Shown: piece by piece, positions 1-64,000 of the stretch | Position numbering within the stretch: the first letter of the stretch is position 1 | Layout of the letters: each line of letters begins with the position of its first letter | Virus record (IMG/VR): IMGVR_UViG_3300031133_000426 | DNA: 64,000 nt | Reading direction: 5' to 3' (one strand) | Source of the DNA: a virus | Program-made: the position numbers and the translations under genes | The notes under the pieces: generated by a model | Told to the model about the DNA's origin: nothing | The model's input: the letters and a program-made list of their open reading frames with translations, nothing else | Databases searched by the model: none

Positions 1-334
1 CCAATTCAATGCCGACATAGCTCTCAAAAGTCGCCTTTACGTTTCAGGTTTTTGTTTGTCAGGCTTATTGAAAGATATTCGTATGGGCAAGCATCCTGAT
101 GCTCGCGTACTTGTTCATTATGAAAATAGTATTCCAGTTGCAGTTGCTGTTCACAGCCCTTCTCAACATTATCAAGTTCAAATTTTTGTCCGTAAGTCTT
201 TTCGCAATCGTGGTATCGGTTCAAAAATTCTTGCGGAACTAGACGCTCCACAAAATTCATGTGTTGGACAGGGTTCTGCATATAGCTCTAGTTTTTGGTA
301 CAAAAACAAATTTCATAACGCTAGTCGTTGGTAG
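1..334 (+). CDS. GNAT-family acetyltransferase, 5'-truncated by window edge
   Basis: QIFVRKSFRNRGIGSKI matches the GNAT acetyl-CoA motif (R/Q-x-x-G-x-G); frame is open back to base 2; paralog of 38694-39047. Confidence 0.7.
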   Translation, partial: QFNADIALKSRLYVSGFCLSGLLKDIRMGKHPDARVLVHYENSIPVAVAVHSPSQHYQVQIFVRKSFRNRGIGSKILAELDAPQNSCVGQGSAYSSSFWYKNKFHNASRW

Positions 335-344
335 GAGTTAAAAA

Positions 345-542
345 ATGCGTAACATACAAATCATTGGTGTCTCAACTCATATTCCTGTTGTTTTGGCGTC
401 CAAACTTCGGCGTTATGCTAATAGCATGATTGTTCTCACCTGTAATCCAGAAGTTGATTATCCGTTTTCTGTTGGTGAACCTTTGAACAATAAAAACCTT
501 TCTTATCAAAAATTTACCAGACCATTTGGTTATAAACGTTGA
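345..542 (+). CDS. hypothetical protein
   Basis: SD AGGAG directly upstream; followed by terminator-like region. Confidence 0.6.
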   Translation: MRNIQIIGVSTHIPVVLASKLRRYANSMIVLTCNPEVDYPFSVGEPLNNKNLSYQKFTRPFGYKR

Positions 543-777
543 TTTATTTTACATGATTTAGAAAAAAAGCCTTAACTTGCAGCAAATTATTTTTGTTTTT
601 AAAAAAAAATATAGTTCATATTACGCCAGAATTTAAGATGTCTCATTGGCCGTTTGGGTTTTGCGACCATGTAAGCAATAGACTTCGGATTATTTTTACC
701 CAAAAAACACAAGCTTGATCTAATCAGTAATTTTTGGTATACTCTACATTCGATTTCAATCAAGTGTAGATTTTTTT

Positions 778-1887
778 ATGGGTACTAAGCCTTTTACTGC
801 TGAGCAAGTTATTGCTGGCTTTACACAAGTTCATGGCAATATTTATGACTATTCTTCTATGGAATATGTTAATGCTTTGACTCATATTAATATCATTTGT
901 TCAAAGCATGGTATATTTCGTCAAACTCCAAAAAACCATGTAAAAGGCAATGGTTGTCGGCAATGTTTTTTTGATAAAAATAAATCTTCTTTTTCTACTG
1001 TTATTGAGAAGTTCGTCGCTGTTCATGGTGATACTTATTCTTATAACAATGTGATCTATGTCAATACAAATACAAAAGTATTGATTACTTGCCCACATCA
1101 TGGAGACTTTGCTCAAAAACCATCTCAACATCTTGTAGGTTATGGATGTCCATTATGTAAATTTAATAATATTCGACTTAATCAAGTTGATGTAATTAAT
1201 CGCTTTAAAAAAATTCATGCTGATACTTATGATTATTCAAAATCTATTTATATTAGTTCAAAAATAAAATTAACTATTATTTGTCATGTTCATGGAGAAT
1301 TCCAACAAACCCCATCACAGCATCTGAGAGGGGCTGGTTGTTTCAAATGTGGACGTTCTACCTGTACCACTGATGAATCTGATGTTATATCTCGATTTCA
1401 AAAGATTCATGGTAATCGTTATGATTATTCTAATCTTTCATATATCAATAGTCTTCATAAGGTTAATATTATTTGTTATAAACATGGAGACTTTAAACAA
1501 AGTATCAGTTGCCATTCAAGTGGAAAGGGATGTCCTAAATGTTCCTCATCTAAAGGTGAGAACAAGATTAGATTGTTTTTAGATAGCAATGATATTTCGT
1601 ATATTGAACAACATCCTATTTGCAAGAATCCTGAAACAAATTACAATCTTCGTGTTGATTTTTATTTGCCTGCTTTTAATACTGTCATTGAATATGATGG
1701 TATGCAGCATTTTAAAGCCGTTGACTGTTTTGGAGGACAGGAAGGTTTTAAAAATGTAGTAAAAAGAGATGCTATTAAAAATATGTTTTGTCAAGAAAAT
1801 AAAGTAGATATGTTGCGTATTTCATACAAGAATTATAAAAATATCGATACTGTTTTAAATGATTTCTTAGCAAATCTTGTTGACTGA
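778..1887 (+). CDS. free-standing homing-type endonuclease: 4 Zn-binding repeats plus C-terminal Vsr/DUF559-like PD-(D/E)XK nuclease
   Basis: Four ~60-aa repeats HGxxYDYS...ICxxHGxFxQxxxxHxxGxGCxxC, then SSKGE...RVDFYLP...IEYDGxQH. Confidence 0.8.
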   Translation: MGTKPFTAEQVIAGFTQVHGNIYDYSSMEYVNALTHINIICSKHGIFRQTPKNHVKGNGCRQCFFDKNKSSFSTVIEKFVAVHGDTYSYNNVIYVNTNTKVLITCPHHGDFAQKPSQHLVGYGCPLCKFNNIRLNQVDVINRFKKIHADTYDYSKSIYISSKIKLTIICHVHGEFQQTPSQHLRGAGCFKCGRSTCTTDESDVISRFQKIHGNRYDYSNLSYINSLHKVNIICYKHGDFKQSISCHSSGKGCPKCSSSKGENKIRLFLDSNDISYIEQHPICKNPETNYNLRVDFYLPAFNTVIEYDGMQHFKAVDCFGGQEGFKNVVKRDAIKNMFCQENKVDMLRISYKNYKNIDTVLNDFLANLVD

Positions 1888-1939
1888 CCAAGAATGTATT
1901 TGAAATCATTTCCAACGATTCACCTTTTGAAATCAATTG

Positions 1940-1976
1940 GAGACTTGGAAGCCTCGTCCTTCAGGGCGAGGTTTTT
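1940..1976 (+). terminator. hairpin + T-run resembling an IS200/IS605 (TnpB) right-end sequence
   Basis: GAGACTTGGAAG-CCTCGTCC-TTCA-GGGCGAGG-TTTTT; resemblance to IS605 ends is from memory of the family; no tnpA/tnpB present. Confidence 0.5.
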
Positions 1977-2131
1977 AACTGTAGTGTACCACAGGCATTT
2001 CATTGCTCCTTTGCTATGACAGCAAGATAAGTCATCAATGCCGGTATAACAGTAATCCTAAAATTAGATAACAAAAAACCCCACCGAAGTGAGGTCTTTT
2101 TATTTTTAACTGTGTAACACATCAATAACGA

Positions 2132-2542
2132 TCAACGAAAAAATTTGTCATACACTGCTTTCAAACTAACATACACTTTTGAATACTCGTAGTAATTGAA
2201 GTAGTAATCTGGTTCTTCATTAAAGCTATGTACCTGAACCATATCCTTTACTTCTGAACTATCAACGTCATCACGACCTAGACTTCTCAACAATCCCAAT
2301 ACTTCTGGGATAATATCTTGTTCACATTCACTGTCTACGGGGCTGTTTAAGTGCTCATAGCAATTATTACCACAGTTACCACCAGAAACCCAAACCTTTT
2401 CAATTACAGCAGTTTCTAGTACCTTTTCATCTAGATCTTCAATACATTTATCTGTTAATGAATAATCACGGGAATTTAAAACATCCACTGATACATTTGC
2501 AAACACAATTGCTTTTTTTACAAAATCTTTGAACTCAATCAT
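2132..2542 (-). CDS. hypothetical protein
   Basis: SD AAGGAG upstream on - strand; bidirectional terminator at ~2073-2105. Confidence 0.7.
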   Translation of the reverse strand: MIEFKDFVKKAIVFANVSVDVLNSRDYSLTDKCIEDLDEKVLETAVIEKVWVSGGNCGNNCYEHLNSPVDSECEQDIIPEVLGLLRSLGRDDVDSSEVKDMVQVHSFNEEPDYYFNYYEYSKVYVSLKAVYDKFFR

Positions 2543-2868
2543 AATTTTTCTCCTTATATAATCGCACTAGATTTATAGAATATTATTATATATTGTTATT
2601 CATCAATTCATTTTAGGATAGCCTATCCTATTTAATTGGACTAATTATATCAAATTTTTTTACATAGAGCAAGGTTATGTTTTATTTTTTTCGACTTTGA
2701 TTCGTTCAAAATCAACTGTAACGGCCCAAGGTTAAACCACCAGAATATTCTACCTTACGGACTAATTTTTCATTAAAAGACTCATTGTATTTTTGGTTGA
2801 CAGAAAATATCTTTTTTGCTATTATGGTCCCATCAAAACGCAGCAGCTAACCTTTTTTGGGCAACATC

Positions 2869-3014
2869 ATGATCCAAGTTACCACTCCATAACGTGCTAT
2901 TATTCGCAACAGAAACAGTAGTCAACTGAGGCTACTATTTCTGTTAAAGAGATTTTAAACGTTCCAGATGCTGAAAAGGTTTATCAAGTTGCTGCAGTTC
3001 TGCTGCAATTGTAA
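2869..3014 (+). pseudogene. decayed copy of the MTQVT family (30361, 56142)
   Basis: ATGATCCAAGTTACCACTCCA-TAA-CGTGCTATTATTCGCAAC aligns to ATGACCCAAGTTACCGCTCTC-GAA-CGTGCTGTTATCCGCAAC; later frameshift restores VKEI..P...QV.AV.L; CATCAAAACG-type promoter upstream. Confidence 0.75.
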
Positions 3015-3095
3015 TAATCAGGGAAACAATAAAAACACTACCTGCCTATTGAATACCTTGCTATTTATAATCTATTCTCTGACAGGAAATTAAGT

Positions 3096-3245
3096 ATGTT
3101 TAAAACGAAACGCATGTTGCTGATTTATCTTGCATTGGCTTTTACTGGTGGCGGAGATCATAGTCAGCATCATGACCGACATCCCTCTCAATCAAAAGTA
3201 AGACGTTGGAGCTTGCTACAATCCAAATGTTTCAAGCACCTATAA
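3096..3245 (+). CDS. small ORF (49 aa) with hydrophobic N-terminus
   Basis: AGGA SD; MFKTKRMLLIYLALAFTGGGDHSQHHDRH...; below ORF-track cutoff. Confidence 0.35.
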   Translation: MFKTKRMLLIYLALAFTGGGDHSQHHDRHPSQSKVRRWSLLQSKCFKHL

Positions 3246-3374
3246 GATTTATTAAGCATCGCTTTATTTCATGACTTTAATAATAAAGCTTGATCGAAAA
3301 CCTTAAATTTGATATAGTAGTGACAGACAAAGGACATTTCAGAAAGGATTCACTCAATCACCCGAGGATCTATC

Positions 3375-3671
3375 ATGAATACTGCAACGGCGTCTAGTGG
3401 TCATTTGTTGTTTGTTGATGGTTCTATTGCTGATGGCACTTTCGAGTGTGATCCTGAACAACTCACTGTTTTGAATGCGGCTATCACAACCTTCTCATCT
3501 TTGGTCAACAAGCATTCTTTGATTGAGAAAAAGAAACCTTTTTCTGGTGAGGTTTCCTTGATTGAATTACTGTCACTTATCCAAGCTGATTATGACATTA
3601 CTACTCCACTTTTGAAAAGTATGTCTGATTGTTTGTTGCATGTTCATCGCAATAGCGTTACTGTTCATTAA
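3375..3671 (+). CDS. hypothetical protein
   Basis: Promoter, GAGGA SD and terminator AAAAGGTAGC-CTAA-GCTACCTTTT. Confidence 0.7.
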   Translation: MNTATASSGHLLFVDGSIADGTFECDPEQLTVLNAAITTFSSLVNKHSLIEKKKPFSGEVSLIELLSLIQADYDITTPLLKSMSDCLLHVHRNSVTVH

Positions 3672-3715
3672 TACACGTTTTAATTAAAAGAAAAGGTAGC
3701 CTAAGCTACCTTTTT

Positions 3716-4423
3716 TCATAATGGCCTTCTGCAAATTTGATGATATGTTGTTGTCTTAGTCGAATTCATTGCACTTGGTTGTTTTGTATATTCATAGTTG
3801 TCATAATTATAAGTTGTATTGAATGTTTTTAATGAGCCAATTTTAGTTCCTTTCCACCATACCTCAACAGTATTACTATTGCTTACTACCCAAGCAGACA
3901 TTGTGGTGGGTGTTCCGTAAATATAGCTGCACTCTTTTGTGCCTAGAGATTGTCTTGTCGCCGTTGCAACAGCCAAATCCCTTGTCTCAGTCTGCACACT
4001 ACCCACACTTCTATAGGCTAGCGTGCTTTTTTCTTGCTCTCTTTCTTGCTTGGTTCTACTTTGTTCTTGCATACAGTTACTGCCTTCTTGTATAAAATCC
4101 TTATTTACAGAAATCGTATCAGCCGATGGTGTCCACGTATTACATGTTGCAGCCTTATTAGTATTTGTCCATTCTGAGTAAATGGGTGTTGAAGCAGCCC
4201 ATTCTTCTTTAACCACAGGTACTTCTGGCACACTTGGCGTTTCTGGTACGGGGGTCGGGGTTGGTGTCGGGGTCGGTGTCGGGGTCGGTGCGGTTTTTAT
4301 AATGATACTTTCATTACTCATCAAACCACCAGTAGTTCTGGTGAGTGGTAAATTTATAGTATAATCGGCCATCACAAAATTTGTCATTAAAATACTGGTT
4401 ATAATTACTAGTTTATTTTTCAT
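3716..4423 (-). CDS. exported protein with Pro-Thr linker; paralog of 4616-5275
   Basis: Signal-peptide-like MKNKLVIITSILMTNFVMA; (PT)n run; conserved CxxWTP...C.QEQSRTKQEREQE core; start moved from 4468 by comparison with the paralog. Confidence 0.75.
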   Translation of the reverse strand: MKNKLVIITSILMTNFVMADYTINLPLTRTTGGLMSNESIIIKTAPTPTPTPTPTPTPVPETPSVPEVPVVKEEWAASTPIYSEWTNTNKAATCNTWTPSADTISVNKDFIQEGSNCMQEQSRTKQEREQEKSTLAYRSVGSVQTETRDLAVATATRQSLGTKECSYIYGTPTTMSAWVVSNSNTVEVWWKGTKIGSLKTFNTTYNYDNYEYTKQPSAMNSTKTTTYHQICRRPL

Positions 4424-4615
4424 TTTGGTCATATTTTTTGTTATTATAATACTAAATATATCATTCAAATATTATAATACAAGTATATATAGAGTATTAA
4501 TTTGTTAATGAGACTTCATTTCATTGCTCCTTGAAATCAATTATATATAAGCAACATCTTCCATCTGATTGGTGTTTTATTGATAATAATGCTTTATCAT
4601 TAATGAACCACTAGT

Positions 4616-5275
4616 TTATAATATTTGTCTACAAACCTTATAGTAACTATGTGTTTTGGTAGAGTCTCTTCTACTTGCTTGCTTGTCGTATATATATCCA
4701 TTATATTTGTAAGTAATGCTTAGACCTTTAAATGATCCAATTTGTGAACCTTTCCACCATACCGCAACAGCATTATCAGGCCCCACTACCCAAGCAGACA
4801 ATACAGTGGATGTTCCATACACATAGCTACATTCTTTTGTTCCAATTGATTCTCTCGTAGCACTGGCTATATTTATATTTTTTACTTCGATTTGTACGCT
4901 TCCGATGTTCCTATATGCCAAAGTATTTTTTTCTTGTTCTCTTTCTTGTTTGGTTCTACTTTGTTCTTGTATACACGTACTGCCTTGTTGCGTGAATTCT
5001 TTATCTCCTTCTACTGAGTTCGTTGTTGGTGTCCATGTATCACAAGTTGGCACTTTGTTTGTGTTTGTCCATTCTGAGTAAATGGGTGTTGCAGCAGCCC
5101 ATTCTTCTTTAACCACAGGTAATTCTGGCACGGTTGTCGTTTTGGTTTTTATAATGATACTTTCATTACTCATCAAACCACCAGTAGTTCGGGTAAGTGG
5201 TAAATTTATGCTATAATCGGCCATAACTAAATTTGTTGCTAAAAAACTAGTTAGAATAATTAATCTATTTTTCAT
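4616..5275 (-). CDS. exported protein; paralog of 3716-4423
   Basis: MKNRLIILTSFLATNLVMA signal-like N-terminus; near-identical core to neighbour, lacks the PT run. Confidence 0.75.
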   Translation of the reverse strand: MKNRLIILTSFLATNLVMADYSINLPLTRTTGGLMSNESIIIKTKTTTVPELPVVKEEWAAATPIYSEWTNTNKVPTCDTWTPTTNSVEGDKEFTQQGSTCIQEQSRTKQEREQEKNTLAYRNIGSVQIEVKNINIASATRESIGTKECSYVYGTSTVLSAWVVGPDNAVAVWWKGSQIGSFKGLSITYKYNGYIYDKQASRRDSTKTHSYYKVCRQIL

Positions 5276-5396
5276 TTTATTAATATTTTTGTTATTGTAT
5301 TACTAAATATAACATTTAAGTATTATAATACAAGAACATAAATTTTTATATTGCTTTAAATAATGCTTACTGTTATTATCCATCTTTCATCGGAGA

Positions 5397-5621
5397 TTGT
5401 GTATGGCCTTATTATTCCAAATAACAGAAGATGATATACAACGTGTTTTTAAAAAAAATTGTACACGTCCGATAGACGACAATTTATTGATCGATATTAT
5501 GAGATCTTTAGATTATGATCACATTGCCAAAGCAATTGCATGTATGGATACTTTTGAAGATCAAACTATTAGTGCCTATGCAGAAATTGAGCTTCAACTT
5601 CAAGAACTTGGTTTTATTTGA
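5397..5621 (+). CDS. hypothetical protein
   Basis: GGAG SD and own promoter. Confidence 0.6.
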   Translation: MCMALLFQITEDDIQRVFKKNCTRPIDDNLLIDIMRSLDYDHIAKAIACMDTFEDQTISAYAEIELQLQELGFI

Positions 5622-5786
5622 GGCGTATTATGAAAACTTATTATGATATTTTTCATAAATTGTTGACTTATTCCCTTGCCTTGAAAACGGTATTTTGATA
5701 TAATAGCCTATCAATTTCAAGGGTGATTCCATGAGTAGGAACGATACTCAGTGGATTAATGTACTGGCTTGCAAGGCGTAATATAC

Positions 5787-6230
5787 ATGAACTTAAACGA
5801 TCAATCTTTGATTAACCTGCACTTAGATGTCGATGAAACCTATGAAAAATGGCTTCCTGACTTTGGAATTGATAACTTTGTAAAAACTGAGTTTACATGT
5901 GGTGCTTGTTATTCTTTGGCATTGGCTTTGCATCATCATACCAATTGGCCCATCATGGCATCTTTGGATGGAGACGATATTGTTCATTGTTATGTCATTA
6001 ATCCATCAGGCAAAGCAGTTGATATTTATGGTGTTCGCTCTACAGACAAAGCTCCTACTCGTTATGATCCTGATCATGATTGTTTCAAATATAAAACTTT
6101 GACAATGCCAGCCGATTCAAAGGTTGACCCAGATGATTCTTATTATCAATGGGCTGTTCAACTAATCGCTTTGTTTCCTGACCATTTCGGATTATTTGAT
6201 AACTTGTCCTTAATTGATAAAACAGTATAA
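5787..6230 (+). CDS. putative papain/transglutaminase-like fold protein (Cys-His-Asp)
   Basis: CGAC.SLA.ALH ... VHCYV ... AVDIYG spacing. Confidence 0.45.
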   Translation: MNLNDQSLINLHLDVDETYEKWLPDFGIDNFVKTEFTCGACYSLALALHHHTNWPIMASLDGDDIVHCYVINPSGKAVDIYGVRSTDKAPTRYDPDHDCFKYKTLTMPADSKVDPDDSYYQWAVQLIALFPDHFGLFDNLSLIDKTV

Positions 6231-6339
6231 AAGCGAGGAAGTTTACACATTGAAACTTAAAATGTGAAAAAATTTAGCCTATTTCAAAAATCTGTGCTAT
6301 AATAGCTCTACCAAAATTCAAGTTTTAAGGAGTCTTCAC

Positions 6340-6567
6340 ATGTGTAGTACACAAGATGCTGTCGGATTTCTGCCTTGCCCCTTTTGTGGTGGAACCAAAA
6401 TTTACATGGAAACATGGAGTCATCAGAAAGGCGAGTGGTATGGTAAGGTAACTAATGAATGCTGTGGCTACACTTTTATTGTCTTGAATGTTGCTGGCTC
6501 GACCAAGAAAGAAATCGTAGAATTTTACAAAAGACGGTGGAATAAAAGACCAGAAAAAACAGGCTAG
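6340..6567 (+). CDS. Lar-like restriction-alleviation / Zn-ribbon protein
   Basis: LPCPFCGG ... CC ... RRWNKRP, typical of the Lar family. Confidence 0.55.
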   Translation: MCSTQDAVGFLPCPFCGGTKIYMETWSHQKGEWYGKVTNECCGYTFIVLNVAGSTKKEIVEFYKRRWNKRPEKTG

Positions 6568-6678
6568 TTGGTTTGATGCTTAATGGAGTTTTTAAACCAA
6601 CCTTTGGCGTCGATTATTGTTTTATTGATATTTTTTAAAAAATGTATTATAATAGCCTGAATTCAAGGAGACAGAACT

Positions 6679-7821
6679 ATGTCCAATTATCAAACCCAGC
6701 TTTTTTCTGACCTCATGAACCTGTTGGTGACAAATCCGGGTTCTTTCAAATACAAAGACTTTCCAGCCGATGAAGGTGCTGTATTTCGTATTTTTAATTA
6801 CGATCTTCCTAAATACACTGAATTTCAACAGCCCGGTGCCATGGATTGCCGTGGGGCCATGTTTTATATCAAAGGTGAAGTCGTCAAACTGGTAGCTCTT
6901 CCTATGAAGAAGTTTTTTTCTTTGGGTGAAACGCCAGAAACGCTAAAAATTGACCATACCAAAGCCAAATTTGCCTATATGAAGGAAGATGGTTCTTTGC
7001 TAACAAGCTATATCTCCCCTGTGGATGATAGTTTTAAATTCAAAAGCAAAAACATGCCAACTTATCTTGATTATGGTTTGGTTGAAAAATCTATCTCGCC
7101 TGAACTTTTGGCTGAATTTGAAAACCTGACTCGATCTGGTTTTTCTATTGATGTTGAATTGACCACTCCACATAACCGCGTCTTTGTGGAATATGAAAAC
7201 CATTCTGTTCACGTTCTCAAAGTTCGCAGCCTTTCTTCTGGTGACTATCTGGATATTCGTTCTCCATCCTTTGCGAGTCAGTATCCAGTTATTGCTCAAC
7301 ATCTTGTCAAGCAAATTACCATTTCAGATATCAATCTTGATGGTAAATCTGCAGATGGTAAACTGATTGAAGGTTATGTTGTTGAAATGGACGATAACCA
7401 TTCAATGTATAAGGTCAAGACGATTCCTTACCTCAAAATGTCGGCAGTGGTCAATATTCAAGATCGCAGTAAAGAACGGGAAAATATCTACAAGGCTACC
7501 CTGCATGAAATCCTTGATGAAATTCGTTCTCTCTATCATTATCGCAATCATAGTCCCAACTTCCCTATCGTCGAAATTCTGGCACGTTTGGATGAAGTTG
7601 AAGAATACGCCAAAAAAAGCTACCACTACATGGTAAAAACGGTTGACCAGTTCTATACCGAAAACAAAGATCTCAGTCAGGGTGATTATGCTCGGAAAGC
7701 AAAAGCAGAAGTGCCACTTCTTCTACCTGTCCTGATGGAACTTTACGCTGGTCGCCCAGTTGATTACAAAGAAGCTGCAATCAAGATCTATGCAAAACGC
7801 AAAGTCGATATTCCTGCTTAA
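6679..7821 (+). CDS. rnlA: RNA ligase 1 (T4 RnlA type)
   Basis: Motif I KEDGSL, III ELTTPHNR, IV IEGYVV, V YKVK; upstream DCRGAMF and KKFFSLGE. Confidence 0.92.
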   Translation: MSNYQTQLFSDLMNLLVTNPGSFKYKDFPADEGAVFRIFNYDLPKYTEFQQPGAMDCRGAMFYIKGEVVKLVALPMKKFFSLGETPETLKIDHTKAKFAYMKEDGSLLTSYISPVDDSFKFKSKNMPTYLDYGLVEKSISPELLAEFENLTRSGFSIDVELTTPHNRVFVEYENHSVHVLKVRSLSSGDYLDIRSPSFASQYPVIAQHLVKQITISDINLDGKSADGKLIEGYVVEMDDNHSMYKVKTIPYLKMSAVVNIQDRSKERENIYKATLHEILDEIRSLYHYRNHSPNFPIVEILARLDEVEEYAKKSYHYMVKTVDQFYTENKDLSQGDYARKAKAEVPLLLPVLMELYAGRPVDYKEAAIKIYAKRKVDIPA

Positions 7822-7870
7822 TAGCAGGAATTTTTATGATATATTCAATGTTAACATATGAGGTTTTTCC

Positions 7871-8317
7871 ATGTTGAAACTTACGCCTGTAGGTAGTATT
7901 ACAAATAAATTTACATTTAATTATAGTGTTTGTCATACTGGCAATAATGATCGGGATTTCTGGGTGGGATCAGATTCTTTTATTCTTCATGATATTGAAA
8001 ATGAAAATGACCTCAAAGAGTACCTTGAATGTTTCGACATTGTAAAAAATGAAGTTGATCAAGCTCGTTCTGGTCTTGGCATTCCTGCTGAAAATATCGA
8101 TTTTGATAAATATGTAGATTCAGGACAATATGAAAAAGTAGAGTGGACTCACGCAGAAGGTGTTTCTTTCATCAAAAATGGTAAGGAATATTTTATTAAC
8201 ATTGAAGACGACATTGGTATGCCGACCGAAGATGGCCATTTTTTGCAAGGAATTAGGCTTGATTATATCGGTTACTTTGATGAAAACGGCATCGAACATT
8301 ATGTAACCATCGAATAA
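7871..8317 (+). CDS. acidic hypothetical protein
   Basis: GAGG SD; D/E-rich. Confidence 0.7.
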   Translation: MLKLTPVGSITNKFTFNYSVCHTGNNDRDFWVGSDSFILHDIENENDLKEYLECFDIVKNEVDQARSGLGIPAENIDFDKYVDSGQYEKVEWTHAEGVSFIKNGKEYFINIEDDIGMPTEDGHFLQGIRLDYIGYFDENGIEHYVTIE

Positions 8318-8377
8318 AAAGGTTTTACATTTTTGAGTTTTATGATAAGATAGTCCTACTTCTCAGGAGATACAACT

Positions 8378-9109
8378 TTGAAAACTATTACCCCAATGTT
8401 CATGCTTAAATCCGAACTGGCTTTCTTCAAAGCTCTGCCATTTATTTCCTATCTGGAACTCAACCGCAAAGAAGCCAAAACAAAATTTGCTGGGCAGCAA
8501 ATGTTTATGTCTTCTGCTGTCACCTTTGATTTCATGGCTATTTTCAATATTCAGGGTGGTGTTCACCGCAACGAAAAAGGCCACACACGTTTTGATCGTA
8601 GCTTTTCTTTTTGCTTCAACTTCAAAGATGCCAAACCAACCATTCGTGCAGCAACCAAACCGCACAAAGATTCATCGGCGGAATATTCTCGCGAATTTTC
8701 GGTATCCGAAATCAAAGAAAAAATGCAATCTTTGATGGCTTTGGACATTCAAGATAAAGAAGATTTTTTGAAAAGTTTTGTAGAAATCTTTGAAATTGTA
8801 CTCAGCACCACTCTTTCGGAAGGCGAAATCAAAGCTATCAAATCCGCTCGCATGAAAGAGTTTGAAGTGGTGCTGGCAGCATTCAAGAAAACCAATCAGA
8901 CCGTAGATGCTATTCGTGAAAACATGCGAAATAACACATCTGACGAGGCTGTATTTAAAAGCCGCGAACAAATGCGAATTTTGGTGGCACAAGCACAGGA
9001 CTTGATTAAGCAACGTACTTTTTTGCTGAATGATGGAGCTAAAGATATTCCAGCTTATCCGCGTGAGTTGGTTTATACTGAATTGCGTCAACGCAATATC
9101 ATTTCTTAA
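8378..9109 (+). CDS. hypothetical protein
   Basis: AGGAG SD with TTG start; cassette-type codon use; TACG-loop terminator 9128-9147. Confidence 0.75.
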   Translation: MKTITPMFMLKSELAFFKALPFISYLELNRKEAKTKFAGQQMFMSSAVTFDFMAIFNIQGGVHRNEKGHTRFDRSFSFCFNFKDAKPTIRAATKPHKDSSAEYSREFSVSEIKEKMQSLMALDIQDKEDFLKSFVEIFEIVLSTTLSEGEIKAIKSARMKEFEVVLAAFKKTNQTVDAIRENMRNNTSDEAVFKSREQMRILVAQAQDLIKQRTFLLNDGAKDIPAYPRELVYTELRQRNIIS

Positions 9110-9205
9110 ATTCCGAAAATAGATAAAAGAGGCTACGGCCTCTTTTTCTTGTTTGTGAACTATTATTATGTTATCATTTCAAAAAATTATATTTTAGAGG
9201 TATTA

Positions 9206-10231
9206 ATGGATAACAATATTAATTATATTCACCAACAAATTATAGAACTTTTTTCTTTGCATAATATTGTTTTTGAAAAAAACATAGGCTCTTATGGAGT
9301 TGTTTATTACTCTTTTACTTTTTCTAGAGAACTCGCTAGTATTTTTGAATCCTTAACTGGATTATCTGCCTCTCGTATGTTACAACAGCATGCTTTTCAA
9401 CAATTCTGCAGTTTTATCCGAACAGAGCAAATGCCAGAATCATTTATCAAAATAACCTCTCAAACAATAACAATAGATGTTTGTTTTTGTTTATCATTGG
9501 TCTTGTGTAATTCTGGTGAATGGACAAGCTGTAGATATGATGTTCCTACATCTTTTGATGAAATATATCTAACAGAACTTGAGATGATTTCTTTACATCC
9601 TTCAATAAAATCTTTTAATGACCTAGTTACTTGTAACAATACAGATATTTATAGTTTATTTGCAGAACGTATGCGAAAAATTAATTTAAATATGTATACA
9701 GAATCGCAATTTATTGAAGACTTTAATTTGAATATTCAGTATGGAACACTTCATCCTGTACCTAGTAATTGTCTTAATAAGTTAATTTCAACTATATTTT
9801 CTGTTTCTGACCGTCATCTTATGAATCAAATTATATTGTTAACTAATTTTTCGTCTCAACTTATTATGCGACAACAAGAAGGTGTTTTTATTGGGTTCAA
9901 TTTTGAACATGACAGTTTGAATAAGATTTTAATTTCGAATAATTATTTTATTCATCCTATATATACTTTTATTTTTAAAGACTTCTATACTTCAAAATAT
10001 TACCATAGTCATTATCCACTGGAACTATCAATTCTAGAAGGCTCAGATATGTTTCGATTAACTTATCCTTTACCTAACGGTGATTTATATTTTAATCTTT
10101 TTAAATCTTTGGATTGTGTATATAATCATCTCTTGGAATTGTTCAGACAAGATATCCTTGATACTTTGAATATTTCAATTGAGGATTTCAAACAACAACA
10201 TTTTGACCTGTATCATATGTCCATAATTTAG
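9206..10231 (+). CDS. very AT-rich hypothetical protein
   Basis: Long ORF; GAGG SD before MDNN. Confidence 0.7.
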   Translation: MDNNINYIHQQIIELFSLHNIVFEKNIGSYGVVYYSFTFSRELASIFESLTGLSASRMLQQHAFQQFCSFIRTEQMPESFIKITSQTITIDVCFCLSLVLCNSGEWTSCRYDVPTSFDEIYLTELEMISLHPSIKSFNDLVTCNNTDIYSLFAERMRKINLNMYTESQFIEDFNLNIQYGTLHPVPSNCLNKLISTIFSVSDRHLMNQIILLTNFSSQLIMRQQEGVFIGFNFEHDSLNKILISNNYFIHPIYTFIFKDFYTSKYYHSHYPLELSILEGSDMFRLTYPLPNGDLYFNLFKSLDCVYNHLLELFRQDILDTLNISIEDFKQQHFDLYHMSII

Positions 10232-10300
10232 CTCTAAAAGCTTTACAAATATTCTATTTTTTGGTACAATCACTGTCTATTCAGTTACAGGACATTTTTT

Positions 10301-10846
10301 ATGGCTAACTCTACTCGCAGTGTGCAAGCGGCTCTTGATATCGATATCAAAGAGATTGAAGATTTTGATGATATGTATGCTGTTATGTCCTACTACAAAC
10401 AGTTTTTTGCTCAAATGGAAAATAATCTCAGAACAGCCTCCAATAAATTCAATCAAATGCACCAATACATGCTGACTGTATTGAAAGATGATCGGTCTAA
10501 ATCTATCATTATTGATGAAATTGATCTTTTGAAGTCTTTCAATAAGCTGATTGAGATCTCGGGTGAGGTGGGTTCTCCTATTAACAAGGAAGCTTATAAA
10601 GAAGCTTTTGAGTTTTTTGTGTCGGATCTTTTGAAAAGTGAACAAGGTATTGCAAAAACTCAACAATTCATTGGATTTACGGTTATTGCCACTCGCCTTG
10701 ACAATACTGCTGAGCAAGTAAAACGTGCAAAGCTGGCTCATATGGAAAACTTCATTGATATGCTGGTTCGTCAAAAAAATGGCAAATCTTACATTGATTT
10801 AACTGTGCATGGATTGGCTGACAAAATTCAAGATGGACAAATTTAA
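10301..10846 (+). CDS. hypothetical protein
   Basis: Promoter, AGGA SD, TTCG-loop terminator ~10863. Confidence 0.75.
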   Translation: MANSTRSVQAALDIDIKEIEDFDDMYAVMSYYKQFFAQMENNLRTASNKFNQMHQYMLTVLKDDRSKSIIIDEIDLLKSFNKLIEISGEVGSPINKEAYKEAFEFFVSDLLKSEQGIAKTQQFIGFTVIATRLDNTAEQVKRAKLAHMENFIDMLVRQKNGKSYIDLTVHGLADKIQDGQI

Positions 10847-11051
10847 GAAAATTCTGTACACAAAGAGGCTTCGGCCTCTTTTTATTTTATAAATATTGTT
10901 TTTATTATTTATTGTTGATATACTTTTGTCTTATTCGATTTTGTTTTATGGCTTATTTAGTCAAAGTAGCTACTTAATATATTATTAATATTAATACCTA
11001 GGCTTATGGCTATTATTGCTAACAATCTGGATATAACTTTTGGAGGTTATA

Positions 11052-11462
11052 ATGTTTAAACTTACCGATTTACTTGTTAATATATTTTTCTATTTTAAAA
11101 TCAATTTTATTCGTGTATCTCTTTATATGGATTATAATATAAATAACTTAGCATTTGATTATGTTCGTAATGGTCGTGGAAAGATTCTTCTTGCTCATAT
11201 TAAATATATTCCTTCTCAAAATATCAATTCAGTTTTATATACATTGCCTCTCAAGCGTCAATCTTTCACACTGGATGTATCACTTCGTTCTATCTCGATG
11301 CATTGTTGGGAAGGCAATACTTTAACATCAGATTACAGCAAACCTGTTTATTTACTGGCATCTTTTGCGTTCCAAGTTGAATTCTTCGAACGTATGAATG
11401 AGGCAAGAAACAAACAAATAGCTAGGTTTTCAAAAAAAATGGTAGAAACAGCTTCCATTTAA
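11052..11462 (+). CDS. hypothetical protein
   Basis: GGAGG SD before MFKL. Confidence 0.6.
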   Translation: MFKLTDLLVNIFFYFKINFIRVSLYMDYNINNLAFDYVRNGRGKILLAHIKYIPSQNINSVLYTLPLKRQSFTLDVSLRSISMHCWEGNTLTSDYSKPVYLLASFAFQVEFFERMNEARNKQIARFSKKMVETASI

Positions 11463-11486
11463 AAAGCAGTTTTGCTATAATAGAAC

Positions 11487-11541
11487 CATCAAAGCGGCAG
11501 GGGGCGAGCATCCAACTAAGCCTTTCCCTTTGTTTATGCTC
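11487..11541 (+). promoter_or_regulatory. structured 5' leader motif, copy A
   Basis: CATCAAAGCGGCAGGGGGCGAGCATCCAACTAAGCCTTTCCCTTTG right after TATAAT (11476); also at 51708 and 52668. Confidence 0.75.
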
Positions 11542-11566
11542 TCTTATTGCAAAGAAGGATGTCATT

Positions 11567-11908
11567 ATGAAAACTCTCGCAGTGGCTCTTGTTTTTTCTC
11601 TTTTGACAGGTTGTGCAGGTGTAGGTTCTTATGGCAATGGTTCTTATCAACAACGCCAGATTGAACGTAAATGCCAAGTCTCGGCTCAGAAAAATGCACA
11701 AACGGCTTACATTCGAAAAGCCAGTACTGTCAAGTTTGCTTCCAGCCAGAAAGAAGCCTATAAGGCTCAGGAAACCTTTGCAAAGCGAATGGATTCCATT
11801 CAGAAAGGCTATAACAATTGTCTTGCCAGTGGTCAGCGTCAAGTTTACGAAGAGAAGCTTCGTCGGCAAATGACTTACAATGATGGCTATATCTTTAATC
11901 GCTATTAA
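11567..11908 (+). CDS. putative lipoprotein
   Basis: MKTLAVALVFSLLTG/C lipobox. Confidence 0.7.
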   Translation: MKTLAVALVFSLLTGCAGVGSYGNGSYQQRQIERKCQVSAQKNAQTAYIRKASTVKFASSQKEAYKAQETFAKRMDSIQKGYNNCLASGQRQVYEEKLRRQMTYNDGYIFNRY

Positions 11909-11933
11909 TCATATCAACTAAAGGCTTTTAATC

Positions 11934-12491
11934 ATGACTCAAGTTAAAATCAATCTGAACAACCCACAAGATGCTCAATCGGCTATTAATGCTGTCTTGT
12001 CGGTCCAAATCAAGTTGCAAAAAATTGTAGATGCTTTGATGCATACTACTGCTGAACCTGATTATAAATATTTGATCAATTACTTGGTCAATGGTAAAGG
12101 TGTTTCGGCAATTGTCAGCAGTAGCACTCTGTATGAGGAATGCAATAAATTGACTGAGCGGTTAATTGCGGCGGGGGTTCATCAACTTGTTACTCAACAT
12201 TCCTATGCCGAAATTGGTCAAGCTACTTTGACCTATATGGTCGAAGAAAGAATGAAAAATAACCATCTGGTCATCAAAGGGTCAGACATTCGTTATAAGC
12301 TGTATAAGAATGGTAAAGAAAGTGAGCAATGGAAATACCTTTCGGACAGTGTTCAAATTATCATAAATAAACAAGATCTCAGTGAAGATGATTTGGCTGA
12401 TTTTCGTCAACGTCAATTGCAAGAAGCTCTGGACGCTGTTGCTAATCTAGGTTACACTGTGGATTCGGAAGGCATGTTGGTTGTCATCTGA
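11934..12491 (+). CDS. hypothetical, IKGSxIR family member 1
   Basis: IKGSDIR...LSDSVQIII shared with 13046 and 19033. Confidence 0.75.
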   Translation: MTQVKINLNNPQDAQSAINAVLSVQIKLQKIVDALMHTTAEPDYKYLINYLVNGKGVSAIVSSSTLYEECNKLTERLIAAGVHQLVTQHSYAEIGQATLTYMVEERMKNNHLVIKGSDIRYKLYKNGKESEQWKYLSDSVQIIINKQDLSEDDLADFRQRQLQEALDAVANLGYTVDSEGMLVVI

Positions 12492-12553
12492 TTGTATATG
12501 TACTTGTAGGCCGATAATTCGGCCTTAATTGATCCTTATTTATGGATTTTATC

Positions 12554-12979
12554 ATGCTGACTGTAAACGACATTCGCACTGTTTTCCCTGCAATCTTGCC
12601 CTTGACTGAGTATAATATCGCTTTAGCAGAGCAAGCCTTGGATTTTTTGTGGCATGAGCGACAAAAAGAAAGAGGCTATCTTATTACAGCAGAAAGGTCA
12701 GGTAGTTGTAAATTTGCCGCTCTTCTTGCTCGTGAACTGTTTGGTGGTCAATTGGCTGGTAATCTAGACCACGTTTTTGTTATCCTATCTGATGGTGCTG
12801 TGCTTGATCTGAATCGTCATCAACCTGATGTTGTTTATTTGGGGGAAAAAGCTCACTTCTCATTTGGTAGAGCACTGCATCACTATGAATATCGTCAGGC
12901 TCTTTCATCGTGTGTGCCAAGAGTTAATAAATGGAAAAACTGGGTTTTGAGTCAGATTGATATTCAAAAAACAGCCTAA
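12554..12979 (+). CDS. putative papain/transglutaminase-like fold protein (Cys-His-Asp)
   Basis: GSCKFAALL ... DHVFV ... VLDL. Confidence 0.45.
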   Translation: MLTVNDIRTVFPAILPLTEYNIALAEQALDFLWHERQKERGYLITAERSGSCKFAALLARELFGGQLAGNLDHVFVILSDGAVLDLNRHQPDVVYLGEKAHFSFGRALHHYEYRQALSSCVPRVNKWKNWVLSQIDIQKTA

Positions 12980-13045
12980 TATCCTTGATCTAAAATCTTT
13001 TTTTTGTTAAAATAGCACGACTCAAACAAACCAAGGGCACATTTC

Positions 13046-13630
13046 ATGACACAAGACACCAAACACATGTTGACACTTGATCTTGAATCCATCAAAAATG
13101 TCAGCGATTTGAACAATGCACTGAACACTATCGAAAAATTGGTGGCAAACCTTAAAAATATTGCCAATGAAAGCAAACGTAATCCCAATGTTTGTTATGT
13201 TATCAATGTACTGCATGGTAATCAAGTTGAAACGGTTTCTTTCGACGATGCTAACATGTATGAAGAAGACGACTATATTCTTCAATGTATTCTTAAATTG
13301 AATATTCCAGAAGTTCCAGCAGAGTTGAACAATATTGAATGTGATGAAGGTGATATTGGTTATATCATTGATACACATTTGAGCGAAAATCAGCCTGTAT
13401 ATGAAATCTTGGGCAGTACAATTCGCTGTTCTGCCAAGGCCAAGAATGGGGCTTCTGATGTGCGGTTTTATCTGACGAATGCCACTCGCCTTATAATTAC
13501 ACGACTTCCTGTTTCTGATGTGCAACGTGTTCACGCTGGTTTTACGGAAATTCAGGATATTCGAAAAAAATATGCTTCATTGCGACACTTTATACACAAC
13601 GATGACAGTACGTTCACTTTCCAAGTTTAA
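13046..13630 (+). CDS. hypothetical, IKGSxIR family member 2
   Basis: ILGSTIR...LTNATRLIITRLP...DSTFTFQV. Confidence 0.7.
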   Translation: MTQDTKHMLTLDLESIKNVSDLNNALNTIEKLVANLKNIANESKRNPNVCYVINVLHGNQVETVSFDDANMYEEDDYILQCILKLNIPEVPAELNNIECDEGDIGYIIDTHLSENQPVYEILGSTIRCSAKAKNGASDVRFYLTNATRLIITRLPVSDVQRVHAGFTEIQDIRKKYASLRHFIHNDDSTFTFQV

Positions 13631-13670
13631 TACACTATTAAACAATAAAGGTGCTTAACGGCACCTTTTT

Positions 13671-14057
13671 TTATACTTCATATATTATTTCTGGATACTC
13701 TTCTCTTTCACCTAAAACCACTTCATTAATTTCTGATGATTTCTTTATGTAATTGTATCTTTCGTGTATTATTTGTTTTTCTTCATGTGTAAATACCTCA
13801 GACAGCAATATATAATTCGTTGTTGTGGCTATATCAGATAGTTGCGGAAATTTTGAAGGAGCTATTCTGTTTGATTCAATAATCTTAATTAATTCTTCTT
13901 CTGTTTTTTGATTACATATATCACAAGGGATATAACCTGTACCACTCAGTTTTCTTTTAATACGATTAACTTTGTGTTGTTCTTTATTGAATGCTTCTAT
14001 GCAGCATGGTGGATAACCATAATATCGACCACTAATGGAATATATCCTAATTCCCAT
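13671..14057 (-). CDS. Cys-containing hypothetical protein
   Basis: GRYYGYPPCCI...GYIPCDIC; AGGAG SD on - strand. Confidence 0.65.
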   Translation of the reverse strand: MGIRIYSISGRYYGYPPCCIEAFNKEQHKVNRIKRKLSGTGYIPCDICNQKTEEELIKIIESNRIAPSKFPQLSDIATTTNYILLSEVFTHEEKQIIHERYNYIKKSSEINEVVLGEREEYPEIIYEV

Positions 14058-14186
14058 AATTATCTCCTTGACCTATTTATTAGTCTAAGAGGATATCATT
14101 TAAAATCAATAGGCATCTACGAATAAATCTTGATTTTGTAGTCATTTTTTGATATAATAAACATCTACAATCAAAGAGCCTACTAG

Positions 14187-14672
14187 ATGAAAACTCAACT
14201 GTTCAAATTGTTCAGTACCTTTTTCAAAAAAGAAATGCAAGCGATTTCTACTCACTCTGTTGAAATTTACAAACAAGAAGAAAAAAATCGGCGTAGAGAA
14301 TTTGACTATGCAGAACTGGAAATTATGGTAGGACACCGCGTCATTGCTATTTCAAATGAATGGGAGAATCCACTGATAGGTGTAGCCACTTCAATTGTTG
14401 AAATTACTCAGGCTAAAAATCCACGTTTGGTTATTAAAGACTATTTGACGGGCCAAGAGCTTGTTCCTTTTGGTAAAGTGTATATTTTTACTGAACAGCG
14501 TTTAAATGCGATTCTGACACTTGATCCTTTTGAACTTTGTTCTTTGTTGTATACCAATTTTTATTATGATTGTACTTACGAAAAGAAAATGCGTAGTCAC
14601 CGGGATAGTGCTGATATTATTCGATCAAAATTGCAAAAAAGTGGTTTTTTTGAAATAGAAAGTCTAGTTTAA
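14187..14672 (+). CDS. hypothetical protein
   Basis: Own promoter; long ORF. Confidence 0.7.
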   Translation: MKTQLFKLFSTFFKKEMQAISTHSVEIYKQEEKNRRREFDYAELEIMVGHRVIAISNEWENPLIGVATSIVEITQAKNPRLVIKDYLTGQELVPFGKVYIFTEQRLNAILTLDPFELCSLLYTNFYYDCTYEKKMRSHRDSADIIRSKLQKSGFFEIESLV

Positions 14673-14758
14673 TGATTTGCATATTTACTCAAAATACACT
14701 TTCTTTCGGTTAGATTTTTTGTTATAATTTGATTCTCAACTATAAAGGAATTCTTCTA

Positions 14759-15217
14759 ATGGGCAATTTTTCTTACATCTCTCAAAATGACGACGAGCCT
14801 CTGCTTAATCCTTGGCACCAAGAAACTCTGTGTGAGTTGCAGTTCTTGATAGAGGGTAATGTAATTGAAAAAATGCGGGGTGTTTACAATGGTTATGGCT
14901 CTGTAAAAACTGATAAGCCTTTTGTTCATCAAGTTTTGAAAGATGGTGAATGGGTTAATATGACTGAGCAAACCCTTGCTAGTGCATCTGCTCGGAAAAG
15001 CTCTGGTGCTCTGTGGATTTTGAAAGATTGGGATAGTATTGTTGGGTTCCACTATTCTAACGATATTAGTAGTGGTATTGCAGCATGGCACCTTCGTAAT
15101 CTGGAACAAAATATCCCTGATGCTAGTACTCGCAGTGAAGATGACGAGGATCAAGGCGACCGTCCCAATCACTACTATGATGAAGAAGAAGTGGATGATG
15201 AGGAAGATTATCGTTAA
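14759..15217 (+). CDS. hypothetical protein with acidic tail
   Basis: AAGGA SD; C-terminus EDDEDQGD...DEEEVDDEEDYR. Confidence 0.7.
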   Translation: MGNFSYISQNDDEPLLNPWHQETLCELQFLIEGNVIEKMRGVYNGYGSVKTDKPFVHQVLKDGEWVNMTEQTLASASARKSSGALWILKDWDSIVGFHYSNDISSGIAAWHLRNLEQNIPDASTRSEDDEDQGDRPNHYYDEEEVDDEEDYR

Positions 15218-15318
15218 TTTCATTCATTTAAATAGAGAGCCACATTACTGCTAATGTGGCTTTTTTGTTGTGAAATTAAAAATACATCTACAATAATTAA
15301 TACCTATGGAGGCTATTT

Positions 15319-16548
15319 TTGATGTTTTCTTATTTTAAATCTTCGAATAAAAAAAATTATTTGATCCGTAAAATAATTAAGGAGTCTCCTTCTTGTGTTC
15401 AAGATTTATTATTAACAAAATATTTTAAATTAGGCAGTGAATATCCACAACTGACTGATTCTGTAATTGATGATGTTTCTGTTATTTATCGTGTATTAAG
15501 GTCATCTTGTTTAAATACCACATTTATATATATCAATCCATTTACCAACAAGCATATTAAAATAAATGTTTTAGTTGAAGAATCTACATCTGATTTGAAA
15601 CGATATTCATGTATGTCGATTTCGAATAAAAATTTATTCAATCGTACCTATTTTGATCTATTTGAAATATTTATATGCAGAAATGATTTTATTAATATTA
15701 ACACTTGTTTAGATCCTTTTAATTTATTTAAATATATTTTTTATCATGAACTGGCTCATGCTAGTTGTATTGATTACTTTAATGACAACAAACACTATTC
15801 TGAGATAAGTGCTGATTTATCTTCAATTATATATTGTATCAAAAAAGACAACTTGTCTTTGACAGATTCAAAGAATTTGATTGCCAGATTACTTAATTTT
15901 CGAATTTCTACTATTAATATATCTACATACTTAGGCAAATATAAATCTGCTGTTCGAACTCATTCTACTGAACTTTATCTTATTGTATTTCGCTTGTTAA
16001 ATGAAGTCATGTTGAAAAAGATAAAGTCACTAGAAAACACTGATATTTTGCGTTTTGTTTCATTCTTAATTCAGTCAATGAATCATTTAGTAAAAAACGC
16101 CTATTCAATTGATTTTGACAACAAAGAGTTAATTAAATTTTTATTCTACAATAACTATAATCCAGATATTATAAAAACCAATAGCTCCACAAGAGCTTAT
16201 ATAAGAGCTACCCATGTTAAAAAAGAAAAAGACAAGTTGGCATTATATAACAATAGACATAATCAACCGTTATTATCTTTATCAGAACATTATCAAATCA
16301 AAGATTGCTGTTTAGATCATATATTATCTGATTTAACAATATTTAATGACTTTATGACTTTCAATTTGTTAAATAGTCACTTTGATTATTGTGTTCAAGA
16401 ACTGTTTAAACCGTATGAAGCACATCTTGTTTTTACAGAATCTTTTGATAAATTTAATCAGTTCAAAATTAAAAGAAGTCAGGTTAAATCAGATATTCCT
16501 TTTAATTTTAGCATTCATGATTTAAAACGTTTTTTGAAGCAATTATGA
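15319..16548 (+). CDS. very AT-rich protein, possible zincin (HExxH)
   Basis: YHELAHA motif; rest unrecognised. Confidence 0.55.
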   Translation: MMFSYFKSSNKKNYLIRKIIKESPSCVQDLLLTKYFKLGSEYPQLTDSVIDDVSVIYRVLRSSCLNTTFIYINPFTNKHIKINVLVEESTSDLKRYSCMSISNKNLFNRTYFDLFEIFICRNDFININTCLDPFNLFKYIFYHELAHASCIDYFNDNKHYSEISADLSSIIYCIKKDNLSLTDSKNLIARLLNFRISTINISTYLGKYKSAVRTHSTELYLIVFRLLNEVMLKKIKSLENTDILRFVSFLIQSMNHLVKNAYSIDFDNKELIKFLFYNNYNPDIIKTNSSTRAYIRATHVKKEKDKLALYNNRHNQPLLSLSEHYQIKDCCLDHILSDLTIFNDFMTFNLLNSHFDYCVQELFKPYEAHLVFTESFDKFNQFKIKRSQVKSDIPFNFSIHDLKRFLKQL

Positions 16549-16602
16549 ATTCATATTCAAAATCAACAAACTGCAGTTAAAAAAAAGACCCTTTTCAGGG
16601 CC

Positions 16603-16818
16603 TCATTTTGCGACTTCCGCATATTTCAAAAACATCCACTTAGGATAATTTTTACTGTCACCGTTTATATCATGGATAATGACATTTCCTGTTTTTGGAT
16701 CAATACCTTGATAAGTGAGGTTGGTGAAAAAGGCATAACGAGCAATAGCTTGTCCAATTTCAAATTTATCCAACATTTCTTGCGTGACAGGTTGAGTATT
16801 TTTCGATGATTTAGACAT
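16603..16818 (-). CDS. hypothetical protein
   Basis: GAGG SD on - strand; divergent from 16936. Confidence 0.6.
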   Translation of the reverse strand: MSKSSKNTQPVTQEMLDKFEIGQAIARYAFFTNLTYQGIDPKTGNVIIHDINGDSKNYPKWMFLKYAEVAK

Positions 16819-16935
16819 GATAACTTCCTCTATTGAATGGAGTGATTATACCAGAAATATTATTTTTAAACAAGGCTTCCATTTTGGATATTTTTATCGT
16901 ATAATTTACGCATTGAACCCCTTGAGGCTTTCTTC

Positions 16936-17343
16936 ATGTTTACACAGGATTTTATCAATTCCCCCTTGGGTCAAGCCGCTATGGCTTATGCAGAATCGGT
17001 GTATGTTGAACTTTTCAATGGTGGTGAGTTCACCTTGGCTGACCATCCCGATATGCGTGAAGATTTGATTCAATATCACATGGAGCCTGTTTACGAGGCT
17101 GTTCCAGCACGGCCTTTTCGTCACTTTGATGAAGATGATGTTGATGATTCTTTTGATGATATTGATCCACCTATTATCAGTGAAGGGCTTTCTCGTGAAG
17201 AAGCTGAAAAGCTGGTTCAAACAGCCACTTATGTATGGGTTTGCAACTACAAAGGTGAGCAAGAAGGTCCCGATTTTTTATTGAAAGATTTTGCTAAAAA
17301 CATGCGTATCTATCATGGAAAGTGGGATTATTCGCCTTCATAG
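16936..17343 (+). CDS. highly acidic protein
   Basis: FDEDDVDDSFDDIDPP; GAGG SD. Confidence 0.7.
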   Translation: MFTQDFINSPLGQAAMAYAESVYVELFNGGEFTLADHPDMREDLIQYHMEPVYEAVPARPFRHFDEDDVDDSFDDIDPPIISEGLSREEAEKLVQTATYVWVCNYKGEQEGPDFLLKDFAKNMRIYHGKWDYSPS

Positions 17344-17409
17344 CCATCAAATAGATTGTCAAAAAATATTTTTTCCGTTATAATAAAATTCTAATTTATG
17401 AGGTGTATT

Positions 17410-17652
17410 ATGAATAAACAACTTCAAGCTGACATGGCCGAAGTCTCTAATATTGGTACGAATAGTGAAATGGACCGGCTTGCTATTGCTACGTTGCTTG
17501 CACGCAATGAACGTCTTGTCGCCTTGTTGGGATGCCTTGTAGAAAGTATCACTGGTGAAACGGCTGGCAAAGAAATCAGTCCTCAATTGAAAGGCGATAT
17601 TGATCTTGCCAATAAAGCTCTTGATGAATTTGAAGAAAATCCACTTTATTAA
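17410..17652 (+). CDS. hypothetical protein
   Basis: GAGGTG SD. Confidence 0.7.
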   Translation: MNKQLQADMAEVSNIGTNSEMDRLAIATLLARNERLVALLGCLVESITGETAGKEISPQLKGDIDLANKALDEFEENPLY

Positions 17653-17733
17653 AATTTAGTTTTAAAATACGGTTGTTTTTATCTTTTATTGTTGTTATAA
17701 TAACAAAAGATCAAATTATACAGGTGAAATTTT

Positions 17734-18243
17734 ATGTCTATTATTACTACTTTGCTGGAATTGCTTACCGTTATGGATAAAGATCCTTCTGTTAAGGAAC
17801 ACTTTTCCAAAGAAATTGACATCATTAAATTTCTTCGTTCGAAAGGCGAATATAAAGAAATTTTTCGTTATCTGAATATGATTCCTCATATTTCTAATGG
17901 AACTTCAATTCAAGATACTGTCTATGATACCGTCAATGTTCTTCATAAAGAATTTTTGGTTGAGCAGCGTGAGTTAGAAATTCTAAAAGGAACCAATGAA
18001 ATCAATGCATTGCTTGCGGTAGTGCAAAATTTGGTAGGTCAGCAATACCCGATTGCTCTTCGAGAATCTTCTGGTAATATTCAGAACGTTAAAGTAGAAT
18101 TTTCGCACTTCTTGAAGGATATGAAAGTGTCTGATCATCCTCATAAAAAACTGATTCTTTTCACGCTTCACCAAGCAATGGCTAAAAATGAAGAACTTTA
18201 TCCAGAATTTGATGTTGTAGTTCACAACAAAAAACACTGGTGA
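17734..18243 (+). CDS. hypothetical protein
   Basis: Own promoter, AGGTG SD. Confidence 0.7.
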   Translation: MSIITTLLELLTVMDKDPSVKEHFSKEIDIIKFLRSKGEYKEIFRYLNMIPHISNGTSIQDTVYDTVNVLHKEFLVEQRELEILKGTNEINALLAVVQNLVGQQYPIALRESSGNIQNVKVEFSHFLKDMKVSDHPHKKLILFTLHQAMAKNEELYPEFDVVVHNKKHW

Positions 18244-18274
18244 CATTAACAATTTTGATTTATAATCTGTTTTC

Positions 18275-18559
18275 ATGGATAAAATGAGGTGTGTAATGGC
18301 ATTGTCTGTCAGTGTGCTTAACAGTAGTCGATTTCCTAATTTGTTGTGTAAATCTTCTCATGGTCATTATTATATGGGTGGCCCAAGCAATTCGGCTGTC
18401 ATTTTTTCTGACATGGCTGAATTTCAAGTTTTTTTTAACAAGCTCAAATCCATGAAATGGGATGATTACTCGATCAGTCAATATGATCTGGATGTTTTTA
18501 CTATTGTTAATCAAGAATTAAAGTTTTCTATTGTTGATAAAATCGTTCAACTCGATTGA
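18275..18559 (+). CDS. hypothetical protein
   Basis: ORF with GAGGTG SD (likely start 18296). Confidence 0.6.
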   Translation: MDKMRCVMALSVSVLNSSRFPNLLCKSSHGHYYMGGPSNSAVIFSDMAEFQVFFNKLKSMKWDDYSISQYDLDVFTIVNQELKFSIVDKIVQLD

Positions 18560-18624
18560 AAAAGATATACAACTAGCCTTTTTTTAGCTATAATAGCCTC
18601 ATGAGCTAATGCCATGGGGCTTTT

Positions 18625-18957
18625 ATGTATTATCATGTCACTCCTACTTCCAATCTCGAATCTATCATCAAAAATGGGCTGCAGCCTTCAATCGGTGAAC
18701 GTTCATTGGATAGGGGAGAAAATGAGCAACGTATTTACTTATTTACCAGCAAGCAAGCCTGTGAAGATGCTTTATCCACTTGGCTTGGTGAATGTTTTGA
18801 AAATGAAGAACCTGAATTTTTAACCATATTGGAAATCGATCCTGCTGGTATTACAGGTATTTCCGAGGCTTCATTTGAAATTGCCTGTTGTCATATTATT
18901 TCAGCGTCTTTCATTATTGCTATTTATGACGAATTTTTTCTAAAAAAAATTCTTTAA
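18625..18957 (+). CDS. stand-alone ADP-ribosyltransferase-fold (Tpt1 C-lobe-like) protein
   Basis: YHVT..SNLESIIKNGLQP...RIYL parallels LYHGT..FVDAILAEGLKK...HVHL of the KptA at 47024. Confidence 0.55.
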   Translation: MYYHVTPTSNLESIIKNGLQPSIGERSLDRGENEQRIYLFTSKQACEDALSTWLGECFENEEPEFLTILEIDPAGITGISEASFEIACCHIISASFIIAIYDEFFLKKIL

Positions 18958-19032
18958 AAAGCATATTTTTGTTGTGATAATGTAGTTTTTTATGTATACT
19001 AACCATCTTCTTAATCCAAAGGTATTGTAATT

Positions 19033-19608
19033 ATGACCACTCTCAATGTTGGCAATCTCTCACAAATCGAATCCAGCAATAGTTTGCATACACAATTGAG
19101 TAAAATCCATCGAGCCATTGAGCAGGCTTTGCAAAAAATTGACAATTCCTCAGTTTTTGTTCCGCGAAACTATCTTTTGACCTTGCGTTGGAAAGAGGCT
19201 TTGCTTACGTTTTCTGTGAGTTCTCAGGATGTGTCTTTTGGTATCTTTAAGCTGAGTGATGCTCTTAAAAAACTAGGACTTCCAGATTTTCAGACAATTG
19301 CCATGTCGGCTGAAACGGATCGTACTAGCCTTTCTAATCATCTAGACGATATGTCCTCTGATGTATTGACTATCAAAGGCAGTGAAATTCGTTTTCGTGC
19401 CCAACATGTTATTAAACCGGCTCAACCGGGTCAAGAACATCTGAATAAATGGTCTAATTTGTCTGATGATGTATCCATCGTGGTTACTCGCTTGCCTGAA
19501 AATTCAGAAGATCGTAAAGCGGCTGAACAGTCTCATTTGCAGGATGTTTTGAATCGTATTAATGGCGTTTCTGTAGATCAAGATGGAAATATCACTTTCA
19601 ACGTATAA
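19033..19608 (+). CDS. hypothetical, IKGSxIR family member 3
   Basis: IKGSEIR...LSDDVSIVVTRLP...DGNITFNV. Confidence 0.75.
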   Translation: MTTLNVGNLSQIESSNSLHTQLSKIHRAIEQALQKIDNSSVFVPRNYLLTLRWKEALLTFSVSSQDVSFGIFKLSDALKKLGLPDFQTIAMSAETDRTSLSNHLDDMSSDVLTIKGSEIRFRAQHVIKPAQPGQEHLNKWSNLSDDVSIVVTRLPENSEDRKAAEQSHLQDVLNRINGVSVDQDGNITFNV

Positions 19609-19678
19609 ATTGCTTGTCTAAATAGCAGTTTTTTGGTAGAATAGCTTCATCAAATCAACGACTCAAAGGATACTCAAA

Positions 19679-20293
19679 ATGACTAAGACTACCGTTCTCA
19701 ACCATTCGGCAATGGCTCTCAAACTGCGTAGCATCTTTAATGCCAACAAGGAAATGAAGGCTGTTTCGAAAATGCTTACCCAAGAGTTTACTCTTGCAAA
19801 GACCGAAGATCCTACTGTCATGAGCCTTGTCATGAAAAATGGCGAAACTCAAGCCGTCAACATCATTGATAATCGCTTTGCTGTTATCAGCTATGCCAAA
19901 CCGAAAGGTGGCAAGAATGACACTATCTTTTTGAACAAGACTGTTGCCATGACTTCACTGTCTGCTAACAAGGTCGTTGTGGTGGACCTGTTGAATCGTA
20001 CGGTTGAAAACGGCGATTTGTTCGCTGGTTTCAAATTGGCGGATGGTTCCAATGTTGCTGTTAATTACCTGTTGGGTACTGCTTTGAAACTGGTGGCTGT
20101 TCGCAACTATATCAACCACACTCAACTTTACGTGGTAGAAATGGGTGAAAAAACTGTAGTGGCTGACAACATCAAAGCTGTACGTGCCTTCATTAACGGT
20201 GAAATCAAATCACTGGAAGACACCTTCTCGGAAGCCAATGTCAAAAGCTTTGAAGTTGACATGGAAACTGCTTTGGCGGGTGTTGCTGCCTGA
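19679..20293 (+). CDS. hypothetical protein, probably highly expressed
   Basis: AAGGA SD; codon use typical of cassette genes; own terminator. Confidence 0.8.
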   Translation: MTKTTVLNHSAMALKLRSIFNANKEMKAVSKMLTQEFTLAKTEDPTVMSLVMKNGETQAVNIIDNRFAVISYAKPKGGKNDTIFLNKTVAMTSLSANKVVVVDLLNRTVENGDLFAGFKLADGSNVAVNYLLGTALKLVAVRNYINHTQLYVVEMGEKTVVADNIKAVRAFINGEIKSLEDTFSEANVKSFEVDMETALAGVAA

Positions 20294-20415
20294 GTCTCTA
20301 CAATTTGCTTGATTACCCGGACTTGCTTCCGGGTTTTTTTATTTAAAAATTAGTTTTTTATGGACATATCACTTGGTTTTGGGTATAATAGCCTATCTAT
20401 ATAAATGGTTGACTT

Positions 20416-20946
20416 ATGTACCTTCATATTCAAGACACTTTTACTCACATTAAAAAGCGTAAAATCACTCACGCTCAACGTGAAGTTGTTGATGCCTTGG
20501 AAATGTTGTACAAGGAAACTTGTGACGTTCGACGGGAAATTAATCAAGCTCTACATACTTTTTGCCCGGTTCAGTTGGGGTTGCGTAAAAAAGTATTGGT
20601 TCGTTTGATTGCAGTTCGTAACCATATTCGCAAAGTATTGGTCGATAATTTCCAGCTTGAAATCAATACGGCTAAAGCACGTCATGTGACTGAAATTATT
20701 CAAAAGCCTTCATGGTATGGTGAATTTGACGCTTTTGTATTGTCAGAATGCGAACACCTTTGCAAGATCAGGCAATCGGCCACTGGATTTGATTGGCATG
20801 TGGACCATATGATTCCTCTCAAAGGTCGAAAAGCCAGTGGTTTGCATTGTGCATTGAATTTTCAAGTCATTCCGGCTTATGTAAATTTAGCCAAAAACAA
20901 TAAAAATATTATGCAGGAACATTTTGAGTGGCTTATGTTCGCTTGA
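20416..20946 (+). CDS. HNH endonuclease
   Basis: WHVDHMIPLKG...GLHCALNFQVIPAYVNLAKNN. Confidence 0.75.
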   Translation: MYLHIQDTFTHIKKRKITHAQREVVDALEMLYKETCDVRREINQALHTFCPVQLGLRKKVLVRLIAVRNHIRKVLVDNFQLEINTAKARHVTEIIQKPSWYGEFDAFVLSECEHLCKIRQSATGFDWHVDHMIPLKGRKASGLHCALNFQVIPAYVNLAKNNKNIMQEHFEWLMFA

Positions 20947-21152
20947 AACCTTTTTTTGTTGTATTAAAGGCTGTTTGCATAAAACTTATTTCTCGAAGTA
21001 CAATAACGCTTGTTATAACCAATTAATAGGTGATACAACCAATTCTATAACTCTAAACTTTTCTTGCAAAATATGTTTTTTATAAAATAAAGCATGACAG
21101 TTAGCTGCAAATCAAGTATAATTACTTCATCCTCTCCAATGAGACCATCATC

Positions 21153-21416
21153 ATGACCAAGCGATACATTGTTAGAAAAGAATCCCTCGAACTAATCACT
21201 GATCAGAAAACTTTGCCCGGTGGTTCTACTATTGTCATTTTGGCAGATGACGTTTTGGAAATTCGTAAAAAACTTGCTTTTTTCGAAACAATTGCAAAAG
21301 AGCACAAGGCATTGCTTCAAACCATTCGCTACTCTGATAATGACGAAGGTGATCATGATTCTTTTCGTGCCCGTGAAACTATCCGTGTTATCAACGAAAA
21401 GCTTGCTATAAAGTAG
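21153..21416 (+). CDS. hypothetical protein
   Basis: Cassette with promoter. Confidence 0.65.
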   Translation: MTKRYIVRKESLELITDQKTLPGGSTIVILADDVLEIRKKLAFFETIAKEHKALLQTIRYSDNDEGDHDSFRARETIRVINEKLAIK

Positions 21417-21488
21417 TTTTTTCTTGTACCCATGTGTTAATTTGTGTATAATTACCCCCACCAAACAACATAATAGAGGTTTACCAGC

Positions 21489-21857
21489 ATGGCAACTCTT
21501 CAACAACTTAACAACAAAAGCTTTTCCTACAATGAAAGCAACAAAGACCAATTTCACCGTGCAGGTAAAAAGGCACTGAAGGCATTGGCGACCAAGTTGG
21601 AACTTCCAGAAGGGTCGTTTGACGTTCGTAGCAATAAAGGTGGTATTGCTGTTTCGGGTGAAGTCACCTTGCATAGTAATAATCTGTATGTTCAGATTTC
21701 CGAATCTTTCACTGGTCGTGGTCTGCAAGTTATGTTTCGGACTTGTAAAGGTCGCAATGACTACACTGGCGGTCAAAACAACTTTGCCGACATTGAGCGT
21801 TTTGAATCGGAATCCTTTGTCAAGCAACTGAAGCAAATGAACGCTGTCACTGCTTGA
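21489..21857 (+). CDS. conserved-looking mobile-element hypothetical protein
   Basis: RSNKGGIAVSGEVTLH...YRTCKGRxDYTGG-like signature; GAGG SD. Confidence 0.7.
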   Translation: MATLQQLNNKSFSYNESNKDQFHRAGKKALKALATKLELPEGSFDVRSNKGGIAVSGEVTLHSNNLYVQISESFTGRGLQVMFRTCKGRNDYTGGQNNFADIERFESESFVKQLKQMNAVTA

Positions 21858-21992
21858 TTGTATGGCAGTCAGTTAACCCGAACTTAGTTTTCGGGTTTTT
21901 TTTGTATAAACTTATTTTTGCTTGAATAAGCTCGTTTTTTTTGTTATAATAGCTACCTATTAAATCAATCATATTGAAAAAGAGACGTTAAC

Positions 21993-22388
21993 ATGAATCA
22001 CATGGATCTTGTCAAAAAAGCAATTGAAGCTAAGGAGCATGCCTATGCACCTTACTCAAAATTTCGTGTCGGGGTTGCTTTGTTGACCAAGAAAGGTGTT
22101 TTTTTGGGGGCTAATATTGAAAATGCATCCTATTCCATGTGTACTTGTGCTGAACGCACTGCCTTTTGTGTAGCTCATATGCAAGGTTGCCGTAAAGGCG
22201 ATTATATGAGTATCACTATCAACGGAGACACTGAACAACCACTTCCACCTTGTGGGGCGTGCCGTCAATCCATGAGTGAGATTTTTGAACCTGAGACTGA
22301 GGTTATTCTTTCAAACTCCAAGGGTGAATTTAAAGTTTATAAATTCAAACAACTGATGCCTCTAACTTTTACAACTCTGGATTATTGA
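21993..22388 (+). CDS. cdd: cytidine deaminase (short, tetrameric type)
   Basis: AYAPYSKFRVG, GANIENASY, CAER, PCGACRQ. Confidence 0.93.
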   Translation: MNHMDLVKKAIEAKEHAYAPYSKFRVGVALLTKKGVFLGANIENASYSMCTCAERTAFCVAHMQGCRKGDYMSITINGDTEQPLPPCGACRQSMSEIFEPETEVILSNSKGEFKVYKFKQLMPLTFTTLDY

Positions 22389-22459
22389 TCCTCGTTTAAT
22401 TAGGTTTTCATCTAGATGAAAGCCTTTTTTATTTATCCACTTTATTAAAGAGTTATATT

Positions 22460-23122
22460 ATGACTCTTTCAATTGATGATGTTAAAGCTCTTGTAGCTGC
22501 GTATGAGCACGAAGTGACGGCGATCCGTCAAAAGATGCTGCCTGTTCCAGATGGCTTCATGATGCCTTGGAATGAATATGAAGAATATGGATCTGATCCA
22601 TTAACAGTTGATGAATTTGTTAGACTTCAAGACTTGCAACATGTGCCAGAAGAAGCTGTTGCTATGCACGCAAAGCTTGTTGAAGACTTGGCAAAATTTT
22701 CGGGTATTATTAATTCGAAAAGAAATGAAGTTGTTAAATTCAATGAAGTTTTGGACGCACAAGTAGACAAACTTTATGCTAATTTTGAACTAACACTTAA
22801 AATAATCCCGGAATCTAAACTCACCGGCTGTATCATCGTTAATAAAAGGCTTGTTCATCCAGATGATTTTGATGCATTTATCCAAATATATAAAGCAGTT
22901 GGCTTTACTCATTATATGATTAAATCCGAATCTGACTTGTTGTATTATTCTCATGCCACTGAGAACTTCAATAGTATCAAAGAAAAAATTATCGACGAAA
23001 TGCCTAAGTCTTTAAGAAAGAAATATCCAACTATTTTGAACTTTATGAAAAATAGCACGGTTAATACTAATCCTATTTATGGCAATGGCTTGTATAAATC
23101 GATGGCAGCAAAACAAGCCTGA
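22460..23122 (+). CDS. hypothetical protein
   Basis: Long ORF, own terminator. Confidence 0.7.
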   Translation: MTLSIDDVKALVAAYEHEVTAIRQKMLPVPDGFMMPWNEYEEYGSDPLTVDEFVRLQDLQHVPEEAVAMHAKLVEDLAKFSGIINSKRNEVVKFNEVLDAQVDKLYANFELTLKIIPESKLTGCIIVNKRLVHPDDFDAFIQIYKAVGFTHYMIKSESDLLYYSHATENFNSIKEKIIDEMPKSLRKKYPTILNFMKNSTVNTNPIYGNGLYKSMAAKQA

Positions 23123-23260
23123 TCTATTCAGTTTCTTAAAAAAGCATTCCAGCGATTGAGTGCTTTTTTTGTTTTCAATAAATATTGCTTTCTTGTCTTA
23201 TTTTTCTGTATAATGGCTTACTGATTTAATACATGCCCATTTATAATTAAGGATCTAGAA

Positions 23261-23860
23261 ATGAAAAATACATTGTTTAAAAAGAACCAAATCATTTCCC
23301 ATTTTGCTCGTTCATTCCTCAAACTCGATCAAGTTCAAGGAACCTATGTCGGCATGAAAGGCAATGAAAAAACATTCAACCATTTCATTATCAGTAAAGC
23401 AGATGCTGTTTGTCTTACCATGTATGACAAAGCAACAGATGAGTTTATTTTCGTGAAACAGTTCCGCACTGGGGCAGCCATGCATCTACTGGAAACAAAT
23501 CCTTGGATTTTGGAACCTGTGGCGGGTCATATTGACTTGGGTGAGGATACAATAAAGGCAGCCCAACGAGAAGGTGAGGAAGAAACTGATCTTCTGATCG
23601 ATGTTAATGACATTGTATTTTTGTCTCAGGGGTATACCAGTGCGGGTTGCTTGAATGAAATGCATCATCACTACTTTGTATATGTTGATTCCAGTCATAT
23701 TGATTTCGGGCGTTCTCATGGAATTGATAACGAAGATATTGAAATTGTAGCCATTAAGCGTGACGATACCTTGAAAATGATTGAAAGTTGCGAGATTCGT
23801 ACTTGCAGTGCTATTTTGGGGGTTTCTATGTCTATTGTGAAAGGCTTGGTGCCCGCATAA
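23261..23860 (+). CDS. NUDIX hydrolase, ADP-ribose pyrophosphatase (NudF)-like
   Basis: VKQFR...LEPVAGHIDLGEDTIKAAQREGEEETDL Nudix box; EDIEIV. Confidence 0.88.
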   Translation: MKNTLFKKNQIISHFARSFLKLDQVQGTYVGMKGNEKTFNHFIISKADAVCLTMYDKATDEFIFVKQFRTGAAMHLLETNPWILEPVAGHIDLGEDTIKAAQREGEEETDLLIDVNDIVFLSQGYTSAGCLNEMHHHYFVYVDSSHIDFGRSHGIDNEDIEIVAIKRDDTLKMIESCEIRTCSAILGVSMSIVKGLVPA

Positions 23861-23996
23861 TATTGATTATCCTTGTTAATAATGACAAGCTTCTTGTACG
23901 AAGCTTGTTGCTTAAAAAATATTTTTTTATTTAAAAAGTAGATTTTTCATTTTTTTTATAGTATAATTACTTATCTTAAACAAAAGGATATATCTC

Positions 23997-24287
23997 ATGA
24001 CAAGTCTCGCACGTACCTTTGATCAAGACAATCTGGTTGTTGTTGATAAAATCACCTTTCGCCGTATTACCGATGCTATTGAAAGTAACAGCTTTCTTTC
24101 TCTGACTCGTGATTCTACTTATAGCCGTGATCAGGCTGTTGAAATCCGAAAAAATCCTGCAGGTGTTTACCTGACGGTTGTTCATTACAGTCCTAAAGCG
24201 ATTGCTGGCACTGGGCTTAATGTTAATTATAAAGTGGATAAGGAAATTTATGCAGCTTTCTCCAAACGTCAAAATGTCGCCGTTTAA
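23997..24287 (+). CDS. hypothetical protein
   Basis: Promoter + AAGGA SD. Confidence 0.7.
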   Translation: MTSLARTFDQDNLVVVDKITFRRITDAIESNSFLSLTRDSTYSRDQAVEIRKNPAGVYLTVVHYSPKAIAGTGLNVNYKVDKEIYAAFSKRQNVAV

Positions 24288-24468
24288 TTAACTTTTTTCA
24301 TGGCCATTTTCTGTGATGTCTAGGTATAAAGTCATAGATTTGATGTTGTTGAATATCAGTTTCTCCAATAACACTTCAATAAAATGCTTAAAAATCTACT
24401 TTATGGGTAGACTGAAAAGCATTTTTTTGTTATAATGGCTCTAACACGACTCGAACAGGTTGTTAATC

Positions 24469-24951
24469 ATGAAATTACCACTGCTAAAAAATCAAAAAAT
24501 TCCCGGTATGGGCTATGTTTTTGTTCGTGAACGAAACATCGATAAACTTCATACTTTTTCTAATCATCGTCGCCTTCAAGTCTTTTTTCATAAAGGCACT
24601 CAATGTGTCACTCCCGGTTGCTGCAATATAGGCACTCGTTTGATTTTTTCACAAGACAGCCAAGGTGGCGGACACTGGGATCTGTATACCGATGATTTGT
24701 TGCTGATGACCGTTGATCACATTACCCCTAAAAAGCTGGGTGGGGCTGATGATATTGCCAACTATCAGCCTATGTGTCGCGTTTGTAACACTCGCAAAGG
24801 TCATCAAGATATTAGTCTGGAAGAACTTGCTGTTCAGGTAAAAGAAAAGTCTTCTGAACCTACTAAATCTGAACGAGCTAGATTGAGATTTATGGCTCAG
24901 CACCAATCTACTCAGCAAAAAGATGTAATTGCCGAATCTATTGCCGCTTAA
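24469..24951 (+). CDS. HNH endonuclease
   Basis: MTVDHITPKKLGGADDIANYQPMCRVCNTRKG. Confidence 0.85.
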   Translation: MKLPLLKNQKIPGMGYVFVRERNIDKLHTFSNHRRLQVFFHKGTQCVTPGCCNIGTRLIFSQDSQGGGHWDLYTDDLLLMTVDHITPKKLGGADDIANYQPMCRVCNTRKGHQDISLEELAVQVKEKSSEPTKSERARLRFMAQHQSTQQKDVIAESIAA

Positions 24952-25081
24952 TCTATTTATTGCTATCAATAAACCCGGTTCGCCGGGTTTTTGCTATTTT
25001 TTTTTTACATGGTAAACTTGCCTCATTCAACAAAAAAAAGATAATGAACAAAATACATTTCAATTATTATAGAGGCTATTT

Positions 25082-25489
25082 ATGAGTATCAGTTTAGTTG
25101 AAGGAGATGCAGTTACACTTTTAATTAATAATACGCCTATGTTTGCTTTTGTAGAAACTGCAGGTCATATTCCAAAACTTGTTGTTTACAATCCTGAAAC
25201 GGGTACTATAAAACGCTTCTCAGGCATTTCCTCAATTCATCTTGAAGAACGTCTTAAACTCTCTGTAATTGACACTAAAGATCTTCCATTACCTTTTGCA
25301 CAATTATATAATCGTCACTTTTTAAGTTATTCAAAAAATGATCATGTTGTTTTTGAACAGGATGGGCAAATATTTGAAGGTATTGTTTTAAAAGTAGGCA
25401 ATTATGTAAAGGTTAAATTTAAAAAAGATGGTAAAGACCTTACGTTTAAAGGAGAGTCCCATCTGTTCAAGCCCGTTCCGAAACTTTAA
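25082..25489 (+). CDS. hypothetical protein (possible SH3/KOW-like barrels)
   Basis: DHVVFEQDGQIFEGIVLKVGNYVKVKF. Confidence 0.55.
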   Translation: MSISLVEGDAVTLLINNTPMFAFVETAGHIPKLVVYNPETGTIKRFSGISSIHLEERLKLSVIDTKDLPLPFAQLYNRHFLSYSKNDHVVFEQDGQIFEGIVLKVGNYVKVKFKKDGKDLTFKGESHLFKPVPKL

Positions 25490-25544
25490 GCTTGAATCAT
25501 TCTTGATTTTTTGATATAATCCCATTTCACTCAGAGGATTTTTT

Positions 25545-26384
25545 ATGTTTGCTTTCATTACAAAAAAAATTGAGAACACTCATAAAAAAATAAAGCTGGC
25601 TATGTATAAGGCTGCATTTCCAAGCCATTGGTTTGCACCTGATCTTTTAGTTACTGCTTGTGGAAAGCCTTCAACATGGCTAGCATTTTCCATTGATCTT
25701 GATTATGACATTCTGCGTTATAACAGGTCTGATGTTGGTAATTTATCAGATGATAGACAATCTCTACTCATTCAATCATTTCATCACTCTAACTTTCCTG
25801 AAAAATTTGCAGTGACTTATGATGCTTTTAACTCTAAACTTGTTCAGCATATTTGTTTGGTTGCGTATATGGCTGCTTATTATATTACGCCTGCTCATGA
25901 GAAGTTGAACAAAATGTTTTTAAAGAATAATATTATTAAACTACAAAAACATGATTTTAGAAACAATGTTCACTTTAAAGCTTTCTATGATTATACTTCT
26001 ACTATACTACCGCGTGATCTTGTTTCAGAAGAAGGTGCTTGTTTTGAAACAAATGCTTATATTTTAAAACAAAAAGATAAAGAATCTATTTATATCAATG
26101 AGATATCTGTTCAATCTGTAAATAGTGAACTTGTTTGTAAGTTTAGATTTTATAAGTTTAATGACAAATTCTATTATTGCCAAGATTTCAAAGACTTTTC
26201 TCCTTTTAATGTTACTCCATTAAGTAATACAACACTATTGTCATTGTTCAAAGAAGTGGGCACAGAGTCTGATTTGTTTGCAGCTTTGATTTTGGATGTA
26301 CTCAATTTCACATCCACTGGTCATCACTTTGACTTTTTACCTACCTTGGCTGACACCATTGTTTATGATATGTATAATCAATAA
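25545..26384 (+). CDS. AT-rich hypothetical protein
   Basis: GAGGA SD; long ORF. Confidence 0.7.
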   Translation: MFAFITKKIENTHKKIKLAMYKAAFPSHWFAPDLLVTACGKPSTWLAFSIDLDYDILRYNRSDVGNLSDDRQSLLIQSFHHSNFPEKFAVTYDAFNSKLVQHICLVAYMAAYYITPAHEKLNKMFLKNNIIKLQKHDFRNNVHFKAFYDYTSTILPRDLVSEEGACFETNAYILKQKDKESIYINEISVQSVNSELVCKFRFYKFNDKFYYCQDFKDFSPFNVTPLSNTTLLSLFKEVGTESDLFAALILDVLNFTSTGHHFDFLPTLADTIVYDMYNQ

Positions 26385-26521
26385 CGTTTATAAATTCTTC
26401 TACAATAAAGCAAAATTTTCTTGCATGAGGTAGCATTACCTGATATAATCATCCTGTACTTGATTGAAAAACATCATTATCTTCAAGCATCCTTTTACGA
26501 TTGCCAACTGAGGATTTTAAA

Positions 26522-26794
26522 ATGACTGATCGAGATCTTGTACAATTGCTTCAACTTGTAAAAAATGATGAATCCGCTAAGGCGGTTGTTTCAGACCTAC
26601 TACGGGATATGATTGTTGAATTGCTTCAATCAAATTCAGAGATTCGATCTTCTGTGGTTGCTGTTATCAAAGAAGATCTGTCTTTTTCTCTGGATTGTAG
26701 TTCTTTTGTGGATTACTATTCAAATGGTTATTCACTTGTATTGTCAGTTGATGGCGAACATGTGACATCAACCAGTTTTGATGTAAGTAGGTAA
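26522..26794 (+). CDS. hypothetical protein
   Basis: GAGGA SD; terminator after stop. Confidence 0.65.
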   Translation: MTDRDLVQLLQLVKNDESAKAVVSDLLRDMIVELLQSNSEIRSSVVAVIKEDLSFSLDCSSFVDYYSNGYSLVLSVDGEHVTSTSFDVSR

Positions 26795-26911
26795 ATAAAA
26801 ACCCCTTTATTGGGGTTTTTTCTTTTTCTTTGTTTGACAAAAATAACATTTTCTTGCCTTGCCAGTAGAAATTTGTTATAATAAACCCACACTTAGACAG
26901 GAAGATGTATC

Positions 26912-27250
26912 ATGGCCCAAGCAAAACAGTTCCCAAAACTACCCGCTAAACAATTTGCAGTAGCTCTCTGCAGCAAAAATGTATGGGGTGTTATTTTTTC
27001 GGACGGTAAACAAGAAATTGAATTTGAAGATGGCAGCGTTAGTGAATGCTACACTGGCTTTGCTTGCCGTGGTACTGTAATTGCTGGTTGGGGACATAAG
27101 ACTGGCGAAACCATTATTAAAAAAGAAGGCGACCTTTGGGCTTCCCGTGATCCACATGTAGTGGCTTACCTTGAAGGTATTAACCCTGATCAGCCTATCG
27201 AAGACATCCTGATGTTGGCTCGCCATCGTTTGTCAGCACTTAACCTGTAA
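26912..27250 (+). CDS. hypothetical protein
   Basis: Cassette with promoter/SD. Confidence 0.7.
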   Translation: MAQAKQFPKLPAKQFAVALCSKNVWGVIFSDGKQEIEFEDGSVSECYTGFACRGTVIAGWGHKTGETIIKKEGDLWASRDPHVVAYLEGINPDQPIEDILMLARHRLSALNL

Positions 27251-27367
27251 TTGGTTATCCTCACTGATGTTAATTTGAAGCTTGGTAAGCGTCATTAAAA
27301 ATAAGATTTACTATTTTTTAGTTTTTTGGTATACTACACCCCTCATCGCCAATATAGGAATTTTTTC

Positions 27368-27931
27368 ATGGGCATCGCAAAATACTCACCCACCGTTAGC
27401 CTTTCCTACATGCAAGATCAGAAATGGTTTGAAAAAAATGGCGGCCACAATAATGAAGGTATTTTGAAACATAGCTTTGCTGATGACCAAGGCTATGACT
27501 CTTATGGTTATTCCGAATATACAGGTCGTGACCGGGCTGGTTTCACTGAAAATGATTATGTAGAAAACTACATTCAGAATGACTGTGAATCCCCCGTACT
27601 GGTAAACAGTGTACAGGCTCAGTGGTCTCGTTTCCAGCAATTGACTATTTTGGATATGAGTCAATTCATTCGTGACGAAATTGAAGGGAATCCAGCATTC
27701 AAGGCTCAGCATAACAGGATGGTTAAACTGGTTGAGATTGCAGAAGATTGCAAGTCTGCTTTTTATCAACTGGAAACAACTCATCGCCAACTCGGTGACG
27801 ATGCTACTTATTCCCGTCTTAAAAAAGAACTTTCTGATGTGTCAAAAGAGGTTGATAATAAGATCTCGTCTGCTTTTGACTTCCTTGAAGCCTTTTATGA
27901 GAAAAAATTGAACGAAGTCATTCAAAAATAA
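27368..27931 (+). CDS. hypothetical protein with GYDSYGY...DRAG motif
   Basis: AGGA SD before MGIAK. Confidence 0.65.
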   Translation: MGIAKYSPTVSLSYMQDQKWFEKNGGHNNEGILKHSFADDQGYDSYGYSEYTGRDRAGFTENDYVENYIQNDCESPVLVNSVQAQWSRFQQLTILDMSQFIRDEIEGNPAFKAQHNRMVKLVEIAEDCKSAFYQLETTHRQLGDDATYSRLKKELSDVSKEVDNKISSAFDFLEAFYEKKLNEVIQK

Positions 27932-28020
27932 GATTTTTCAAAAAAAGGCTTGAGATATTGGGTTCATTCCGGCATAATGGACCCATAAACACATTTTAAA
28001 CACATAGAGAAGTATATTTC

Positions 28021-28392
28021 ATGAGTGTAGCGACTACTTTAATTGCACAACTTGCGGTCAGCAATGAGCTAATTAATATCGAAAAGAATCGAGTGGCTGC
28101 AATTTCAGAACTGATGGTTAAAACTATCATTACTTCTTATCCACTCTCTACACTGATTGGTAATAATTCAGTCTACCATCAACATAGCCGGGGTAATGAC
28201 ATTGCCTTCCCAATCGCTTTGAATAAATGTAATATTGATTTCTACAATTTCTCATTGAAACCTTATAGTATGAACAAAGGAAGCGAGTTGAATGATCTGT
28301 ATTCAACTCATGTCTTTAATTCGCAATCATCCTATGTCCTGTACGTTTCTGATACTGCCTTCTTAGCCGTAGAACTTGACCCCCTTCAATAA
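28021..28392 (+). CDS. hypothetical protein
   Basis: Own promoter. Confidence 0.65.
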   Translation: MSVATTLIAQLAVSNELINIEKNRVAAISELMVKTIITSYPLSTLIGNNSVYHQHSRGNDIAFPIALNKCNIDFYNFSLKPYSMNKGSELNDLYSTHVFNSQSSYVLYVSDTAFLAVELDPLQ

Positions 28393-28463
28393 TTTAAGTT
28401 GTTGTTGATCGAAAACCTATTTTTTGCTATAATGAGTCATCACCAAGCAGAAGAGATTTTAAT

Positions 28464-28793
28464 ATGATTGATATCAACGTTGCTAAAAATGCTGCCAAAG
28501 CTGCTTTCGAAGCAAGCCGTAATCCAATTTCAATTGGCTCTGTCGGTGGTTGTGGTCGTGTCTATGTTGAGGTTCATGATGTTAACTACAAAGGCATTCG
28601 TAAAGGCTCAAAAGTGGCTAAAGCCTTTGAAGAGGCTGGTTTTCGTATGACTGAACGCCCACATCAAAGTGGTGTCCGTATTTATGTTGGTTACGATAAT
28701 GCCACTGGTAAGGAATGGAATCGTGGTGAGATTATTGCCCGTGTTTTGAAAGAAAAAGGCGTATTGGCCTATGTTGATGGCGATGGTGATTAA
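28464..28793 (+). CDS. hypothetical protein
   Basis: Cassette with promoter and terminator. Confidence 0.75.
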   Translation: MIDINVAKNAAKAAFEASRNPISIGSVGGCGRVYVEVHDVNYKGIRKGSKVAKAFEEAGFRMTERPHQSGVRIYVGYDNATGKEWNRGEIIARVLKEKGVLAYVDGDGD

Positions 28794-28896
28794 TCCATTG
28801 GTAAAAGCCTGTCTTAGATAGGCTTTTTTTTCTTTAATATCTTGTATAAATCTCTTTTTTACGGTACAATAAACCATCTTAAACGGAGAAGAATCC

Positions 28897-29352
28897 ATGT
28901 CGAAAGTTCCTGTTTTGTCCGCAGAATGTATTGGTGTTTTGGTTAATGTTATTCATTTTGCTTGCGAAACGATTCAAAAACAGCAAAAAATGTTGAATTT
29001 TGTAGAAATCCTGTCGCAACCTGAGCAGGGTGCTGTTTCGGCAAACCATATTCTTGAACGTGGCCCTATTTTCCAAAAAGAATGGTCTATTCTGGATGAA
29101 CTTTCCAAAAAACTCAGTACAGAAGTAGTTGATTTGAATGTTGTAAAATCCATCAGTTCTGATACCTTTTCTTTGCTGAATCGTTCGTTTGATAAATATG
29201 TTGAAGAAATGGTTTTTGCCGTTATTTCACTTGATCATAATGAAACAACCAAAGGGGTAGTTTCCGCATCTGCACTTGGCTTTAAAGTGATGGCAAGGAT
29301 TGAAGAAGTTCGTCGTCATTTTTCTTACTTTCGTCATTGCTATGTTTACTAA
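28897..29352 (+). CDS. hypothetical protein
   Basis: GGAG SD; own promoter. Confidence 0.7.
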   Translation: MSKVPVLSAECIGVLVNVIHFACETIQKQQKMLNFVEILSQPEQGAVSANHILERGPIFQKEWSILDELSKKLSTEVVDLNVVKSISSDTFSLLNRSFDKYVEEMVFAVISLDHNETTKGVVSASALGFKVMARIEEVRRHFSYFRHCYVY

Positions 29353-29515
29353 ATGAAATGGGTGTAAATGGGTGTGCTATTGGTTTCATCCTGCATTGTT
29401 AAATAATATGAAGACCGCCTCGGCGGTTTTTTATTTTAAAATTGTAATTTTTGTTTTGATTTTAACTCCAATTTGTTTTATAATGGCTTCATCAAAAAAG
29501 ACAGGAAGCAAAATC

Positions 29516-29746
29516 ATGGGTTATATTCAAATGACAGCTTTTGAATTTTTCAAAACTAAAAGAACTCTGTCGGCGGGCGTTTACGAGATTACTGAACACG
29601 ATGGCGAAATCAACATTGTGGAATTGAACTCGAATGGTCTTGAATCATGGTATTCTGTTAGCGAGTTTGAAGAATTGGAAGATAGTCGTCTTCAAGATCT
29701 TCGCTGGGCTAATGATGGCTGGTCTTTGGAAGAAGAGTTTGCTTGA
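29516..29746 (+). CDS. acidic small protein
   Basis: AGGA SD before MGYIQ; the upstream part of the tracked ORF is terminator/promoter sequence. Confidence 0.65.
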   Translation: MGYIQMTAFEFFKTKRTLSAGVYEITEHDGEINIVELNSNGLESWYSVSEFEELEDSRLQDLRWANDGWSLEEEFA

Positions 29747-29795
29747 AGTTATTTTTGAATACAAATAAAAAGACAGCTTGTGCTGTCTTTTTTTA

Positions 29796-30200
29796 TTATA
29801 ATTTGTCTTGAACCATTGATAGCTGGCGTCTGAATTCAAGTGGATTGGCAATATACTTTATAGGAGCATTTCCGTGGCCTGTTCCTGATACAACAATTGT
29901 ACCAAAGTTTAACATTCTGCCCATTAGTCCTTGATTGACTTGTATACTCTCTACTTTCTTTAAATTAATTTCAATTGTATCTCTTTGAATGAATCCCTTT
30001 TTTGCGATTAACCGTTTGTTGGTTACGGCAAGCTCAGTACATTTTTTTTGTATGTATATACCTATTAAAATAAGAATTCCTACTACCACTGGTATTAGTA
30101 AAATTCCAAATAAATACTGCCAAAAGAAACCCCAGTTACTTAAACTGGCTTCATATTCTATCTTTTCACCATCCATTAAATTATCACTGACGTAACTCAT
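29796..30200 (-). CDS. bacterial PH-domain (YdbS/bPH_2-like) membrane protein
   Basis: One TM, then TELAVTNKRLIAKKGFI...EINLKKVESIQVNQG..GRMLNFGTIVVSGTG. Confidence 0.85.
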   Translation of the reverse strand: MSYVSDNLMDGEKIEYEASLSNWGFFWQYLFGILLIPVVVGILILIGIYIQKKCTELAVTNKRLIAKKGFIQRDTIEINLKKVESIQVNQGLMGRMLNFGTIVVSGTGHGNAPIKYIANPLEFRRQLSMVQDKL

Positions 30201-30288
30201 AGCCTTTCTCCATTATTTCATATACAATACCAAACTTTATCTTTTTTTCAAGAACATTTGCCTTTTTTCTATTTTTCAAAAATATTTC

Positions 30289-30335
30289 TTGACCATAAAT
30301 GTGTTTTTTGATATTATAGACACATCAAAACGAAG
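30289..30335 (+). promoter_or_regulatory. representative sigma70-type early promoter with conserved initial-transcribed motif
   Basis: TTGACC-17nt-TATTAT-AGACAC-ATCAAAACGAAGC; same layout at 33408, 41901, 55490, 56070, 59149. Confidence 0.85.
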
Positions 30336-30360
30336 CAACCAACCTTTTCGGAGATACACC

Positions 30361-30795
30361 ATGACCCAAGTTACCGCTCTCGAACGTGCTGTTATCCGCA
30401 ACATCGTTGTTGCTCAATCGGTTGAAGTTCTCATCAAATCCATCAGCTTGGGGCCAGAATCTGTAAAAGATACTCAAGTTAACGCTGTCCTTCTTAACTT
30501 GAAAAAGAAAGGCTTGGTAGTGGTTGTTGCTCATGTTGTAGCTTTGACCGACGAAGGTAAAGCTGTTCATGACCGCGAGTTCCCTGTCGCCAAAGACCTT
30601 GAGACTCTTCGCCATGAAAGCAATCTTGAACTGAACAAAGAACGTCCAATGTCGGTCGAAGAACTGGTACTGACCAATCGCCTGATTGATGTTCGCAAAG
30701 CGGCCCATAAAATCGACATCATGCTCGAAAATCTGCGTTTGTCGCTGATTGCCGAAGAAGTCGTTGATAATGCCGTTGCCGAAATTGCTGCTTGA
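30361..30795 (+). CDS. MTQVT family, possible winged-helix protein
   Basis: QVNAVLLNLKKKGLV...LTDEG wHTH-like; strong similarity to 56142. Confidence 0.75.
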   Translation: MTQVTALERAVIRNIVVAQSVEVLIKSISLGPESVKDTQVNAVLLNLKKKGLVVVVAHVVALTDEGKAVHDREFPVAKDLETLRHESNLELNKERPMSVEELVLTNRLIDVRKAAHKIDIMLENLRLSLIAEEVVDNAVAEIAA

Positions 30796-30826
30796 TTGCA
30801 GTCTTAACTTTACAAGGAATAATTAA

Positions 30827-31012
30827 ATGTCTAAATCCCGTACCGTTGTTGATTCTATTGGTATCATGCATGACCGCGATGGTCTCAGTATTGAAGAACT
30901 CAGGATTTTTGTAAAAAATACAGAAGGTCTTTCGGGTGTTATTGAACGTAACGACTCCCAATCCGATCACGAATATGTTACTTTTGATTTTGTTATTTAT
31001 GAAGACGAGTAA
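30827..31012 (+). CDS. small acidic protein
   Basis: AAGGA SD; TACG-loop terminator. Confidence 0.65.
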   Translation: MSKSRTVVDSIGIMHDRDGLSIEELRIFVKNTEGLSGVIERNDSQSDHEYVTFDFVIYEDE

Positions 31013-31310
31013 CTGTCACACCACTATATAAATGGGCTACGGCCCATTTTTTTTGTCCTGAAATTTTTTTGTGGCAATATTGTAGTTGATATATTATTAC
31101 ACCAATAGAAAAACCGGAGCACTAGATATTGGGCAACCAAGTTCTCTTTGTCATTTAACAGGCCCTTAGTAGTTTTTTACATAAACCCGTTGGCGTTTTA
31201 TCATAAAACGGATATTTGTAAAAAAACTCAGAAATGGTTGAATAAACTATTGGCATAGCGGCAAGCTCTTGGTATAATTACCACACATAAACAGAGACGG
31301 AGAGACACCC

Positions 31311-31661
31311 ATGACCACTACATCAGTTGCGGTTGAACAAGCAATTCGCACCGTTCAAGATCTTCCTGAATCTCTTAACATGCTTCGTCAAAAAATGATT
31401 GAAGACTACAATCGTTCGGGTTTTACCTCTACTTATGATATTGTTTTTGAATTTGGCAAAAAATATGTGCGTATTGTACATCTTCGTGGCCAAGATCAGC
31501 GTAGCTGTGCAGGCTTTGTAGTCTGCGACAACAAGCACAAAGAATTTGCCTTGGGCACGTTGTTGAAAGCCGCTAGCTGGAAAGCTCCTGCCACCAATAA
31601 AGCTCGTGGGAATGTCTTTGAGTTGGAAGGCAAGCAGATTGCTTGGACCGGCATCCAGTAA
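31311..31661 (+). CDS. conserved-type phage hypothetical protein
   Basis: KYVRIV...LLKAASWKAPA...RGNVF signature; GGAG SD. Confidence 0.75.
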   Translation: MTTTSVAVEQAIRTVQDLPESLNMLRQKMIEDYNRSGFTSTYDIVFEFGKKYVRIVHLRGQDQRSCAGFVVCDNKHKEFALGTLLKAASWKAPATNKARGNVFELEGKQIAWTGIQ

Positions 31662-31763
31662 GATATCTGTTAAAAGGGCTGAAGCCCTTTTTTATGACAT
31701 AAACATTTACAAAAATAACATTTTCATATATAATAATTTCAACCAAACAGTCGGAGTCTTTTC

Positions 31764-32102
31764 ATGTCACAGATCATTAATGACACTATCAAAAAGCAAA
31801 AAATTGAACAGCATATTTCCCTAGTCCAGCAAATCACCGATTGCCGTTCATTGGGTGAAGTTCAATCGTTGTTGAACTCCCTGATCAGTGATTATGGTGT
31901 TGATGCAGGTATCAACTTTGATTCTGGTTATAACAACATCTCAGAAAATATTGTTTTGCTTCGTGAAGAAACGGATGCAGAATATAACGTCCGTATTGAT
32001 AAAGAACTTGATTCTTTGATCAAAAAAGAAAAGAAGCACCAGCAAGTTTCTGATGCATTGACCTCTCAAATCGAGGCTTTTAAAGCGGCTAAAATTCAAT
32101 AA
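31764..32102 (+). CDS. hypothetical protein
   Basis: GGAG SD. Confidence 0.7.
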   Translation: MSQIINDTIKKQKIEQHISLVQQITDCRSLGEVQSLLNSLISDYGVDAGINFDSGYNNISENIVLLREETDAEYNVRIDKELDSLIKKEKKHQQVSDALTSQIEAFKAAKIQ

Positions 32103-32117
32103 TTCATTTTATAGTGG

Positions 32118-32606
32118 GTGGTTTATATGAAAACTTCTTTTTGGACCGTTTATTTCAAAAATTTGACCACTATCTTTCGAGCCGATATTATTTTTATATC
32201 TCTTATTCTTATTGTTGTCGCAACCACACCGATTGGTGTTCGTTTTCTGGTTTGGTATAATACCAAAGTTCCAGCATCGTTGGTAAGTAAAGATCCTGTT
32301 GCTTATCCGCACCAGTATAAGCAAAAAGTAGAATATCGTTATTATGCTGATTTCTATTTTGAAGAAATTAAAGGCATTAAACGAATTGAAATTGCGGATT
32401 CAACCCATGCTCATGCAAAAAATGGAGATGTTTATCTGTTTGCCCGCAGTCATAAACTTCAAACTGGTTTCTATAATGCCGTTATGATTGCCTCTGTTAT
32501 TCAATTTTCCTGTGCTATTATTTTTATAGTTGCTTTGCTCTGTCATTTCGTCAGTCTATTAAATACACATTTCAGCGTTAGGAATAAACCATACGATTGC
32601 TACTAA
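32118..32606 (+). CDS. membrane protein (2 TM)
   Basis: Two hydrophobic segments. Confidence 0.65.
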   Translation: MVYMKTSFWTVYFKNLTTIFRADIIFISLILIVVATTPIGVRFLVWYNTKVPASLVSKDPVAYPHQYKQKVEYRYYADFYFEEIKGIKRIEIADSTHAHAKNGDVYLFARSHKLQTGFYNAVMIASVIQFSCAIIFIVALLCHFVSLLNTHFSVRNKPYDCY

Positions 32607-32663
32607 ATGGTAGACTTATTGATAATTGTGTGTTATCATTATGTCAATTAGGAGAACATCAAA

Positions 32664-33032
32664 ATGTCCAAAAAAATTACAAATTTACTTTTTTTCAGTT
32701 CCAATGGTCTTCTGATTCATACCGTCTCAGATGTTGAACATGTATCTGCTCGGGATTCTTATAAAAAAGATGATAAACCATTGGTTTTGATCTCGGCCTA
32801 TTTTGTAGTTGAAACAATAGATCCTGAAAGAGTTATTCCAGAAGACAAAGTGGCTAACCTAACTGCTTTCTTTTTTCAACATAAAGTTATTGACGATGTT
32901 GAAGGCTACTACTGGAATGGTGGTGGGCACTCTTCCGAGGCCCTTATTTTTAAAAACCCCCATGGCCCCGGAACTGTTGTCTGGACACTGCGTAAGGATA
33001 TGTACAAACTGCTAACAGTCATTCAATCTTGA
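32664..33032 (+). CDS. hypothetical protein
   Basis: AGGAG SD. Confidence 0.7.
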   Translation: MSKKITNLLFFSSNGLLIHTVSDVEHVSARDSYKKDDKPLVLISAYFVVETIDPERVIPEDKVANLTAFFFQHKVIDDVEGYYWNGGGHSSEALIFKNPHGPGTVVWTLRKDMYKLLTVIQS

Positions 33033-33090
33033 ACTGACTGTTTTACTTTGTTGTATCATGAATAAACTGCTATCAATGGAGCCATGAATT

Positions 33091-33387
33091 ATGCAACCAA
33101 TGACCAAAAATGATGTTGGTGACAAAATCAAAAATCGTGAATTTCCTGCATTTGTTATTCAAGCCTTTAACGAATGTATCGAAGAAGCAAAAATCAATCA
33201 TAGCTCAGACGTTATGCAAAATGATGTTATTGAACGTATTATGAAACTTTCTGATTCGACCCGTAATCAGATTTTTGAAAATCACTGGCTGGACATTGAA
33301 GACACTTTTCGTAAAGCTGGGTGGCAAGTGTCTTATTACAAACCCAATTACAATGAATCTGAACCAGCCTACTTCACTTTTACTTAA
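33091..33387 (+). CDS. conserved-type phage hypothetical protein
   Basis: FVIQAFNECI...IFENHWLDIEDTFRKAGW...KPNYNES. Confidence 0.7.
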   Translation: MQPMTKNDVGDKIKNREFPAFVIQAFNECIEEAKINHSSDVMQNDVIERIMKLSDSTRNQIFENHWLDIEDTFRKAGWQVSYYKPNYNESEPAYFTFT

Positions 33388-33489
33388 ATAGCTGTATTCA
33401 AAAAAGCTTTACAGATTTGTACCGTTTTGCTATACTTATCCCATCAAAACGAAACACCATATTAAATCAAAATGTTAGGAGTTACAACT

Positions 33490-33624
33490 ATGCAAGGTTC
33501 TTTCGGTGATACTCGTGAAGCTTTTCGTGGCAATAAAAAGAAAGATTCAGTGAATGCCCAATATCACAAAAAAGATCGAGCTTTTCGTGATAAACGTCGC
33601 CATCGCCATCAAGATGCAGATTGA
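33490..33624 (+). CDS. basic microprotein MQGS...RHQDAD, copy 1 (44 aa)
   Basis: AGGAG SD, own promoter and terminator; two paralogs in window. Confidence 0.8.
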   Translation: MQGSFGDTREAFRGNKKKDSVNAQYHKKDRAFRDKRRHRHQDAD

Positions 33625-33741
33625 TAACATCTTACCAAAAAAAGTCCTTAACTGGGCTTTTTTTATCTCTTGAAAAAACGTTGACTAAAAATCTTTTTTT
33701 TGATAAAATAAACACACAAAATTTATACAGGACTTACCTCG

Positions 33742-33933
33742 ATGAAAGATTTCAAAGTAAAAGTAGTCAAGCCTGCTGATGGTTTCAACAAAGCTCTGAA
33801 AGAAGGCTTTGCCGTCAACACCCATGATTGTTCACCATCTGAGTTGTGGCTTTGCATGCCACACCGTGAAACTCTCGTTAACATGGTAAATCACTTTGGC
33901 TGGACAACTGTTTCCGATATTGTTGAGTGTTAA
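33742..33933 (+). CDS. hypothetical protein
   Basis: AGGA SD, own promoter. Confidence 0.65.
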   Translation: MKDFKVKVVKPADGFNKALKEGFAVNTHDCSPSELWLCMPHRETLVNMVNHFGWTTVSDIVEC

Positions 33934-34013
33934 AAATTTTCAATAAATCTTGTTTTTGATGTAGGATTGTATTATAATACAGTCATCAACCAACAAATAT
34001 CGAAGGATTTAAA

Positions 34014-34211
34014 ATGCATACTCGCCATACTCTCCATTTGACAACTAGCCAATTTTCCATGATTGGGACTCTTTTGTCTTCGGCTGGCCAAGATAAATCC
34101 GATGCCGCCTTGATTGAAGAGATGGTTGGCAAAGGCATTCGTCGTTACCCTGCAGAACAAATGGTAAAACAACGTACTCGTTTTCAAGAAAGCAAATCTG
34201 CTTCATTTTGA
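34014..34211 (+). CDS. hypothetical protein
   Basis: AAGGA SD. Confidence 0.6.
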   Translation: MHTRHTLHLTTSQFSMIGTLLSSAGQDKSDAALIEEMVGKGIRRYPAEQMVKQRTRFQESKSASF

Positions 34212-34282
34212 ACATTTTTGTTGCCCGCATCGCTCAATCTTGATATAATAGTCCTACTTAAACCCATCAAGGATTTACCGCC

Positions 34283-34687
34283 ATGAACCAGAATCATATT
34301 GCTCTTATCGTCGGTGCTGTTATCGCGGCTGTCAACAACCTCGAAAAAAATATGCACCTGTTGGATAGTGTGACTTCTGTTGAAGATCGTGCTCAGGCAA
34401 TGAACTCGCATATTGCCAACGAACATAAAGGTGTTGTAGCTCGCCTTGATGTGATTGTTAGTAAACTACGCTCTGCTCAACATGGCAGTATTGAGAATCT
34501 GCAAATGGACACCTACCAAATGTTCAGCATTTTCAAGGCCGTCAACGAAAATATCGGTGAACTGGAAAAAGCTCAGTCCTATTTCTGTCAGATGGGTAAT
34601 ACTGAACAACTGGTTGCAAGCTTTCAAGAAAAAATTGCTGGCCTTCATTTTGCAATGTTTGAATTCAATAAAATTCAAAATAGCTAA
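34283..34687 (+). CDS. coiled-coil hypothetical protein
   Basis: AAGGA SD; terminator downstream. Confidence 0.7.
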   Translation: MNQNHIALIVGAVIAAVNNLEKNMHLLDSVTSVEDRAQAMNSHIANEHKGVVARLDVIVSKLRSAQHGSIENLQMDTYQMFSIFKAVNENIGELEKAQSYFCQMGNTEQLVASFQEKIAGLHFAMFEFNKIQNS

Positions 34688-34821
34688 TCGATTATTCTCA
34701 GCACCAAAAGTGCTATTTTCAGAAGAGAGATCCACAAGATCTCTCTTTTTTCTGTGTGTTACTTCTGTTGATCTTTTTAGTTATATATGTTATGATCATG
34801 ATTAGTTCGGAGATATCCTTT

Positions 34822-35043
34822 ATGCCAGATTTCGATCATTCCAAATGTGTCAACCCTATTCGAGAATTTGTATTTCTAGGCTATTTTTTTCATGTCCAAA
34901 AAGCTACTACTTGGTGGAATTTTACTTATGCCGATGGGACAGAAAGAATTTCTTTTTTTAATATCTCACTAATGAAGAAGGGGCACTTGATTGCCCATCA
35001 GTGGATTATCTTCAAATACTCCATTACCTTTAAAAAGAAATAA
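34822..35043 (+). CDS. hypothetical protein
   Basis: GGAG SD before MPDF. Confidence 0.55.
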   Translation: MPDFDHSKCVNPIREFVFLGYFFHVQKATTWWNFTYADGTERISFFNISLMKKGHLIAHQWIIFKYSITFKKK

Positions 35044-35057
35044 GAATAGCAATATTC

Positions 35058-35297
35058 TTACAGATTTCTTTCTATTCTTAACTTCTCTCTGAGTTCTCTT
35101 AACTTAATAATATTATCTTTATTATTTTCAAATAGATTCTGCAGTTCTCTATCTTTAACAAAAACAAATATATCACTTTTATATAACCCAAATCCCAACA
35201 CTAATCCCGCTATTGTTGCTAATAATATAGCCTTTATTGCATCTGATCTACTTTCTGTTAATTCTTTCCTGTAAATTGCAGTAATTGCATTTTCCAT
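35058..35297 (-). CDS. small membrane protein
   Basis: One TM; AT-rich. Confidence 0.55.
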   Translation of the reverse strand: MENAITAIYRKELTESRSDAIKAILLATIAGLVLGFGLYKSDIFVFVKDRELQNLFENNKDNIIKLRELREKLRIERNL

Positions 35298-35357
35298 CTT
35301 CGGTTGCCTATTTTACCGCTTTATGTTATAATTCAACACTGCCTTACGGAGAACATT

Positions 35358-35612
35358 ATGAAAACTGTCACTGTCATGACTCTTATTGCATTGTTGGCTG
35401 TTCCTCAGTTGGCCGTTGCACAGCCTGATCCTGTCAAGTTGCGTTGGACCAGTCGGGGACTTGATGTTTCTTCTCCACAATATTCCTATCAATCTCGCCA
35501 GTTGAACTCTCAAATACGTGATTACCAAAACAGGCCAGCCAAAGAAATACGTAAAGGGTTCCGTTTGGTTGATAAAAAAGTCAATACTTATCTGAAAAAT
35601 TTATTCAAGTAA
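35358..35612 (+). CDS. small exported protein
   Basis: MKTVTVMTLIALLAVPQLAVA signal peptide; GGAG SD. Confidence 0.65.
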   Translation: MKTVTVMTLIALLAVPQLAVAQPDPVKLRWTSRGLDVSSPQYSYQSRQLNSQIRDYQNRPAKEIRKGFRLVDKKVNTYLKNLFK

Positions 35613-35697
35613 TCTATTTTCTATAAGGATTCTTTTGATTGTTTTCAAACTTGAAATTTGGTATAATGAAACCATCATTTAGAAAAGGTTCATAATC

Positions 35698-36138
35698 ATG
35701 TCCAATACCACTCAATCTCACTCGGTACAGTTTTGGAATGATCAAGATGTTGTTGATCTTATTGATGAGTTGGAACAGGCACTTGATATGATGGAACCTT
35801 ATTATGCTCAAAATAATGGCGGCAGAAGTGGTTATGACCTTTTGCAGCGTTTGCTTGTTAAAAAGAACGCCCTGATTCCTTTCACTGCCACGGTTGAGAA
35901 ACCTATCGCTTGTGCAATCTGTCAGGCCACTTTCAGAAAATCGGCAACTAAGAAAAATAAGTTACTGACGACTCAACAGCAATACAGTTCGGCTCTCGAT
36001 CACCTGTTGAATGTTCATCATATCACTGACACTGCTGTCAAAAGAGCATCATTGATTCCAGCACAACAAGTTTTGCACACCTTTAAGAGCCGTAATGAAT
36101 ACGATGATTACATGGCTGGGGGCAGCGTTCAATTTTAA
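35698..36138 (+). CDS. protein with C2H2-like motif
   Basis: CAICQATF...HLLNVH. Confidence 0.6.
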   Translation: MSNTTQSHSVQFWNDQDVVDLIDELEQALDMMEPYYAQNNGGRSGYDLLQRLLVKKNALIPFTATVEKPIACAICQATFRKSATKKNKLLTTQQQYSSALDHLLNVHHITDTAVKRASLIPAQQVLHTFKSRNEYDDYMAGGSVQF

Positions 36139-36200
36139 ACTGCTTGATAAAAAATGCGAATTTTGGTATAATTACTTCACACAACCAAACGGTGTTTATC

Positions 36201-36518
36201 ATGAAAAACATAGCTAGCCTTATCTCTCATTTTTTTAAAAAACCTTGTGCATTGGTTACTGATGAGACAGCACCGTCAGAAACTAGCCAGAATTTTCGTG
36301 ACTTTTCCTATCATGAAGCTTTCTATATGCACAAGCCTTTTCGACTTCGCAATGGAATGCCATTTAAAATAATTTCTCTTGACTACAAAAGAGAAAATGA
36401 TTCTGAGACTTATGTCTTGACTCATATTGAAGGACATGAGTTGCCCACTTGCTATTACACTGATGGCATTGCCAATGAACTTGAATTGTCTGGCTATGAC
36501 TTGGTGATGGTTGATTAA
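36201..36518 (+). CDS. hypothetical protein
   Basis: Promoter; terminator after stop. Confidence 0.65.
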   Translation: MKNIASLISHFFKKPCALVTDETAPSETSQNFRDFSYHEAFYMHKPFRLRNGMPFKIISLDYKRENDSETYVLTHIEGHELPTCYYTDGIANELELSGYDLVMVD

Positions 36519-36600
36519 ATAATAAAATGGGAACTCTGGTTCCCGTTTTTGTTTTTTTATCTTGTTTACGATATAATAACATGTCATTACAGAGGCTATT

Positions 36601-36942
36601 ATGAATACTTCATCCCAGTGTATCTCTTTTTCAGTTTTTTCTAGTTTGTATGACTTTACAACTAGCTATCTTAACTCAGAATTTCTCAAGGACAGATTAA
36701 CCGCTGATGCTTTTTTGGTAGGTGTCAACCTTATTACAGTCATCTCTACCAAGCTTGCAGCCGCTGGTGTTTACAACAAAGTAACGCTTACCAAAAAAGA
36801 GTTTGATTTTCTAAAAGATCTTTTTATCATGATGAAATCGGACTGTAAACAACCTGTCACACGTATTATTCATAAAGAAAACGCAAGCGAGTATTATGAT
36901 TTATTTTTTAAAGATTTGGAAAAGAACATTAATATTCATTAG
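36601..36942 (+). CDS. hypothetical protein
   Basis: GAGG SD. Confidence 0.65.
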   Translation: MNTSSQCISFSVFSSLYDFTTSYLNSEFLKDRLTADAFLVGVNLITVISTKLAAAGVYNKVTLTKKEFDFLKDLFIMMKSDCKQPVTRIIHKENASEYYDLFFKDLEKNINIH

Positions 36943-37083
36943 TATTAAAATATAATCTATCTTTTGATATCTCGCCATAAATCCTCTTCATGAGGATTTT
37001 TTTATAGCTCATTTTATAATTTGGAGATGAAAAAAAACCCCATTAATATGAGGCTTTTAGTTAAACTTTCAATAATACAATTA

Positions 37084-37236
37084 TTATTTATCCCAGAGTT
37101 CTCCAAAATCAGGCTCATAATCTAGTTCGAGATTATTGTTACATGAAAACAAGTCCTGACTTGAAACCTCCGAAAAATCTTGTTCAATAATAGAAATATT
37201 CATTTCAGACAGACTGCATTCAACATCAAGGATCAT
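37084..37236 (-). CDS. 50-aa acidic peptide
   Basis: MILDVECSLSEMNISIIEQDFSEVSSQDLFSCNNNLELDYEPDFGELWDK; terminator ~37035-37058. Confidence 0.4.
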   Translation of the reverse strand: MILDVECSLSEMNISIIEQDFSEVSSQDLFSCNNNLELDYEPDFGELWDK

Positions 37237-37327
37237 GAGTTAACTCTTGTCTAATGGAAGACAGCCAGAATATCATCATTAGACTTTTTTATCAACTCCA
37301 AAAATTCATGAATTTACAAAAAATGAA

Positions 37328-37681
37328 TTGAATACGAAATTTTATTTTGATATAATTCCTTATCTTTTTATTATTATGGGAATTTTTGAGATGATCAATA
37401 TTGATATTATTTATGACCAACCTAATCTAGTAGAAATAACTCCTTATCAATTTAATGCTTTTCTGTTTTACTGGGCACGCAATAAAGATCAATTTCCAGA
37501 TGAACTTTCAACGTGTGATTATACATCTGATGCTTCAGGTATTATTTTGCAGACTGCTGAACGTTGTTTGTTAATTTACCCTAGTTATCCTGACCAACGC
37601 TGGTATCATCCTAAAATTGATACTGATTTGTGGTCACTTTTCAAACAGCTAGCTCCAGAAAAAGCAGCACCTGTCTTGTAA
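37328..37681 (+). CDS. hypothetical protein
   Basis: ORF; likely start near 37391. Confidence 0.55.
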   Translation: MNTKFYFDIIPYLFIIMGIFEMINIDIIYDQPNLVEITPYQFNAFLFYWARNKDQFPDELSTCDYTSDASGIILQTAERCLLIYPSYPDQRWYHPKIDTDLWSLFKQLAPEKAAPVL

Positions 37682-37767
37682 ATAATGTTGTTTTTAATAG
37701 GTGGAGATGTTATAATTGCTCTATCAAAACTAAACAAACATCTTGTTCAAGACCAATCGAGATTACT

Positions 37768-38169
37768 ATGACCGCACTTATCGCTAGCGACAAAATCAAG
37801 CTTCCAGAAGGTCAAGAAGGCAACCCCTGTGTTGGCTGTGGAGCTTGCTGTGCATTCTTTCGAGCTTCTTTCCACTGGCTTGAATGTGAGTCTGCAGGTG
37901 GCACTGTCCCTGATGATAGCGTTGTTCAAATTTCGCCTCATCTGGTGGCGATGAAAGGAACCGCTAGTGCAACGGCTCCCTACTGCACTAACTTGCGGGG
38001 TGTCATTGGCGAGACAGGCCATTGCGGTGCTTACCAAACTCGTTCTTCGACTTGCCGTGAAGGGTTTCCCGGTTCTTACGAAAATGGTGAAAAAAATGAG
38101 CGTTGTGACAAGGCTCGTGCTAAACATGGCCTTCGTCCACTGGTGGCTTCTGACTGGAAAAGGGCTTGA
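37768..38169 (+). CDS. YkgJ-family Fe-S/Zn Cys-cluster protein
   Basis: NPCVGCGACCAFFR...CTNLRG..G...CGAYQTRSSTCRE. Confidence 0.85.
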   Translation: MTALIASDKIKLPEGQEGNPCVGCGACCAFFRASFHWLECESAGGTVPDDSVVQISPHLVAMKGTASATAPYCTNLRGVIGETGHCGAYQTRSSTCREGFPGSYENGEKNERCDKARAKHGLRPLVASDWKRA

Positions 38170-38295
38170 TGAAGCCATTGTTTGCTGGTCTAATTGTAAC
38201 AATCTCACCTTAATCAATAGACCGCTTCGGCGGTTTTTTGTTGTTTTTGAATACGTTTAAGGGTATAATAGCTCATATTCCAGAGGATGTGCATC

Positions 38296-38664
38296 ATGAA
38301 AACTTTGAATGAAGCTCAAATCAAGAACCAACTGCTTGCTTGTGGTGTGGTCGTCCAAAATATCGCTAGTGAGATGGAATCCATTCTTTCGGCAGATATT
38401 AAGCCTGAACATAAACCATCATTTATTGAAGCAACAGTCAATGCCATTCGCTTGAATTTGGCTGCAGAAGAAAGTGATTTCACTGCAAAAGAAATAGAGC
38501 TTTCTTATTCACCCATGTCACGTTCTATTATCGTATGCAATCAACAGCCTTATATTGTTGACTATTCAGACAAACAAGGAATTCATCTTGTTTCAATGGA
38601 CGGTGAAGAATACGTATATGCAGATATTCAACTCTATCCTGTTATCGGCAAGATTCGCATTTAA
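38296..38664 (+). CDS. hypothetical protein
   Basis: GAGGA SD. Confidence 0.65.
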   Translation: MKTLNEAQIKNQLLACGVVVQNIASEMESILSADIKPEHKPSFIEATVNAIRLNLAAEESDFTAKEIELSYSPMSRSIIVCNQQPYIVDYSDKQGIHLVSMDGEEYVYADIQLYPVIGKIRI

Positions 38665-38693
38665 ACTAAATCTAGTCTAATTGAGATCTTAAA

Positions 38694-39047
38694 ATGAACA
38701 TCGTTTACAAGACAGCTTTCGGTAAAGAACAAATTATTGAATTCTGCAAAATTGCAAAAACTCATCGTCTGTGTATACCCGGATGGAATTTGATTTGTGA
38801 TCTTAATGGCGTTGTTGCTGGCCGGATAAATACTAAGGCAATTGAAATAAGCCTTGCCTATGATGGTGAAACGCCGATTGCAATCGCTTTTAAGATAAAT
38901 ACGACCATTCAGTGTTTTGTTCGTTTGTCATATCGTCGTAGAGGCATTGGATCTCAGGTTATCAAACCGCATCTTGTTGGGAAACTTCGTACACTCTCTG
39001 GTACACAAAATAGTTCTCTTTTCTGGTTGCACAATGGTATCTTTTGA
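38694..39047 (+). CDS. GNAT-family acetyltransferase
   Basis: QCFVRLSYRRRGIGSQVI; paralog of 1-334. Confidence 0.7.
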   Translation: MNIVYKTAFGKEQIIEFCKIAKTHRLCIPGWNLICDLNGVVAGRINTKAIEISLAYDGETPIAIAFKINTTIQCFVRLSYRRRGIGSQVIKPHLVGKLRTLSGTQNSSLFWLHNGIF

Positions 39048-39091
39048 TGCCGATTTTGAAATTGTTAATACCGGACATAACCGCATATTAT

Positions 39092-39179
39092 TTGCATAAA
39101 TGTTATTTTTACGGTATAATAGCTTATCTTATACGGAGAGACACCCATGTCGAAGACCAAGCTTCTATTGAGCAGGTAA
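39092..39179 (+). pseudogene. orphan promoter + SD + 10-codon ORF (decayed cassette)
   Basis: TTTTTACGGTATAAT...ATCTTATACGGAGAGACACCCATGTCGAAG resembles the 28897 cassette head, but stops after MSKTKLLLSR. Confidence 0.45.
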
Positions 39180-39299
39180 GTGGCTGATGAGTGGCAAAAT
39201 TATAAGACAAGCTCTCAATTAAGCATAAAACCCTTGTTTTTGTAATTTTTATTTGTTATACTTAACACCTAAACCAAACCATAGAAGGAAACGAAAAAG

Positions 39300-39494
39300 A
39301 TGACTCATAAATTCGGCGGCAATGACCTTGTGACTTCACGTTCGACTGGCTACACTGGTCGGGTTATGGCTACCTATCCCGGTGATAATGGTCGTGAAAT
39401 TATGGTAAAGGGTGTGCCGGATGTTCGTACTGGCAAGTCACCTGAACCCCGCGTGTTCACTGAAAAAGCCTTGCGTGCTGTCTCCATCGGTTAA
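39300..39494 (+). CDS. small SH3/KOW-like protein
   Basis: DLVTSRSTGYTGRVM; AAGGA SD; terminator. Confidence 0.55.
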   Translation: MTHKFGGNDLVTSRSTGYTGRVMATYPGDNGREIMVKGVPDVRTGKSPEPRVFTEKALRAVSIG

Positions 39495-39610
39495 TCATTC
39501 TTTTTACTGTCTGTACATTTCTGATTAAAAGACCACCTTCGGGTGGTTTTTTATTTACCTTTTCTATCCTGTTTGTGATATAATAGTCGCACTTATCAAG
39601 GGGATCTTGT

Positions 39611-40213
39611 ATGCAAATCATCGAACATACTTCGACCAGTTATAAACCTCGGACTATGCATAATGCTCATACAGCCGATCTTACAGTAGCCTTCGCGGAA
39701 GATTTTAACTCAGCCGGTGAACGCCTAACCAAGAAAGAAGCGGGTGAACGGTATGTTGCAATCCCTTTGAACACCGACCCCCTTATAGCGGCTCGTATGC
39801 TCTATGCGGCCTGTCGAAAGCATAATGTTTCCACTCTTAATGTGGCGGGCAATGGCATCTATTCGTTGTCTGGTGCTTGGGCAAGGGATAATCGCCCCGA
39901 CAAATTCAAAGCATTGGATCAGGATGGTCTTGTAAATGAATCACAAATGTCATTGAATCAATGGGTTTATCTTGTTATTTCAAAAGTCCATGAATTCTGG
40001 CCTTTGACCCATCTCATCTCTGGTGGTCAAACAGGTGCTGACTGGGCTGGTGGGGTTGCTGGTGAGGCTATTGGCTTGAATGTTACCATGACCTTTCCTA
40101 AACATTTCTTGCAGCGTGATGAAAAACATCAGGATGTTACTCAGGATCAAGCAACAGTCCAGAAAAAAGTCAATGCTTATTTGAAATATGTTGATAAAAC
40201 ACAGAAAATTTGA
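39611..40213 (+). CDS. SLOG-superfamily (MoCo-carrier/YpsA-like) nucleotide-binding protein, circularly permuted
   Basis: YKPRTMHNAHTADLT, TLNVAGN and ISGGQTGAD motifs. Confidence 0.7.
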   Translation: MQIIEHTSTSYKPRTMHNAHTADLTVAFAEDFNSAGERLTKKEAGERYVAIPLNTDPLIAARMLYAACRKHNVSTLNVAGNGIYSLSGAWARDNRPDKFKALDQDGLVNESQMSLNQWVYLVISKVHEFWPLTHLISGGQTGADWAGGVAGEAIGLNVTMTFPKHFLQRDEKHQDVTQDQATVQKKVNAYLKYVDKTQKI

Positions 40214-40310
40214 ACGTTCATCATTTAAAATAATATTTTATGTTTAAAAAGTAGATTTTATCTGTTTGTTGATGTATAATCTGCTCTATCCAAACCAAAG
40301 AGATATTTTT

Positions 40311-40895
40311 ATGACTTCAATTGAATTGATGTATGACAAAATTAAAGAATTGCAGAAGCAACGTACTGCCCTTTTTGATCAGATCAGTCCGCTTCAAGAA
40401 AAAGTGGCCAGTCTCCATAATGAGATTAAAATTCTGCAAGAAAGCATTACCACTGAAACCATGAAACTTGAACAAACTGAACAGGAACGCTTTGATTTCC
40501 TGATGGCCGAAAACGGTGGGTCTTCTGATATGGTTCGTTATCACGAGGCTGAGAAATTTATCCGTTCAATGGGTCTTTATATGAGTGGCTATTGCCCATT
40601 TAGCCAACAACGTACAGCCGATTTTTTTGTTTTCAAAAACGACCGTGAGCGTAACATTCAAACCATTGAATCGCTCAAAAAAGCAATTACTCTATACAAG
40701 CCTATGGATGAAAATGGCAATAAATGGTTTCGAGTGTTCTGTCAGGATTATATTGTTTGGGTGGCTGCAGATGGATCTTTGTCCTTTAAGACGAGTCGTT
40801 CTGAACAGGCGTTTGACTCTCTGGAAGCGTTGTTTGACTATTACATTTTGCGTTATCCTTGTTACGACTATGAGGATGATGATCAAGATGATTAA
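40311..40895 (+). CDS. coiled-coil hypothetical protein
   Basis: Promoter; terminator. Confidence 0.7.
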   Translation: MTSIELMYDKIKELQKQRTALFDQISPLQEKVASLHNEIKILQESITTETMKLEQTEQERFDFLMAENGGSSDMVRYHEAEKFIRSMGLYMSGYCPFSQQRTADFFVFKNDRERNIQTIESLKKAITLYKPMDENGNKWFRVFCQDYIVWVAADGSLSFKTSRSEQAFDSLEALFDYYILRYPCYDYEDDDQDD

Positions 40896-40991
40896 AAAAA
40901 GGCCGAAAGGCCTTTTTTTATTTCTTTAAAATATTGATTTTCATTGTTATTTTTGTTAATATATTGCTCTATATTTTAATAAGTTTATTTT

Positions 40992-41897
40992 ATGTCTCTC
41001 ACAAAAGATAACATTATCAAGCGATTTCATGAGAAACATGGCAACCGTTATGACTACTCCCTAGTTAATTACATTAGCTCAGTGGATAAGTTGACTATTA
41101 TTTGTCGTGAGCATGGTCAATTTGAACAAGTATTCGCGTCACATGTTCGTGGTCGTGGGTGTCATGAGTGTGCGAAACAACATCATCATACACAAATTAC
41201 AATGCTTGAAAATTTTAAAAAAGTTCATGGAGATACCTTCGACTACTCAAAAACAGTTTTTAAAGGTGTTAGAAAATACATTACCATCACTTGCCGAATT
41301 CATGGCGATTTTGAGCAACGTGTGTATGCTCATTTTCAGGGCAATGGATGCAAGCATTGTACTGATGTTTCCCATCGATTAAATATGGATTCTGTTCTTG
41401 ATTCATTCAAATCTGTCCATTCTGACTCTTATGACTATTCCTTGGTTGATTATAAAAACGCTAGGACTAAAGTTTCTATTATTTGTCAAAAACATGGTGT
41501 ATTTAAACAGCTACCCCGTGATCATGTTGCTGGTAAAGGCTGCCCAAGTTGTAAATCGTCGAAAGGTGAACGCAGGATTCGTGATATTCTTGATCGTCAA
41601 AAAGTTGAGTATGAAGAACAGTTTAAAATTTGCAAAAATCCTTCTACTGATTTCTTTTTGAGGGTTGATTTTTATATTCCTTCTATGAATAGCGTTATTG
41701 AGTTTGACGGTTATCAACATTTTAAAGCTGTTGCTCATTTTGGCGGTGATGAAGCTTTGCAAAAAAATCAAGTAAGGGATAAAATTAAAAATGATTTTTG
41801 TGCTGAAAATAACATTGATATGCTTAGAATTTCTTACTTGGAAATCAATGATGTAGAAGATATTGTTTCTTCTTTTTTGACAAAAAATCCAAAATAA
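40992..41897 (+). CDS. homing-type endonuclease: 3 Zn-binding repeats plus Vsr/DUF559-like nuclease
   Basis: Three HGxxYDYS...CxxHG...H...GCxxC repeats; LRVDFYIP...IEFDGYQH; paralog of 778-1887. Confidence 0.8.
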   Translation: MSLTKDNIIKRFHEKHGNRYDYSLVNYISSVDKLTIICREHGQFEQVFASHVRGRGCHECAKQHHHTQITMLENFKKVHGDTFDYSKTVFKGVRKYITITCRIHGDFEQRVYAHFQGNGCKHCTDVSHRLNMDSVLDSFKSVHSDSYDYSLVDYKNARTKVSIICQKHGVFKQLPRDHVAGKGCPSCKSSKGERRIRDILDRQKVEYEEQFKICKNPSTDFFLRVDFYIPSMNSVIEFDGYQHFKAVAHFGGDEALQKNQVRDKIKNDFCAENNIDMLRISYLEINDVEDIVSSFLTKNPK

Positions 41898-41966
41898 TGC
41901 TTTACATCAAAACGCTTTTTCACTATACTAGACACATCAAAACGAAACAGCAAAAGGATAGACAAC

Positions 41967-42098
41967 ATGCAAGGCTCCTACCGCGACACCATGGAAAAGT
42001 TTGCAGGCAAGCAAAAAGACAATTCCAAACGCCTCGATAACAAAGTCAATCGTCAAATGCGTGACAATCGTCGTCAGCGTCATCAAGACGCAGAATAA
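41967..42098 (+). CDS. basic microprotein MQGS...RHQDAE, copy 2 (43 aa)
   Basis: AAGGA SD; promoter TTTACA-17-TATACT at 41901; ends 9 nt before tRNA-Arg. Confidence 0.8.
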   Translation: MQGSYRDTMEKFAGKQKDNSKRLDNKVNRQMRDNRRQRHQDAE

Positions 42099-42107
42099 CC
42101 CCAATAC

Positions 42108-42184
42108 CCGTGCGTAGCTCAGTTGGATAGAGCATCCGCCTTCTAAGCGGATGGTCGCTGGTTCGAATCCAGCCGCATGGACCA
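42108..42184 (+). tRNA. tRNA-Arg (TCT)
   Basis: Cloverleaf; anticodon arm TCCGC-CTTCTAA-GCGGA; GGTTCGAATCC; encoded CCA. Confidence 0.97.
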
Positions 42185-42189
42185 AATTT

Positions 42190-42274
42190 GCCCGGTTGGT
42201 GAAATCGGTAGACACAGAAGACTTAAAATCTTCCGGCGAAGGTCGTGCCAGTTCGAGTCTGGCACCGGGCACCA
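42190..42274 (+). tRNA. tRNA-Leu (TAA), copy 1
   Basis: GAAGA-CTTAAAA-TCTTC; long variable arm; CCA. Confidence 0.97.
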
Positions 42275-42308
42275 GATTAAAGTTTAGTATTGTTCGTTGG
42301 AGCATTAT

Positions 42309-42632
42309 ATGAGTTCCTTGTATAAGTTTGAAAATAAAGTGGTTGATAAAACCAATAAAGATGAGCTTCGCAGCTATTTGGCGAATGCAAAAAAAGAACT
42401 GCTGAAAGTTCGTTCCGCGTGTGGTTTTGATGAATCTATTCAAATTATTGAAGACCGTTCTCTGACCAAAGTTTCTCTTGTTGGTAGCAATTTCTCGCTC
42501 TCTGTTCGCCATGGTGAGCATGCTTACAAAACCAATATCAAGCTGTTTAACAACGGTAGTCTTGTTCAAGAGGTTAGTCTCGCTAATCTCTACAATCCAA
42601 AGCTTATTGAGCAATTGAAAGCTTTGGCGTAA
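42309..42632 (+). CDS. hypothetical protein between two tRNA-Leu copies
   Basis: GGAG SD before MSSLY. Confidence 0.7.
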   Translation: MSSLYKFENKVVDKTNKDELRSYLANAKKELLKVRSACGFDESIQIIEDRSLTKVSLVGSNFSLSVRHGEHAYKTNIKLFNNGSLVQEVSLANLYNPKLIEQLKALA

Positions 42633-42759
42633 CTTCTGCTACACAACAACATGATGAGTTACGAAAGTCAGTATGGTAAATCAAATATGTTGACATGTTT
42701 CCAATGTAAGTGCGTTTAAATCTCAATCGCATAACGTTTAATGACTGTCAACAATCTAT

Positions 42760-42844
42760 GCCCGGTTGGTGAAATCGGTAGACACAGAAGACTTAAAATC
42801 TTCCGACGAAGGTCATGCCAGTTCGAGTCTGGCACCGGGCACCA
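42760..42844 (+). tRNA. tRNA-Leu (TAA), copy 2
   Basis: Differs from copy 1 only in the variable arm. Confidence 0.97.
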
Positions 42845-42923
42845 AATTAAAAAAGATGAAAAAAAGAGTTGCAAATTTTGGTGAAAAGGCTTAATATAGA
42901 GCCTTCTTAAATAGAAACGGAAA

Positions 42924-43063
42924 GAGGATTAACAGAAATTTTCGTAGGTTGGCATCCTACGAATTCAAGCAAATATCCTAAGACCTTTGGTAGACCAATA
43001 AATCCAAAGCAGGGGTTTCAATAAAAAGATTGGAAACCGCTTGAAATAGATTGCTAGGTATTT
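42924..43063 (+). ncRNA. unidentified structured ncRNA, copy 1
   Basis: Follows promoter TTGCAA-17-TAATAT (42869); homolog at 59597 with compensatory substitutions; no ORF. Confidence 0.8.
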
Positions 43064-43135
43064 AAATTTTAATTAGAGACTATATTAATTAGAGGATACC
43101 GGATGATTTAGTGCGTCCTAAATCATCCACCCAAA

Positions 43136-43212
43136 GGGACTTTAGCTCAGTTGGTTAGAGCAACCGACTCATAATCGGCAGGTCACAGGTTCAAGTCCTG
43201 TAAGTCCCACCA
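43136..43212 (+). tRNA. tRNA with CAT anticodon, probably Ile2 (lysidine), copy 1
   Basis: GACTCATAATC anticodon region as in bacterial Ile2; lacks initiator features; elongator Met not excluded. Confidence 0.9.
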
Positions 43213-43242
43213 TTTTTTTTGCCCAGTTATTAGGTATTTATT

Positions 43243-43578
43243 ATGCATGAAAAAATTTCATTGGATTTTTCTTTTGAAGAAACACGCTCTCGCGGAAAAG
43301 AAAAATTTCAATGTGTTCTGAGAGCCACTGAACTTGGTGCTACTGCTGGTAACGTAGATGAAATCTTAGTCTCTAATAGTTGGGATGATTTTAAAAAACA
43401 GTATCCAACACTTAACGATATTCTGATTCGTATCTTTCCCACAGACAGTTGGAACCCTAGCTGGCGTGGCGGTCATCGGTCCCTCTGTATTGGTTCTATT
43501 TCTGGACACGAAGGTTTGTATGATTTTGATCAAGATGTAGAGGTTTCTGTTGATTGGGATACAGATATCATGCAATAA
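43243..43578 (+). CDS. acidic hypothetical protein
   Basis: ORF after tRNA, AGGT SD. Confidence 0.65.
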   Translation: MHEKISLDFSFEETRSRGKEKFQCVLRATELGATAGNVDEILVSNSWDDFKKQYPTLNDILIRIFPTDSWNPSWRGGHRSLCIGSISGHEGLYDFDQDVEVSVDWDTDIMQ

Positions 43579-43711
43579 ATACTTTCAATTAAAATCAAAT
43601 AATACATTTTAAAAACCTCACAATTGTGGGGTTTTTCCATTGCTTGAAACTTGTGTTTTTGATATAATAAGCTGTTCACGCATGAAAACCTTTATCTATT
43701 GGAATTTTAAT

Positions 43712-43894
43712 ATGAAAAGTCTCGAAGATTATAAAAAAAGCCCAGCTTATATCCAGTCTCTTGAAGACGACAACGCCCGTTGGCTTCTGGAAATTAAACG
43801 GCTTCGTGAGGTTATTGAAGGTAAAAACAAAGAGATTCGTGATCTTTCAAAATTTCAACTTTATTGCTATAATCATACGAATTTTAAAGGATAA
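43712..43894 (+). CDS. small coiled-coil protein
   Basis: Start at MKSLED; upstream part of tracked ORF is promoter. Confidence 0.55.
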   Translation: MKSLEDYKKSPAYIQSLEDDNARWLLEIKRLREVIEGKNKEIRDLSKFQLYCYNHTNFKG

Positions 43895-43988
43895 TGCAAT
43901 TATGAAAAATCTATTTTTTGGATAAATTGTGGTTGATGATATATCCTTCTTATGCTATAATCATTACCAATTAAAAAGGATACTTTTC

Positions 43989-44267
43989 ATGAAGCTCATT
44001 GAAATTATTCAAAAAAAGATTTATAGCTACAAAAACCCTTCTGATCAAAAGCTTTTTGAAAAAGCTGAGAAACTTTATTGTCATTTTGCTCGATACCATG
44101 CCAAGCAACATACTCTCAAAGGGTATTACTCTGCTGTTCAGATGAAAAATGAAATGTATGAAACACTGTGCATTCTTGGCACTATGCCAGAAGGTGTGGA
44201 CCGCCGCGAAATGTTGAAACAGACGGTCAAAACATTCAAGCTGAATAATCGTATTCCTTTCTCTTGA
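43989..44267 (+). CDS. hypothetical protein
   Basis: AAGGA SD before MKLIE. Confidence 0.7.
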   Translation: MKLIEIIQKKIYSYKNPSDQKLFEKAEKLYCHFARYHAKQHTLKGYYSAVQMKNEMYETLCILGTMPEGVDRREMLKQTVKTFKLNNRIPFS

Positions 44268-44367
44268 CCGCTATTTTCTGTTGACTAAATGTGATTTTTG
44301 TTCTATAATTAGTGCTCAAAACAAGATAAATAGCCTTGTTTACTTTAATTTATAAAGGTTCTATACC

Positions 44368-44580
44368 ATGTCCAAAGTATTGAATGATACTCAAATTAAA
44401 CAATCTGTCGTTTATGCAGTTTTTGATTTGACTGACCGGAATGGTGGTAGTCGTAAACACTTTTCATTGCATATGACACCAGAAGGTGCAGAGGCTGTTG
44501 TTGCTGAACGGCGAAAATGGGTAGATGGCAGGGCAGCAAAAAGTCTTATCTTTTTTGATGAACTACCAGTTCGTGAATAA
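44368..44580 (+). CDS. hypothetical protein
   Basis: AAAGG SD; terminator. Confidence 0.65.
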   Translation: MSKVLNDTQIKQSVVYAVFDLTDRNGGSRKHFSLHMTPEGAEAVVAERRKWVDGRAAKSLIFFDELPVRE

Positions 44581-44712
44581 ATACATATTACTAACCTTTA
44601 GTTCTTGTTTTTTAAAACCTCCATTTATTGGGGGTTTTTATTTTCTGGTTTTGACAAATCTTTATTTTATAGTATTATTACCATTTATATAATAATCTTA
44701 TAGGAGAATAAT

Positions 44713-44883
44713 ATGTATATTTCAAAATTAGTTGTTGGCATTGGTTTCGCAATTTCTCTTATTTCAGCTTCTGTTATAGCTGATAATTCGGTAAAAACAT
44801 CCTCTGCTGATGTGTCTAAGCCCGCTTTGTCAGGTGCTTCAACTAAACCAAAAAATCTTGAATGGGAACTTCGTAATCGCTGA
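44713..44883 (+). CDS. 56-aa exported peptide
   Basis: AGGAG SD; MYISKLVVGIGFAISLISASVIA-DNSVK...; terminator follows; missed by ORF track. Confidence 0.6.
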   Translation: MYISKLVVGIGFAISLISASVIADNSVKTSSADVSKPALSGASTKPKNLEWELRNR

Positions 44884-44997
44884 TGTTTGCATAAGTCTAT
44901 CAGCCTCCTTTCGGTAGGTTTTTTATTTAAAGATTTGTTGAATTATAAACTCGTTTTTGGTATAATTACACCATCAAAACCAATCAGGATTATAAAT

Positions 44998-45648
44998 ATG
45001 ACTGCCATTATTGACACCATCAACTTCGTTGAAAAAGCTATAGACGAACTGCGTAAGCAGCAAGAAGATAAGCTACCTACTCTTATGTTGTTTGGTGACG
45101 ATTGCCAGTTTATGGACGCCTCCTACATCATTAATGCTGTCAAAGAACTGAAAGACGAATTGCCAGACGACTGCAGTGTTGTAGCTGCTCGCATTATTGC
45201 GGATCTCACACTGCTTAGTACCATGACTGCTGACCGTAATTCGTTGATTCAAGAACGTAATGATATCGTTGAGGAACAGATAGACGATCTTGTATCGTCT
45301 CTTGATGTTCAGTTGTCAACCACACCGGAAGTCAAACTGACACGAGCTATTAAAATTGGCACTAAGCATTTGAATACCATTCAACTTTCAGCACTGTCGA
45401 AAGTTTATGACGCTTTGAAACTGACTCATGTTTGTCATGAAGAACGAAAAGATATTGTTTATCATAACTATGATGAAACACCTAACCTTAGTGACGACAT
45501 TATTTCTGCTTTTCATGAATTCCTTGTGAAAGAAGATGGAGCAACTTTCATTGATGGTACATTGAAATTCCGAAACTTTGTTCACTCAGAAGATGTTCAA
45601 GGATACACCAGTGATCTTATCAAGGTCATCAAATCCAAACGCGGCTAG
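44998..45648 (+). CDS. hypothetical protein
   Basis: AGGA SD before MTAII. Confidence 0.7.
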   Translation: MTAIIDTINFVEKAIDELRKQQEDKLPTLMLFGDDCQFMDASYIINAVKELKDELPDDCSVVAARIIADLTLLSTMTADRNSLIQERNDIVEEQIDDLVSSLDVQLSTTPEVKLTRAIKIGTKHLNTIQLSALSKVYDALKLTHVCHEERKDIVYHNYDETPNLSDDIISAFHEFLVKEDGATFIDGTLKFRNFVHSEDVQGYTSDLIKVIKSKRG

Positions 45649-45750
45649 TTATACTTTAAAGAAAAAAGCACCAAAAAAACTGCACATTTATATTTCACAA
45701 TAAACATTGATGTGCTATAATAGGTCATTGTCATATAGAAAGAAAATAAC

Positions 45751-46248
45751 ATGAAATACATTAAAATTAAAGACACCGTTGTTCTTTTTGATGAACTGAC
45801 CAATCATGGTTTTATGGCTAACCTGTTTGGAAAATTCGAAGATGTTCAGTCGGCGGGTTTTGTTAAAATGTTTCCTACTGCAAACAACATCATTCGTTTA
45901 ACTGTTGGTGGACGAAGTTCTACCTTGAAAATCGATTCAAATCCTTCTGACAAAGCTATTATTGAAGAAAATTTCAAAATGTCGGATTCTCAGCCTGTTC
46001 ACTTTATCAGCACAGGAAATACATTAATTCTATTTCCACCGAAAGCCTCATTTGATGTGATTAAAGCCATGAAAGATATTTGGCCCGGAGCTAGATTCGT
46101 AGATGGCAAGGTTTCTTTTGAAACCGTTGAGACCGATGACTTCCGTTACGACTCTGGTTACAAAGTTATTCCTCATTTTACGGATATTGTAGGTACGGTC
46201 AATAATGATTTGATGTTTACCATTGATATGAATATTAGGGCAGATTAA
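45751..46248 (+). CDS. hypothetical protein
   Basis: Own promoter. Confidence 0.7.
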   Translation: MKYIKIKDTVVLFDELTNHGFMANLFGKFEDVQSAGFVKMFPTANNIIRLTVGGRSSTLKIDSNPSDKAIIEENFKMSDSQPVHFISTGNTLILFPPKASFDVIKAMKDIWPGARFVDGKVSFETVETDDFRYDSGYKVIPHFTDIVGTVNNDLMFTIDMNIRAD

Positions 46249-46355
46249 TCTGCCTTTTTTCTTGTAATATTATTTCTTTTGATATTTAATTAAAATCAAT
46301 AGATATCATTTGCAGTTTGTGATATCATAAGCTCATTCAAAACAAATAAGGATAC

Positions 46356-46832
46356 ATGACAATGATTGCTAAACGTTACACTATTTTCAATAAACACATC
46401 GGCGGTAGCAACCGTCTTCCACAAGGTTTTCATGGTCTGAACCGTTTGTGGTCAACTAAACCCACCATGTCGCCAGAGGCACAAGCTCTGCTCGATGAAT
46501 GGAGCAAGACCGAAACAGAAGTTGTTCTTATGGGTGGCACTGATCTAGAACTTGAGGCTCTTGCACAAGCTCTTGGTAATATTTCAGAATTGCCATCGGC
46601 TAAGTTCAACGAAGCGGATCTGCGTGATAGCTGTACTGTTGTTACTTTTGTGGCGTCAGATCGTATTGTGTCTGGTGGTCTGGAACTTCGTGGTAATAAT
46701 GTCAAACCCTTCAAGGCTGTAGATTTCCTGCAAACGAATACAGTTGGTATGCACGATGGTTCGCGAGTCCAGTTGACTGATGATGAAATCTTTGTGGTTG
46801 TTAACATTGCTTTCCTTCGACTGGCTGACTAA
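46356..46832 (+). CDS. phage Pth2-like (peptidyl-tRNA hydrolase type 2 fold) protein
   Basis: QGFH...DEW...VVLMGG...AKFNEADL....TVVTFV pattern. Confidence 0.5.
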   Translation: MTMIAKRYTIFNKHIGGSNRLPQGFHGLNRLWSTKPTMSPEAQALLDEWSKTETEVVLMGGTDLELEALAQALGNISELPSAKFNEADLRDSCTVVTFVASDRIVSGGLELRGNNVKPFKAVDFLQTNTVGMHDGSRVQLTDDEIFVVVNIAFLRLAD

Positions 46833-47023
46833 CCTAACATCAAGTTGATAGTAAAATTTATCGTTCCAAGCTCAACCCAGTGTTGGGCTTTTTTGTGTCT
46901 TTAATTTAATGTTTTGTACCTATTGAAAATATTATGGATAATAAAAAAAATTTAACAACAATACTATTTTTTATTTTGTTTAGATATGATACCATTATAC
47001 AAATTATATTGGGAATTAAAAAA

Positions 47024-47578
47024 ATGAATAAAGCGGTAACGGAAAAAAGCAAATACATCTCCTACGTCTTGCGTCATGGTGCAAAAGAAGTTGGAATCGA
47101 CATTGATAGCCAAGGATGGGTTCTAGTCGCGGATTTAATGGATGTAGCGGCACGTAATAAAAAATCTTTCACTCGTGAAGAACTTGACTTCATTGTCGAA
47201 AACAACAACAAAAAACGTTTCGTATTCTCATCGAATGGCCTTTCTATTCGTGCTAGCCAAGGTCATTCCAGTGACAACGTTTCCATCACCTTTGAACCTA
47301 AAACACCGCCAGAATCGCTGTATCATGGAACCACCGTAAGCTTCGTAGATGCGATTTTGGCAGAAGGCTTGAAGAAAATGAGCCGTCACCATGTCCACTT
47401 GTCTCAGAGCCTTGAAACTGCTATCAGCGTTGGTAGTCGTCATGGGAAGGTTGCTATGCTCAAAATCAACTCACGTCAAATGCAGCGTGATGGGTTTAGC
47501 TTTTATTGTTCAGCTAACAACGTGTGGCTGACTGATAACGTTCCTTCTCGTTACATTGAACGTGTTGATTTAAAGTAA
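47024..47578 (+). CDS. kptA: RNA 2'-phosphotransferase Tpt1/KptA
   Basis: SKYISYVLRH, KKRF, IRASQGHS, LYHGT, RHHVHLS, NNVWLT. Confidence 0.95.
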   Translation: MNKAVTEKSKYISYVLRHGAKEVGIDIDSQGWVLVADLMDVAARNKKSFTREELDFIVENNNKKRFVFSSNGLSIRASQGHSSDNVSITFEPKTPPESLYHGTTVSFVDAILAEGLKKMSRHHVHLSQSLETAISVGSRHGKVAMLKINSRQMQRDGFSFYCSANNVWLTDNVPSRYIERVDLK

Positions 47579-47696
47579 ACACGCCTTTCAGACAACAAGC
47601 ATCTTCGAGGTTTTTTTCATAAATCTGCTTTTCATTGTTGCCTTAATTTTTATATTACGGTATAATTGCTTATCAAAAACGAAATGAGTGAATATC

Positions 47697-47858
47697 ATGA
47701 GTTTTGTCCTCACAGAGTTCAGCAAAGCCCCTAAACACTATTCTATCTCTCAAAAAATCGAAGATACTGCAGGGGTCACTTGGAAAGAAGTCGCCACTGT
47801 CAATCAACGTTCGACAGCTTTCTTCCTCATCTCGCTCATTGAAAAACTGTCTCGATAG
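47697..47858 (+). CDS. 53-aa microprotein, copy 1
   Basis: MSFVLTEFSKAPKHYSISQKIEDTAGVTWKEVATVNQRSTAFFLISLIEKLSR; paralog at 49447. Confidence 0.8.
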   Translation: MSFVLTEFSKAPKHYSISQKIEDTAGVTWKEVATVNQRSTAFFLISLIEKLSR

Positions 47859-47937
47859 ATAAAAAAGACAAATAATGTATTCTTTTTCTTGGATGTCTAT
47901 GCTATAATAGGCCATCTTTATCAGTGAGCAATTTAAA

Positions 47938-48123
47938 ATGACAACTCAACATTCAGAAACATCCGTAGTTCCAACCGGCCCACTGGATGATCTAGTAGCT
48001 GACCTTGATGCTGCACAACTCAAGTCTTTGGTTCTTCACTTGTTTTCTACCACTAAAAACCCCGCTTTTCGTGCTAACGTGAAAGCATGGCGTAAAAGTC
48101 AGAATCTTCCAAAAACTGTTTAA
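47938..48123 (+). CDS. hypothetical protein
   Basis: Promoter; terminator. Confidence 0.6.
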   Translation: MTTQHSETSVVPTGPLDDLVADLDAAQLKSLVLHLFSTTKNPAFRANVKAWRKSQNLPKTV

Positions 48124-48140
48124 TGATTAATTGATCATAT

Positions 48141-48164
48141 AAAAAAGGGCTTCGGCCCTTTTTT
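48141..48164 (+). terminator. representative cUUCGg/cUACGg intrinsic terminator
   Basis: AAGGGC-TTCG-GCCCTT-TTTT; near-identical hairpins at ~9128, 10863, 31032, 49368, 51112, 52592, 56605, 62113, 62677, 63713. Confidence 0.9.
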
Positions 48165-48266
48165 GTTGTACTTATTTAATAGTCCCATATGTTGGATACA
48201 AATTAACATTTATGTTGATATTTTGTCGCATTTGTTATACAATCTAGACATCTTCGAGGACTAATT

Positions 48267-49346
48267 ATGTCAATCAATATGCGAAACAAATATGATCAGT
48301 TATTGAAAACTTTTGTCAATGATAATTTTGATATACTTTTATCAAGTAAAAAATATCGACAAATGAATGAAAACACAGAAAGTAATTTAGACTTTATTCC
48401 AGAACATAATAAACCAGCAGATCCGGGTTATATTCGCTATACACCACAGTTTGATGAGCTTGTTAATACATTCGTTGAACAGTTCTTGTATATTGAAGGC
48501 ATGGTATTCAACCTTAAATCTCATTTTGCTACACTTCATGGTAGATTGCTTACTGATTTGATGGATAGCACTTCTGACTTGGATCGCAGTCATCTTTATT
48601 TTTGCCGTAAACATCTAGCAGAGCGTTTTAATCTAAAAATTCTAATGGATGTTTTTAAAGCTTTTATTGACGTTCGCGATAAAGAAACTAAACCTACTTG
48701 TTACTTCGTTTTTAGTTATGATGATAATATCATTGAATTGAAAGGTGGTTCGAGTTGTTCAACTTGCGATAGTTATATGCATTTCGATATTGATTATACT
48801 AAAAATGAAGTATTTGTCGATGAAGATATTAAACCCTGTAAACTGGCTAAAAAGCCAACTAGAGTCAATGTCACTTTAAAAAGCCCTTCTGGTAAATTGG
48901 TGTTTCTAAATCATCCAGCAAATTTCTTTAAAAAAGAAAGAGATAATAGGTATGAAGTTTCAATCAACTCCACACTAGGGTGTATTGAAGAAACCAAGTT
49001 TTATGCCAAACATAATATTGGATACTTCTTTATTGGCAATACAACTGCTTATATCATGCAAAAAGATGGTGAAATCCTGTCTACATTATTTGATGAAGAC
49101 GATGAAAAGCAGCAGGCTAAATACAAAGATTATATAATGCGTGGAAGTGTGTGTACTAGCGTTTGGTGGTACACCGTATTGGATTATGATCTTTATCTCA
49201 CTATGTGTGCAGAACATAATGTCGATCCTGACTCAATCGAACATACTGTTGTTGAAACAAAAGCCTTCAAGTATAAAGTTAGTCATAGTTTGGCCGCTCA
49301 TGCAAAAGGTCAGTATTTTGGTGTTTATTCAAAAATCACTTATTGA
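48267..49346 (+). CDS. hypothetical protein
   Basis: GAGGA SD; CSTC and C...C residues; no family recognised. Confidence 0.75.
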   Translation: MSINMRNKYDQLLKTFVNDNFDILLSSKKYRQMNENTESNLDFIPEHNKPADPGYIRYTPQFDELVNTFVEQFLYIEGMVFNLKSHFATLHGRLLTDLMDSTSDLDRSHLYFCRKHLAERFNLKILMDVFKAFIDVRDKETKPTCYFVFSYDDNIIELKGGSSCSTCDSYMHFDIDYTKNEVFVDEDIKPCKLAKKPTRVNVTLKSPSGKLVFLNHPANFFKKERDNRYEVSINSTLGCIEETKFYAKHNIGYFFIGNTTAYIMQKDGEILSTLFDEDDEKQQAKYKDYIMRGSVCTSVWWYTVLDYDLYLTMCAEHNVDPDSIEHTVVETKAFKYKVSHSLAAHAKGQYFGVYSKITY

Positions 49347-49446
49347 TAAAAATAGTACTTTTATACAAGGGCTTCGGCCCTTTTTTATTGTCTTGTTTTT
49401 ATTTTCGTGTTATAATCAGCTATCGAAAACGAAATGAGTAAATATC

Positions 49447-49608
49447 ATGACTTTTGTTCTCAAAGAATTTAGCCACACCCCTAAACACTATTCGATTTCT
49501 CAAAAAGTTGAAACTCAGACGGGTATTTTCTGGAAAGAGGTTGCCTGTGTTCGTCAACGGTCCACTGCATTCTTTTTGATGAACTTGATCGAAAAAATTT
49601 CTAAATAA
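49447..49608 (+). CDS. 53-aa microprotein, copy 2
   Basis: MTFVLKEFSHTPKHYSISQKVETQTGIFWKEVACVRQRSTAFFLMNLIEKISK. Confidence 0.8.
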   Translation: MTFVLKEFSHTPKHYSISQKVETQTGIFWKEVACVRQRSTAFFLMNLIEKISK

Positions 49609-49711
49609 TCTATGCCTGTGTCTTGATTTAATTAAAATTCATACAGTTTTTGCTAGCCTAACAGTTGAATGTTATGCTAGCATTCTGTCTTTTTGTTAGA
49701 GGTCTTTTTTT

Positions 49712-50746
49712 ATGGAACTCATTCCTTCTACACTGTCCCGTCAAGGTTTTGATAAATTAATCAAAAAACTTCGGCTGCTGATCGGGCGTGTGAAACGCTA
49801 TCATCCTCAGTTGACGTTCAACATCACTGAAAGAGAGGTGCTTGATCGCATTCATGCTGCCACTTTGGAAAACAATTCTTATTGTGAAGTAACAGGTTAT
49901 AATTTCAATGATATGGGGAATGTTTGTCTTATCCCTATCAACCCAAATATCAAAGGAACTGTATCCATTAATCAAATTTTAATTGTTCATCAACAAACAT
50001 TTAATTTCTGGGTTGAGTTGCATAAGATTATTGCAGAGACTCCAGATTTCATGGACATAAATAACAGTTATGCTCAATTGGTATTAATTCATGATACTTT
50101 GAGGGCAAAAGTCAGACCAGAAAGACTTTCATCAAAAGCTATCGATCATGCTCGCTTGATTGAACGGTCACTGGTTACACCTGAACGTATTGTTCAACTC
50201 ATGCATAATCAAGAATCGACCAAAGACATTTCAGCCAAACAATTGCCAGTATTTAATGCATCTGATTTTATTCGAAAACCGCGTTTCTACTCGGCTAGAG
50301 CCATTCAACGAAAAATTGATCTTTGTAGAGAACGTTCCATCAGTAAGGGTTTTACCTGTGATCTTACTTTTGAGAACTCTAAACATCTTTTCAGTGTCAC
50401 TCACTGTCAATTGACAGGTTTACCATTGGTTAAGGCTACCAAAACACAAGAAGACAATCCTTTTGGTTTCTCAATTGATCGTATCAACCGTTTTGAAGGT
50501 TATAATGTTTCAAACATGTTGATTGTCGCTCATGAAGTCAACAAGATAAAATCCAAACTAGAATGGTCAAACTACACTGAAAGTGTTGATAATCTTTATG
50601 ATATATTGACTAAAACCAAAGATATTATGCTAAAACGTCATTCACATGATAATCTGCATAATCGTCAGAAACCGTTGCCCATTGAGACTATTATCAACAA
50701 TTATCTTGCAAAATCTGAAAATCACAAAAAATTCATTTTCAGTTAA
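49712..50746 (+). CDS. protein with C-terminal His-Me-finger (HNH-like) nuclease domain
   Basis: CQLTGLPL...FSIDRINRFEGYNVSNMLIVAHEVNKIKS. Confidence 0.6.
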   Translation: MELIPSTLSRQGFDKLIKKLRLLIGRVKRYHPQLTFNITEREVLDRIHAATLENNSYCEVTGYNFNDMGNVCLIPINPNIKGTVSINQILIVHQQTFNFWVELHKIIAETPDFMDINNSYAQLVLIHDTLRAKVRPERLSSKAIDHARLIERSLVTPERIVQLMHNQESTKDISAKQLPVFNASDFIRKPRFYSARAIQRKIDLCRERSISKGFTCDLTFENSKHLFSVTHCQLTGLPLVKATKTQEDNPFGFSIDRINRFEGYNVSNMLIVAHEVNKIKSKLEWSNYTESVDNLYDILTKTKDIMLKRHSHDNLHNRQKPLPIETIINNYLAKSENHKKFIFS

Positions 50747-50810
50747 TTTGATTGCGGTAGGTTTAGTAATTTGGTATAATCATCACATCAACCAACAATG
50801 AGGCTACACC

Positions 50811-51089
50811 ATGTCCCGTTATACTCTCAAGATGTTGAAAGACGAACTGAAATCTATTAACGCCCAATTGGCAGGTTCAGGTTACTATCTGGTGGCTCAA
50901 AGTCGTAATGGTTACACCGTTGTTGATGAATACAAGGGAGAAATCAGCGAAGGACATAGTGGTATTTGCGTCAATAACCTGCAGTGTGGTTCTCCACGCG
51001 ACTGTATCGAAGCGGCTTACCAATACGAGCCACGCGAAAGCACCAAGAGTCTGAACGGTACTCAGAAAAGTCCTTTTGGCCCGATGTAA
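50811..51089 (+). CDS. hypothetical protein
   Basis: GAGG SD; terminator. Confidence 0.7.
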   Translation: MSRYTLKMLKDELKSINAQLAGSGYYLVAQSRNGYTVVDEYKGEISEGHSGICVNNLQCGSPRDCIEAAYQYEPRESTKSLNGTQKSPFGPM

Positions 51090-51197
51090 TTTGACTTCAC
51101 TTAATTAAAAAAGGGGCTTCGGCCTCTTTTTTGTTTACATTAAAAATTATTTTTGCTATAATTGTTTTTTTTAATTAAACATTAAAACAGGAAATAG

Positions 51198-51629
51198 TTG
51201 ATGAATATTGTTAAAAAGAACATTAGACATATTTTGTTTTTTGTTGCGGGTATTGCCCTTATTTCATGTGCTTTTAAGCTTTATTCTTTCGGTGTAGATT
51301 ACGAAACCAAAACCATTCATTCTGTAATATTGATGGATACAGCCAGCACACTCACAAAAGTCAAACAAAACACTTTTTACAATACTATTGGTTATTTCAT
51401 CGAAGTCTCTACGGATAAGAAATTTCATTCTCCTATCCAAGATAAACTTTATCGTGAATTTGAGGCTGGTGGTAATAAACCTATCTCTATGGAAAAAACA
51501 TTGAGTAAATCTGAAATTAATCACAGTGGTCGTGGTTTTTTAGCTTTCATTTTTAGCTTTATTTTCCTCATTTTTGGTTCTGTCTTTATTCTGTGTGTAG
51601 CCTATAGTAAATTTAAGCAATACAAATAA
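51198..51629 (+). CDS. membrane protein (2 TM)
   Basis: Hydrophobic N- and C-terminal segments. Confidence 0.7.
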   Translation: MMNIVKKNIRHILFFVAGIALISCAFKLYSFGVDYETKTIHSVILMDTASTLTKVKQNTFYNTIGYFIEVSTDKKFHSPIQDKLYREFEAGGNKPISMEKTLSKSEINHSGRGFLAFIFSFIFLIFGSVFILCVAYSKFKQYK

Positions 51630-51707
51630 AAAATTCAACATTTATTAAAATATAGTACCAACACTTGAAAGGCTTGCAGCGATCTGTCTCTTTTGCTATA
51701 ATAACAA

Positions 51708-51762
51708 CATCGAAGCGGCAAAAGGCGAGCATTCCAATAAGCCTTTCCTTTTGTTTCTGCTT
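51708..51762 (+). promoter_or_regulatory. structured 5' leader motif, copy B
   Basis: CATCGAAGCGGCAAAAGGCGAGCATTCCAATAAGCCTTTCCTTTTG after TATAAT. Confidence 0.75.
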
Positions 51763-52116
51763 ATTGTTACTAAGGCCGATTATGAACGCAAAAGACTACA
51801 GCGAAAAACAGAAAATTCTGCTTTTTATGTTAACTTTGAATTTAAATACGACCATGTTTTACAAGAAGTTTCAGTCATTGCAATTGTTGGTTTTAGTCAG
51901 CAAGATAGTAAGCCTATATATTACTATATTACCAACAACGCTTTAACCACTCAGTCTACAATGAGAAAAATAGATATTGAATTTTTCAACCGTTTTTATA
52001 AACAGAGCATACTAGAATCTAACCCAAATCTCGACGCCAGTGCAATCCATTCTTTTATTGATATCGATAAATGGCCAGAATCTCTAAAATCTCTTGTCAA
52101 AATGAGTCGGTATTGA
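51751..52116 (+). CDS. hypothetical protein; start uncertain, possibly frameshifted
   Basis: Protein-like frame lacks a good start; the SD-linked ATG at 51782 is in another frame. Confidence 0.5.
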   Translation: MFLLIVTKADYERKRLQRKTENSAFYVNFEFKYDHVLQEVSVIAIVGFSQQDSKPIYYYITNNALTTQSTMRKIDIEFFNRFYKQSILESNPNLDASAIHSFIDIDKWPESLKSLVKMSRY

Positions 52117-52172
52117 TATAATCATCACCAGCGACACAACAATAGACATTATCATCACAGAGGATAAAACCA

Positions 52173-52571
52173 ATGAATCGCATTCAAAAATTTAACCGTG
52201 CCCTGTTGAAAGCCATTGCTGCCAAAAAAATTGTGGTGGTTGACCGCAATAGTGGTGCCATCCGTGAAGCAACGGTAAAATTCAGTTTTTCTCATGAAGG
52301 TGTAACTCATTTTTATTCCCTTTCCTCCGAACGTACCGCTCCGGGTCTTGCAATGTTGGGCTATGATAACCCTCCCAAGTTGACGCTGGTTGAATACAAT
52401 TCTTCTTTCACCAGTGGTTCACACATTGAATTCCCAGAAGGTGTCGATGCTTCTGCTATCAAATATATTGAAGCTTGCTCTGTTGTTTCAGAAGACGATG
52501 CTGCAAAAGCCCGTGAAACGTTGGCAGAAGCTTTTCATCGTTTTAATGTTGAAATGTGCCTGACCGACTAA
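52173..52571 (+). CDS. hypothetical protein
   Basis: GAGGA SD; terminator. Confidence 0.75.
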   Translation: MNRIQKFNRALLKAIAAKKIVVVDRNSGAIREATVKFSFSHEGVTHFYSLSSERTAPGLAMLGYDNPPKLTLVEYNSSFTSGSHIEFPEGVDASAIKYIEACSVVSEDDAAKARETLAEAFHRFNVEMCLTD

Positions 52572-52667
52572 AATCATCACTATAAATTACAAGGGGACTT
52601 CGGTTCCCTTTTTTATTTTCTTTGAAATAGTGGTTGTTTAAGAAGCATATTTTTGTTATACTTATAC

Positions 52668-52722
52668 CATCGAAGCGGCAAGGGGCGAGCATTCAAATAA
52701 GCCTTTCCCCTTGCATCTGCAC
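52668..52722 (+). promoter_or_regulatory. structured 5' leader motif, copy C
   Basis: CATCGAAGCGGCAAGGGGCGAGCATTCAAATAAGCCTTTCCCCTTGC after TATACT. Confidence 0.75.
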
Positions 52723-52750
52723 ACTTAACTTCCAGTGAAGCTATTGAATC

Positions 52751-53284
52751 ATGATTAATCAAAATAAAGATGCTCCAAGTCAGTTTCGCAAGCGATTCAA
52801 AGATTATCGTGGTTATTATGTTCGGGTGGTTGACATTGATTTAGACAAGGTTGAAAAACTGGTGTCTGATCACTATCTTTCTGCCGGTATTAGCTGGAAT
52901 GAAGTCGATATTGCTGTCGATTTCTTCACGAAACAGCTTAAAGCATTTATTCACAAAAACCTAGGCAAAAAAGACCACCATCGGGCTTCTATCAAGTCTT
53001 TGGACTTCTGGATCTACTATGAGCCTAAAAGCTCAGATAACGCTGTGGTGACAGTGCAATTTGAACCCATTAAAGATTTCATGAAACCTGATCTTTATTA
53101 TGCTGGCATATCTTATCCAGACTATGGTGACGAACAAGAAGCTGTTTTGAAACTGGCTGATGATAGCTTCTCTCGTAGCTTTGCAGACGCCGCCAAGTTT
53201 TCTGAGGCTGACCGATTGCATGATGAAAACGAAGTTCTCAAACGCCGGATTGCTTGGCTTGAAAAGCAGATTATTCTTCAATAA
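52751..53284 (+). CDS. hypothetical protein
   Basis: ORF downstream of leader C. Confidence 0.7.
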   Translation: MINQNKDAPSQFRKRFKDYRGYYVRVVDIDLDKVEKLVSDHYLSAGISWNEVDIAVDFFTKQLKAFIHKNLGKKDHHRASIKSLDFWIYYEPKSSDNAVVTVQFEPIKDFMKPDLYYAGISYPDYGDEQEAVLKLADDSFSRSFADAAKFSEADRLHDENEVLKRRIAWLEKQIILQ

Positions 53285-53372
53285 CTTGAAAAAAAGCTAA
53301 ATTGTTGTTGTCTATAAATCTGTTTTTTGTTATACTCATTCCATCAAAACAGAAACCCAAAAGGTAAAAGTC

Positions 53373-53822
53373 ATGGAAAACGTTATCAAACTCGAAGTTG
53401 GAAAAACCTACGCTACCCCTTCGATTGGTGATTCGTCTTACATGGTTACCGCTACTGTCGTCAGTCGCACTGCAAAGCGTGTCACATTTATCATGAAAGG
53501 TGAGAGTAAAACTAGCACCAAAGGTATTTTCATTTACGATGGTAAGGAATGCTTTTACCCTCGTGGTCAATACAGCATGTGCCCAACCCTTCGTGCTGAT
53601 GATGTTGTTGAACCACAGCAAACTACTTCTGCAGCAATTGAAGAAAAAGTTTTGTTCGAAAATGGCGAAACCGTTGCTGACCTGTTCCGTGAGGCTGATG
53701 GCCTTTTCACTCCAGAACAAATTGCTGCCATTAAATCTGGTCTGGCTGGTTTGATGTTTGGGGAAGCTTGCTCGCGGCCTACTGCCAAAATCTACAACAT
53801 GGCTGATTATCGTCGGAATTAA
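53373..53822 (+). CDS. conserved-type phage hypothetical protein
   Basis: EVGKTY...SIGDS...VVSRTAKRV...GQYSMCPTLRA. Confidence 0.7.
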   Translation: MENVIKLEVGKTYATPSIGDSSYMVTATVVSRTAKRVTFIMKGESKTSTKGIFIYDGKECFYPRGQYSMCPTLRADDVVEPQQTTSAAIEEKVLFENGETVADLFREADGLFTPEQIAAIKSGLAGLMFGEACSRPTAKIYNMADYRRN

Positions 53823-53895
53823 GTGATAACCACTTTACATAAAATCTGTTTTTTGTTACAATACCTTTCTACACCACGTTCAGGATTATAGTTTC

Positions 53896-54084
53896 ATGAC
53901 TAACAAAATTATCAGCGAAGCCGCTAAGATTGATCTCATCAATGCCATCAAAATCCAACTGGCTAACGATAAGGATGAACAGTATAGCGTTGCTGCCCAT
54001 GGTCATATTGGCGTTTACAACATGACAGAAGAACAACTCTTGGCCGAGTTTAAAAGTTATGGAATTGACCCGTTTACCCCTTAA
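53896..54084 (+). CDS. hypothetical protein
   Basis: AGGA SD. Confidence 0.65.
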   Translation: MTNKIISEAAKIDLINAIKIQLANDKDEQYSVAAHGHIGVYNMTEEQLLAEFKSYGIDPFTP

Positions 54085-54171
54085 TTCTTTTACATTTTTG
54101 TAATAAAATCTTGTTTTTGTTTTAGTGGTCCGCTATAATAGCCCCATCATTACCCACTTAGGTCATCAATC

Positions 54172-54603
54172 ATGTTTTATGAACATAATTTTGAAACTGA
54201 CACCAAGCTTTTTCAGATCCGTTTTAATAATATCTATTGGGGGGAAGTGTGGGCTTCTGATTCGAAGGATGCTCTTGCAAAAGCAAATCTTCTTCATGCA
54301 AATTTTCCAAAAAAGAATTTCAAAGTGGTTTTTGTTGCAAATCTTTACCCTATAACAGTCTTGTCGATCAGTGATGTTTGCACTGTTCTTGACGAACATA
54401 ATATCTCTTATTACAATCCGGTCAATGACGAACACCAGTTGATTTTGAAAGGTACTAACGACATTCTTGAAGGTGGTTACAGTCTTGAAGATGAATCGTG
54501 GGATTTCTTCATTCGCTCAACCTCCAAAACATCGGCAAGGTCTTTGACATTCAAAACGTCCGAACAACTGATTTCTATTCTTCGCACTTACTACGCTCAT
54601 TGA
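54172..54603 (+). CDS. hypothetical protein
   Basis: Promoter; AGGT SD. Confidence 0.65.
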   Translation: MFYEHNFETDTKLFQIRFNNIYWGEVWASDSKDALAKANLLHANFPKKNFKVVFVANLYPITVLSISDVCTVLDEHNISYYNPVNDEHQLILKGTNDILEGGYSLEDESWDFFIRSTSKTSARSLTFKTSEQLISILRTYYAH

Positions 54604-54745
54604 TAGTGTGTAATAATATTATGTTTAATGGTAAAGGCTTCAAAACCCAATAAATAGTCAAAAAAGAGGTTGTTTGCTTTTCTCTTCTTTGATATACTTG
54701 TCTCATCAAAACGAAACAACACAAATAACGGTTAGGAGATACAAA

Positions 54746-54880
54746 ATGCAAGGTTCTTTCGGTGATGCAACAGAACGTTTTCGTGGTGGCAAGAAAAAAG
54801 ATACTCAACAAGCCAAGTACCATGAAAAAGATAAAGCATGGCGTAAAAAACGTCGTGACCGTCACCAAGATGCAGATTAA
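54746..54880 (+). CDS. basic microprotein MQGS...RHQDAD, copy 3 (44 aa)
   Basis: AGGAG SD; upstream 24 codons of the tracked ORF are promoter sequence. Confidence 0.8.
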   Translation: MQGSFGDATERFRGGKKKDTQQAKYHEKDKAWRKKRRDRHQDAD

Positions 54881-55014
54881 TTTCTGCCTATAGATAAGAA
54901 GGCATCCATCAGGGTGCCTTTTTTATTTAATTTAATTTATTATCTATATTTATTGACCAAAAAACTTTTTCTTGATATAATCAATCCATCAAATCAACCT
55001 GCAGAGATAATACC

Positions 55015-55263
55015 ATGCCAGCAAACACTACTGATTTCATTTTCAAAGGTGCTGACTATTTCGTTGCTATGCTGGATCATGGTGGTGTTCGCATTGGCCT
55101 TGTAGAATCCTACGCTACCGATTTTCCTGCAGATCATGAAATGTTCAACATGGTAGTGGCTTGTGGTCAGTCGGGCGATGAAGAAGCTATTGAAGCACTC
55201 TCTGACGAGATCCATGTTATCCATCAGCAGGGCGGTGATTGCCGCGTTTTGATTCAAGCCTGA
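55015..55263 (+). CDS. acidic small protein
   Basis: Promoter; GAG SD. Confidence 0.65.
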   Translation: MPANTTDFIFKGADYFVAMLDHGGVRIGLVESYATDFPADHEMFNMVVACGQSGDEEAIEALSDEIHVIHQQGGDCRVLIQA

Positions 55264-55441
55264 TAATTTTCTTCATTGTAAACTGGGTTTACATCAATAT
55301 ATATAGGGTATTAATTATGAACAAAAAAGTCTTGTAGAGTGGGGATTGCTACAAGATCAAGATCAGAGTATTGATTATGATTGGGAATATGCAATCAATA
55401 TTATAAAAAATTCTCGTTGAAAACTTTGAAAATATTTAATA

Positions 55442-55561
55442 CCCCTCACTTTGCTGGGGGTTTTTTTATTATTTCTAAAATAAAGCTTTTCAAATAAACT
55501 ATTTTTTGATATTATAGACACATCAAAACGAAGCAACAAGCCTTCTCGGAGAAAGACCATG
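55442..55561 (+). repeat. terminator+promoter+leader unit, direct repeat with 56011-56144
   Basis: CCCCTCACTTT..TGGGG.TTTTTT...AAAATAAAGCTT.TCAAATAAACT.TTTTTTGATATTATAGACACATCAAAACGAAGCAA...CCTTCTCGGAGA..ACCATGAC. Confidence 0.85.
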
Positions 55562-55963
55562 ACCACTAATTCGCCCATTTTTGACACCTTGAATCTTCTT
55601 CAACAAACTGCAAAACGTCATTGGGATGCACTTAAAATTGATGCTATCTTTTATGCCGAAGGGAATCCAGAGCATATTGAATTGCTTAATTCTTTTCAAA
55701 AATTGGACTCTGATATTAAATCTGTCATTTCCAAATATTGCTCGTATCTTGAATCTGATAATAAAATGCTTGAAGAACTTACTTCAGAAGAGTGGAACGC
55801 TATCGACTTAGCTTATACTATTAATTATAACTATTTGGAAAACCTTTTTAAAAATATGCGGCTTCATAGTGTCCCTAACAAAATTAGTGCCAATGTTCAG
55901 GCTGATATTAATCAAACCTATAAAAATGTAAACGCTGTAAAAATGTTTTTTATGGGTAGATGA
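55559..55963 (+). CDS. hypothetical protein flanked by direct repeats
   Basis: GGAG SD; unrelated to the MTQVT family despite the same leader. Confidence 0.7.
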   Translation: MTTNSPIFDTLNLLQQTAKRHWDALKIDAIFYAEGNPEHIELLNSFQKLDSDIKSVISKYCSYLESDNKMLEELTSEEWNAIDLAYTINYNYLENLFKNMRLHSVPNKISANVQADINQTYKNVNAVKMFFMGR

Positions 55964-56010
55964 TTCAATATCTTCCATCGGGATTTAATTCTCGCTAAAC
56001 CTTTGAATAG

Positions 56011-56144
56011 CCCCTCACTTTATTGGGGCTTTTTTATTTGATTTTTTCTTATTCTTTCCAAAATAAAGCTTGTCAAATAAACTGTTTTTTGATATTATAG
56101 ACACATCAAAACGAAGCAAACAACCTTCTCGGAGATACACCATG
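56011..56144 (+). repeat. second copy of the terminator+promoter+leader unit
   Basis: See 55442. Confidence 0.85.
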
Positions 56145-56585
56145 ACCCAAGTTACCGTTCTCGAACGTGCTGTTATCCGTAACATCGCTGTTTCAACTTC
56201 TGTTGCAGTGCTTGTTAAAGAAATCAGCAGTGGCCCGGAAGCTGTCAAAGACAACCAAGTCAACGCTGTTATCCTGAATCTGAAAAAGAAAGGTTTGGTG
56301 GCTCAGTCTACCCCAAACGTAGTTGAACTGACTGCAGATGGCTTGGCTGTCCATGCAGTAGAATTCCCTACTCCAAAAGATCTCGACACCCTTCGTCATG
56401 AAAGTAACCTTGAATTGAACCGCGTTCGCCCAATGTCGGTCGAAGAACTGGTGCTGACCAATCAGCTTGTTGACCTTCGTACTGCTTCGAACAAGATTGA
56501 TGCCATGATTGCAGCTTTTCAATTGCGGTTGATTGCTGATAAGGTTGTAGAAGATGCCGTAGCCGATATGAATCTGGCGGCTTAA
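56142..56585 (+). CDS. MTQVT family, possible winged-helix protein
   Basis: Paralog of 30361. Confidence 0.75.
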   Translation: MTQVTVLERAVIRNIAVSTSVAVLVKEISSGPEAVKDNQVNAVILNLKKKGLVAQSTPNVVELTADGLAVHAVEFPTPKDLDTLRHESNLELNRVRPMSVEELVLTNQLVDLRTASNKIDAMIAAFQLRLIADKVVEDAVADMNLAA

Positions 56586-56709
56586 TCAGTATCAGAATCA
56601 CATAAATGGGCTTCGGCCCATTTTTGTTTTGTATCCAGATAAAATTTATTGTCTTGTTGTTTTTATATTGTTATAATGATCTTATTGAATACAATGGTAA
56701 TCCAATCAT

Positions 56710-57372
56710 ATGCCATCCACTAACATTTACGAAAATTATTCTAAACAAGAAATGTTGGATGCTGCTTCTTTAATGCCTCTCGATCATTTGTTTACGAAAA
56801 AAATGGCTCGCTTGATTAATGCTTATAAAAATAATTATGTTCATTATCAATCCATCTACTCTGCTCAAAATGCTTTGAAATTATTTAATAAAGCTGTCTT
56901 AATGAATAGTAATATCATTAAGAAACTTGGTAATGGCGGATTTTCTTTTGTCTATGAAGGCATTGATAATCTAGTTTACAAATTAAGCCTTTCTAATGAG
57001 CACGAAGATGCTTGGTTGTTTTATGCAAGATCTTCAAAAAAAATAAATAATACTTTGTTTCCTATTATCCATCAGTTAAATGTATATAATCATGACTATT
57101 GCTGTAAAATGGAAAAATTAACAAAGCTTGATTTAAGATCAGCTGATAAACAAACTTTGAAAGCTATTTCAATTTCTATTTTGAAAAAAGATATTGATTC
57201 TTCTTTTCACTTGATTAATACAGTTGGATTAGTTGATTATGATTCTTACAGTCTTTGGTCTGCTAAACTATATACTATTATGAAAAGGCATACTCATCTT
57301 CATTTTGACTTTCATCAAGACAATTTAATGCTTCGTGGTCAACATCTGGTAATTACAGATCCCTTATCCTGA
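56710..57372 (+). CDS. protein-kinase-like (ELK/APH-type) protein
   Basis: KKLGNGGFSFVY (Gly loop), VYKL, MEKL, DFHQDNLM (catalytic loop), VITDP. Confidence 0.7.
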   Translation: MPSTNIYENYSKQEMLDAASLMPLDHLFTKKMARLINAYKNNYVHYQSIYSAQNALKLFNKAVLMNSNIIKKLGNGGFSFVYEGIDNLVYKLSLSNEHEDAWLFYARSSKKINNTLFPIIHQLNVYNHDYCCKMEKLTKLDLRSADKQTLKAISISILKKDIDSSFHLINTVGLVDYDSYSLWSAKLYTIMKRHTHLHFDFHQDNLMLRGQHLVITDPLS

Positions 57373-57509
57373 TTCCTTGTCATTGTCGATACAGACGGGT
57401 TACATCAAAAAAAACCAGTATTATAGTGTTTTCAATCATGAAAAATGTTGTTTTTATCTTATGACTTTGTTATAATGGCTCCATCACAAACCACCAAGGA
57501 TATTACCCC

Positions 57510-57851
57510 ATGAGCACTAATCTGAAAGCCCTTCTCAATAAACTGCAAAACGGTGAAATCGAAGCCGTTGAATTTGGTGAGCCGGGTAAGCCCTTTGGTT
57601 TCATGAGTAGCCATCGTATCATTTTTATCCCAACTGCTGGTGGTACTCAATTCTGTATCAAAGAGGTTACCGGTCGTGGACTGGGTTCTGGTATGTATCT
57701 GGGGTTGGATGTTGATGCAGTCGTCAAATCCTCTGAACAACAAGTTGAACATTACATGCGTCCCCACCCCAATCCAAAGATTCAAGAAATGATTGCTAAA
57801 AAAGGTGATCGTACCAAACTCGAATACTTCGCTGTTCCTAAAACAGCTTGA
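57510..57851 (+). CDS. hypothetical protein
   Basis: AAGGA SD; terminator. Confidence 0.7.
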   Translation: MSTNLKALLNKLQNGEIEAVEFGEPGKPFGFMSSHRIIFIPTAGGTQFCIKEVTGRGLGSGMYLGLDVDAVVKSSEQQVEHYMRPHPNPKIQEMIAKKGDRTKLEYFAVPKTA

Positions 57852-57965
57852 TCGGCTTGCTTCACAATAAGACCCAGCTAAATGTTGGGTCTTTTATTTT
57901 ATAATTATTGTCATTTTTGTTTTTTTTCTGTATAATACCTCTAGTGAATCAATTGGAGCTTTATC

Positions 57966-58751
57966 ATGTTCGCTTTGAAATCCCTTTCTAACTCTGTTAA
58001 AGCTCTTGTTATGAGTGACTTGCATCTCGAACATGGCAATAACATCGAGATTCCTATTATTGAGGGCGTCAAATTTCTTATTCTTGCAGGTGACATTGGC
58101 AGCTACCAGTCGCATCTTGATTTTATCAAAGATTGTGCTTCCAAATACACTGTTATCTATATTTTGGGTAATCATGAATTTTATGGATTTACCTTGAAAG
58201 AAGTTCGTGATTTTTGGTCGTCAGTCAAGATTGATAATTTCCATTTTCTGGATAATTCATCTGTTGTCATTGATGGTATTGAATTTATTGGTTCAACCTT
58301 GTGGATTGACTTCGACCGTCAAAATTTTCATACAATGTATAATGCTCCCACTGAAATTAAAGACTTTCAAAAGATCTTTAATGCCAATAATGATGAATAT
58401 ATCACCCCGGAAGATATCTATTCAGAGTTTGAAAAGTCATATGCTTGTTTGAAAGAGGCTTTGTACAATGATAATGGATATGTGAAGGTTCTGGTCACTC
58501 ACTATGGTTTTTCTCACCAAAGTGTTCACCCAAGCTATCGTGAGCATCAATCAGATTTGAAGATGAACCACTATTTTACTAATGATTTGGATAACTTCAT
58601 TGGTAATTCACTGGCCAAAATTGCTATTCATGGTCATATGCATACATCAGCCGACTATATGCTGGGTGATGTTCACGTTGTTTGTGAGCCTGTGGGTTAT
58701 CCTAATGCGATTAACCCTGAGTTCCATTTCAAAGTCATAGACTTGAAGTAA
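57966..58751 (+). CDS. calcineurin-like metallophosphoesterase
   Basis: SDLH, AGDIG, GNHE, THY, HGHMH. Confidence 0.9.
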   Translation: MFALKSLSNSVKALVMSDLHLEHGNNIEIPIIEGVKFLILAGDIGSYQSHLDFIKDCASKYTVIYILGNHEFYGFTLKEVRDFWSSVKIDNFHFLDNSSVVIDGIEFIGSTLWIDFDRQNFHTMYNAPTEIKDFQKIFNANNDEYITPEDIYSEFEKSYACLKEALYNDNGYVKVLVTHYGFSHQSVHPSYREHQSDLKMNHYFTNDLDNFIGNSLAKIAIHGHMHTSADYMLGDVHVVCEPVGYPNAINPEFHFKVIDLK

Positions 58752-58818
58752 CTAAACAGGTTGATTGTGCATAAATCGACATTATTCAATCACTATAAAC
58801 ATCTATTTGGAGCATTTT

Positions 58819-59043
58819 ATGGATATCAGTAAAGCGGCAGCAATTGAACTTTTGGATAAAATTGACAAGATCGATGCGGCAGGCAATCTTATTACGGTAC
58901 TTGGTGGCTTTTCAAAAATTTTGGCGATTCGTACGTTTACTGTTGAATTGAGTGCGGCTGATGCAGATATCAATCAAGTAATTAAGGTCAGTGATCACCT
59001 TTACAATGATTTTGCTCCAAAAATCCTTAAATGGACTTTGTAG
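58819..59043 (+). CDS. hypothetical protein
   Basis: GGAG SD before MDISK. Confidence 0.6.
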   Translation: MDISKAAAIELLDKIDKIDAAGNLITVLGGFSKILAIRTFTVELSAADADINQVIKVSDHLYNDFAPKILKWTL

Positions 59044-59238
59044 ATTTTGTATTTACACTTTTTTTTGAAAGACCTATTCGTAGGTCTTTTTGCTTTTTTG
59101 TCAAGATAAAATTTATCTAAATAATTGAAAAATAAGCAAAAAAATTGCTTGACCCCAACGATGATTTTCTCTATACTTCTCACATCAAGACGAAACGGAG
59201 AAACATAATCTTGCAACAATGACTCAGCACTTCTTGCG

Positions 59239-59330
59239 AGTGGCTTATTTTGGAACAACAACTTCGGTTGCCAATATAGCTTGCAAGTATGGAAAACTAC
59301 TCGGTGCAGACATAAATAGAGTAGGCCACT
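59239..59330 (+). ncRNA. candidate multi-branched structured RNA ahead of tRNA-Leu(CAA)
   Basis: AGTGGC/GCCACT closing stem, TTATTTTGG/CCAATATAG, CAAC-TTCG-GTTG, CTACTC/GAGTAG; single copy. Confidence 0.45.
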
Positions 59331-59341
59331 ATTAACATTAT

Positions 59342-59426
59342 GCCCATGTGGTGAAATTGGTAGACGCGGTGGATTCAAAATCCTCTGTCGAAAGACGTGC
59401 CGGTTCGAGTCCGGCCTTGGGCACCA
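59342..59426 (+). tRNA. tRNA-Leu (CAA)
   Basis: Anticodon loop TTCAAAA; long variable arm; CCA; one mismatch each in acceptor and anticodon stems. Confidence 0.9.
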
Positions 59427-59438
59427 ATTTAGAGTTTC

Positions 59439-59523
59439 GCCCGGTTGGTGAAATCGGTAGACACAGAAGACTTAAAATCTTCCGACGAAGGTCGTGCCAG
59501 TTCGAGTCTGGCACCGGGCACCA
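59439..59523 (+). tRNA. tRNA-Leu (TAA), copy 3
   Basis: 1 nt different from each of the other copies. Confidence 0.97.
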
Positions 59524-59596
59524 GATTTAAAAAAGATTGAAAAACAGTTGTACAACTTAAGAGAATGCCTTAAAATGGCTCCACATTAACGAAATA

Positions 59597-59730
59597 GAGG
59601 ATAACAGATTTTTAGTAGGTTGGCATCCTACTGATTCAATCATCACCTAAGACCTTTGGTGGACCACTAAATCCAAAGTAGGGACTTTAACAAAGTATCA
59701 AAGTCGCTTGAAATAGATTGCTAGGTATTT
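59597..59730 (+). ncRNA. unidentified structured ncRNA, copy 2
   Basis: Promoter TTGTAC-17-TAAAAT (59548); covaries with 42924 copy. Confidence 0.8.
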
Positions 59731-59929
59731 CTAAATTAACTAATATAAACTATTAAATGTAATGATTTAGATGAATAGTAACACATTTTTAAATTAATCA
59801 CTAAGCTAATTTAATGTAAGTGCCAGAGGTGAACTACCAATGAAGCGTTAATAATCATCAAACTTTAATTAAGCTTATTTAAATTGATTTCATAGATGGT
59901 TTCGGTATCTTCCTTAACCATCAAACTAT

Positions 59930-60006
59930 GGGACTTTAGCTCAGTTGGTTAGAGCAACCGACTCATAATCGGCAGGTCGCAGGTTCAAGTCCTGCAAGTC
60001 CCACCA
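59930..60006 (+). tRNA. tRNA CAT, probably Ile2, copy 2
   Basis: Same as 43136 except compensatory T-stem change ACAGG/CCTGT to GCAGG/CCTGC. Confidence 0.9.
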
Positions 60007-60120
60007 AATACAAGATCCTGCAGAGATGTAGGATTTTTTTCTTCAGCTATGGTAATATTCTTATTTTCATGGTATACTCAGGTTCTGATATTCAAACATA
60101 ACCCACTCACAGAGGTTTTT

Positions 60121-60459
60121 ATGACCGCAATTTCACTTTCAGACATGGTTTTTGTTAAAGCTTCTGCTGATGAACTTGAAGCTGAATTTTCTGATATGTC
60201 CGGTCGTTTGGTAGAACATATTCCGGGTTCTTTCAAAGCGGCTTGTTTTCAGGTGTCCTATGAAATTCATGCCAAACTTGGCACTGATCAGTTTGCTGTT
60301 TACAGTTATTTGCGTAGTCGGATGTTGGAAAATTCACAATATGATGTTGTTGAAGAATTCAATAGCTTGCATAAAGTTTTTATCATGGCCATCAAGATTA
60401 CTGGTGAACGTTTTCATAAAACTTTGGTTGAAGCTCGTGAAAAGCGTTCACTGGGTTGA
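60121..60459 (+). CDS. hypothetical protein
   Basis: GAGG SD before MTAIS. Confidence 0.65.
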   Translation: MTAISLSDMVFVKASADELEAEFSDMSGRLVEHIPGSFKAACFQVSYEIHAKLGTDQFAVYSYLRSRMLENSQYDVVEEFNSLHKVFIMAIKITGERFHKTLVEAREKRSLG

Positions 60460-60607
60460 TTGGAACGTGTCTTTTGTGAGGTAGTCGCCTTCTACTTTTG
60501 GAAAGCCATCATCAAAACCTTGCCTTCATTGTAGTCTTTTGGTATACTTGTACAGTCTTAACAAATATGTTCATTCCATTAAAAATTAACTCGTAGGTCT
60601 TTGTGAT

Positions 60608-60832
60608 ATGGAAAAATTTGTCGGTATTGAGCTTCGAAATGTCCTCTTTGAGGGCGAAGAATACAAATCTATCTATGTGGATAAAGAATCCATTCAGCTT
60701 TATTATCCTGAGACTGATTTTTCTGATGAAAACCAAGTTTTCTTTCAAGCTTGTGAATATCTTGAAAATCATGGTAAAGATGTTGTGTCTTGCGAACACG
60801 CAAAAATCAACGAAATCTATTTGTCTAAATAA
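60608..60832 (+). CDS. small acidic protein
   Basis: AGGT SD; D/E-rich. Confidence 0.6.
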   Translation: MEKFVGIELRNVLFEGEEYKSIYVDKESIQLYYPETDFSDENQVFFQACEYLENHGKDVVSCEHAKINEIYLSK

Positions 60833-60922
60833 CATTTGATTTACATCGCATACGATAAAAGCTTGCCTTAGCCGCAGGCTTTTGTTATAATTACCCCATC
60901 GAAACGAACTAGGAATACCACC

Positions 60923-61510
60923 ATGGCTAAGCTCTACTTCCGTCACGCAGTTATGAACTCCGGCAAAAGCCTTGCTCTCTTGCAGGTAAACCATAACTAT
61001 GTCACCGAAGGTCGTGGAACGGTTCTGTTTTCTCACCAAATTGATAAACGTTATGGTGAAGGTGTTATCGCTTCTCGCCTTGGCGTTTCGGCTCCAAGCC
61101 TTTCCATTAACGAAGAAATCAACCTCTTCGATATTGTCAAGGATAAAGTGGATGCAGGTGAAGATGTGGCTTGCGTTCTTTGTGATGAAGTTCAATTCTA
61201 CACCCCTGCTCAAATCGACCAACTTTCAGATATTGTTGATGACCTCGACATTCCAGTTATCTGCTACGGTTTGAAGTCCACTTTCAAAGGTGAACTTTTT
61301 GCAGCTTCCAAACGCCTTGTTGAACTGGCTGATGTAATCGAAAGCCTTGATCAGGTTTGCTGGTGTGGTTGCAAGGCTCGCATGGTGCTCAAATACAACT
61401 CTGAAACAAACGAAATCATTCGTGATGGTCAAGAAGTTGAAGTAGGGGCTGAAAGCAAGTACCGCTCCGTATGCCGCAAACACTGGAAGCTGGGAATGCT
61501 CCATAAATAA
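60923..61510 (+). CDS. tdk: thymidine kinase (type II)
   Basis: MNSGKS P-loop, SRLG, DEVQF, YGLK..F.G.LF, CWCG...CRKH. Confidence 0.95.
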   Translation: MAKLYFRHAVMNSGKSLALLQVNHNYVTEGRGTVLFSHQIDKRYGEGVIASRLGVSAPSLSINEEINLFDIVKDKVDAGEDVACVLCDEVQFYTPAQIDQLSDIVDDLDIPVICYGLKSTFKGELFAASKRLVELADVIESLDQVCWCGCKARMVLKYNSETNEIIRDGQEVEVGAESKYRSVCRKHWKLGMLHK

Positions 61511-61651
61511 GCAACTTTACACATACAATAACAAAGACCGCACCCGTTGCGGTTTTTCTTGTTTTTAGGTTGCCATAATGTTATAATTCTTGCACTAAAG
61601 AAATGTTATTCAACCACGCATTCCCAAACCACTAATTTATGAAGGTGCCTT

Positions 61652-62101
61652 ATGGAACTCTTTAAAGTAAGTAAAGTCATACCCAATATTATTGACATTG
61701 TGTTGCTAACACTTGTTGCACTCTCAGTCTACTTCAAAAACATTCCAGTTGTCAGTTTGCCTTTGCTGATTATTGCTTGTCTTGCCATGGTCGCCTTGAT
61801 TGTTCGTCAAGTGATTGATTGCTGGAAACAAAAATCTGTCTACAATTTCACTATGCTGGTTACTGCTGCCAATCTGAAAATTGCTTATTCCAATAAGCTG
61901 ATGCAGGATATTATCATCTATGGCCTTCATTTCTATCTCTACTCCTTGAATCCGAACCCCATTTACTTGTTCAGTTTTGGTTTGTGCATGGTTTATGACT
62001 TGCTGATTTACAATGCGGCTTTCAACCCACTGATGCGTCAATATGTTGTAAATGCTGTCATGCGACAAGTGGAAAATGAACATAAGAAAACATCTGCTTG
62101 A
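61652..62101 (+). CDS. multi-pass membrane protein
   Basis: About four hydrophobic segments. Confidence 0.7.
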   Translation: MELFKVSKVIPNIIDIVLLTLVALSVYFKNIPVVSLPLLIIACLAMVALIVRQVIDCWKQKSVYNFTMLVTAANLKIAYSNKLMQDIIIYGLHFYLYSLNPNPIYLFSFGLCMVYDLLIYNAAFNPLMRQYVVNAVMRQVENEHKKTSA

Positions 62102-62213
62102 TTCTACAACCTAAAGGGCTTCGGCCCTTTTTTTATAAATGTCATTTTTATATTGCGAAAATAATGATTCAGTGTTATAATAAACCAACTCAAATAGATA
62201 AGGTAATAGCATC

Positions 62214-62651
62214 ATGTCGAAGTCTAATCAAATCCAAGAAAACTCTAACATCAACATTTATCAGTATCTTCGTGAACTGCAAAACTTTATTGCAACTAAA
62301 TCTCGCAGTAACCACTTCATGGCTATTGAGTTTATTAAAGATCAAAAAACACTCAAAGAAGTTCAATATAAAAATGATGCTGTTGAAAGTTCGGTTAAAC
62401 GTTTGGTTATACGTTACTGCCAGTATCTGGAAGGTGTCCGTGATCAGTCTGTTCAGTTTACTGCTGATGAATTGAACGCATTGACTGCAGTTCACAATAT
62501 GCTAAAACGAGATCTTCAAGAAGCCAAAGAAATATTGATTTCATTTTCTGCTGATCAAGATTCTTTGACTGCGGTTGATGACCAGATTGAAAAAAACTTA
62601 AAATCCCTTAAATCTTTTCTGGTCGTGGTCAATCTCGTTCGGTCTTTCTGA
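62214..62651 (+). CDS. helical hypothetical protein
   Basis: AAGGT SD; terminator. Confidence 0.7.
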   Translation: MSKSNQIQENSNINIYQYLRELQNFIATKSRSNHFMAIEFIKDQKTLKEVQYKNDAVESSVKRLVIRYCQYLEGVRDQSVQFTADELNALTAVHNMLKRDLQEAKEILISFSADQDSLTAVDDQIEKNLKSLKSFLVVVNLVRSF

Positions 62652-62782
62652 TTGAATCATAAATAGTTTATATGTAGGAGCTTCGGCTCCTTTTTTATTT
62701 TCTCTTTAAAATTTATCTTTACTGTTTACTTCTTTAGTATTATAATCATATCTCGTAATCCAGACAGCATATGGAGCTTTCA

Positions 62783-63055
62783 ATGAGTGTTCAAAAACGT
62801 CAAGCCCACCTTCTGAATGAAGCCAAAGCTCTCGCTTTCTTCTTTGGTGTTTCGAGTGAACGACTGTTGTCTTCTTTAAAAGTTTTTGATGATCTGTATG
62901 CTGACTCAAAACAGGTTGATGCTGATGAATTACATTCTGCTCTCAATGTCATTGATCTGGAAATTGAACGACTCTGTATTAACAACTCAATCACTGATGA
63001 CCAATTGGAAGACTGTATGGATAATAACTTTGCTTTCAAAAGTGTTGTCCTCTGA
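62783..63055 (+). CDS. hypothetical protein
   Basis: GGAG SD before MSVQK; terminator. Confidence 0.65.
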   Translation: MSVQKRQAHLLNEAKALAFFFGVSSERLLSSLKVFDDLYADSKQVDADELHSALNVIDLEIERLCINNSITDDQLEDCMDNNFAFKSVVL

Positions 63056-63168
63056 TTGTCCATATTTCATCTTACAAGGAGCTTTAGCTCCTTTTTTGTT
63101 GATAAAAAATCCTTTTTCTTGTATAATGTATCCATTGCATAAATGAACCTACTTAGTGAGATCTCGCT

Positions 63169-63672
63169 ATGAATGTCAAAAATCAAGAATATGACGATAT
63201 CAAAAAGCAGGTACTTAGCCACCTTCGCCGCAAAGGCTACTATACTCAACCTATCGTTCGTGCCTATCCTGTTACTATCCAAGTGCTCGATGACTTGGTT
63301 GCAGATGGCCTGATTATTGATAACACTGGTCGTTTTGGTAGCAATCAACGTCTCTATAACTCCACACCTTTACTGCCTAGTACCATTGTTGTTCGTAATC
63401 AGTTGGTTCAAAATCTAAAAGTGGGTAATCATTGTGGTCACTCTGGTACTTTATTTGCAAAACTCAATGAGCGATTCAATGAAGTTGATTGTAAGGATTT
63501 TGTTGAAGTTGGCGTAGTGGCGTTGGTAGAAGTTAAATATACTCCTAAAAACGTCTGGGAGCGTTTCCTAGGCCGTAATAGCGAAAAGTCTGTATTTCTT
63601 ACACTCTCTGATGGTTCCGTTACCAAAGTGGCCTATGACTCCATTTATCAAGTCATCCGGCCTGAGTTCTAA
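63169..63672 (+). CDS. hypothetical protein
   Basis: Promoter; terminator at ~63713. Confidence 0.7.
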   Translation: MNVKNQEYDDIKKQVLSHLRRKGYYTQPIVRAYPVTIQVLDDLVADGLIIDNTGRFGSNQRLYNSTPLLPSTIVVRNQLVQNLKVGNHCGHSGTLFAKLNERFNEVDCKDFVEVGVVALVEVKYTPKNVWERFLGRNSEKSVFLTLSDGSVTKVAYDSIYQVIRPEF

Positions 63673-64000
63673 GAAAAACTAATTTAAAATAATCAGTAAT
63701 TATCTAAACATAGGGAGCTTCGGCTCCTTTTGTCTTTGTTTTTTATTATCAAAGTATCTTTGAAAAATAGAATACATCACCTATCTATTTAATTCAATTA
63801 TTGAATAATACTTAAAAAAATTTAATAATTTAAAAATCTGTCTTCTAATTTTATTCAATATTATTATAATCCTCTTTATTGATGTTTTTTATTTTAATTC
63901 CTTAAATTTCTTAATATCTATTGATTTAATTTAATTATTTTGCTATTCTACTTCTCTATTTTGGAGATTACCATGCATACATCATTTTATCCAGTACTGA

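Follow-up and report, generated by a model that had tools for sequence, protein, structure and literature searches.

The window, that is, the whole stretch of 64,000 nt of DNA that was analysed, has a GC content of about 36% and carries nearly all of its genes on one strand. The genes are short, each with its own promoter and terminator, and include those for thymidine kinase, Rnl1, Tpt1/KptA, NUDIX, HNH and Vsr-like nucleases, and seven tRNAs. In these features the window resembles the early or accessory part of the genome of a very large phage of lytic type, the designation 'phage' resting on gene content and PHROG matches. Relatives of this DNA encode proteins that are 50–89% identical and arranged in conserved order, and no close cultured relative of the window genome was found.

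The window includes exactly three paralogous microprotein open reading frames (ORFs), all on the + strand, that encode peptides of 44, 43 and 44 aa (copies 1, 2 and 3, respectively; Table 1). In a six-frame search of the window with a profile of the family described below, the three copies were recovered with E values of 5e-22 to 6e-20, and the next best hit had an E value of 0.5. The coordinates and translations given for the three ORFs in the first-pass annotation match exactly.

Table 1. Microprotein genes of the window with their transcription and translation signals and adjacent features.
Feature	Coordinates	Strand	Basis or remark
Copy 1 promoter, TTTACA-17-TATACT	33408..33436	+	TG before -10, A-tract upstream
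Copy 1 transcript start, ATCAAAACGAAAC	33443..33455	+	Motif search; 5' leader predicted single-stranded
Copy 1 microprotein gene, 44 aa, A-type	33490..33624	+	SD AGGAG 33477-33481
Copy 1 likely terminator, A/U-rich hairpin and T-run	33637..33668	+	RNAfold; not called by scanner
Next promoter after copy 1 hairpin	33681..33709	+	Promoter scan
Promoter of copy 2 and tRNA operon, TTTACA-17-TATACT	41901..41929	+	Promoter scan
Copy 2 transcript start, ATCAAAACGAAAC	41936..41948	+	Motif search
Copy 2 microprotein gene, 43 aa, B-type (tRNA-linked subfamily)	41967..42098	+	SD AAGGA 41954-41958
tRNA-Arg(UCU), tRNA-Leu(UAA)	42108..42274	+	9 nt past copy 2 stop, no terminator between
Copy 3 extended -10, TGATATACT	54690..54698	+	By sequence; weak -35 TTGTTT; not called by scanner
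Copy 3 transcript start, ATCAAAACGAAAC	54705..54717	+	Motif search
Copy 3 microprotein gene, 44 aa, A-type	54746..54880	+	SD AGGAG 54734-54738; syntenic orthologues in L011, L020
Copy 3 intrinsic terminator, 12-bp stem and T-run	54896..54932	+	Terminator scan
Next promoter after copy 3 terminator	54953..54981	+	Promoter scan

The promoters previously assigned to the three genes are present. Those of copies 1 and 2 share the same hexamers and spacing and match the sigma-70-type consensus at 10 of 12 positions, and copy 3 has the extended −10 element TGATATACT with a weak −35 element. A start motif common to all three had also been claimed, and ATCAAAACGAAAC was indeed found without mismatch at positions 33443, 41936 and 54705 and nowhere else in the window. 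With up to two mismatches allowed, 15 sites were found versus 4.9 expected. The location of the motif 6–7 nt past the −10 box indicates that it is the start of the transcript, and transcription is predicted to begin at the A of ATCAAAAC. The 5' leader is A/C-rich and predicted by RNA folding to be unpaired. An AGGAG or AAGGA sequence lies about 8 nt upstream of every ATG, in agreement with the good SD sequences noted earlier. Copy 2 heads the tRNA-Arg/tRNA-Leu transcript, as had been proposed, and is separated from tRNA-Arg(UCU) by a gap of 9 nt that includes no terminator. It is well supported that each copy forms its own small transcription unit of about 170–230 nt. All of the sequence signals for strong early expression are present (promoters, SD sequences and terminators), the early timing being suggested by promoter type alone.

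Alignment of the three peptides revealed 19 invariant columns, namely MQGS, D7, E10, F12, G14, K16, K18, D19, R33, R36, R37 and RHQDA. A word-indexed search over 5.8 billion proteins gave 23 clusters of related sequences at 90% identity, and a full HMM search over 1.84 billion representatives gave 32 clusters at 50% identity. Hence, the family comprises at least 32 clusters at the latter level. Its members are all free-standing and 41–46 aa long, and the few entries above this length result from miscalled start codons, with the reading frame extended across the conserved leader. One cluster with members of 43–56 aa also holds an entry of 1809 aa (P0063, from a 6.2-kb Logan contig), which is probably a gene-calling artefact that reads through stops.

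The core pattern of the family is MQGS-[FYH]-x-[DE]-x-x-E-[KR]-F at the N-terminus, followed after a variable middle by [FWM]-R-x-x-R-[RQK]-N-R-H and an acidic tail. Among 47 members, M1 and R36 are invariant, Q2, G3, S4, E10, R33 and R39 are at least 90% conserved, and there are strong preferences for F12, K16, D19, an aromatic residue at position 32, N38 and H40. Hardly any indels occur. The clusters are only 30–50% identical to each other, yet the termini are invariant. The pattern described earlier for the window copies, in which both ends are conserved, the middle diverges and the length hardly changes, thus holds both in the window and over the 47 members.

Searches of Pfam, NCBIfam and PHROGs with family members gave no match (Pfam and NCBIfam with seven members and E values up to 10), nor did a comparison of the family profile with PDB sequences, a Foldseek search of the AlphaFold2 model against the PDB, or a search of the ESM Atlas, including all clusters and named clusters. 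When three members were compared by tblastn with 50,697 cultured phage records, the best E values were about 1–9, i.e. at chance level. Neither the family nor one clade-specific neighbouring protein was found in the GTDB species representatives. A degenerate DNA pattern identified only four known contigs of one clade in IMG/VR; three extra matches to the pattern were checked and rejected as chance, and a search of IMG/VR with clade-specific proteins gave no further contigs. No description of the MQGS family or of its clade was found in the literature. Judged by sequence, the MQGS microproteins are a previously undescribed family of one clade of uncultured very large phage-like genomes.

Selection was analysed on the nucleotide sequences of 23 distinct copies, taken from the window and from related loci. 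The codon-position entropies are 0.71, 0.56 and 1.25 for the first, second and third positions, respectively, so that third positions are about twice as variable as the other two, and the codons of the invariant residues S4, D7, F12, K16, D19, R36, R37, R39 and H40 vary freely at the third position. The median pairwise dN/dS is 0.22. Between the window paralogues, dS is 1.3–2.6 (saturated) and dN 0.22–0.50, and the synonymous saturation indicates that the duplications are old. Syntenic orthologue pairs have dN/dS values of 0.07–0.30. Two copies that lie on one contig of 677,834 bp (loci L019 and L020) encode an identical peptide and differ by 13 synonymous and 0 non-synonymous changes; with about 27 synonymous and 105 non-synonymous sites, this outcome has a probability of ~1e-9 under neutrality. 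By these substitution patterns, the three ORFs are real protein-coding genes under strong purifying selection, and a dN/dS near 1, named in the first-pass annotation as the result that would speak against them, was not observed.

The tree of the family splits A-type members, which are mostly monocistronic, from B-type members with the sequence MQGS-[YH]-R-D-x-M-E-K-F, and both types coexist within one genome. Besides the three copies in the window, there are six in a 290-kb IMG/VR record (G003), and at least five and at least four in two large metagenome contigs, the large contigs having been inspected as 12-kb loci. Copy 3 of the window has positional orthologues in L011 and L020. It is well supported that old paralogues of the A-type and of the tRNA-linked B-type have been retained together in each genome.

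All of the 24 copies considered have an in-frame stop, beyond which lies a terminator or, at a distance of 7–32 nt, a tRNA. Sixteen of them are monocistronic: each has a terminator of its own, and the gene that follows starts from a new promoter. The other eight stop 7–32 nt upstream of a tRNA or tRNA-like gene, which is tRNA-Arg(UCU) in five cases, tRNA-Leu(UAA) in one and a tRNA-like gene in two. At least three types of junction between MQGS genes and tRNAs can be distinguished; some of the tRNA-linked copies are recent segmental duplicates, and hence the eight cases are not independent. As no terminator separates these copies from the tRNA, cleavage by RNase P at the 5' end of the tRNA would define the 3' end of the mRNA. 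The two tRNA-like genes (L004 7359-7435 and L009 6148-6218) lie 7 and 15 nt past the MQGS stops, respectively. Both have a 6-nt anticodon loop and were assigned no anticodon by ARAGORN, yet they pass the Rfam threshold for tRNA with 44 and 40 bits, respectively, and may be processing signals or decoys for anticodon nucleases.

An A-type gene in L017 (segment 6001-6220) shares its C-terminal codons, 8–9-nt spacer and tRNA-Arg junction with the B-type gene of the window (segment 41967-42184). The combination of an A-type peptide with a B-type junction suggests recombination or gene conversion between paralogues. A contig from an RNA library that joins position 33510 to 42069 of the window is a mosaic similar to the L017 case. 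Directly upstream of copy 2 (40992-41897), there is a gene for a treble-clef zinc-finger (DUF4379) and Vsr/PvuRts1I-like nuclease, and the same nuclease gene lies upstream of an MQGS gene in a related genome (L012 4985-5905 / L013 1565-2485). A free-standing homing-type nuclease of this kind could help to spread the MQGS/tRNA cassette. A sister tRNA operon at 59.15 kb in the window has the same promoter and transcript-start motif, with an ORF-less segment of 150 nt in the slot occupied by the MQGS gene in the copy 2 operon. The segment is unrelated to the MQGS gene, and the possibility that this non-coding slot (59184-59341) is a decayed copy was rejected.

The codon usage of the family genes differs from that of their surroundings. 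None of 164 Arg codons in the family is AGA or AGG, compared with 15% in bulk window genes, and the codons TTA, TTG and ATA are absent. The avoided codons are exactly those read by the amplified phage tRNAs, as exemplified by G003 with 12 tRNA-Leu(UAA), four tRNA-Arg(UCU) and seven tRNAs with a CAU anticodon. Avoidance of these codons indicates that the peptide can be made by host tRNAs alone, before phage tRNAs exist, which would fit immediate-early high expression. In four metatranscriptome runs, examined as contigs, cover of the window was sparse and of low depth, with essentially none over copy 1. One RNA-library contig with a depth of 5.7 links an MQGS-type ORF to tRNA-Arg; it may come from DNA or from a related phage and is no proof of transcription. 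Because RNA libraries can contain DNA and the cover is sparse, such contigs do not directly demonstrate transcription.

The peptides have a mass of about 5.3 kDa, a pI of about 10.1–10.4 and a net charge of +5 to +6, and end in an acidic tail. Charged residues make up 44–50% of the sequence, seven or eight of them being acidic, and Leu, Ile and Val are almost absent, with no hydrophobic stretch. A type I toxin or membrane microprotein was hence rejected, given the lack of a hydrophobic transmembrane segment and the high proportion of charged residues. AlphaFold2 with an alignment of 47 sequences predicted a helix at residues 5–13, a G/K-rich hinge at 14–19 and a helix at 20–37, with a pLDDT of 91–94 for residues 21–40. 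With a shallower alignment, one long helix was predicted. On a helical wheel, the conserved residues Y/F25, H26, D29, W/F32, R33, R36, R37, R39 and H40 fall on one half and variable K/E/A residues on the opposite half.

This helix face, the positive charge and the tRNA linkage are consistent with an RNA- or ribosome-binding peptide, as the first-pass annotation had suggested. Tentatively, as a possibility that falls short of being likely, we propose that the MQGS microprotein is an immediate-early arginine-rich helical peptide that binds RNA of the translation apparatus (rRNA or tRNA). Host RNA polymerase and host tRNAs alone would suffice for abundant synthesis of the peptide as soon as infection begins, and the product would serve as an arginine-rich helical adaptor. 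In its C-terminal helix, the conserved face (about residues 22–40, including the aromatic residue at 32, R33, R36, R37, R39 and H40) would dock onto a conserved structured nucleic acid, most likely the rRNA or tRNA of the translation apparatus, and the invariant N-terminal mini-helix (MQGS...E-[KR]-F), held at a distance fixed by the hinge, would contact a second site or partner. The likely result would be that translation or tRNA handling is turned to phage use, and in the tRNA-linked copies cleavage by RNase P would form the 3' end of the mRNA.

The RNA-binding reading is suggested by the ARM-like C-terminal block and the two conserved anchors at fixed spacing, together with slow evolution across divergent genomes and the neighbourhood of tRNA and tRNA-repair genes. 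Conservation of the termini with almost no indels across divergent genomes points to a conserved target rather than to a fast-evolving defence protein. However, arginine-rich helices also bind DNA and acidic protein surfaces, and the fold therefore does not single out RNA. In addition, adjacency to tRNA genes may be a by-product of the shuffling of cassettes between strong early promoters. No homology to ArfA, Sra, ribosomal proteins or any RNA-binding family was detected in Pfam, NCBIfam, PHROGs or the PDB.

A more far-reaching form of this proposal is that the peptides belong to a translation-takeover class in which they bind the host ribosome or tRNAs, are co-amplified and co-transcribed with tRNA operons, and have mRNA ends cut by RNase P. 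We regard it as unlikely in this full form. Possible effects under it would be that ribosomes are freed or re-programmed, or that the phage tRNAs for Arg-UCU and Leu-UAA are protected or escorted.

The likeness of the MQGS peptides to ARM peptides, ArfA-type peptides, phiKZ gp014 and T4 internal proteins is one of concept or composition only. Like the ARM peptides (lambdoid N, retroviral Rev and Tat), whose short helix exposes a run of Arg together with an Asn on a single face, the MQGS peptide has such a helix, is phage-encoded and presumably early, probably folds only on binding, and includes an R-x-x-R-R-N-R-H block of ARM-like composition. There is no sequence homology to these peptides in Pfam or the PDB, and the Arg block is C-terminal, whereas the ARM of N is N-terminal. 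Moreover, the 44-aa MQGS peptide has no room for the NusA- or RNA polymerase-binding regions of lambdoid N, and its genes, unlike that for N, are multi-copy.

ArfA (PF03889), ArfT, BrfA and Sra/bS22 are similar to the MQGS peptides in size (40–70 aa) and basic charge. The design with two anchors, a conserved N-terminal part and a basic C-terminal segment, also resembles that of ArfA, in which the latter segment lies in the mRNA channel, and the MQGS genes occur in a setting rich in translation functions such as tRNAs and tRNA repair. No HMM match (E values up to 10) and no PDB sequence or fold match to ArfA, Sra/bS22, RMF or small ribosomal proteins was obtained, and the non-stop control of ArfA has no counterpart in MQGS genes, all 24 of which have the in-frame stop described above. 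In the jumbo phage phiKZ, the protein gp014 is produced abundantly early in infection and binds to the ribosomes of the host (Gerovac et al. 2024, PMC10914614; PMC11849849). The concept that it shares with the MQGS peptide is that of an immediate, translation-targeting protein of a very large phage. It differs in being larger, unrelated in sequence and from another phage clade, and its binding is experimental, whereas that of the MQGS peptide is proposed from sequence and modelling.

A different role, which appears unlikely, would be that of an inhibitor or decoy of a host protein. By attaching to a surface of a host enzyme that is acidic or binds nucleic acids, the peptide would block this enzyme early in infection, as small early proteins of the T4 Stp or T7 Gp2 type do; the enzyme might be RNase E, RNA polymerase, a restriction system or a defence nuclease that targets tRNA. 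A small product with abundant early-type expression signals and with tRNA-repair genes (Rnl1, KptA) and tRNA operons as neighbours would suit this role; the diverged paralogues, several to a genome, could suit different variants of the host, and the tRNA-like genes with 6-nt anticodon loops could be nuclease decoys. The T4 Stp-type early peptides, which belong to the anticodon nuclease/restriction axis, are likewise tiny and early and encoded in a region of tRNA and tRNA-repair genes, but they have no homology to the MQGS peptides, which are far more conserved, multi-copy and of basic helical fold. Counter-defence proteins usually evolve fast, whereas dN/dS values of 0.07–0.3 and invariant termini were found here, and no similarity to a known anti-defence or defence-associated family was found in Pfam or PHROGs. 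Binding to DNA instead of RNA would make use of the same basic amphipathic helix with its Arg ladder (i, i+3/4, i+7), the Arg face lying on DNA so that the peptide compacts or disrupts the host nucleoid or coats phage DNA, and the signals for high abundance would agree with such a function. The net charge is only +5 to +6, however, seven or eight residues being acidic and the acidic tail conserved. Searches of Pfam and NCBIfam gave no signature of the HU, H-NS or protamine type, and the repeated linkage to tRNA genes would be left unexplained. Hence, a nucleoid-directed peptide seems very improbable.

Packaging of the peptide in the phage head, which we consider improbable, would involve removal of a ten-residue propeptide ending at Glu10 by a prohead protease, after which the remaining ~34 residues, with a net charge of about +7, would serve to neutralise or condense the very long DNA and would enter the cell together with it. 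Of 47 members, 44 have E10, and position 8 is occupied by a small or hydrophobic residue; this would be compatible with such a propeptide and does not in itself indicate cleavage. Many copies with strong promoters suit a protein needed in quantity. In T4, the genes for the internal proteins (IPI-III) adjoin a tRNA cluster and are shuffled in the form of cassettes, and their promoter, leader and N-terminus are conserved. The MQGS genes resemble these and the PeSL promoter-terminator cassettes of T4-type phages in that they, too, encode small basic products, share promoter, leader and N-terminus, form units bounded by promoter and terminator, lie beside tRNA genes and have a near-invariant Glu as residue 10. 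However, the T4 targeting sequence is common to unrelated proteins. When about 750 kb of related sequence (the window, G001, G003 and 16 loci) was searched in all frames with the leader pattern, the N-terminal decapeptide was found on no ORF outside the family, which weakens the case for a head peptide. Furthermore, only sigma-70-type promoters are visible, and no late promoter or head protease was recognised in the accessible sequence; the whole MQGS peptide is conserved, unlike the T4 internal proteins, and conservation of the entire C-terminal helix face is more specific than charge neutralisation needs. The last alternative is that translation of the ORF, and not its product, is what matters, the ORF acting as a leader or uORF that protects the transcript of the tRNA operon against Rho or adjusts the expression of the genes behind it, or else that the conserved element is an RNA. 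Copy 2 and seven relatives head tRNA operons, and the non-coding segment in the same slot of the sister operon at 59.15 kb would be in line with this. Nevertheless, amino-acid selection extends over the whole length of the ORF, the monocistronic majority (16 of 24) have their own terminator and are followed by genes with their own promoter, the ORFs are free of overlap with Rfam families, and the copies have no predicted fold of the mRNA body in common. A codon-sensing leader is ruled out, since the ORFs lack the codons that the downstream tRNAs read. The explanation as a whole is scarcely credible, being largely refuted by the L019/L020 pair, in which all 13 changes are synonymous. A regulatory leader peptide or attenuator was likewise rejected in view of the low dN/dS over the full length, the terminators of the genes themselves and the lack of sensing codons.

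Phages take over their hosts mainly by means of small early proteins, most of which annotation overlooks. The MQGS family is best filed among the known 'small early phage host-takeover proteins', among which it is unusual in being present in many copies, in having tRNA-punctuated transcripts and in strictly avoiding the codons that phage tRNAs read. It suits study, the peptides being tiny and synthesizable, and its genes are among the most strongly conserved and most duplicated of their clade and are physically tied to tRNA operons that rebuild host decoding capacity. If binding to the ribosome or tRNA as proposed above is true, the peptide would provide a new simple handle on the seizure of translation by giant phages and possibly a small-peptide modulator of bacterial translation. 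If it is instead a packaged DNA-binding peptide or a defence inhibitor, the family would still be new. In addition, the placing of a tRNA or tRNA-like gene behind an mRNA offers a testable case of tRNA-punctuated mRNA processing in phage.

Members of the family were also observed on contigs of 0.83, 1.07, 1.54, 1.84, 1.85, 1.86 and 1.92 Mb, lengths of 1.84–1.92 Mb having been obtained in four separate assemblies. Of the 12-kb loci inspected, L007-L011 belong to a contig of 1,859,102 bp, L021 and L022 to one of 1,539,155 bp, and L012, L016, L019 and L020 to the contig of 677,834 bp. On the 1.86-Mb contig, copies are present only at 711–998 kb, which indicates that it is no concatemer. The record size for phage-like genomes is 735 kb. 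The big contigs are thus either phage-like replicons far above this record or megaprophages in unbinned hosts, and genomes that carry MQGS peptides may reach 1.5–1.9 Mb. No capsid or terminase genes were seen in the accessible parts of the clade (12-kb loci and IMG/VR records), and Terminase_6N was not found in three IMG/VR records. A search of the same three records for T4 Gp23 gave no match, nor did it in control genomes, and is hence uninformative.

The IMG/VR 'provirus' G003 (L023-L037) corresponds to the 268–558 kb part of the 1.54-Mb contig. It has a length of 290,157 bp and a GC content of 32%, with 404 ORFs of at least 80 aa, the longest of at most 633 aa and 86% on one strand. Its 35 tRNA genes show extreme redundancy and include, besides the amplified species given above, two amber-suppressor tRNAs (CUA) and tRNAs with abnormal anticodon loops. 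Genes of cellular type encode a PepA-like M17 peptidase, a Na+/H+ exchanger and TnpB. The related record G001 (L038-L047; 192,830 bp) encodes a class I aminoacyl-tRNA synthetase of the Tyr/Trp type, an NAD kinase, a cation-efflux protein and RNA ligases of both the Rnl1 and Rnl2 types, and has strong matches to several PHROGs of unknown function and to a 'virion structural protein' PHROG. The DNA is present in phyllosphere, leaf, seed and dairy metagenomes.

Follow-up and report, generated by a model that had tools for sequence, protein, structure and literature searches.

The window (the whole 64-kb stretch of phage DNA analysed here) carries seven plus-strand tRNA genes, confirmed by ARAGORN and by the Rfam tRNA model. 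The sequence-only reading had described a duplicated layout running from tRNA-Leu(TAA) to tRNA(CAT), and reading both regions together with ARAGORN confirmed that it is present twice, at 42760-43212 and at 59439-60006, each time in the order tRNA-Leu(TAA), promoter-like site, conserved block, hairpin, tRNA(CAT). The features of the two regions are listed below, where the blocks are called copy A and copy B, and R1 and R2 are the first and second covariance models.

42760..42844, + strand: tRNA-Leu(TAA), 5' neighbour of copy A (ARAGORN, Rfam tRNA)
42869..42897, + strand: promoter-like TTGCAA-17 nt-TAATAT before copy A (8/12 to consensus, under the scan threshold)
42920..43067, + strand: copy A, full covariance-model match (R1 165.5 bits, R2 118.8 bits)
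43101..43128, + strand: 11-bp hairpin, 8 bases 5' of tRNA(CAT), with no T-run after it (read from the sequence)
43136..43212, + strand: tRNA(CAT) 3' of copy A (ARAGORN, type Met; Rfam tRNA)
59439..59523, + strand: tRNA-Leu(TAA), 5' neighbour of copy B (ARAGORN, Rfam tRNA)
59549..59576, + strand: promoter-like TGTACA-16 nt-TAAAAT before copy B (9/12 to consensus)
59592..59734, + strand: copy B, full covariance-model match (R1 167.5 bits, R2 124.4 bits)
59895..59922, + strand: hairpin GATGGTT/AACCATC, seven bases 5' of the copy B tRNA(CAT) (read from the sequence)
59930..60006, + strand: tRNA(CAT) 3' of copy B (ARAGORN, Rfam tRNA)

Pairwise alignment over 42924-43063 gave 78% identity between the two blocks (109/140 columns), compared with 54% over the 79 nt on their 5' side and a 3' spacer that was mostly unalignable, in agreement with the earlier claim that the block is conserved while its flanks have diverged. 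The flanking tRNAs were identical at 84/85 and 75/77 positions. Two copies had been delimited at 42924-43063 and 59597-59730; both are there, but the covariance-model matches are wider (42920-43067 and 59592-59734). The sigma70 promoters that had been proposed exist as sites, with 9/12 matching positions at copy B, although the copy A site reaches only 8/12 and falls below the threshold. Both promoter-like hexamers of each copy lie in columns conserved among four sequences, the element begins ~20-45 nt past the site, and promoter-like matches in the window are not commoner than in shuffled sequence. ARAGORN types the tRNA(CAT) at 43136..43212 as Met, and we take it to be tRNA-Ile2-like. The hairpin stands 7-8 nt before this tRNA in both copies and shows compensating changes between them. 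No conserved reading frame was found in the block, the longest stop-free stretch in copy B being 21 codons.

The RNA read from the plus strand has the overall fold of an H-type pseudoknot, in which P1 is stem 1 and a helix between the P1 loop and the 3' tail is stem 2. The strand joining these stems holds a three-way junction of P2, P3 and P4, with P2 closing P3 and P4 and only 4-6 unpaired bases at the junction. The elements of the fold are as follows.

42941..42963, + strand: copy A P1, 8 bp, 42941-42948 with 42956-42963, 7-nt loop 42949-42955
42951-42954, + strand: copy A pseudoknot loop bases GGCA, partner in the 3' tail
42964..43045, + strand: copy A three-way-junction domain, P2 42964-42970 with 43039-43045
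42977-42979 with 43011-43013, + strand: copy A lower P3; AGAC internal loop 42981-42984
42985-42990 with 43004-43009, + strand: copy A upper P3; 13-nt loop 42991-43003
43014-43019 with 43033-43038, + strand: copy A P4
43046..43063, + strand: copy A 3' tail, in which 43052-43055 (TGCT) pairs with the P1 loop and is followed by AGGTATTT
59612-59619 with 59627-59634, + strand: copy B P1
59635-59641 with 59706-59712, + strand: copy B P2
59654-59659 with 59673-59678, + strand: copy B upper P3
59683-59688 with 59700-59705, + strand: copy B P4
59622-59625 with 59719-59722, + strand: copy B pseudoknot

RNAalifold on four sequences returned the same helices that had been proposed by eye, with two corrections. 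P2, proposed as TTCAA/TTGAA, is a true helix of 7 bp (TTCAAGC/GCTTGAA) rather than 5, and the proposed P3 (CTTTGG/CCAAAG) stands with an additional 3-bp lower stem beneath the AGAC internal loop. The double substitutions claimed in P4 are all present (43015/43037 G-C to A-T, 43016/43036 T-A to C-G, 43019/43033 C-G to T-A), as is the compensatory change claimed in P1 (42943/42961 C-G to A-T), where an A-to-G change at 42962 also leaves a wobble pair. Folding z-scores were -2.1 for copy A and -0.5 for copy B; because the copy B value is unremarkable alone, the two copies in the window do not by themselves settle the case. Interpreting the AGAC loop as a K-turn or a UAA/GAN motif was rejected by eye since the P3 register does not fit, and no consistent complementarity was found between the tail after the pseudoknot and either the P3 loop or the 5' flank.

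Searches against Rfam 15 (4227 models) identified 7 tRNAs and no other family in the whole window at gathering threshold. Copy A searched at E up to 10 gave chance-level matches only, well below gathering, and the loci of seven relatives searched at E up to 1 gave nothing over any element, so the earlier reading, which could not match the RNA to tmRNA, SRP, RNase P, 6S or a known riboswitch, is borne out by Rfam 15 in every lineage. This covers riboswitches, small ribozymes, GOLLD, ROOL, YrlA, tmRNA, 6S and RNase P in all lineages, and the hammerhead, twister, twister-sister, pistol, hatchet and HDV-like consensus (window E<=10, relatives E<=1). Neither ARAGORN nor RF00005 found a tRNA-like cloverleaf in the element. 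No description of this RNA was found in the literature.

At E 1e-5 the block had no BLAST match among phages, and no close relative of the window was found among GenBank phages. A permissive search (E up to 10) returned a match of 35 nt, in a gap without annotation in SPN3US-like jumbo phages; the gap scored 47.7 bits with R1, and the match opened up the family. Further BLAST rounds and annotated regions led to Seoulvirus, with one member at L043:2186-2353, Machinavirus and the SA002/pEa_SNUABM_48 group. Model search of whole records found one copy in Erwinia phage Ea35-70 (Agricanvirus; 75.5 bits), a 15-bit match only in Cronobacter phage CR5, and no copy in phiKZ, Goslar or PCH45. Carriers searched as whole records have one copy each, and the window has two. 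R1 had been built from four near-identical sequences, and its alignment of the Seoulvirus 3' half, which matched the P4 extension to the window's tail, was wrong; we rejected it because Erwinia phage SNUABM_29 lacks this segment and because the alternative P2/P4 pairing covaries. R2 aligned the Seoulvirus copies correctly, scored all members at 65-144 bits and aligned them consistently. By model match the conserved unit measures 143-197 nt, with a core module of ~145-170 nt.

An 18-mer scan of metagenome contigs gave 19 loci, two of them real (L017 and L020) with the gene order of the window. Exact or gapped scans of IMG/VR with window-specific motifs found nothing, or one chance match in a coding region; these motifs were too strict, because the orthologues have GACAA where the scan required GACCA. 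A degenerate 46-nt motif of the P3-P4 core matched 9 IMG/VR contigs, all of them true members (9/9), and added L038, which comes from a 290-kb record (G001; CheckV 96% complete). The same motif had two matches among 185,579 prokaryote species (one genome each), both false and in gut MAGs, where they are due to chance, and no true copy was found there. With the RNA ligase of the window as an anchor, no relatives were found in IMG/VR and only homologues of ~30% identity among GenBank phages. DNA of the window occurs in phyllosphere and dairy metagenomes.

Base-pair statistics were computed on 19 aligned sequences from the AT-rich 290-kb phage lineage of the window, Seoulvirus (SPN3US), Machinavirus, Agricanvirus (Ea35-70) and SA002-like phages, giving 665 pair cells over 35 pairs. 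Of the 665 cells, 95.0% were canonical, compared with 28-44% when the 3' partners were slid by 1-3 columns; the nested helices were counted on model-fitted alignments, which favour them. Both sides had changed in 28/35 pairs, and the covariation score was 0.79 against 0.24 in shuffles, none of the 500 reaching 0.79. Covarying pairs made up 7/7 of P2, 6/6 of P4, 6/8 of P1 (97% of P1 cells paired) and 4/6 of upper P3.

The pseudoknot was left out of the covariance model and therefore forms an independent test. All of its cells were paired (100%), and 3 of its 4 pairs covary between P1 loop positions 3-6 and the tail. The loop and tail strands read GGCA:UGCU in the window, GACA:UGUC in L038, GAUG:CAUU in Seoulvirus and Machina-type Machinavirus, GAUA:UAUU in SA002-like phages, GGUA:UACU in ChrisDB-type Machinavirus and GAUC:GAUU in Ea35-70. 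The pairing of P1 loop with 3' tail that the sequence-only reading had put forward is thus correct, with covariation in independent lineages. The P1 loop had also been called invariant, which is true within the phage lineage of the window only; across the family the loop covaries with the tail. An anticodon-like role for an invariant P1 loop fails on the same observations, as the loop varies between lineages, and we rejected P1 as an anticodon-loop mimic because its loop sits in the pseudoknot.

A covariance model built from the two copies and their relatives, a check that had been suggested for the two copies, finds covarying homologues in other phages. The structured RNA claimed at this locus is read from the plus strand and shows compensatory changes across at least five phage lineages; compensatory pairs in independent lineages and above controls are what generally marks a structured RNA family. 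Because the pairs include G-U, the fold is strand-specific and belongs to RNA rather than to a DNA cruciform. These results indicate that the block is the gene for a compact folded non-coding RNA of ~145 nt and belongs to an RNA family absent from Rfam, which is well supported with the relatives retrieved.

Roughly 20 positions outside the helices do not vary even between distant lineages. Near-invariant unpaired bases comprise AGA in the P3 internal loop, UAA in the 13-nt P3 loop, AG after P3, A.AAA in the P4 loop and G at P1 loop position 3; two G-C pairs capping P1 are also invariant or nearly so. The A-rich P4 loop motif is ACAAAG in most relatives and AAUAAAAAG in copy A. Lineage-specific additions are a J2/3 hairpin in the Machina group and a P4 extension in all GC-rich lineages. 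Invariant unpaired junction and loop bases are equally typical of riboswitch aptamers and ribozymes, a point that weighs against taking them as a sign of protein binding in trans.

The element is usually found near tRNA genes, but its immediate neighbours differ among carriers. It lies between tRNA-Leu(TAA) and tRNA(CAT) in the window and in L038, and by model match begins 2-5 nt past tRNA-Tyr in SA002, pEa_SNUABM_48 and the IMG/VR genome G004. At the head of the tRNA island in Seoulvirus and Machinavirus, its tail abuts the ribosome-binding region of a conserved small ORF of 55-64 aa that starts 5-11 nt later, a spacing also seen in G002; the 145-170-nt core occurs without this ORF in three further lineages, including that of the window. 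In Ea35-70 it occupies a 920-nt gene-free gap 2 kb from the sole annotated tRNA, with an 11-bp hairpin and U-rich run ~50 nt on its 3' side, and in G003 no tRNA lies within 1.5 kb of it. The link to tRNA-Ile2 that had been drawn from the two copies therefore holds in the lineage of the window and breaks down in the relatives, where a tRNA-Tyr, a small ORF or a gene-free gap takes its place. The layout can also exist without the element: a second Leu(TAA)-CAT pair in G001 is spaced by 14 nt and lacks it, and a metatranscriptome contig of a relative has 83 nt instead of 285 between the two tRNAs, again without it. The element is a unit that moves between genomic contexts with variable neighbours. 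The meeting of its tail with the ribosome-binding region of the small ORF in Seoulvirus and Machinavirus fits cis action there, which speaks against a role in trans. Annotations sometimes fill its gap with small hypothetical proteins in error; ChrisDB gp8 is one case, and a CDS on the minus strand of EC001 is another.

Two phyllosphere metatranscriptomes contain contigs, 185 and 187 nt long, that match 42918-43102 and 42944-43130 without a difference and so span the element and the spacer towards tRNA(CAT); in one metatranscriptome the element contig had a depth of 5.9 against 2 for a neighbouring ORF; such contigs cannot show the start, end or strand of a transcript, and DNA may occur in RNA libraries. 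For the SPN3US copy, 71% of the sampled words were found in four RNA-Seq runs of one study. These contigs and words are hints of expression, and co-transcription of the element with tRNA(CAT) is plausible.

A multisubunit RNA polymerase and PhuZ are typical marks of jumbo phages that form a nucleus. A beta-like gene of such a polymerase is present in both G002 and G003, while PhuZ occurs in G003 and is annotated in Ea35-70; in G001, the relative of the window phage, neither was found. The window itself is rich in sigma-70-like promoters and small plus-strand ORFs and encodes a T4-type RNA ligase and a Tpt1/KptA gene. The full ORF sets of G001 and of the window were compared with those of four jumbo phages that have the RNA and three that lack it. 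The proteins in common with any carrier were of three kinds only: thymidine kinase, Tpt1 (with Ea35-70 only) and a 171-aa protein present in 4/4 carriers and 0/3 non-carriers, presence and absence being scored in nine sequence sets and the co-occurrence resting on eight genomes. The 171-aa protein has no Pfam or PDB match and groups with T4 gp30.3/NADAR-type proteins by feature similarity. Neither thymidine kinase nor this gp30.3/NADAR-like protein has an evident RNA role, and both were set aside as partners. No phage protein with an apparent RNA function was found travelling with the element in the nine sequence sets. Two unrelated jumbo-phage lineages thus carry the RNA with almost no proteins in common, and because the RNA is among the very few things they share, horizontal exchange and a target from common hosts are suggested. 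The carriers point to Erwinia, Salmonella, Escherichia, Proteus and probably a leaf-dwelling enterobacterium as the hosts held in common.

The closest known counterparts are likewise found in or near phage tRNA clusters. The T4 species 1 and 2 RNAs (rnaC and rnaD) are non-tRNA molecules of 119-139 nt, encoded in a tRNA cluster and annotated as small stable RNAs, and they are expected to be freed by the tRNA-processing machinery. Like them, the block is a non-tRNA gene on the same strand as the tRNAs of a phage cluster. Unlike them in detail, it shows no sequence or structural similarity (MAFFT; R1 and R2 had no match in the T4 tRNA region L021), and whereas rnaC ends in a T-arm-like tRNA segment, our RNA is a pseudoknot with a three-way junction and nothing tRNA-like. 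In E. coli, the 3' external transcribed spacer of the leuZ tRNA transcript sponges small RNAs. Such spacer RNAs are by-products of tRNA operon transcription freed by tRNA processing, but they are short and mostly unstructured and base-pair with Hfq, whereas the RNA described here is highly structured and its conserved single-stranded runs are very short. GOLLD (RF01998) and ROOL (RF03087) are structured phage RNAs, often near tRNA islands and sometimes directly 3' of a tRNA; both have pseudoknots, measure ~580 to >800 nt, form multimeric nanocages and occur in phages and prophages, and a protein partner of ROOL was not identified (bioRxiv 10.1101/2024.12.08.627333). The present RNA differs in being 4-6 times smaller, in lacking any RF01998 or RF03087 match and in having been found so far only in lytic jumbo phages of enterobacteria. 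We conclude that it represents a new RNA family of a known kind, the structured RNAs of phage tRNA islands.

The best explanation, to which we give a probability of roughly 45%, is that the block encodes a stable trans-acting RNA that is made from a tRNA operon and would bind a host factor. Transcription of the plus strand would start at the promoter-like site of the element or continue into it from tRNA-Leu; RNase P, together with further enzymes of tRNA processing, would excise the neighbouring tRNAs and so free the RNA; and the freed RNA would persist as a stable small RNA acting in trans on part of the host machinery, most plausibly on a protein, for instance a defence factor that targets RNA or a factor of RNA processing. 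Several points favour a stable trans RNA: the neighbours change from carrier to carrier, the Ea35-70 copy has a terminator-like end, no phage protein with an apparent RNA function was found to accompany the element, and the T4 species 1 and 2 RNAs, GOLLD and ROOL offer an analogy. A host target is proposed because two unrelated lineages share the RNA and no such phage protein was found alongside it. It is conceivable, though we rate this somewhat unlikely, that the RNA is a portable counter-defence or takeover device swapped among unrelated jumbo phages of the same enterobacterial hosts, whether as an enzyme decoy or as a new class of small ribozyme or aptamer acting on tRNA-operon transcripts. 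In its decoy form, such a device would trap a host RNA-targeting immune or processing enzyme.

A cis-acting leader is an unlikely alternative: a riboswitch-like aptamer or protein-binding operator whose pseudoknot, forming in response to a ligand or protein, would control translation or processing directly downstream. In Seoulvirus and Machinavirus it would act on the small ORF. In the window it would act on the precursor of tRNA(CAT), and the element, given its distance from the promoter-like site (~20-45 nt), would form the 5' leader of the tRNA(CAT) transcript. Such a leader fits the conserved 55-64 aa ORF, whose start lies 5-11 nt past the element in Seoulvirus, Machinavirus and G002, as well as the highly conserved unpaired nucleotides, which resemble those of aptamers, and the purine-rich Shine-Dalgarno-like stretch (AGGUGAG in Machina-type phages) that directly follows the 3' strand of the pseudoknot. 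However, this overlap is confined to Seoulvirus and Machinavirus, and the class of downstream feature is inconsistent (a tRNA, a small ORF or none), with nothing for 200-700 nt in SA002-like phages and Ea35-70. No terminator or anti-terminator follows the element in the window, and none of the known riboswitch models matches. It is quite improbable that the RNA is catalytic, by self-cleavage or otherwise, and helps to cut long tRNA-operon transcripts into units. A ribozyme would suit the compact fold, with its pseudoknot, its several helices and the invariant nucleotides of its junction and loops, and also the place of the element in polycistronic tRNA transcripts that need processing, and sub-threshold hammerhead-like matches in the islands of relatives (L026:3380-3432 and L059:91-162) suggest that small ribozymes may be used there. 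Against this, no Rfam ribozyme matched at E up to 10 in the window or up to 1 in the relatives, a junction with 4-6 unpaired bases is unlike the hammerhead core, and the metatranscriptome contigs run unbroken across the element, although uncleaved molecules also assemble in this way.

The same fold could act as a structural cap that shields a transcript or a released RNA from host RNases without any partner-specific role, which we consider very improbable. The element lies at or near the predicted 5' end of the transcript in the window and on the 3' side of tRNA-Tyr in SA002-like phages, and junction-wrapped pseudoknots block exonucleases in other viruses (flavivirus xrRNA); however, enterobacteria are not known to have a 5'-3' exonuclease of the type that such folds block. 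A simple hairpin would suffice for 5' stabilisation, yet ~20 unpaired positions do not vary between distant lineages, which points to a specific ligand or partner. An explanation at the level of DNA is all but excluded. It would require either a DNA signal, namely an internal promoter TTGAAA-16/18-TAAATT over the 3' part of the block, with a 9/12 promoter-like match at 43041-43068 and 59708-59737, or a recent duplication that has yet to diverge, the whole tRNA-spacer-tRNA unit being a segmental duplication. Promoter-like matches are no commoner than in shuffled sequence, and the GC-rich relatives lack the site. Recent duplication is contradicted by flanks at 54% or less beside a block at 78%, and by stem differences that are compensatory. 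A DNA signal is also contradicted by the covariation, which takes in a long-range pseudoknot as well as G-U pairs and holds for 19 sequences of at least five lineages.

RNAs with such covariation and such invariant unpaired bases almost always act specifically, and most structured phage RNAs, including the T4 species 1 and 2 RNAs, GOLLD and ROOL, are still unexplained after years or decades. The covarying long-range pseudoknot and the stand-alone core are now also seen in a phage type unrelated to SPN3US, and the covariance model gives annotators a means to fill a gap that recurs in jumbo-phage genomes and looks 'empty'. The RNA is small enough to probe, crystallise and mutate, its pseudoknot can be broken and restored, and it is present in culturable model phages (SPN3US, Ea35-70 and Machina-like Erwinia phages). 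Because its sharing among carriers suggests a host-directed role, it offers a tractable way into the non-tRNA content of phage tRNA islands.

The structured RNA element, which lies between tRNA-Leu(TAA) and tRNA(CAT), is not a constant part of this tRNA pair. In the metatranscriptome sample X14, the region equivalent to window 42777-43212 runs from tRNA-Leu(TAA) to tRNA(CAT) with a spacing of 83 nt and without the element. At L038:9836-10010, a locus of the IMG/VR relative G001, the same two tRNAs are separated by only 14 nt, again without it. Since relatives thus possess the Leu(TAA)-CAT pair without the element, the element acts as an optional insert. Ahead of tRNA(CAT) stands a separate hairpin:

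window 43101-43128 and 59895-59922, plus strand, hairpin 7-8 nt upstream of each tRNA(CAT)

Compensating changes preserve its pairing in both copies and no T-run follows it; this hairpin may be a processing signal of the tRNA precursor. Along the minus strand of the window, the element's own 5' hairpin (P1, 42941-42963) and the T-rich run after it receive a terminator-like score, which is probably incidental because no converging gene lies nearby.

Around the element in relatives' loci, Rfam returned four matches, all close to the element and all below threshold: two YrlA-like (Y-RNA-like, tRNA-shaped; L054:876-939, 44.5 bits; L026:72-189, 32.3 bits) and two hammerhead type III (L026:3380-3432, 30.5 bits; L059:91-162, 26.7 bits). 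The element site is left unannotated in most relatives, and some GenBank records place small hypothetical proteins across it (ChrisDB gp8 and gp9, L025:1925-2369; an EC001 CDS on the minus strand, L022:2410-2592). In the cases of ChrisDB gp8 and the EC001 CDS, an RNA gene has probably been mis-called as protein-coding; ChrisDB gp9 is the counterpart of a conserved small ORF:

L022:2618-2785, with equivalents in L023-L025, L029, L034, L035 and L057, ORF of 55-64 aa with the motif W.F.H.W.TG.G.SR.G..YR ... DR.AP

This ORF starts 5-11 nt 3' of the element in Seoulvirus, Machinavirus and the further carrier G002, and is missing from the window lineage, SA002-like phages and Ea35-70.

The orthologous metagenome contigs Ga0308157_10000028 and Ga0308158_10000001 (L017 and L020) measure 677,834 and 1,859,102 bp, against 290,157 bp for the related IMG/VR record of this phage type (completeness rating 96%). 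Contigs of such length could be concatemers, products of mis-assembly or something odder.

One protein showed a distribution specific to carriers of the RNA:

L069:14167-14682, minus strand, gp30.3/NADAR-like protein of 171 aa in G001 (phrog_652)

It has no Pfam match. In a small sample of phages, homologues were found in 4/4 RNA-bearing jumbo phages and in none of phiKZ, Goslar and PCH45 (0/3), and no other protein was distributed in this way.

An 18-kb part of the window holds three tRNA-Leu(TAA) genes of identical class, two tRNA(CAT), one tRNA-Arg(TCT) and one tRNA-Leu(CAA). The relevant features are:

window 42108-42274, 42760-42844 and 59342-59523, plus strand, tRNA gene sites of the redundant set
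window 6679-7821, RNA-repair gene Rnl1
window 46934-47578, RNA-repair gene Tpt1/KptA

The window tRNAs show an unusual redundancy for A-ending codons, adjoining the RNA-repair genes Rnl1 and Tpt1/KptA.

Follow-up and report, generated by a model that had tools for sequence, protein, structure and literature searches.

Direct repeats of a predicted terminator-promoter-leader unit bracket a single ORFan in an uncultured phage of about 498 kb

The DNA considered here, referred to as the window, is a 64,000-nt stretch that is 100% identical to a 497,857-nt JGI metagenome contig and represents an uncultured phage of ~498 kb. Toward its right end, several small genes follow one another on the plus strand. 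These include an 82-aa ORFan (55015-55263), which is a conserved upstream neighbour in this region; gene X (55317-55420), which is the broken remnant of a 65-aa ORF; a 134-aa ORFan (55559-55963); and the 147-aa MTQVT gene (56142-56585). The 134-aa ORFan is the sole gene between two direct repeats, R1 (55409-55564, 156 nt) and R2 (55987-56147, 161 nt), the second of which heads the MTQVT gene. Beyond MTQVT, a terminator, a promoter and a 220-aa gene (56604-57372, plus strand) make up the next variable slot. The 220-aa protein weakly matches a PHROG with a protein kinase annotation, and in relatives the slot 3' of MTQVT is either empty or taken up by a gene of 95 aa (minus strand), 79 aa or 51 aa.

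The genes of the surrounding region are small and lie on one strand, and seven tRNAs and several homing-endonuclease genes occur among them. No Pfam family was assigned at E <= 0.001 to 31 of the 40 ORFs scanned, and none of these 40 ORFs matched an integrase, transposase or recombinase family in Pfam. Terminator-like sites are about twice as frequent as in shuffled sequences (25 vs. 11.4 ± 3.5). The T4-like genes of the window are accessory only, namely RnlA, which is about 30% identical to its counterparts in T4-type phages, and Tk, which is at most 49% identical to those of known phages; no core gene lies within the window. Among the 50,697 phage records of INPHARED, positions 54.5-58.8 kb had no DNA match in either the near or the distant mode, and tblastn searches of the same collection found no match for a 409-aa protein or for the MTQVT protein. 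Scans of IMG/VR with both proteins and with the leader pattern described below likewise gave no match, and a leader-pattern scan of the JGI metagenomes returned one locus, L022 (related sequences are referred to by such numbers throughout).

In a gapped local alignment, R1 and R2 have 134 matches, 11 mismatches (92% identity) and one 14-nt indel, and the longest exact run is a core of 33 nt (55499-55531, identical to 56082-56114). When gaps are excluded, a repeat search of the window pairs 55461-55564 with 56044-56147 at 90% identity. A preliminary description had placed the two units at 55442-55561 and 56011-56144. They are indeed present and are slightly longer, and the order of elements that it had given, from the terminator hairpin through the SD, agrees with the sequence. 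Each copy begins with the last 12 nt of the upstream gene, followed by a hairpin and T-run, a -35 element, a TG-extended -10 element, a leader, the SD GGAGA and ATGACC.

Specifically, alignment and inspection of the promoter and hairpin divide R1 on the plus strand into the gene-X tail (55409-55441), a terminator hairpin (about 55442-55460, with a T-run to 55467), the -35 TTTTCA (55487-55492), the TG (55507-55508), the -10 TATTAT (55510-55515), the leader (55516-55547), the SD (GGAGA, 55548-55552) and ATGACC (55559-55564). The gapped alignment places the corresponding elements of R2 on the same strand, with a copy of the gene-X tail (AAT TCT CGC TAA, 55987-56009), a hairpin (about 56010-56029, with a T-run to 56035), a 14-nt insert, the -35 TTGTCA (56070-56075), the -10 TATTAT (56093-56098), the leader, the SD and ATGACC (56142-56147). 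Both copies have an N17 spacing between -35 and -10, a TG and an AT-rich upstream stretch, and the -35 of R1 is degraded relative to that of R2. The leader begins CATCAAAACGAAGCAA in both; it is transcribed and conserved over ~35 nt (TATTATAGACACATCAAAACGAAGCAACCAACCTTCTCGGAGA). The predicted hairpins are modest, with energies of -7.6 to -11.7 kcal/mol and 10-nt loops. Variants on the left of R1 (TTTTCA at 55487 and the A at 55502, in ACTA) and on the right of R2 (GCAAACAACC, GGAGATACACC and CAAGTT) mark the two copies. At its outer ends the duplication has non-homologous joints, which fall within the final codons of gene X on the left and at the 6-nt ATGACC common to both genes on the right.

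Gene X is intact in the sibling strains L030 and L034-L036, where it encodes 65 aa (in L030 at 1949-2146). Its ATG corresponds to window position 55317 and its TGA to 55418-55420. In the window, 94 nt have been lost between two 10-nt repeats, AAAAAGTCTT, and the frame is shifted; in strain L032, codon 8 is a nonsense codon. Gene X has been inactivated twice independently, and so illustrates on a small scale how rapidly an ORFan can decay. No homologues of the remnant came up in a protein search, and a pattern scan of the JGI metagenomes gave no match. A relationship between the remnant and the 3' end of the 134-aa gene was ruled out, with an alignment score of 35 compared to 30 ± 5 for shuffled sequences. 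The last codons of gene X, N-S-R-stop, form the left 12 nt of R1 and are copied in R2 behind the 134-aa gene. Because the gene-X tail lies inside both copies, the duplicated unit spans from within gene X to ATGACC.

For the 134-aa protein, neither Pfam (above the curated cut-offs) nor PHROG gave a match, and the Atlas gave no lead. Its AF2 model is an all-helical bundle of low confidence (pLDDT 60.6) and is too weak for a structure search. A single homologue, 75% identical in amino acids, was found among 5.8 billion proteins. It is encoded on L015 in another context, behind a tRNA and a different promoter, and with the start ATGACTACT. The dN/dS between the two genes is 0.23, and on this measure the 134-aa gene is under purifying selection. 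Comparison of the 134-aa and MTQVT proteins by BLASTP gives E=11. This rules out the possibility that the two genes are diverged duplicates and bears out the earlier claim that the same unit stands before two unrelated proteins.

The MTQVT family comprises 32 metagenomic homologues and has no Pfam family. The model of the 147-aa protein (pLDDT 81) combines a winged helix N-terminal domain with a long C-terminal helix, and its best structural matches are MarR-family regulators, which are weak (E 2e-4, TM about 0.4). The window contains further copies of the MTQVT promoter and leader. The repeat search recovers one at 30263-30366 with 80% identity, where a promoter half had previously been noted at 30289-30363. 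Together with a paralogous 144-aa MTQVT gene (30361-30795), this copy occupies 30263-30795 on the plus strand; the proteins encoded at 30361 and 56142 are 66% identical, and the DNA is 80% identical over 256 nt. The terminator of this copy is not common with R1 and R2. A third copy of the promoter and leader, 61% identical over 2771-2874, precedes an MTQVT pseudogene (2771-3020 in all, the gene part from 2867, plus strand). The pseudogene has a stop at codon 8 followed by a frameshift, and its promoter and leader are well preserved. The MTQVT protein of L019 is 68% identical, while its leader hardly varies between the -10 and the ATG. Conservation is much stronger in the promoter and leader than in the coding sequence, a pattern suggestive of autoregulation or of control at the RNA level. 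In addition, nine promoters on the plus strand of the window have a -10 followed by CATCAAAACGAA, where none would be expected. It is conceivable, if quite unlikely, that the promoter-leader is an operator or RNA-level control element of the MTQVT paralogues and that insertions at this unit, joined at the start codon, place foreign ORFans in a single autoregulated early regulon. Such an element would constitute a homology-guided 'promoter-capture' platform in ~0.5-Mb phages.

Contigs with MTQVT homologues fall into five lineages of the region, and the part of the window covered by their comparison is about 48-64 kb. Synteny is lost in the slot that separates a conserved 44-aa gene from MTQVT. 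This slot is empty in L019, contains the 82-aa gene in L004, L018 and the L009 clade and an unrelated 87-aa gene in L022, and in the window contains the 82-aa gene, gene X and the 134-aa gene. The MTQVT promoter follows directly on the 82-aa gene in L004, L018 and the L009 clade. A single copy of the promoter-leader, a different terminator of their own and no 134-aa gene were found in L004/L007/L018, the L009 clade, L019 and L022. R1 and R2 have in common a number of derived states that are absent from every orthologue, namely AAAG, CAAATAAACT, the hairpin CCCCTCACTTT and the gene-X tail. Because these states are common to R1 and R2 only, the two copies reflect a duplication within the lineage of the window rather than a merely conserved consensus. 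Of the two, R2 has the promoter and leader closer to the orthologous single-copy promoters.

Some of the contigs with MTQVT homologues are very large. L022 (Ga0308158_10000001), with a reported length of 1,859,102 nt, holds a region syntenic with window positions 49.6-56.5 kb, and two contigs of 677,834 and 773,483 nt carry further MTQVT homologues. As single phage genomes, contigs of 677,834-1,859,102 nt would be larger than any known phage, and chimeric or concatenated assembly is an equally possible explanation for their length. The L009 contig of 349,999 nt also encodes a tubulin/FtsZ-family protein (PF00091, PF12327; L023:20952-21362), ~11 kb downstream of the compared region.

Gains and losses of genes were best resolved in the clade L009-L017, the contigs of which are 94-100% identical, so that the junctions can be read directly. 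L010 lacks a 124-aa gene of L009 (event A) and instead has a hybrid promoter with the -35 of the left promoter and the -10 and leader of the right promoter; the crossover lies between the -35 and -10, within a 34-nt overlap. A 176-aa gene of L009 is absent from L011 (event C), where a hybrid terminator with a 19-nt overlap (GGGCTT..GCCC-T7) is found. A 112-aa gene of L009 is absent from L017 (event E), where the promoter is again hybrid, with a stem-loop between the -35 and -10 and a 20-nt overlap. Event D is the replacement of a block bounded on the left by a promoter, SD and ATG and on the right by the next -10. In L011, moreover, a 44-aa gene took over the promoter and ATGAA of a 74-aa gene, which is the same 'promoter capture' as at R1. 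The remaining events are of other kinds. They include the loss of 127 nt from within a 79-aa ORF at the microhomology ACTCCA (event B), the insertion of a DUF723 endonuclease gene and a 44-aa gene between a terminator and a start codon (event F), and a deletion leaving a 3' ORF remnant, plus a mosaic ORF (event G). A 3' ORF remnant also lies at window position 54628, where L004 has a 127-aa gene. Overall, regulatory repeats exchanged in register account for about half of the events, and about half occurred elsewhere. For RB49/phi1, 10 of 14 such events were reported, which is close to the proportion of roughly half seen here (PMC2839356).

The DUF723 endonucleases are a second source of variation in the same region. 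Genes of this homing-endonuclease type follow a 113-aa gene in L017 (1392-2327) and L018 (1672-2421), at a position where the window has a metallophosphoesterase. Their relatives in the window lie at 778-1887 and 40992-41897.

A candidate for the collapsed allele expected from recombination between R1 and R2 is found in L003, a 1,481-nt Logan contig from SRR8869671 that is without the 134-aa gene. Its order is the end of gene X, the left part of R1, the 33-nt core, the right part of R2 and MTQVT, exactly as predicted for an R1 x R2 crossover. In its flanks, L003 has no SNPs compared to the L001/L002 strain, which carries the full allele, and it has the same two SNPs relative to the window as L001. 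An old lineage that predates the insertion was ruled out as the source of L003, given the absence of flank SNPs to L001 while R1 and R2 differ by ~8%. If L003 is real, it therefore represents a recent R1 x R2 deletion. However, its diagnostic variants are 35 nt apart, and every 31-mer of the join is also present in the full allele. Since Logan assemblies use k=31, a de Bruijn mis-join at the 33-nt core could produce the same contig. Four further Logan contigs end precisely at 55531, which is where breaks would be expected if both branches are present. Judged from these sequences, the collapsed allele appears somewhat more likely to be real than to be a product of assembly.

A comparable type of gene turnover has been described in the T4-type phages RB49/phi1, T4/PST and KVP40/nt-1, where the units concerned are known as PeSLs (Arbiol et al., 2010, PMC2839356; Comeau et al., 2014, PMC4122927). 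The statement in the preliminary description that T4-type phages shuffle genes through PeSL cassettes is thus published. In these phages, an ORFan is lost or gained when the composite terminator/promoter motifs on either side of it recombine, possibly via mini-circles (PMC2839356), and in the 248-kb vibriophage nt-1/KVP40 the stem-loops have the consensus A3-4G3-loop-C3T3-4 (PMC4122927). The units at R1 and R2 are alike in being composites of ~100-150 nt that run from an upstream stop codon through an AT-rich stretch, a stem-loop and a sigma-70-like promoter to an SD and start. They also precede ORFans in a hyperplastic region, do not involve an integrase, and enclose a single ORFan where a relative has one chimeric copy. 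Many terminators of the window have the form A3G3-loop-C3T3-4 and promoters the form TTGnnn-N17-TAnnAT, as in nt-1/KVP40. The differences are that the genome of the uncultured phage is roughly double that of the largest phage for which PeSLs are published, and that its unit has a conserved leader of ~35 nt common to the promoter class, with the stem-loop upstream of the -35. Overall, a predicted early promoter, a predicted terminator stem-loop, a stop-to-start extent and chimeric single cassettes in relatives are all found for R1 and R2. The case probably belongs to the already known PeSL mechanism and leaves the concept unchanged.

Two other known systems bear a more limited resemblance to the locus. 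The integron resembles the array described here in stringing together single promoter-adjacent genes, and in both a gene could leave as a circle and enter again at a repeated site. In contrast to the integron, with its IntI and attC/attI sites, no tyrosine recombinase was found among the 40 ORFs and no attC-type imperfect palindrome is found. In addition, each cassette here has its own promoter, and the junctions fall at variable points in homologous promoters and terminators and are driven by homology. Morons, reportedly a subject of work by Juhala et al. and Hendrix et al. in 2000, are self-contained promoter-gene-terminator insertions in lambdoid and other tailed phages. As with a moron, a single extra gene with its own promoter and terminator lies here between genes that are adjacent in relatives. 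Morons, however, bring their own signals and lack long flanking direct repeats, whereas the unit here duplicates that of the resident neighbour and so forms a substrate for recombination.

Taken together, it is likely that R1 and R2 are a PeSL-type, recombination-prone regulatory cassette and that the 134-aa newcomer was gained with the duplicated cassette, with homologous turnover that proceeds without an integrase. The cassette, consisting of the terminator hairpin, a sigma-70-type early promoter, the leader, the RBS and the start, would natively be that of MTQVT. The slot 5' of MTQVT may have gained gene X first and then the foreign 134-aa gene together with the second copy of the cassette. 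In this arrangement, the 134-aa gene would be insulated by the terminator and expressed from the promoter and leader of the resident, a 'promoter capture', provided that both promoters fire. Given 92% identity and an exact core of 33 nt, general homologous recombination of the phage or host can cross R1 and R2. Such a crossover would excise the 134-aa gene as a circle of ~580 bp with one chimeric cassette, or re-insert the circle, and no dedicated integrase would be required. The non-homologous outer ends imply that the first insertion took place via illegitimate joints or from a donor that carried the cassette. The duplicate may thus have originated by integration of a circle or donor already carrying the cassette or by two staggered illegitimate joints, and the form of the outer ends favours at least one illegitimate step in its origin. 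Elsewhere in the region, small genes would turn over by the same kind of exchange at further promoters and terminators, as well as by illegitimate deletions and homing endonucleases. Breakpoints in intergenic DNA are also expected from selection alone, but the chimeric, in-register junctions argue against this as the whole story.

The evidence for illegitimate joints could also be read more broadly, with the repeats as no more than the footprint of an insertion instead of a working site of recombination. The body of the 134-aa gene would have entered by two staggered microhomology joints in replicating concatemers, and later turnover would have been mostly illegitimate. Joints at ATGACC and in the gene-X tail would then have duplicated 156 nt, similar to a long target-site duplication. 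The fact that both outer ends of the repeat are non-homologous fits this reading, as does the presence of ATGAC as a native sequence in both genes, the L015 homologue starting with ATGACTACT. Deletions at microhomologies are also frequent, as seen in the 94 nt of gene X, the 127 nt at ACTCCA and the 3' ORF remnants. Nevertheless, only the origin of the repeats is accounted for in this way; the three in-register chimeric promoter and terminator junctions in relatives and the join of L003 exactly in the longest identical block are left unexplained, and as an alternative to PeSL-type recombination the footprint seems unlikely. The two readings are compatible if an illegitimate origin was followed by homologous turnover. 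A purely regulatory explanation, in which R1, R2 and the copy at 30263 are simply one promoter-leader class, for example an MTQVT operator, and recombination plays no particular part, would draw on the far better conservation of the promoter and leader than of the coding sequence in L019 and on the nine promoters with a -10 and CATCAAAACGAA where none is expected. It is very unlikely to suffice, because R1 and R2 also share an unconstrained spacer, the loop of the terminator and the gene-X fragment, none of which occurs in the orthologues, and because other lineages have no 134-aa gene at the orthologous site. Constraint and recombination can act together, as sequence kept alike by constraint supplies the homology on which recombination draws.

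Finally, the window is a metagenomic contig, and repeats of ~150 nt can confuse short-read assemblers, so that a mis-join might have set the 134-aa gene between two similar promoters. This can be considered most improbable. The same arrangement of R1, 134-aa gene and R2 is found on three contigs of 0.2-1 Mb. Of the independent k141 and JGI contigs, L032/L033 cover gene X, R1 and the 5' end of the 134-aa gene, and L001/L002 cover its 3' end, R2 and MTQVT. With three large contigs and both junctions covered, the arrangement is independent of any single assembly. Additionally, R1 and R2 differ at 11 sites and by indels, so that they can be distinguished within a single read. As a separate observation, the left ends of L001/L002 (window position 55643) and the right ends of L032/L033 (55632 and 55618) are breaks within the same ~25 nt inside the 134-aa gene. 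They come from two independent assemblies of one sample and may be explained by a coverage gap or strain heterogeneity; the repeats do not explain them.

PeSL-type recombination at R1 and R2 would extend this picture of gene turnover to a clade of uncultured phages of about 350-500 kb or more. In turnover of this type, each newcomer arrives insulated and expressed. The region provides unusually clean natural junctions: promoters or terminators are chimeric in three cases, a promoter has been captured in one, and one contig is a candidate for the collapsed allele. Such exchanges would help to explain how long, ORFan-rich early regions of very large phages are built and pruned without integrases.

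The preliminary description had gone further, regarding the 134-aa gene as a snapshot of shuffling and the whole window as an integrase-free array of cassettes. The first of these views agrees well with the relatives that are without the gene, the three chimeric junctions and the candidate collapsed allele in L003. The second holds in that no integrase family was found in the 40 ORFs, regulatory DNA appears to recombine at the slot and three junctions in relatives are chimeric, but it is over-generalised, as the comparison with relatives spans about 48-64 kb of the window and about half of the differences lie elsewhere. Other repeat pairs that it had listed as bracketing genes do exist. However, the pair at 47.6k/49.4k consists of paralogous promoter-plus-microprotein genes, and that at 42190/42760 is a duplicated tRNA-Leu. 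Among these three, R1/R2 is the only purely regulatory pair that brackets a single gene. The third pair listed there is a promoter-leader at 51691/52651, and a terminator pair also occurs at 48129/49351. One small gene of this part of the window, encoding 61 aa (47938-48123), has a 114-aa relative in L010 that is an internal tandem duplication of the whole domain (reverse complement of L024, 7267-7611), and the same gene persists in L009 as a 3' remnant only.
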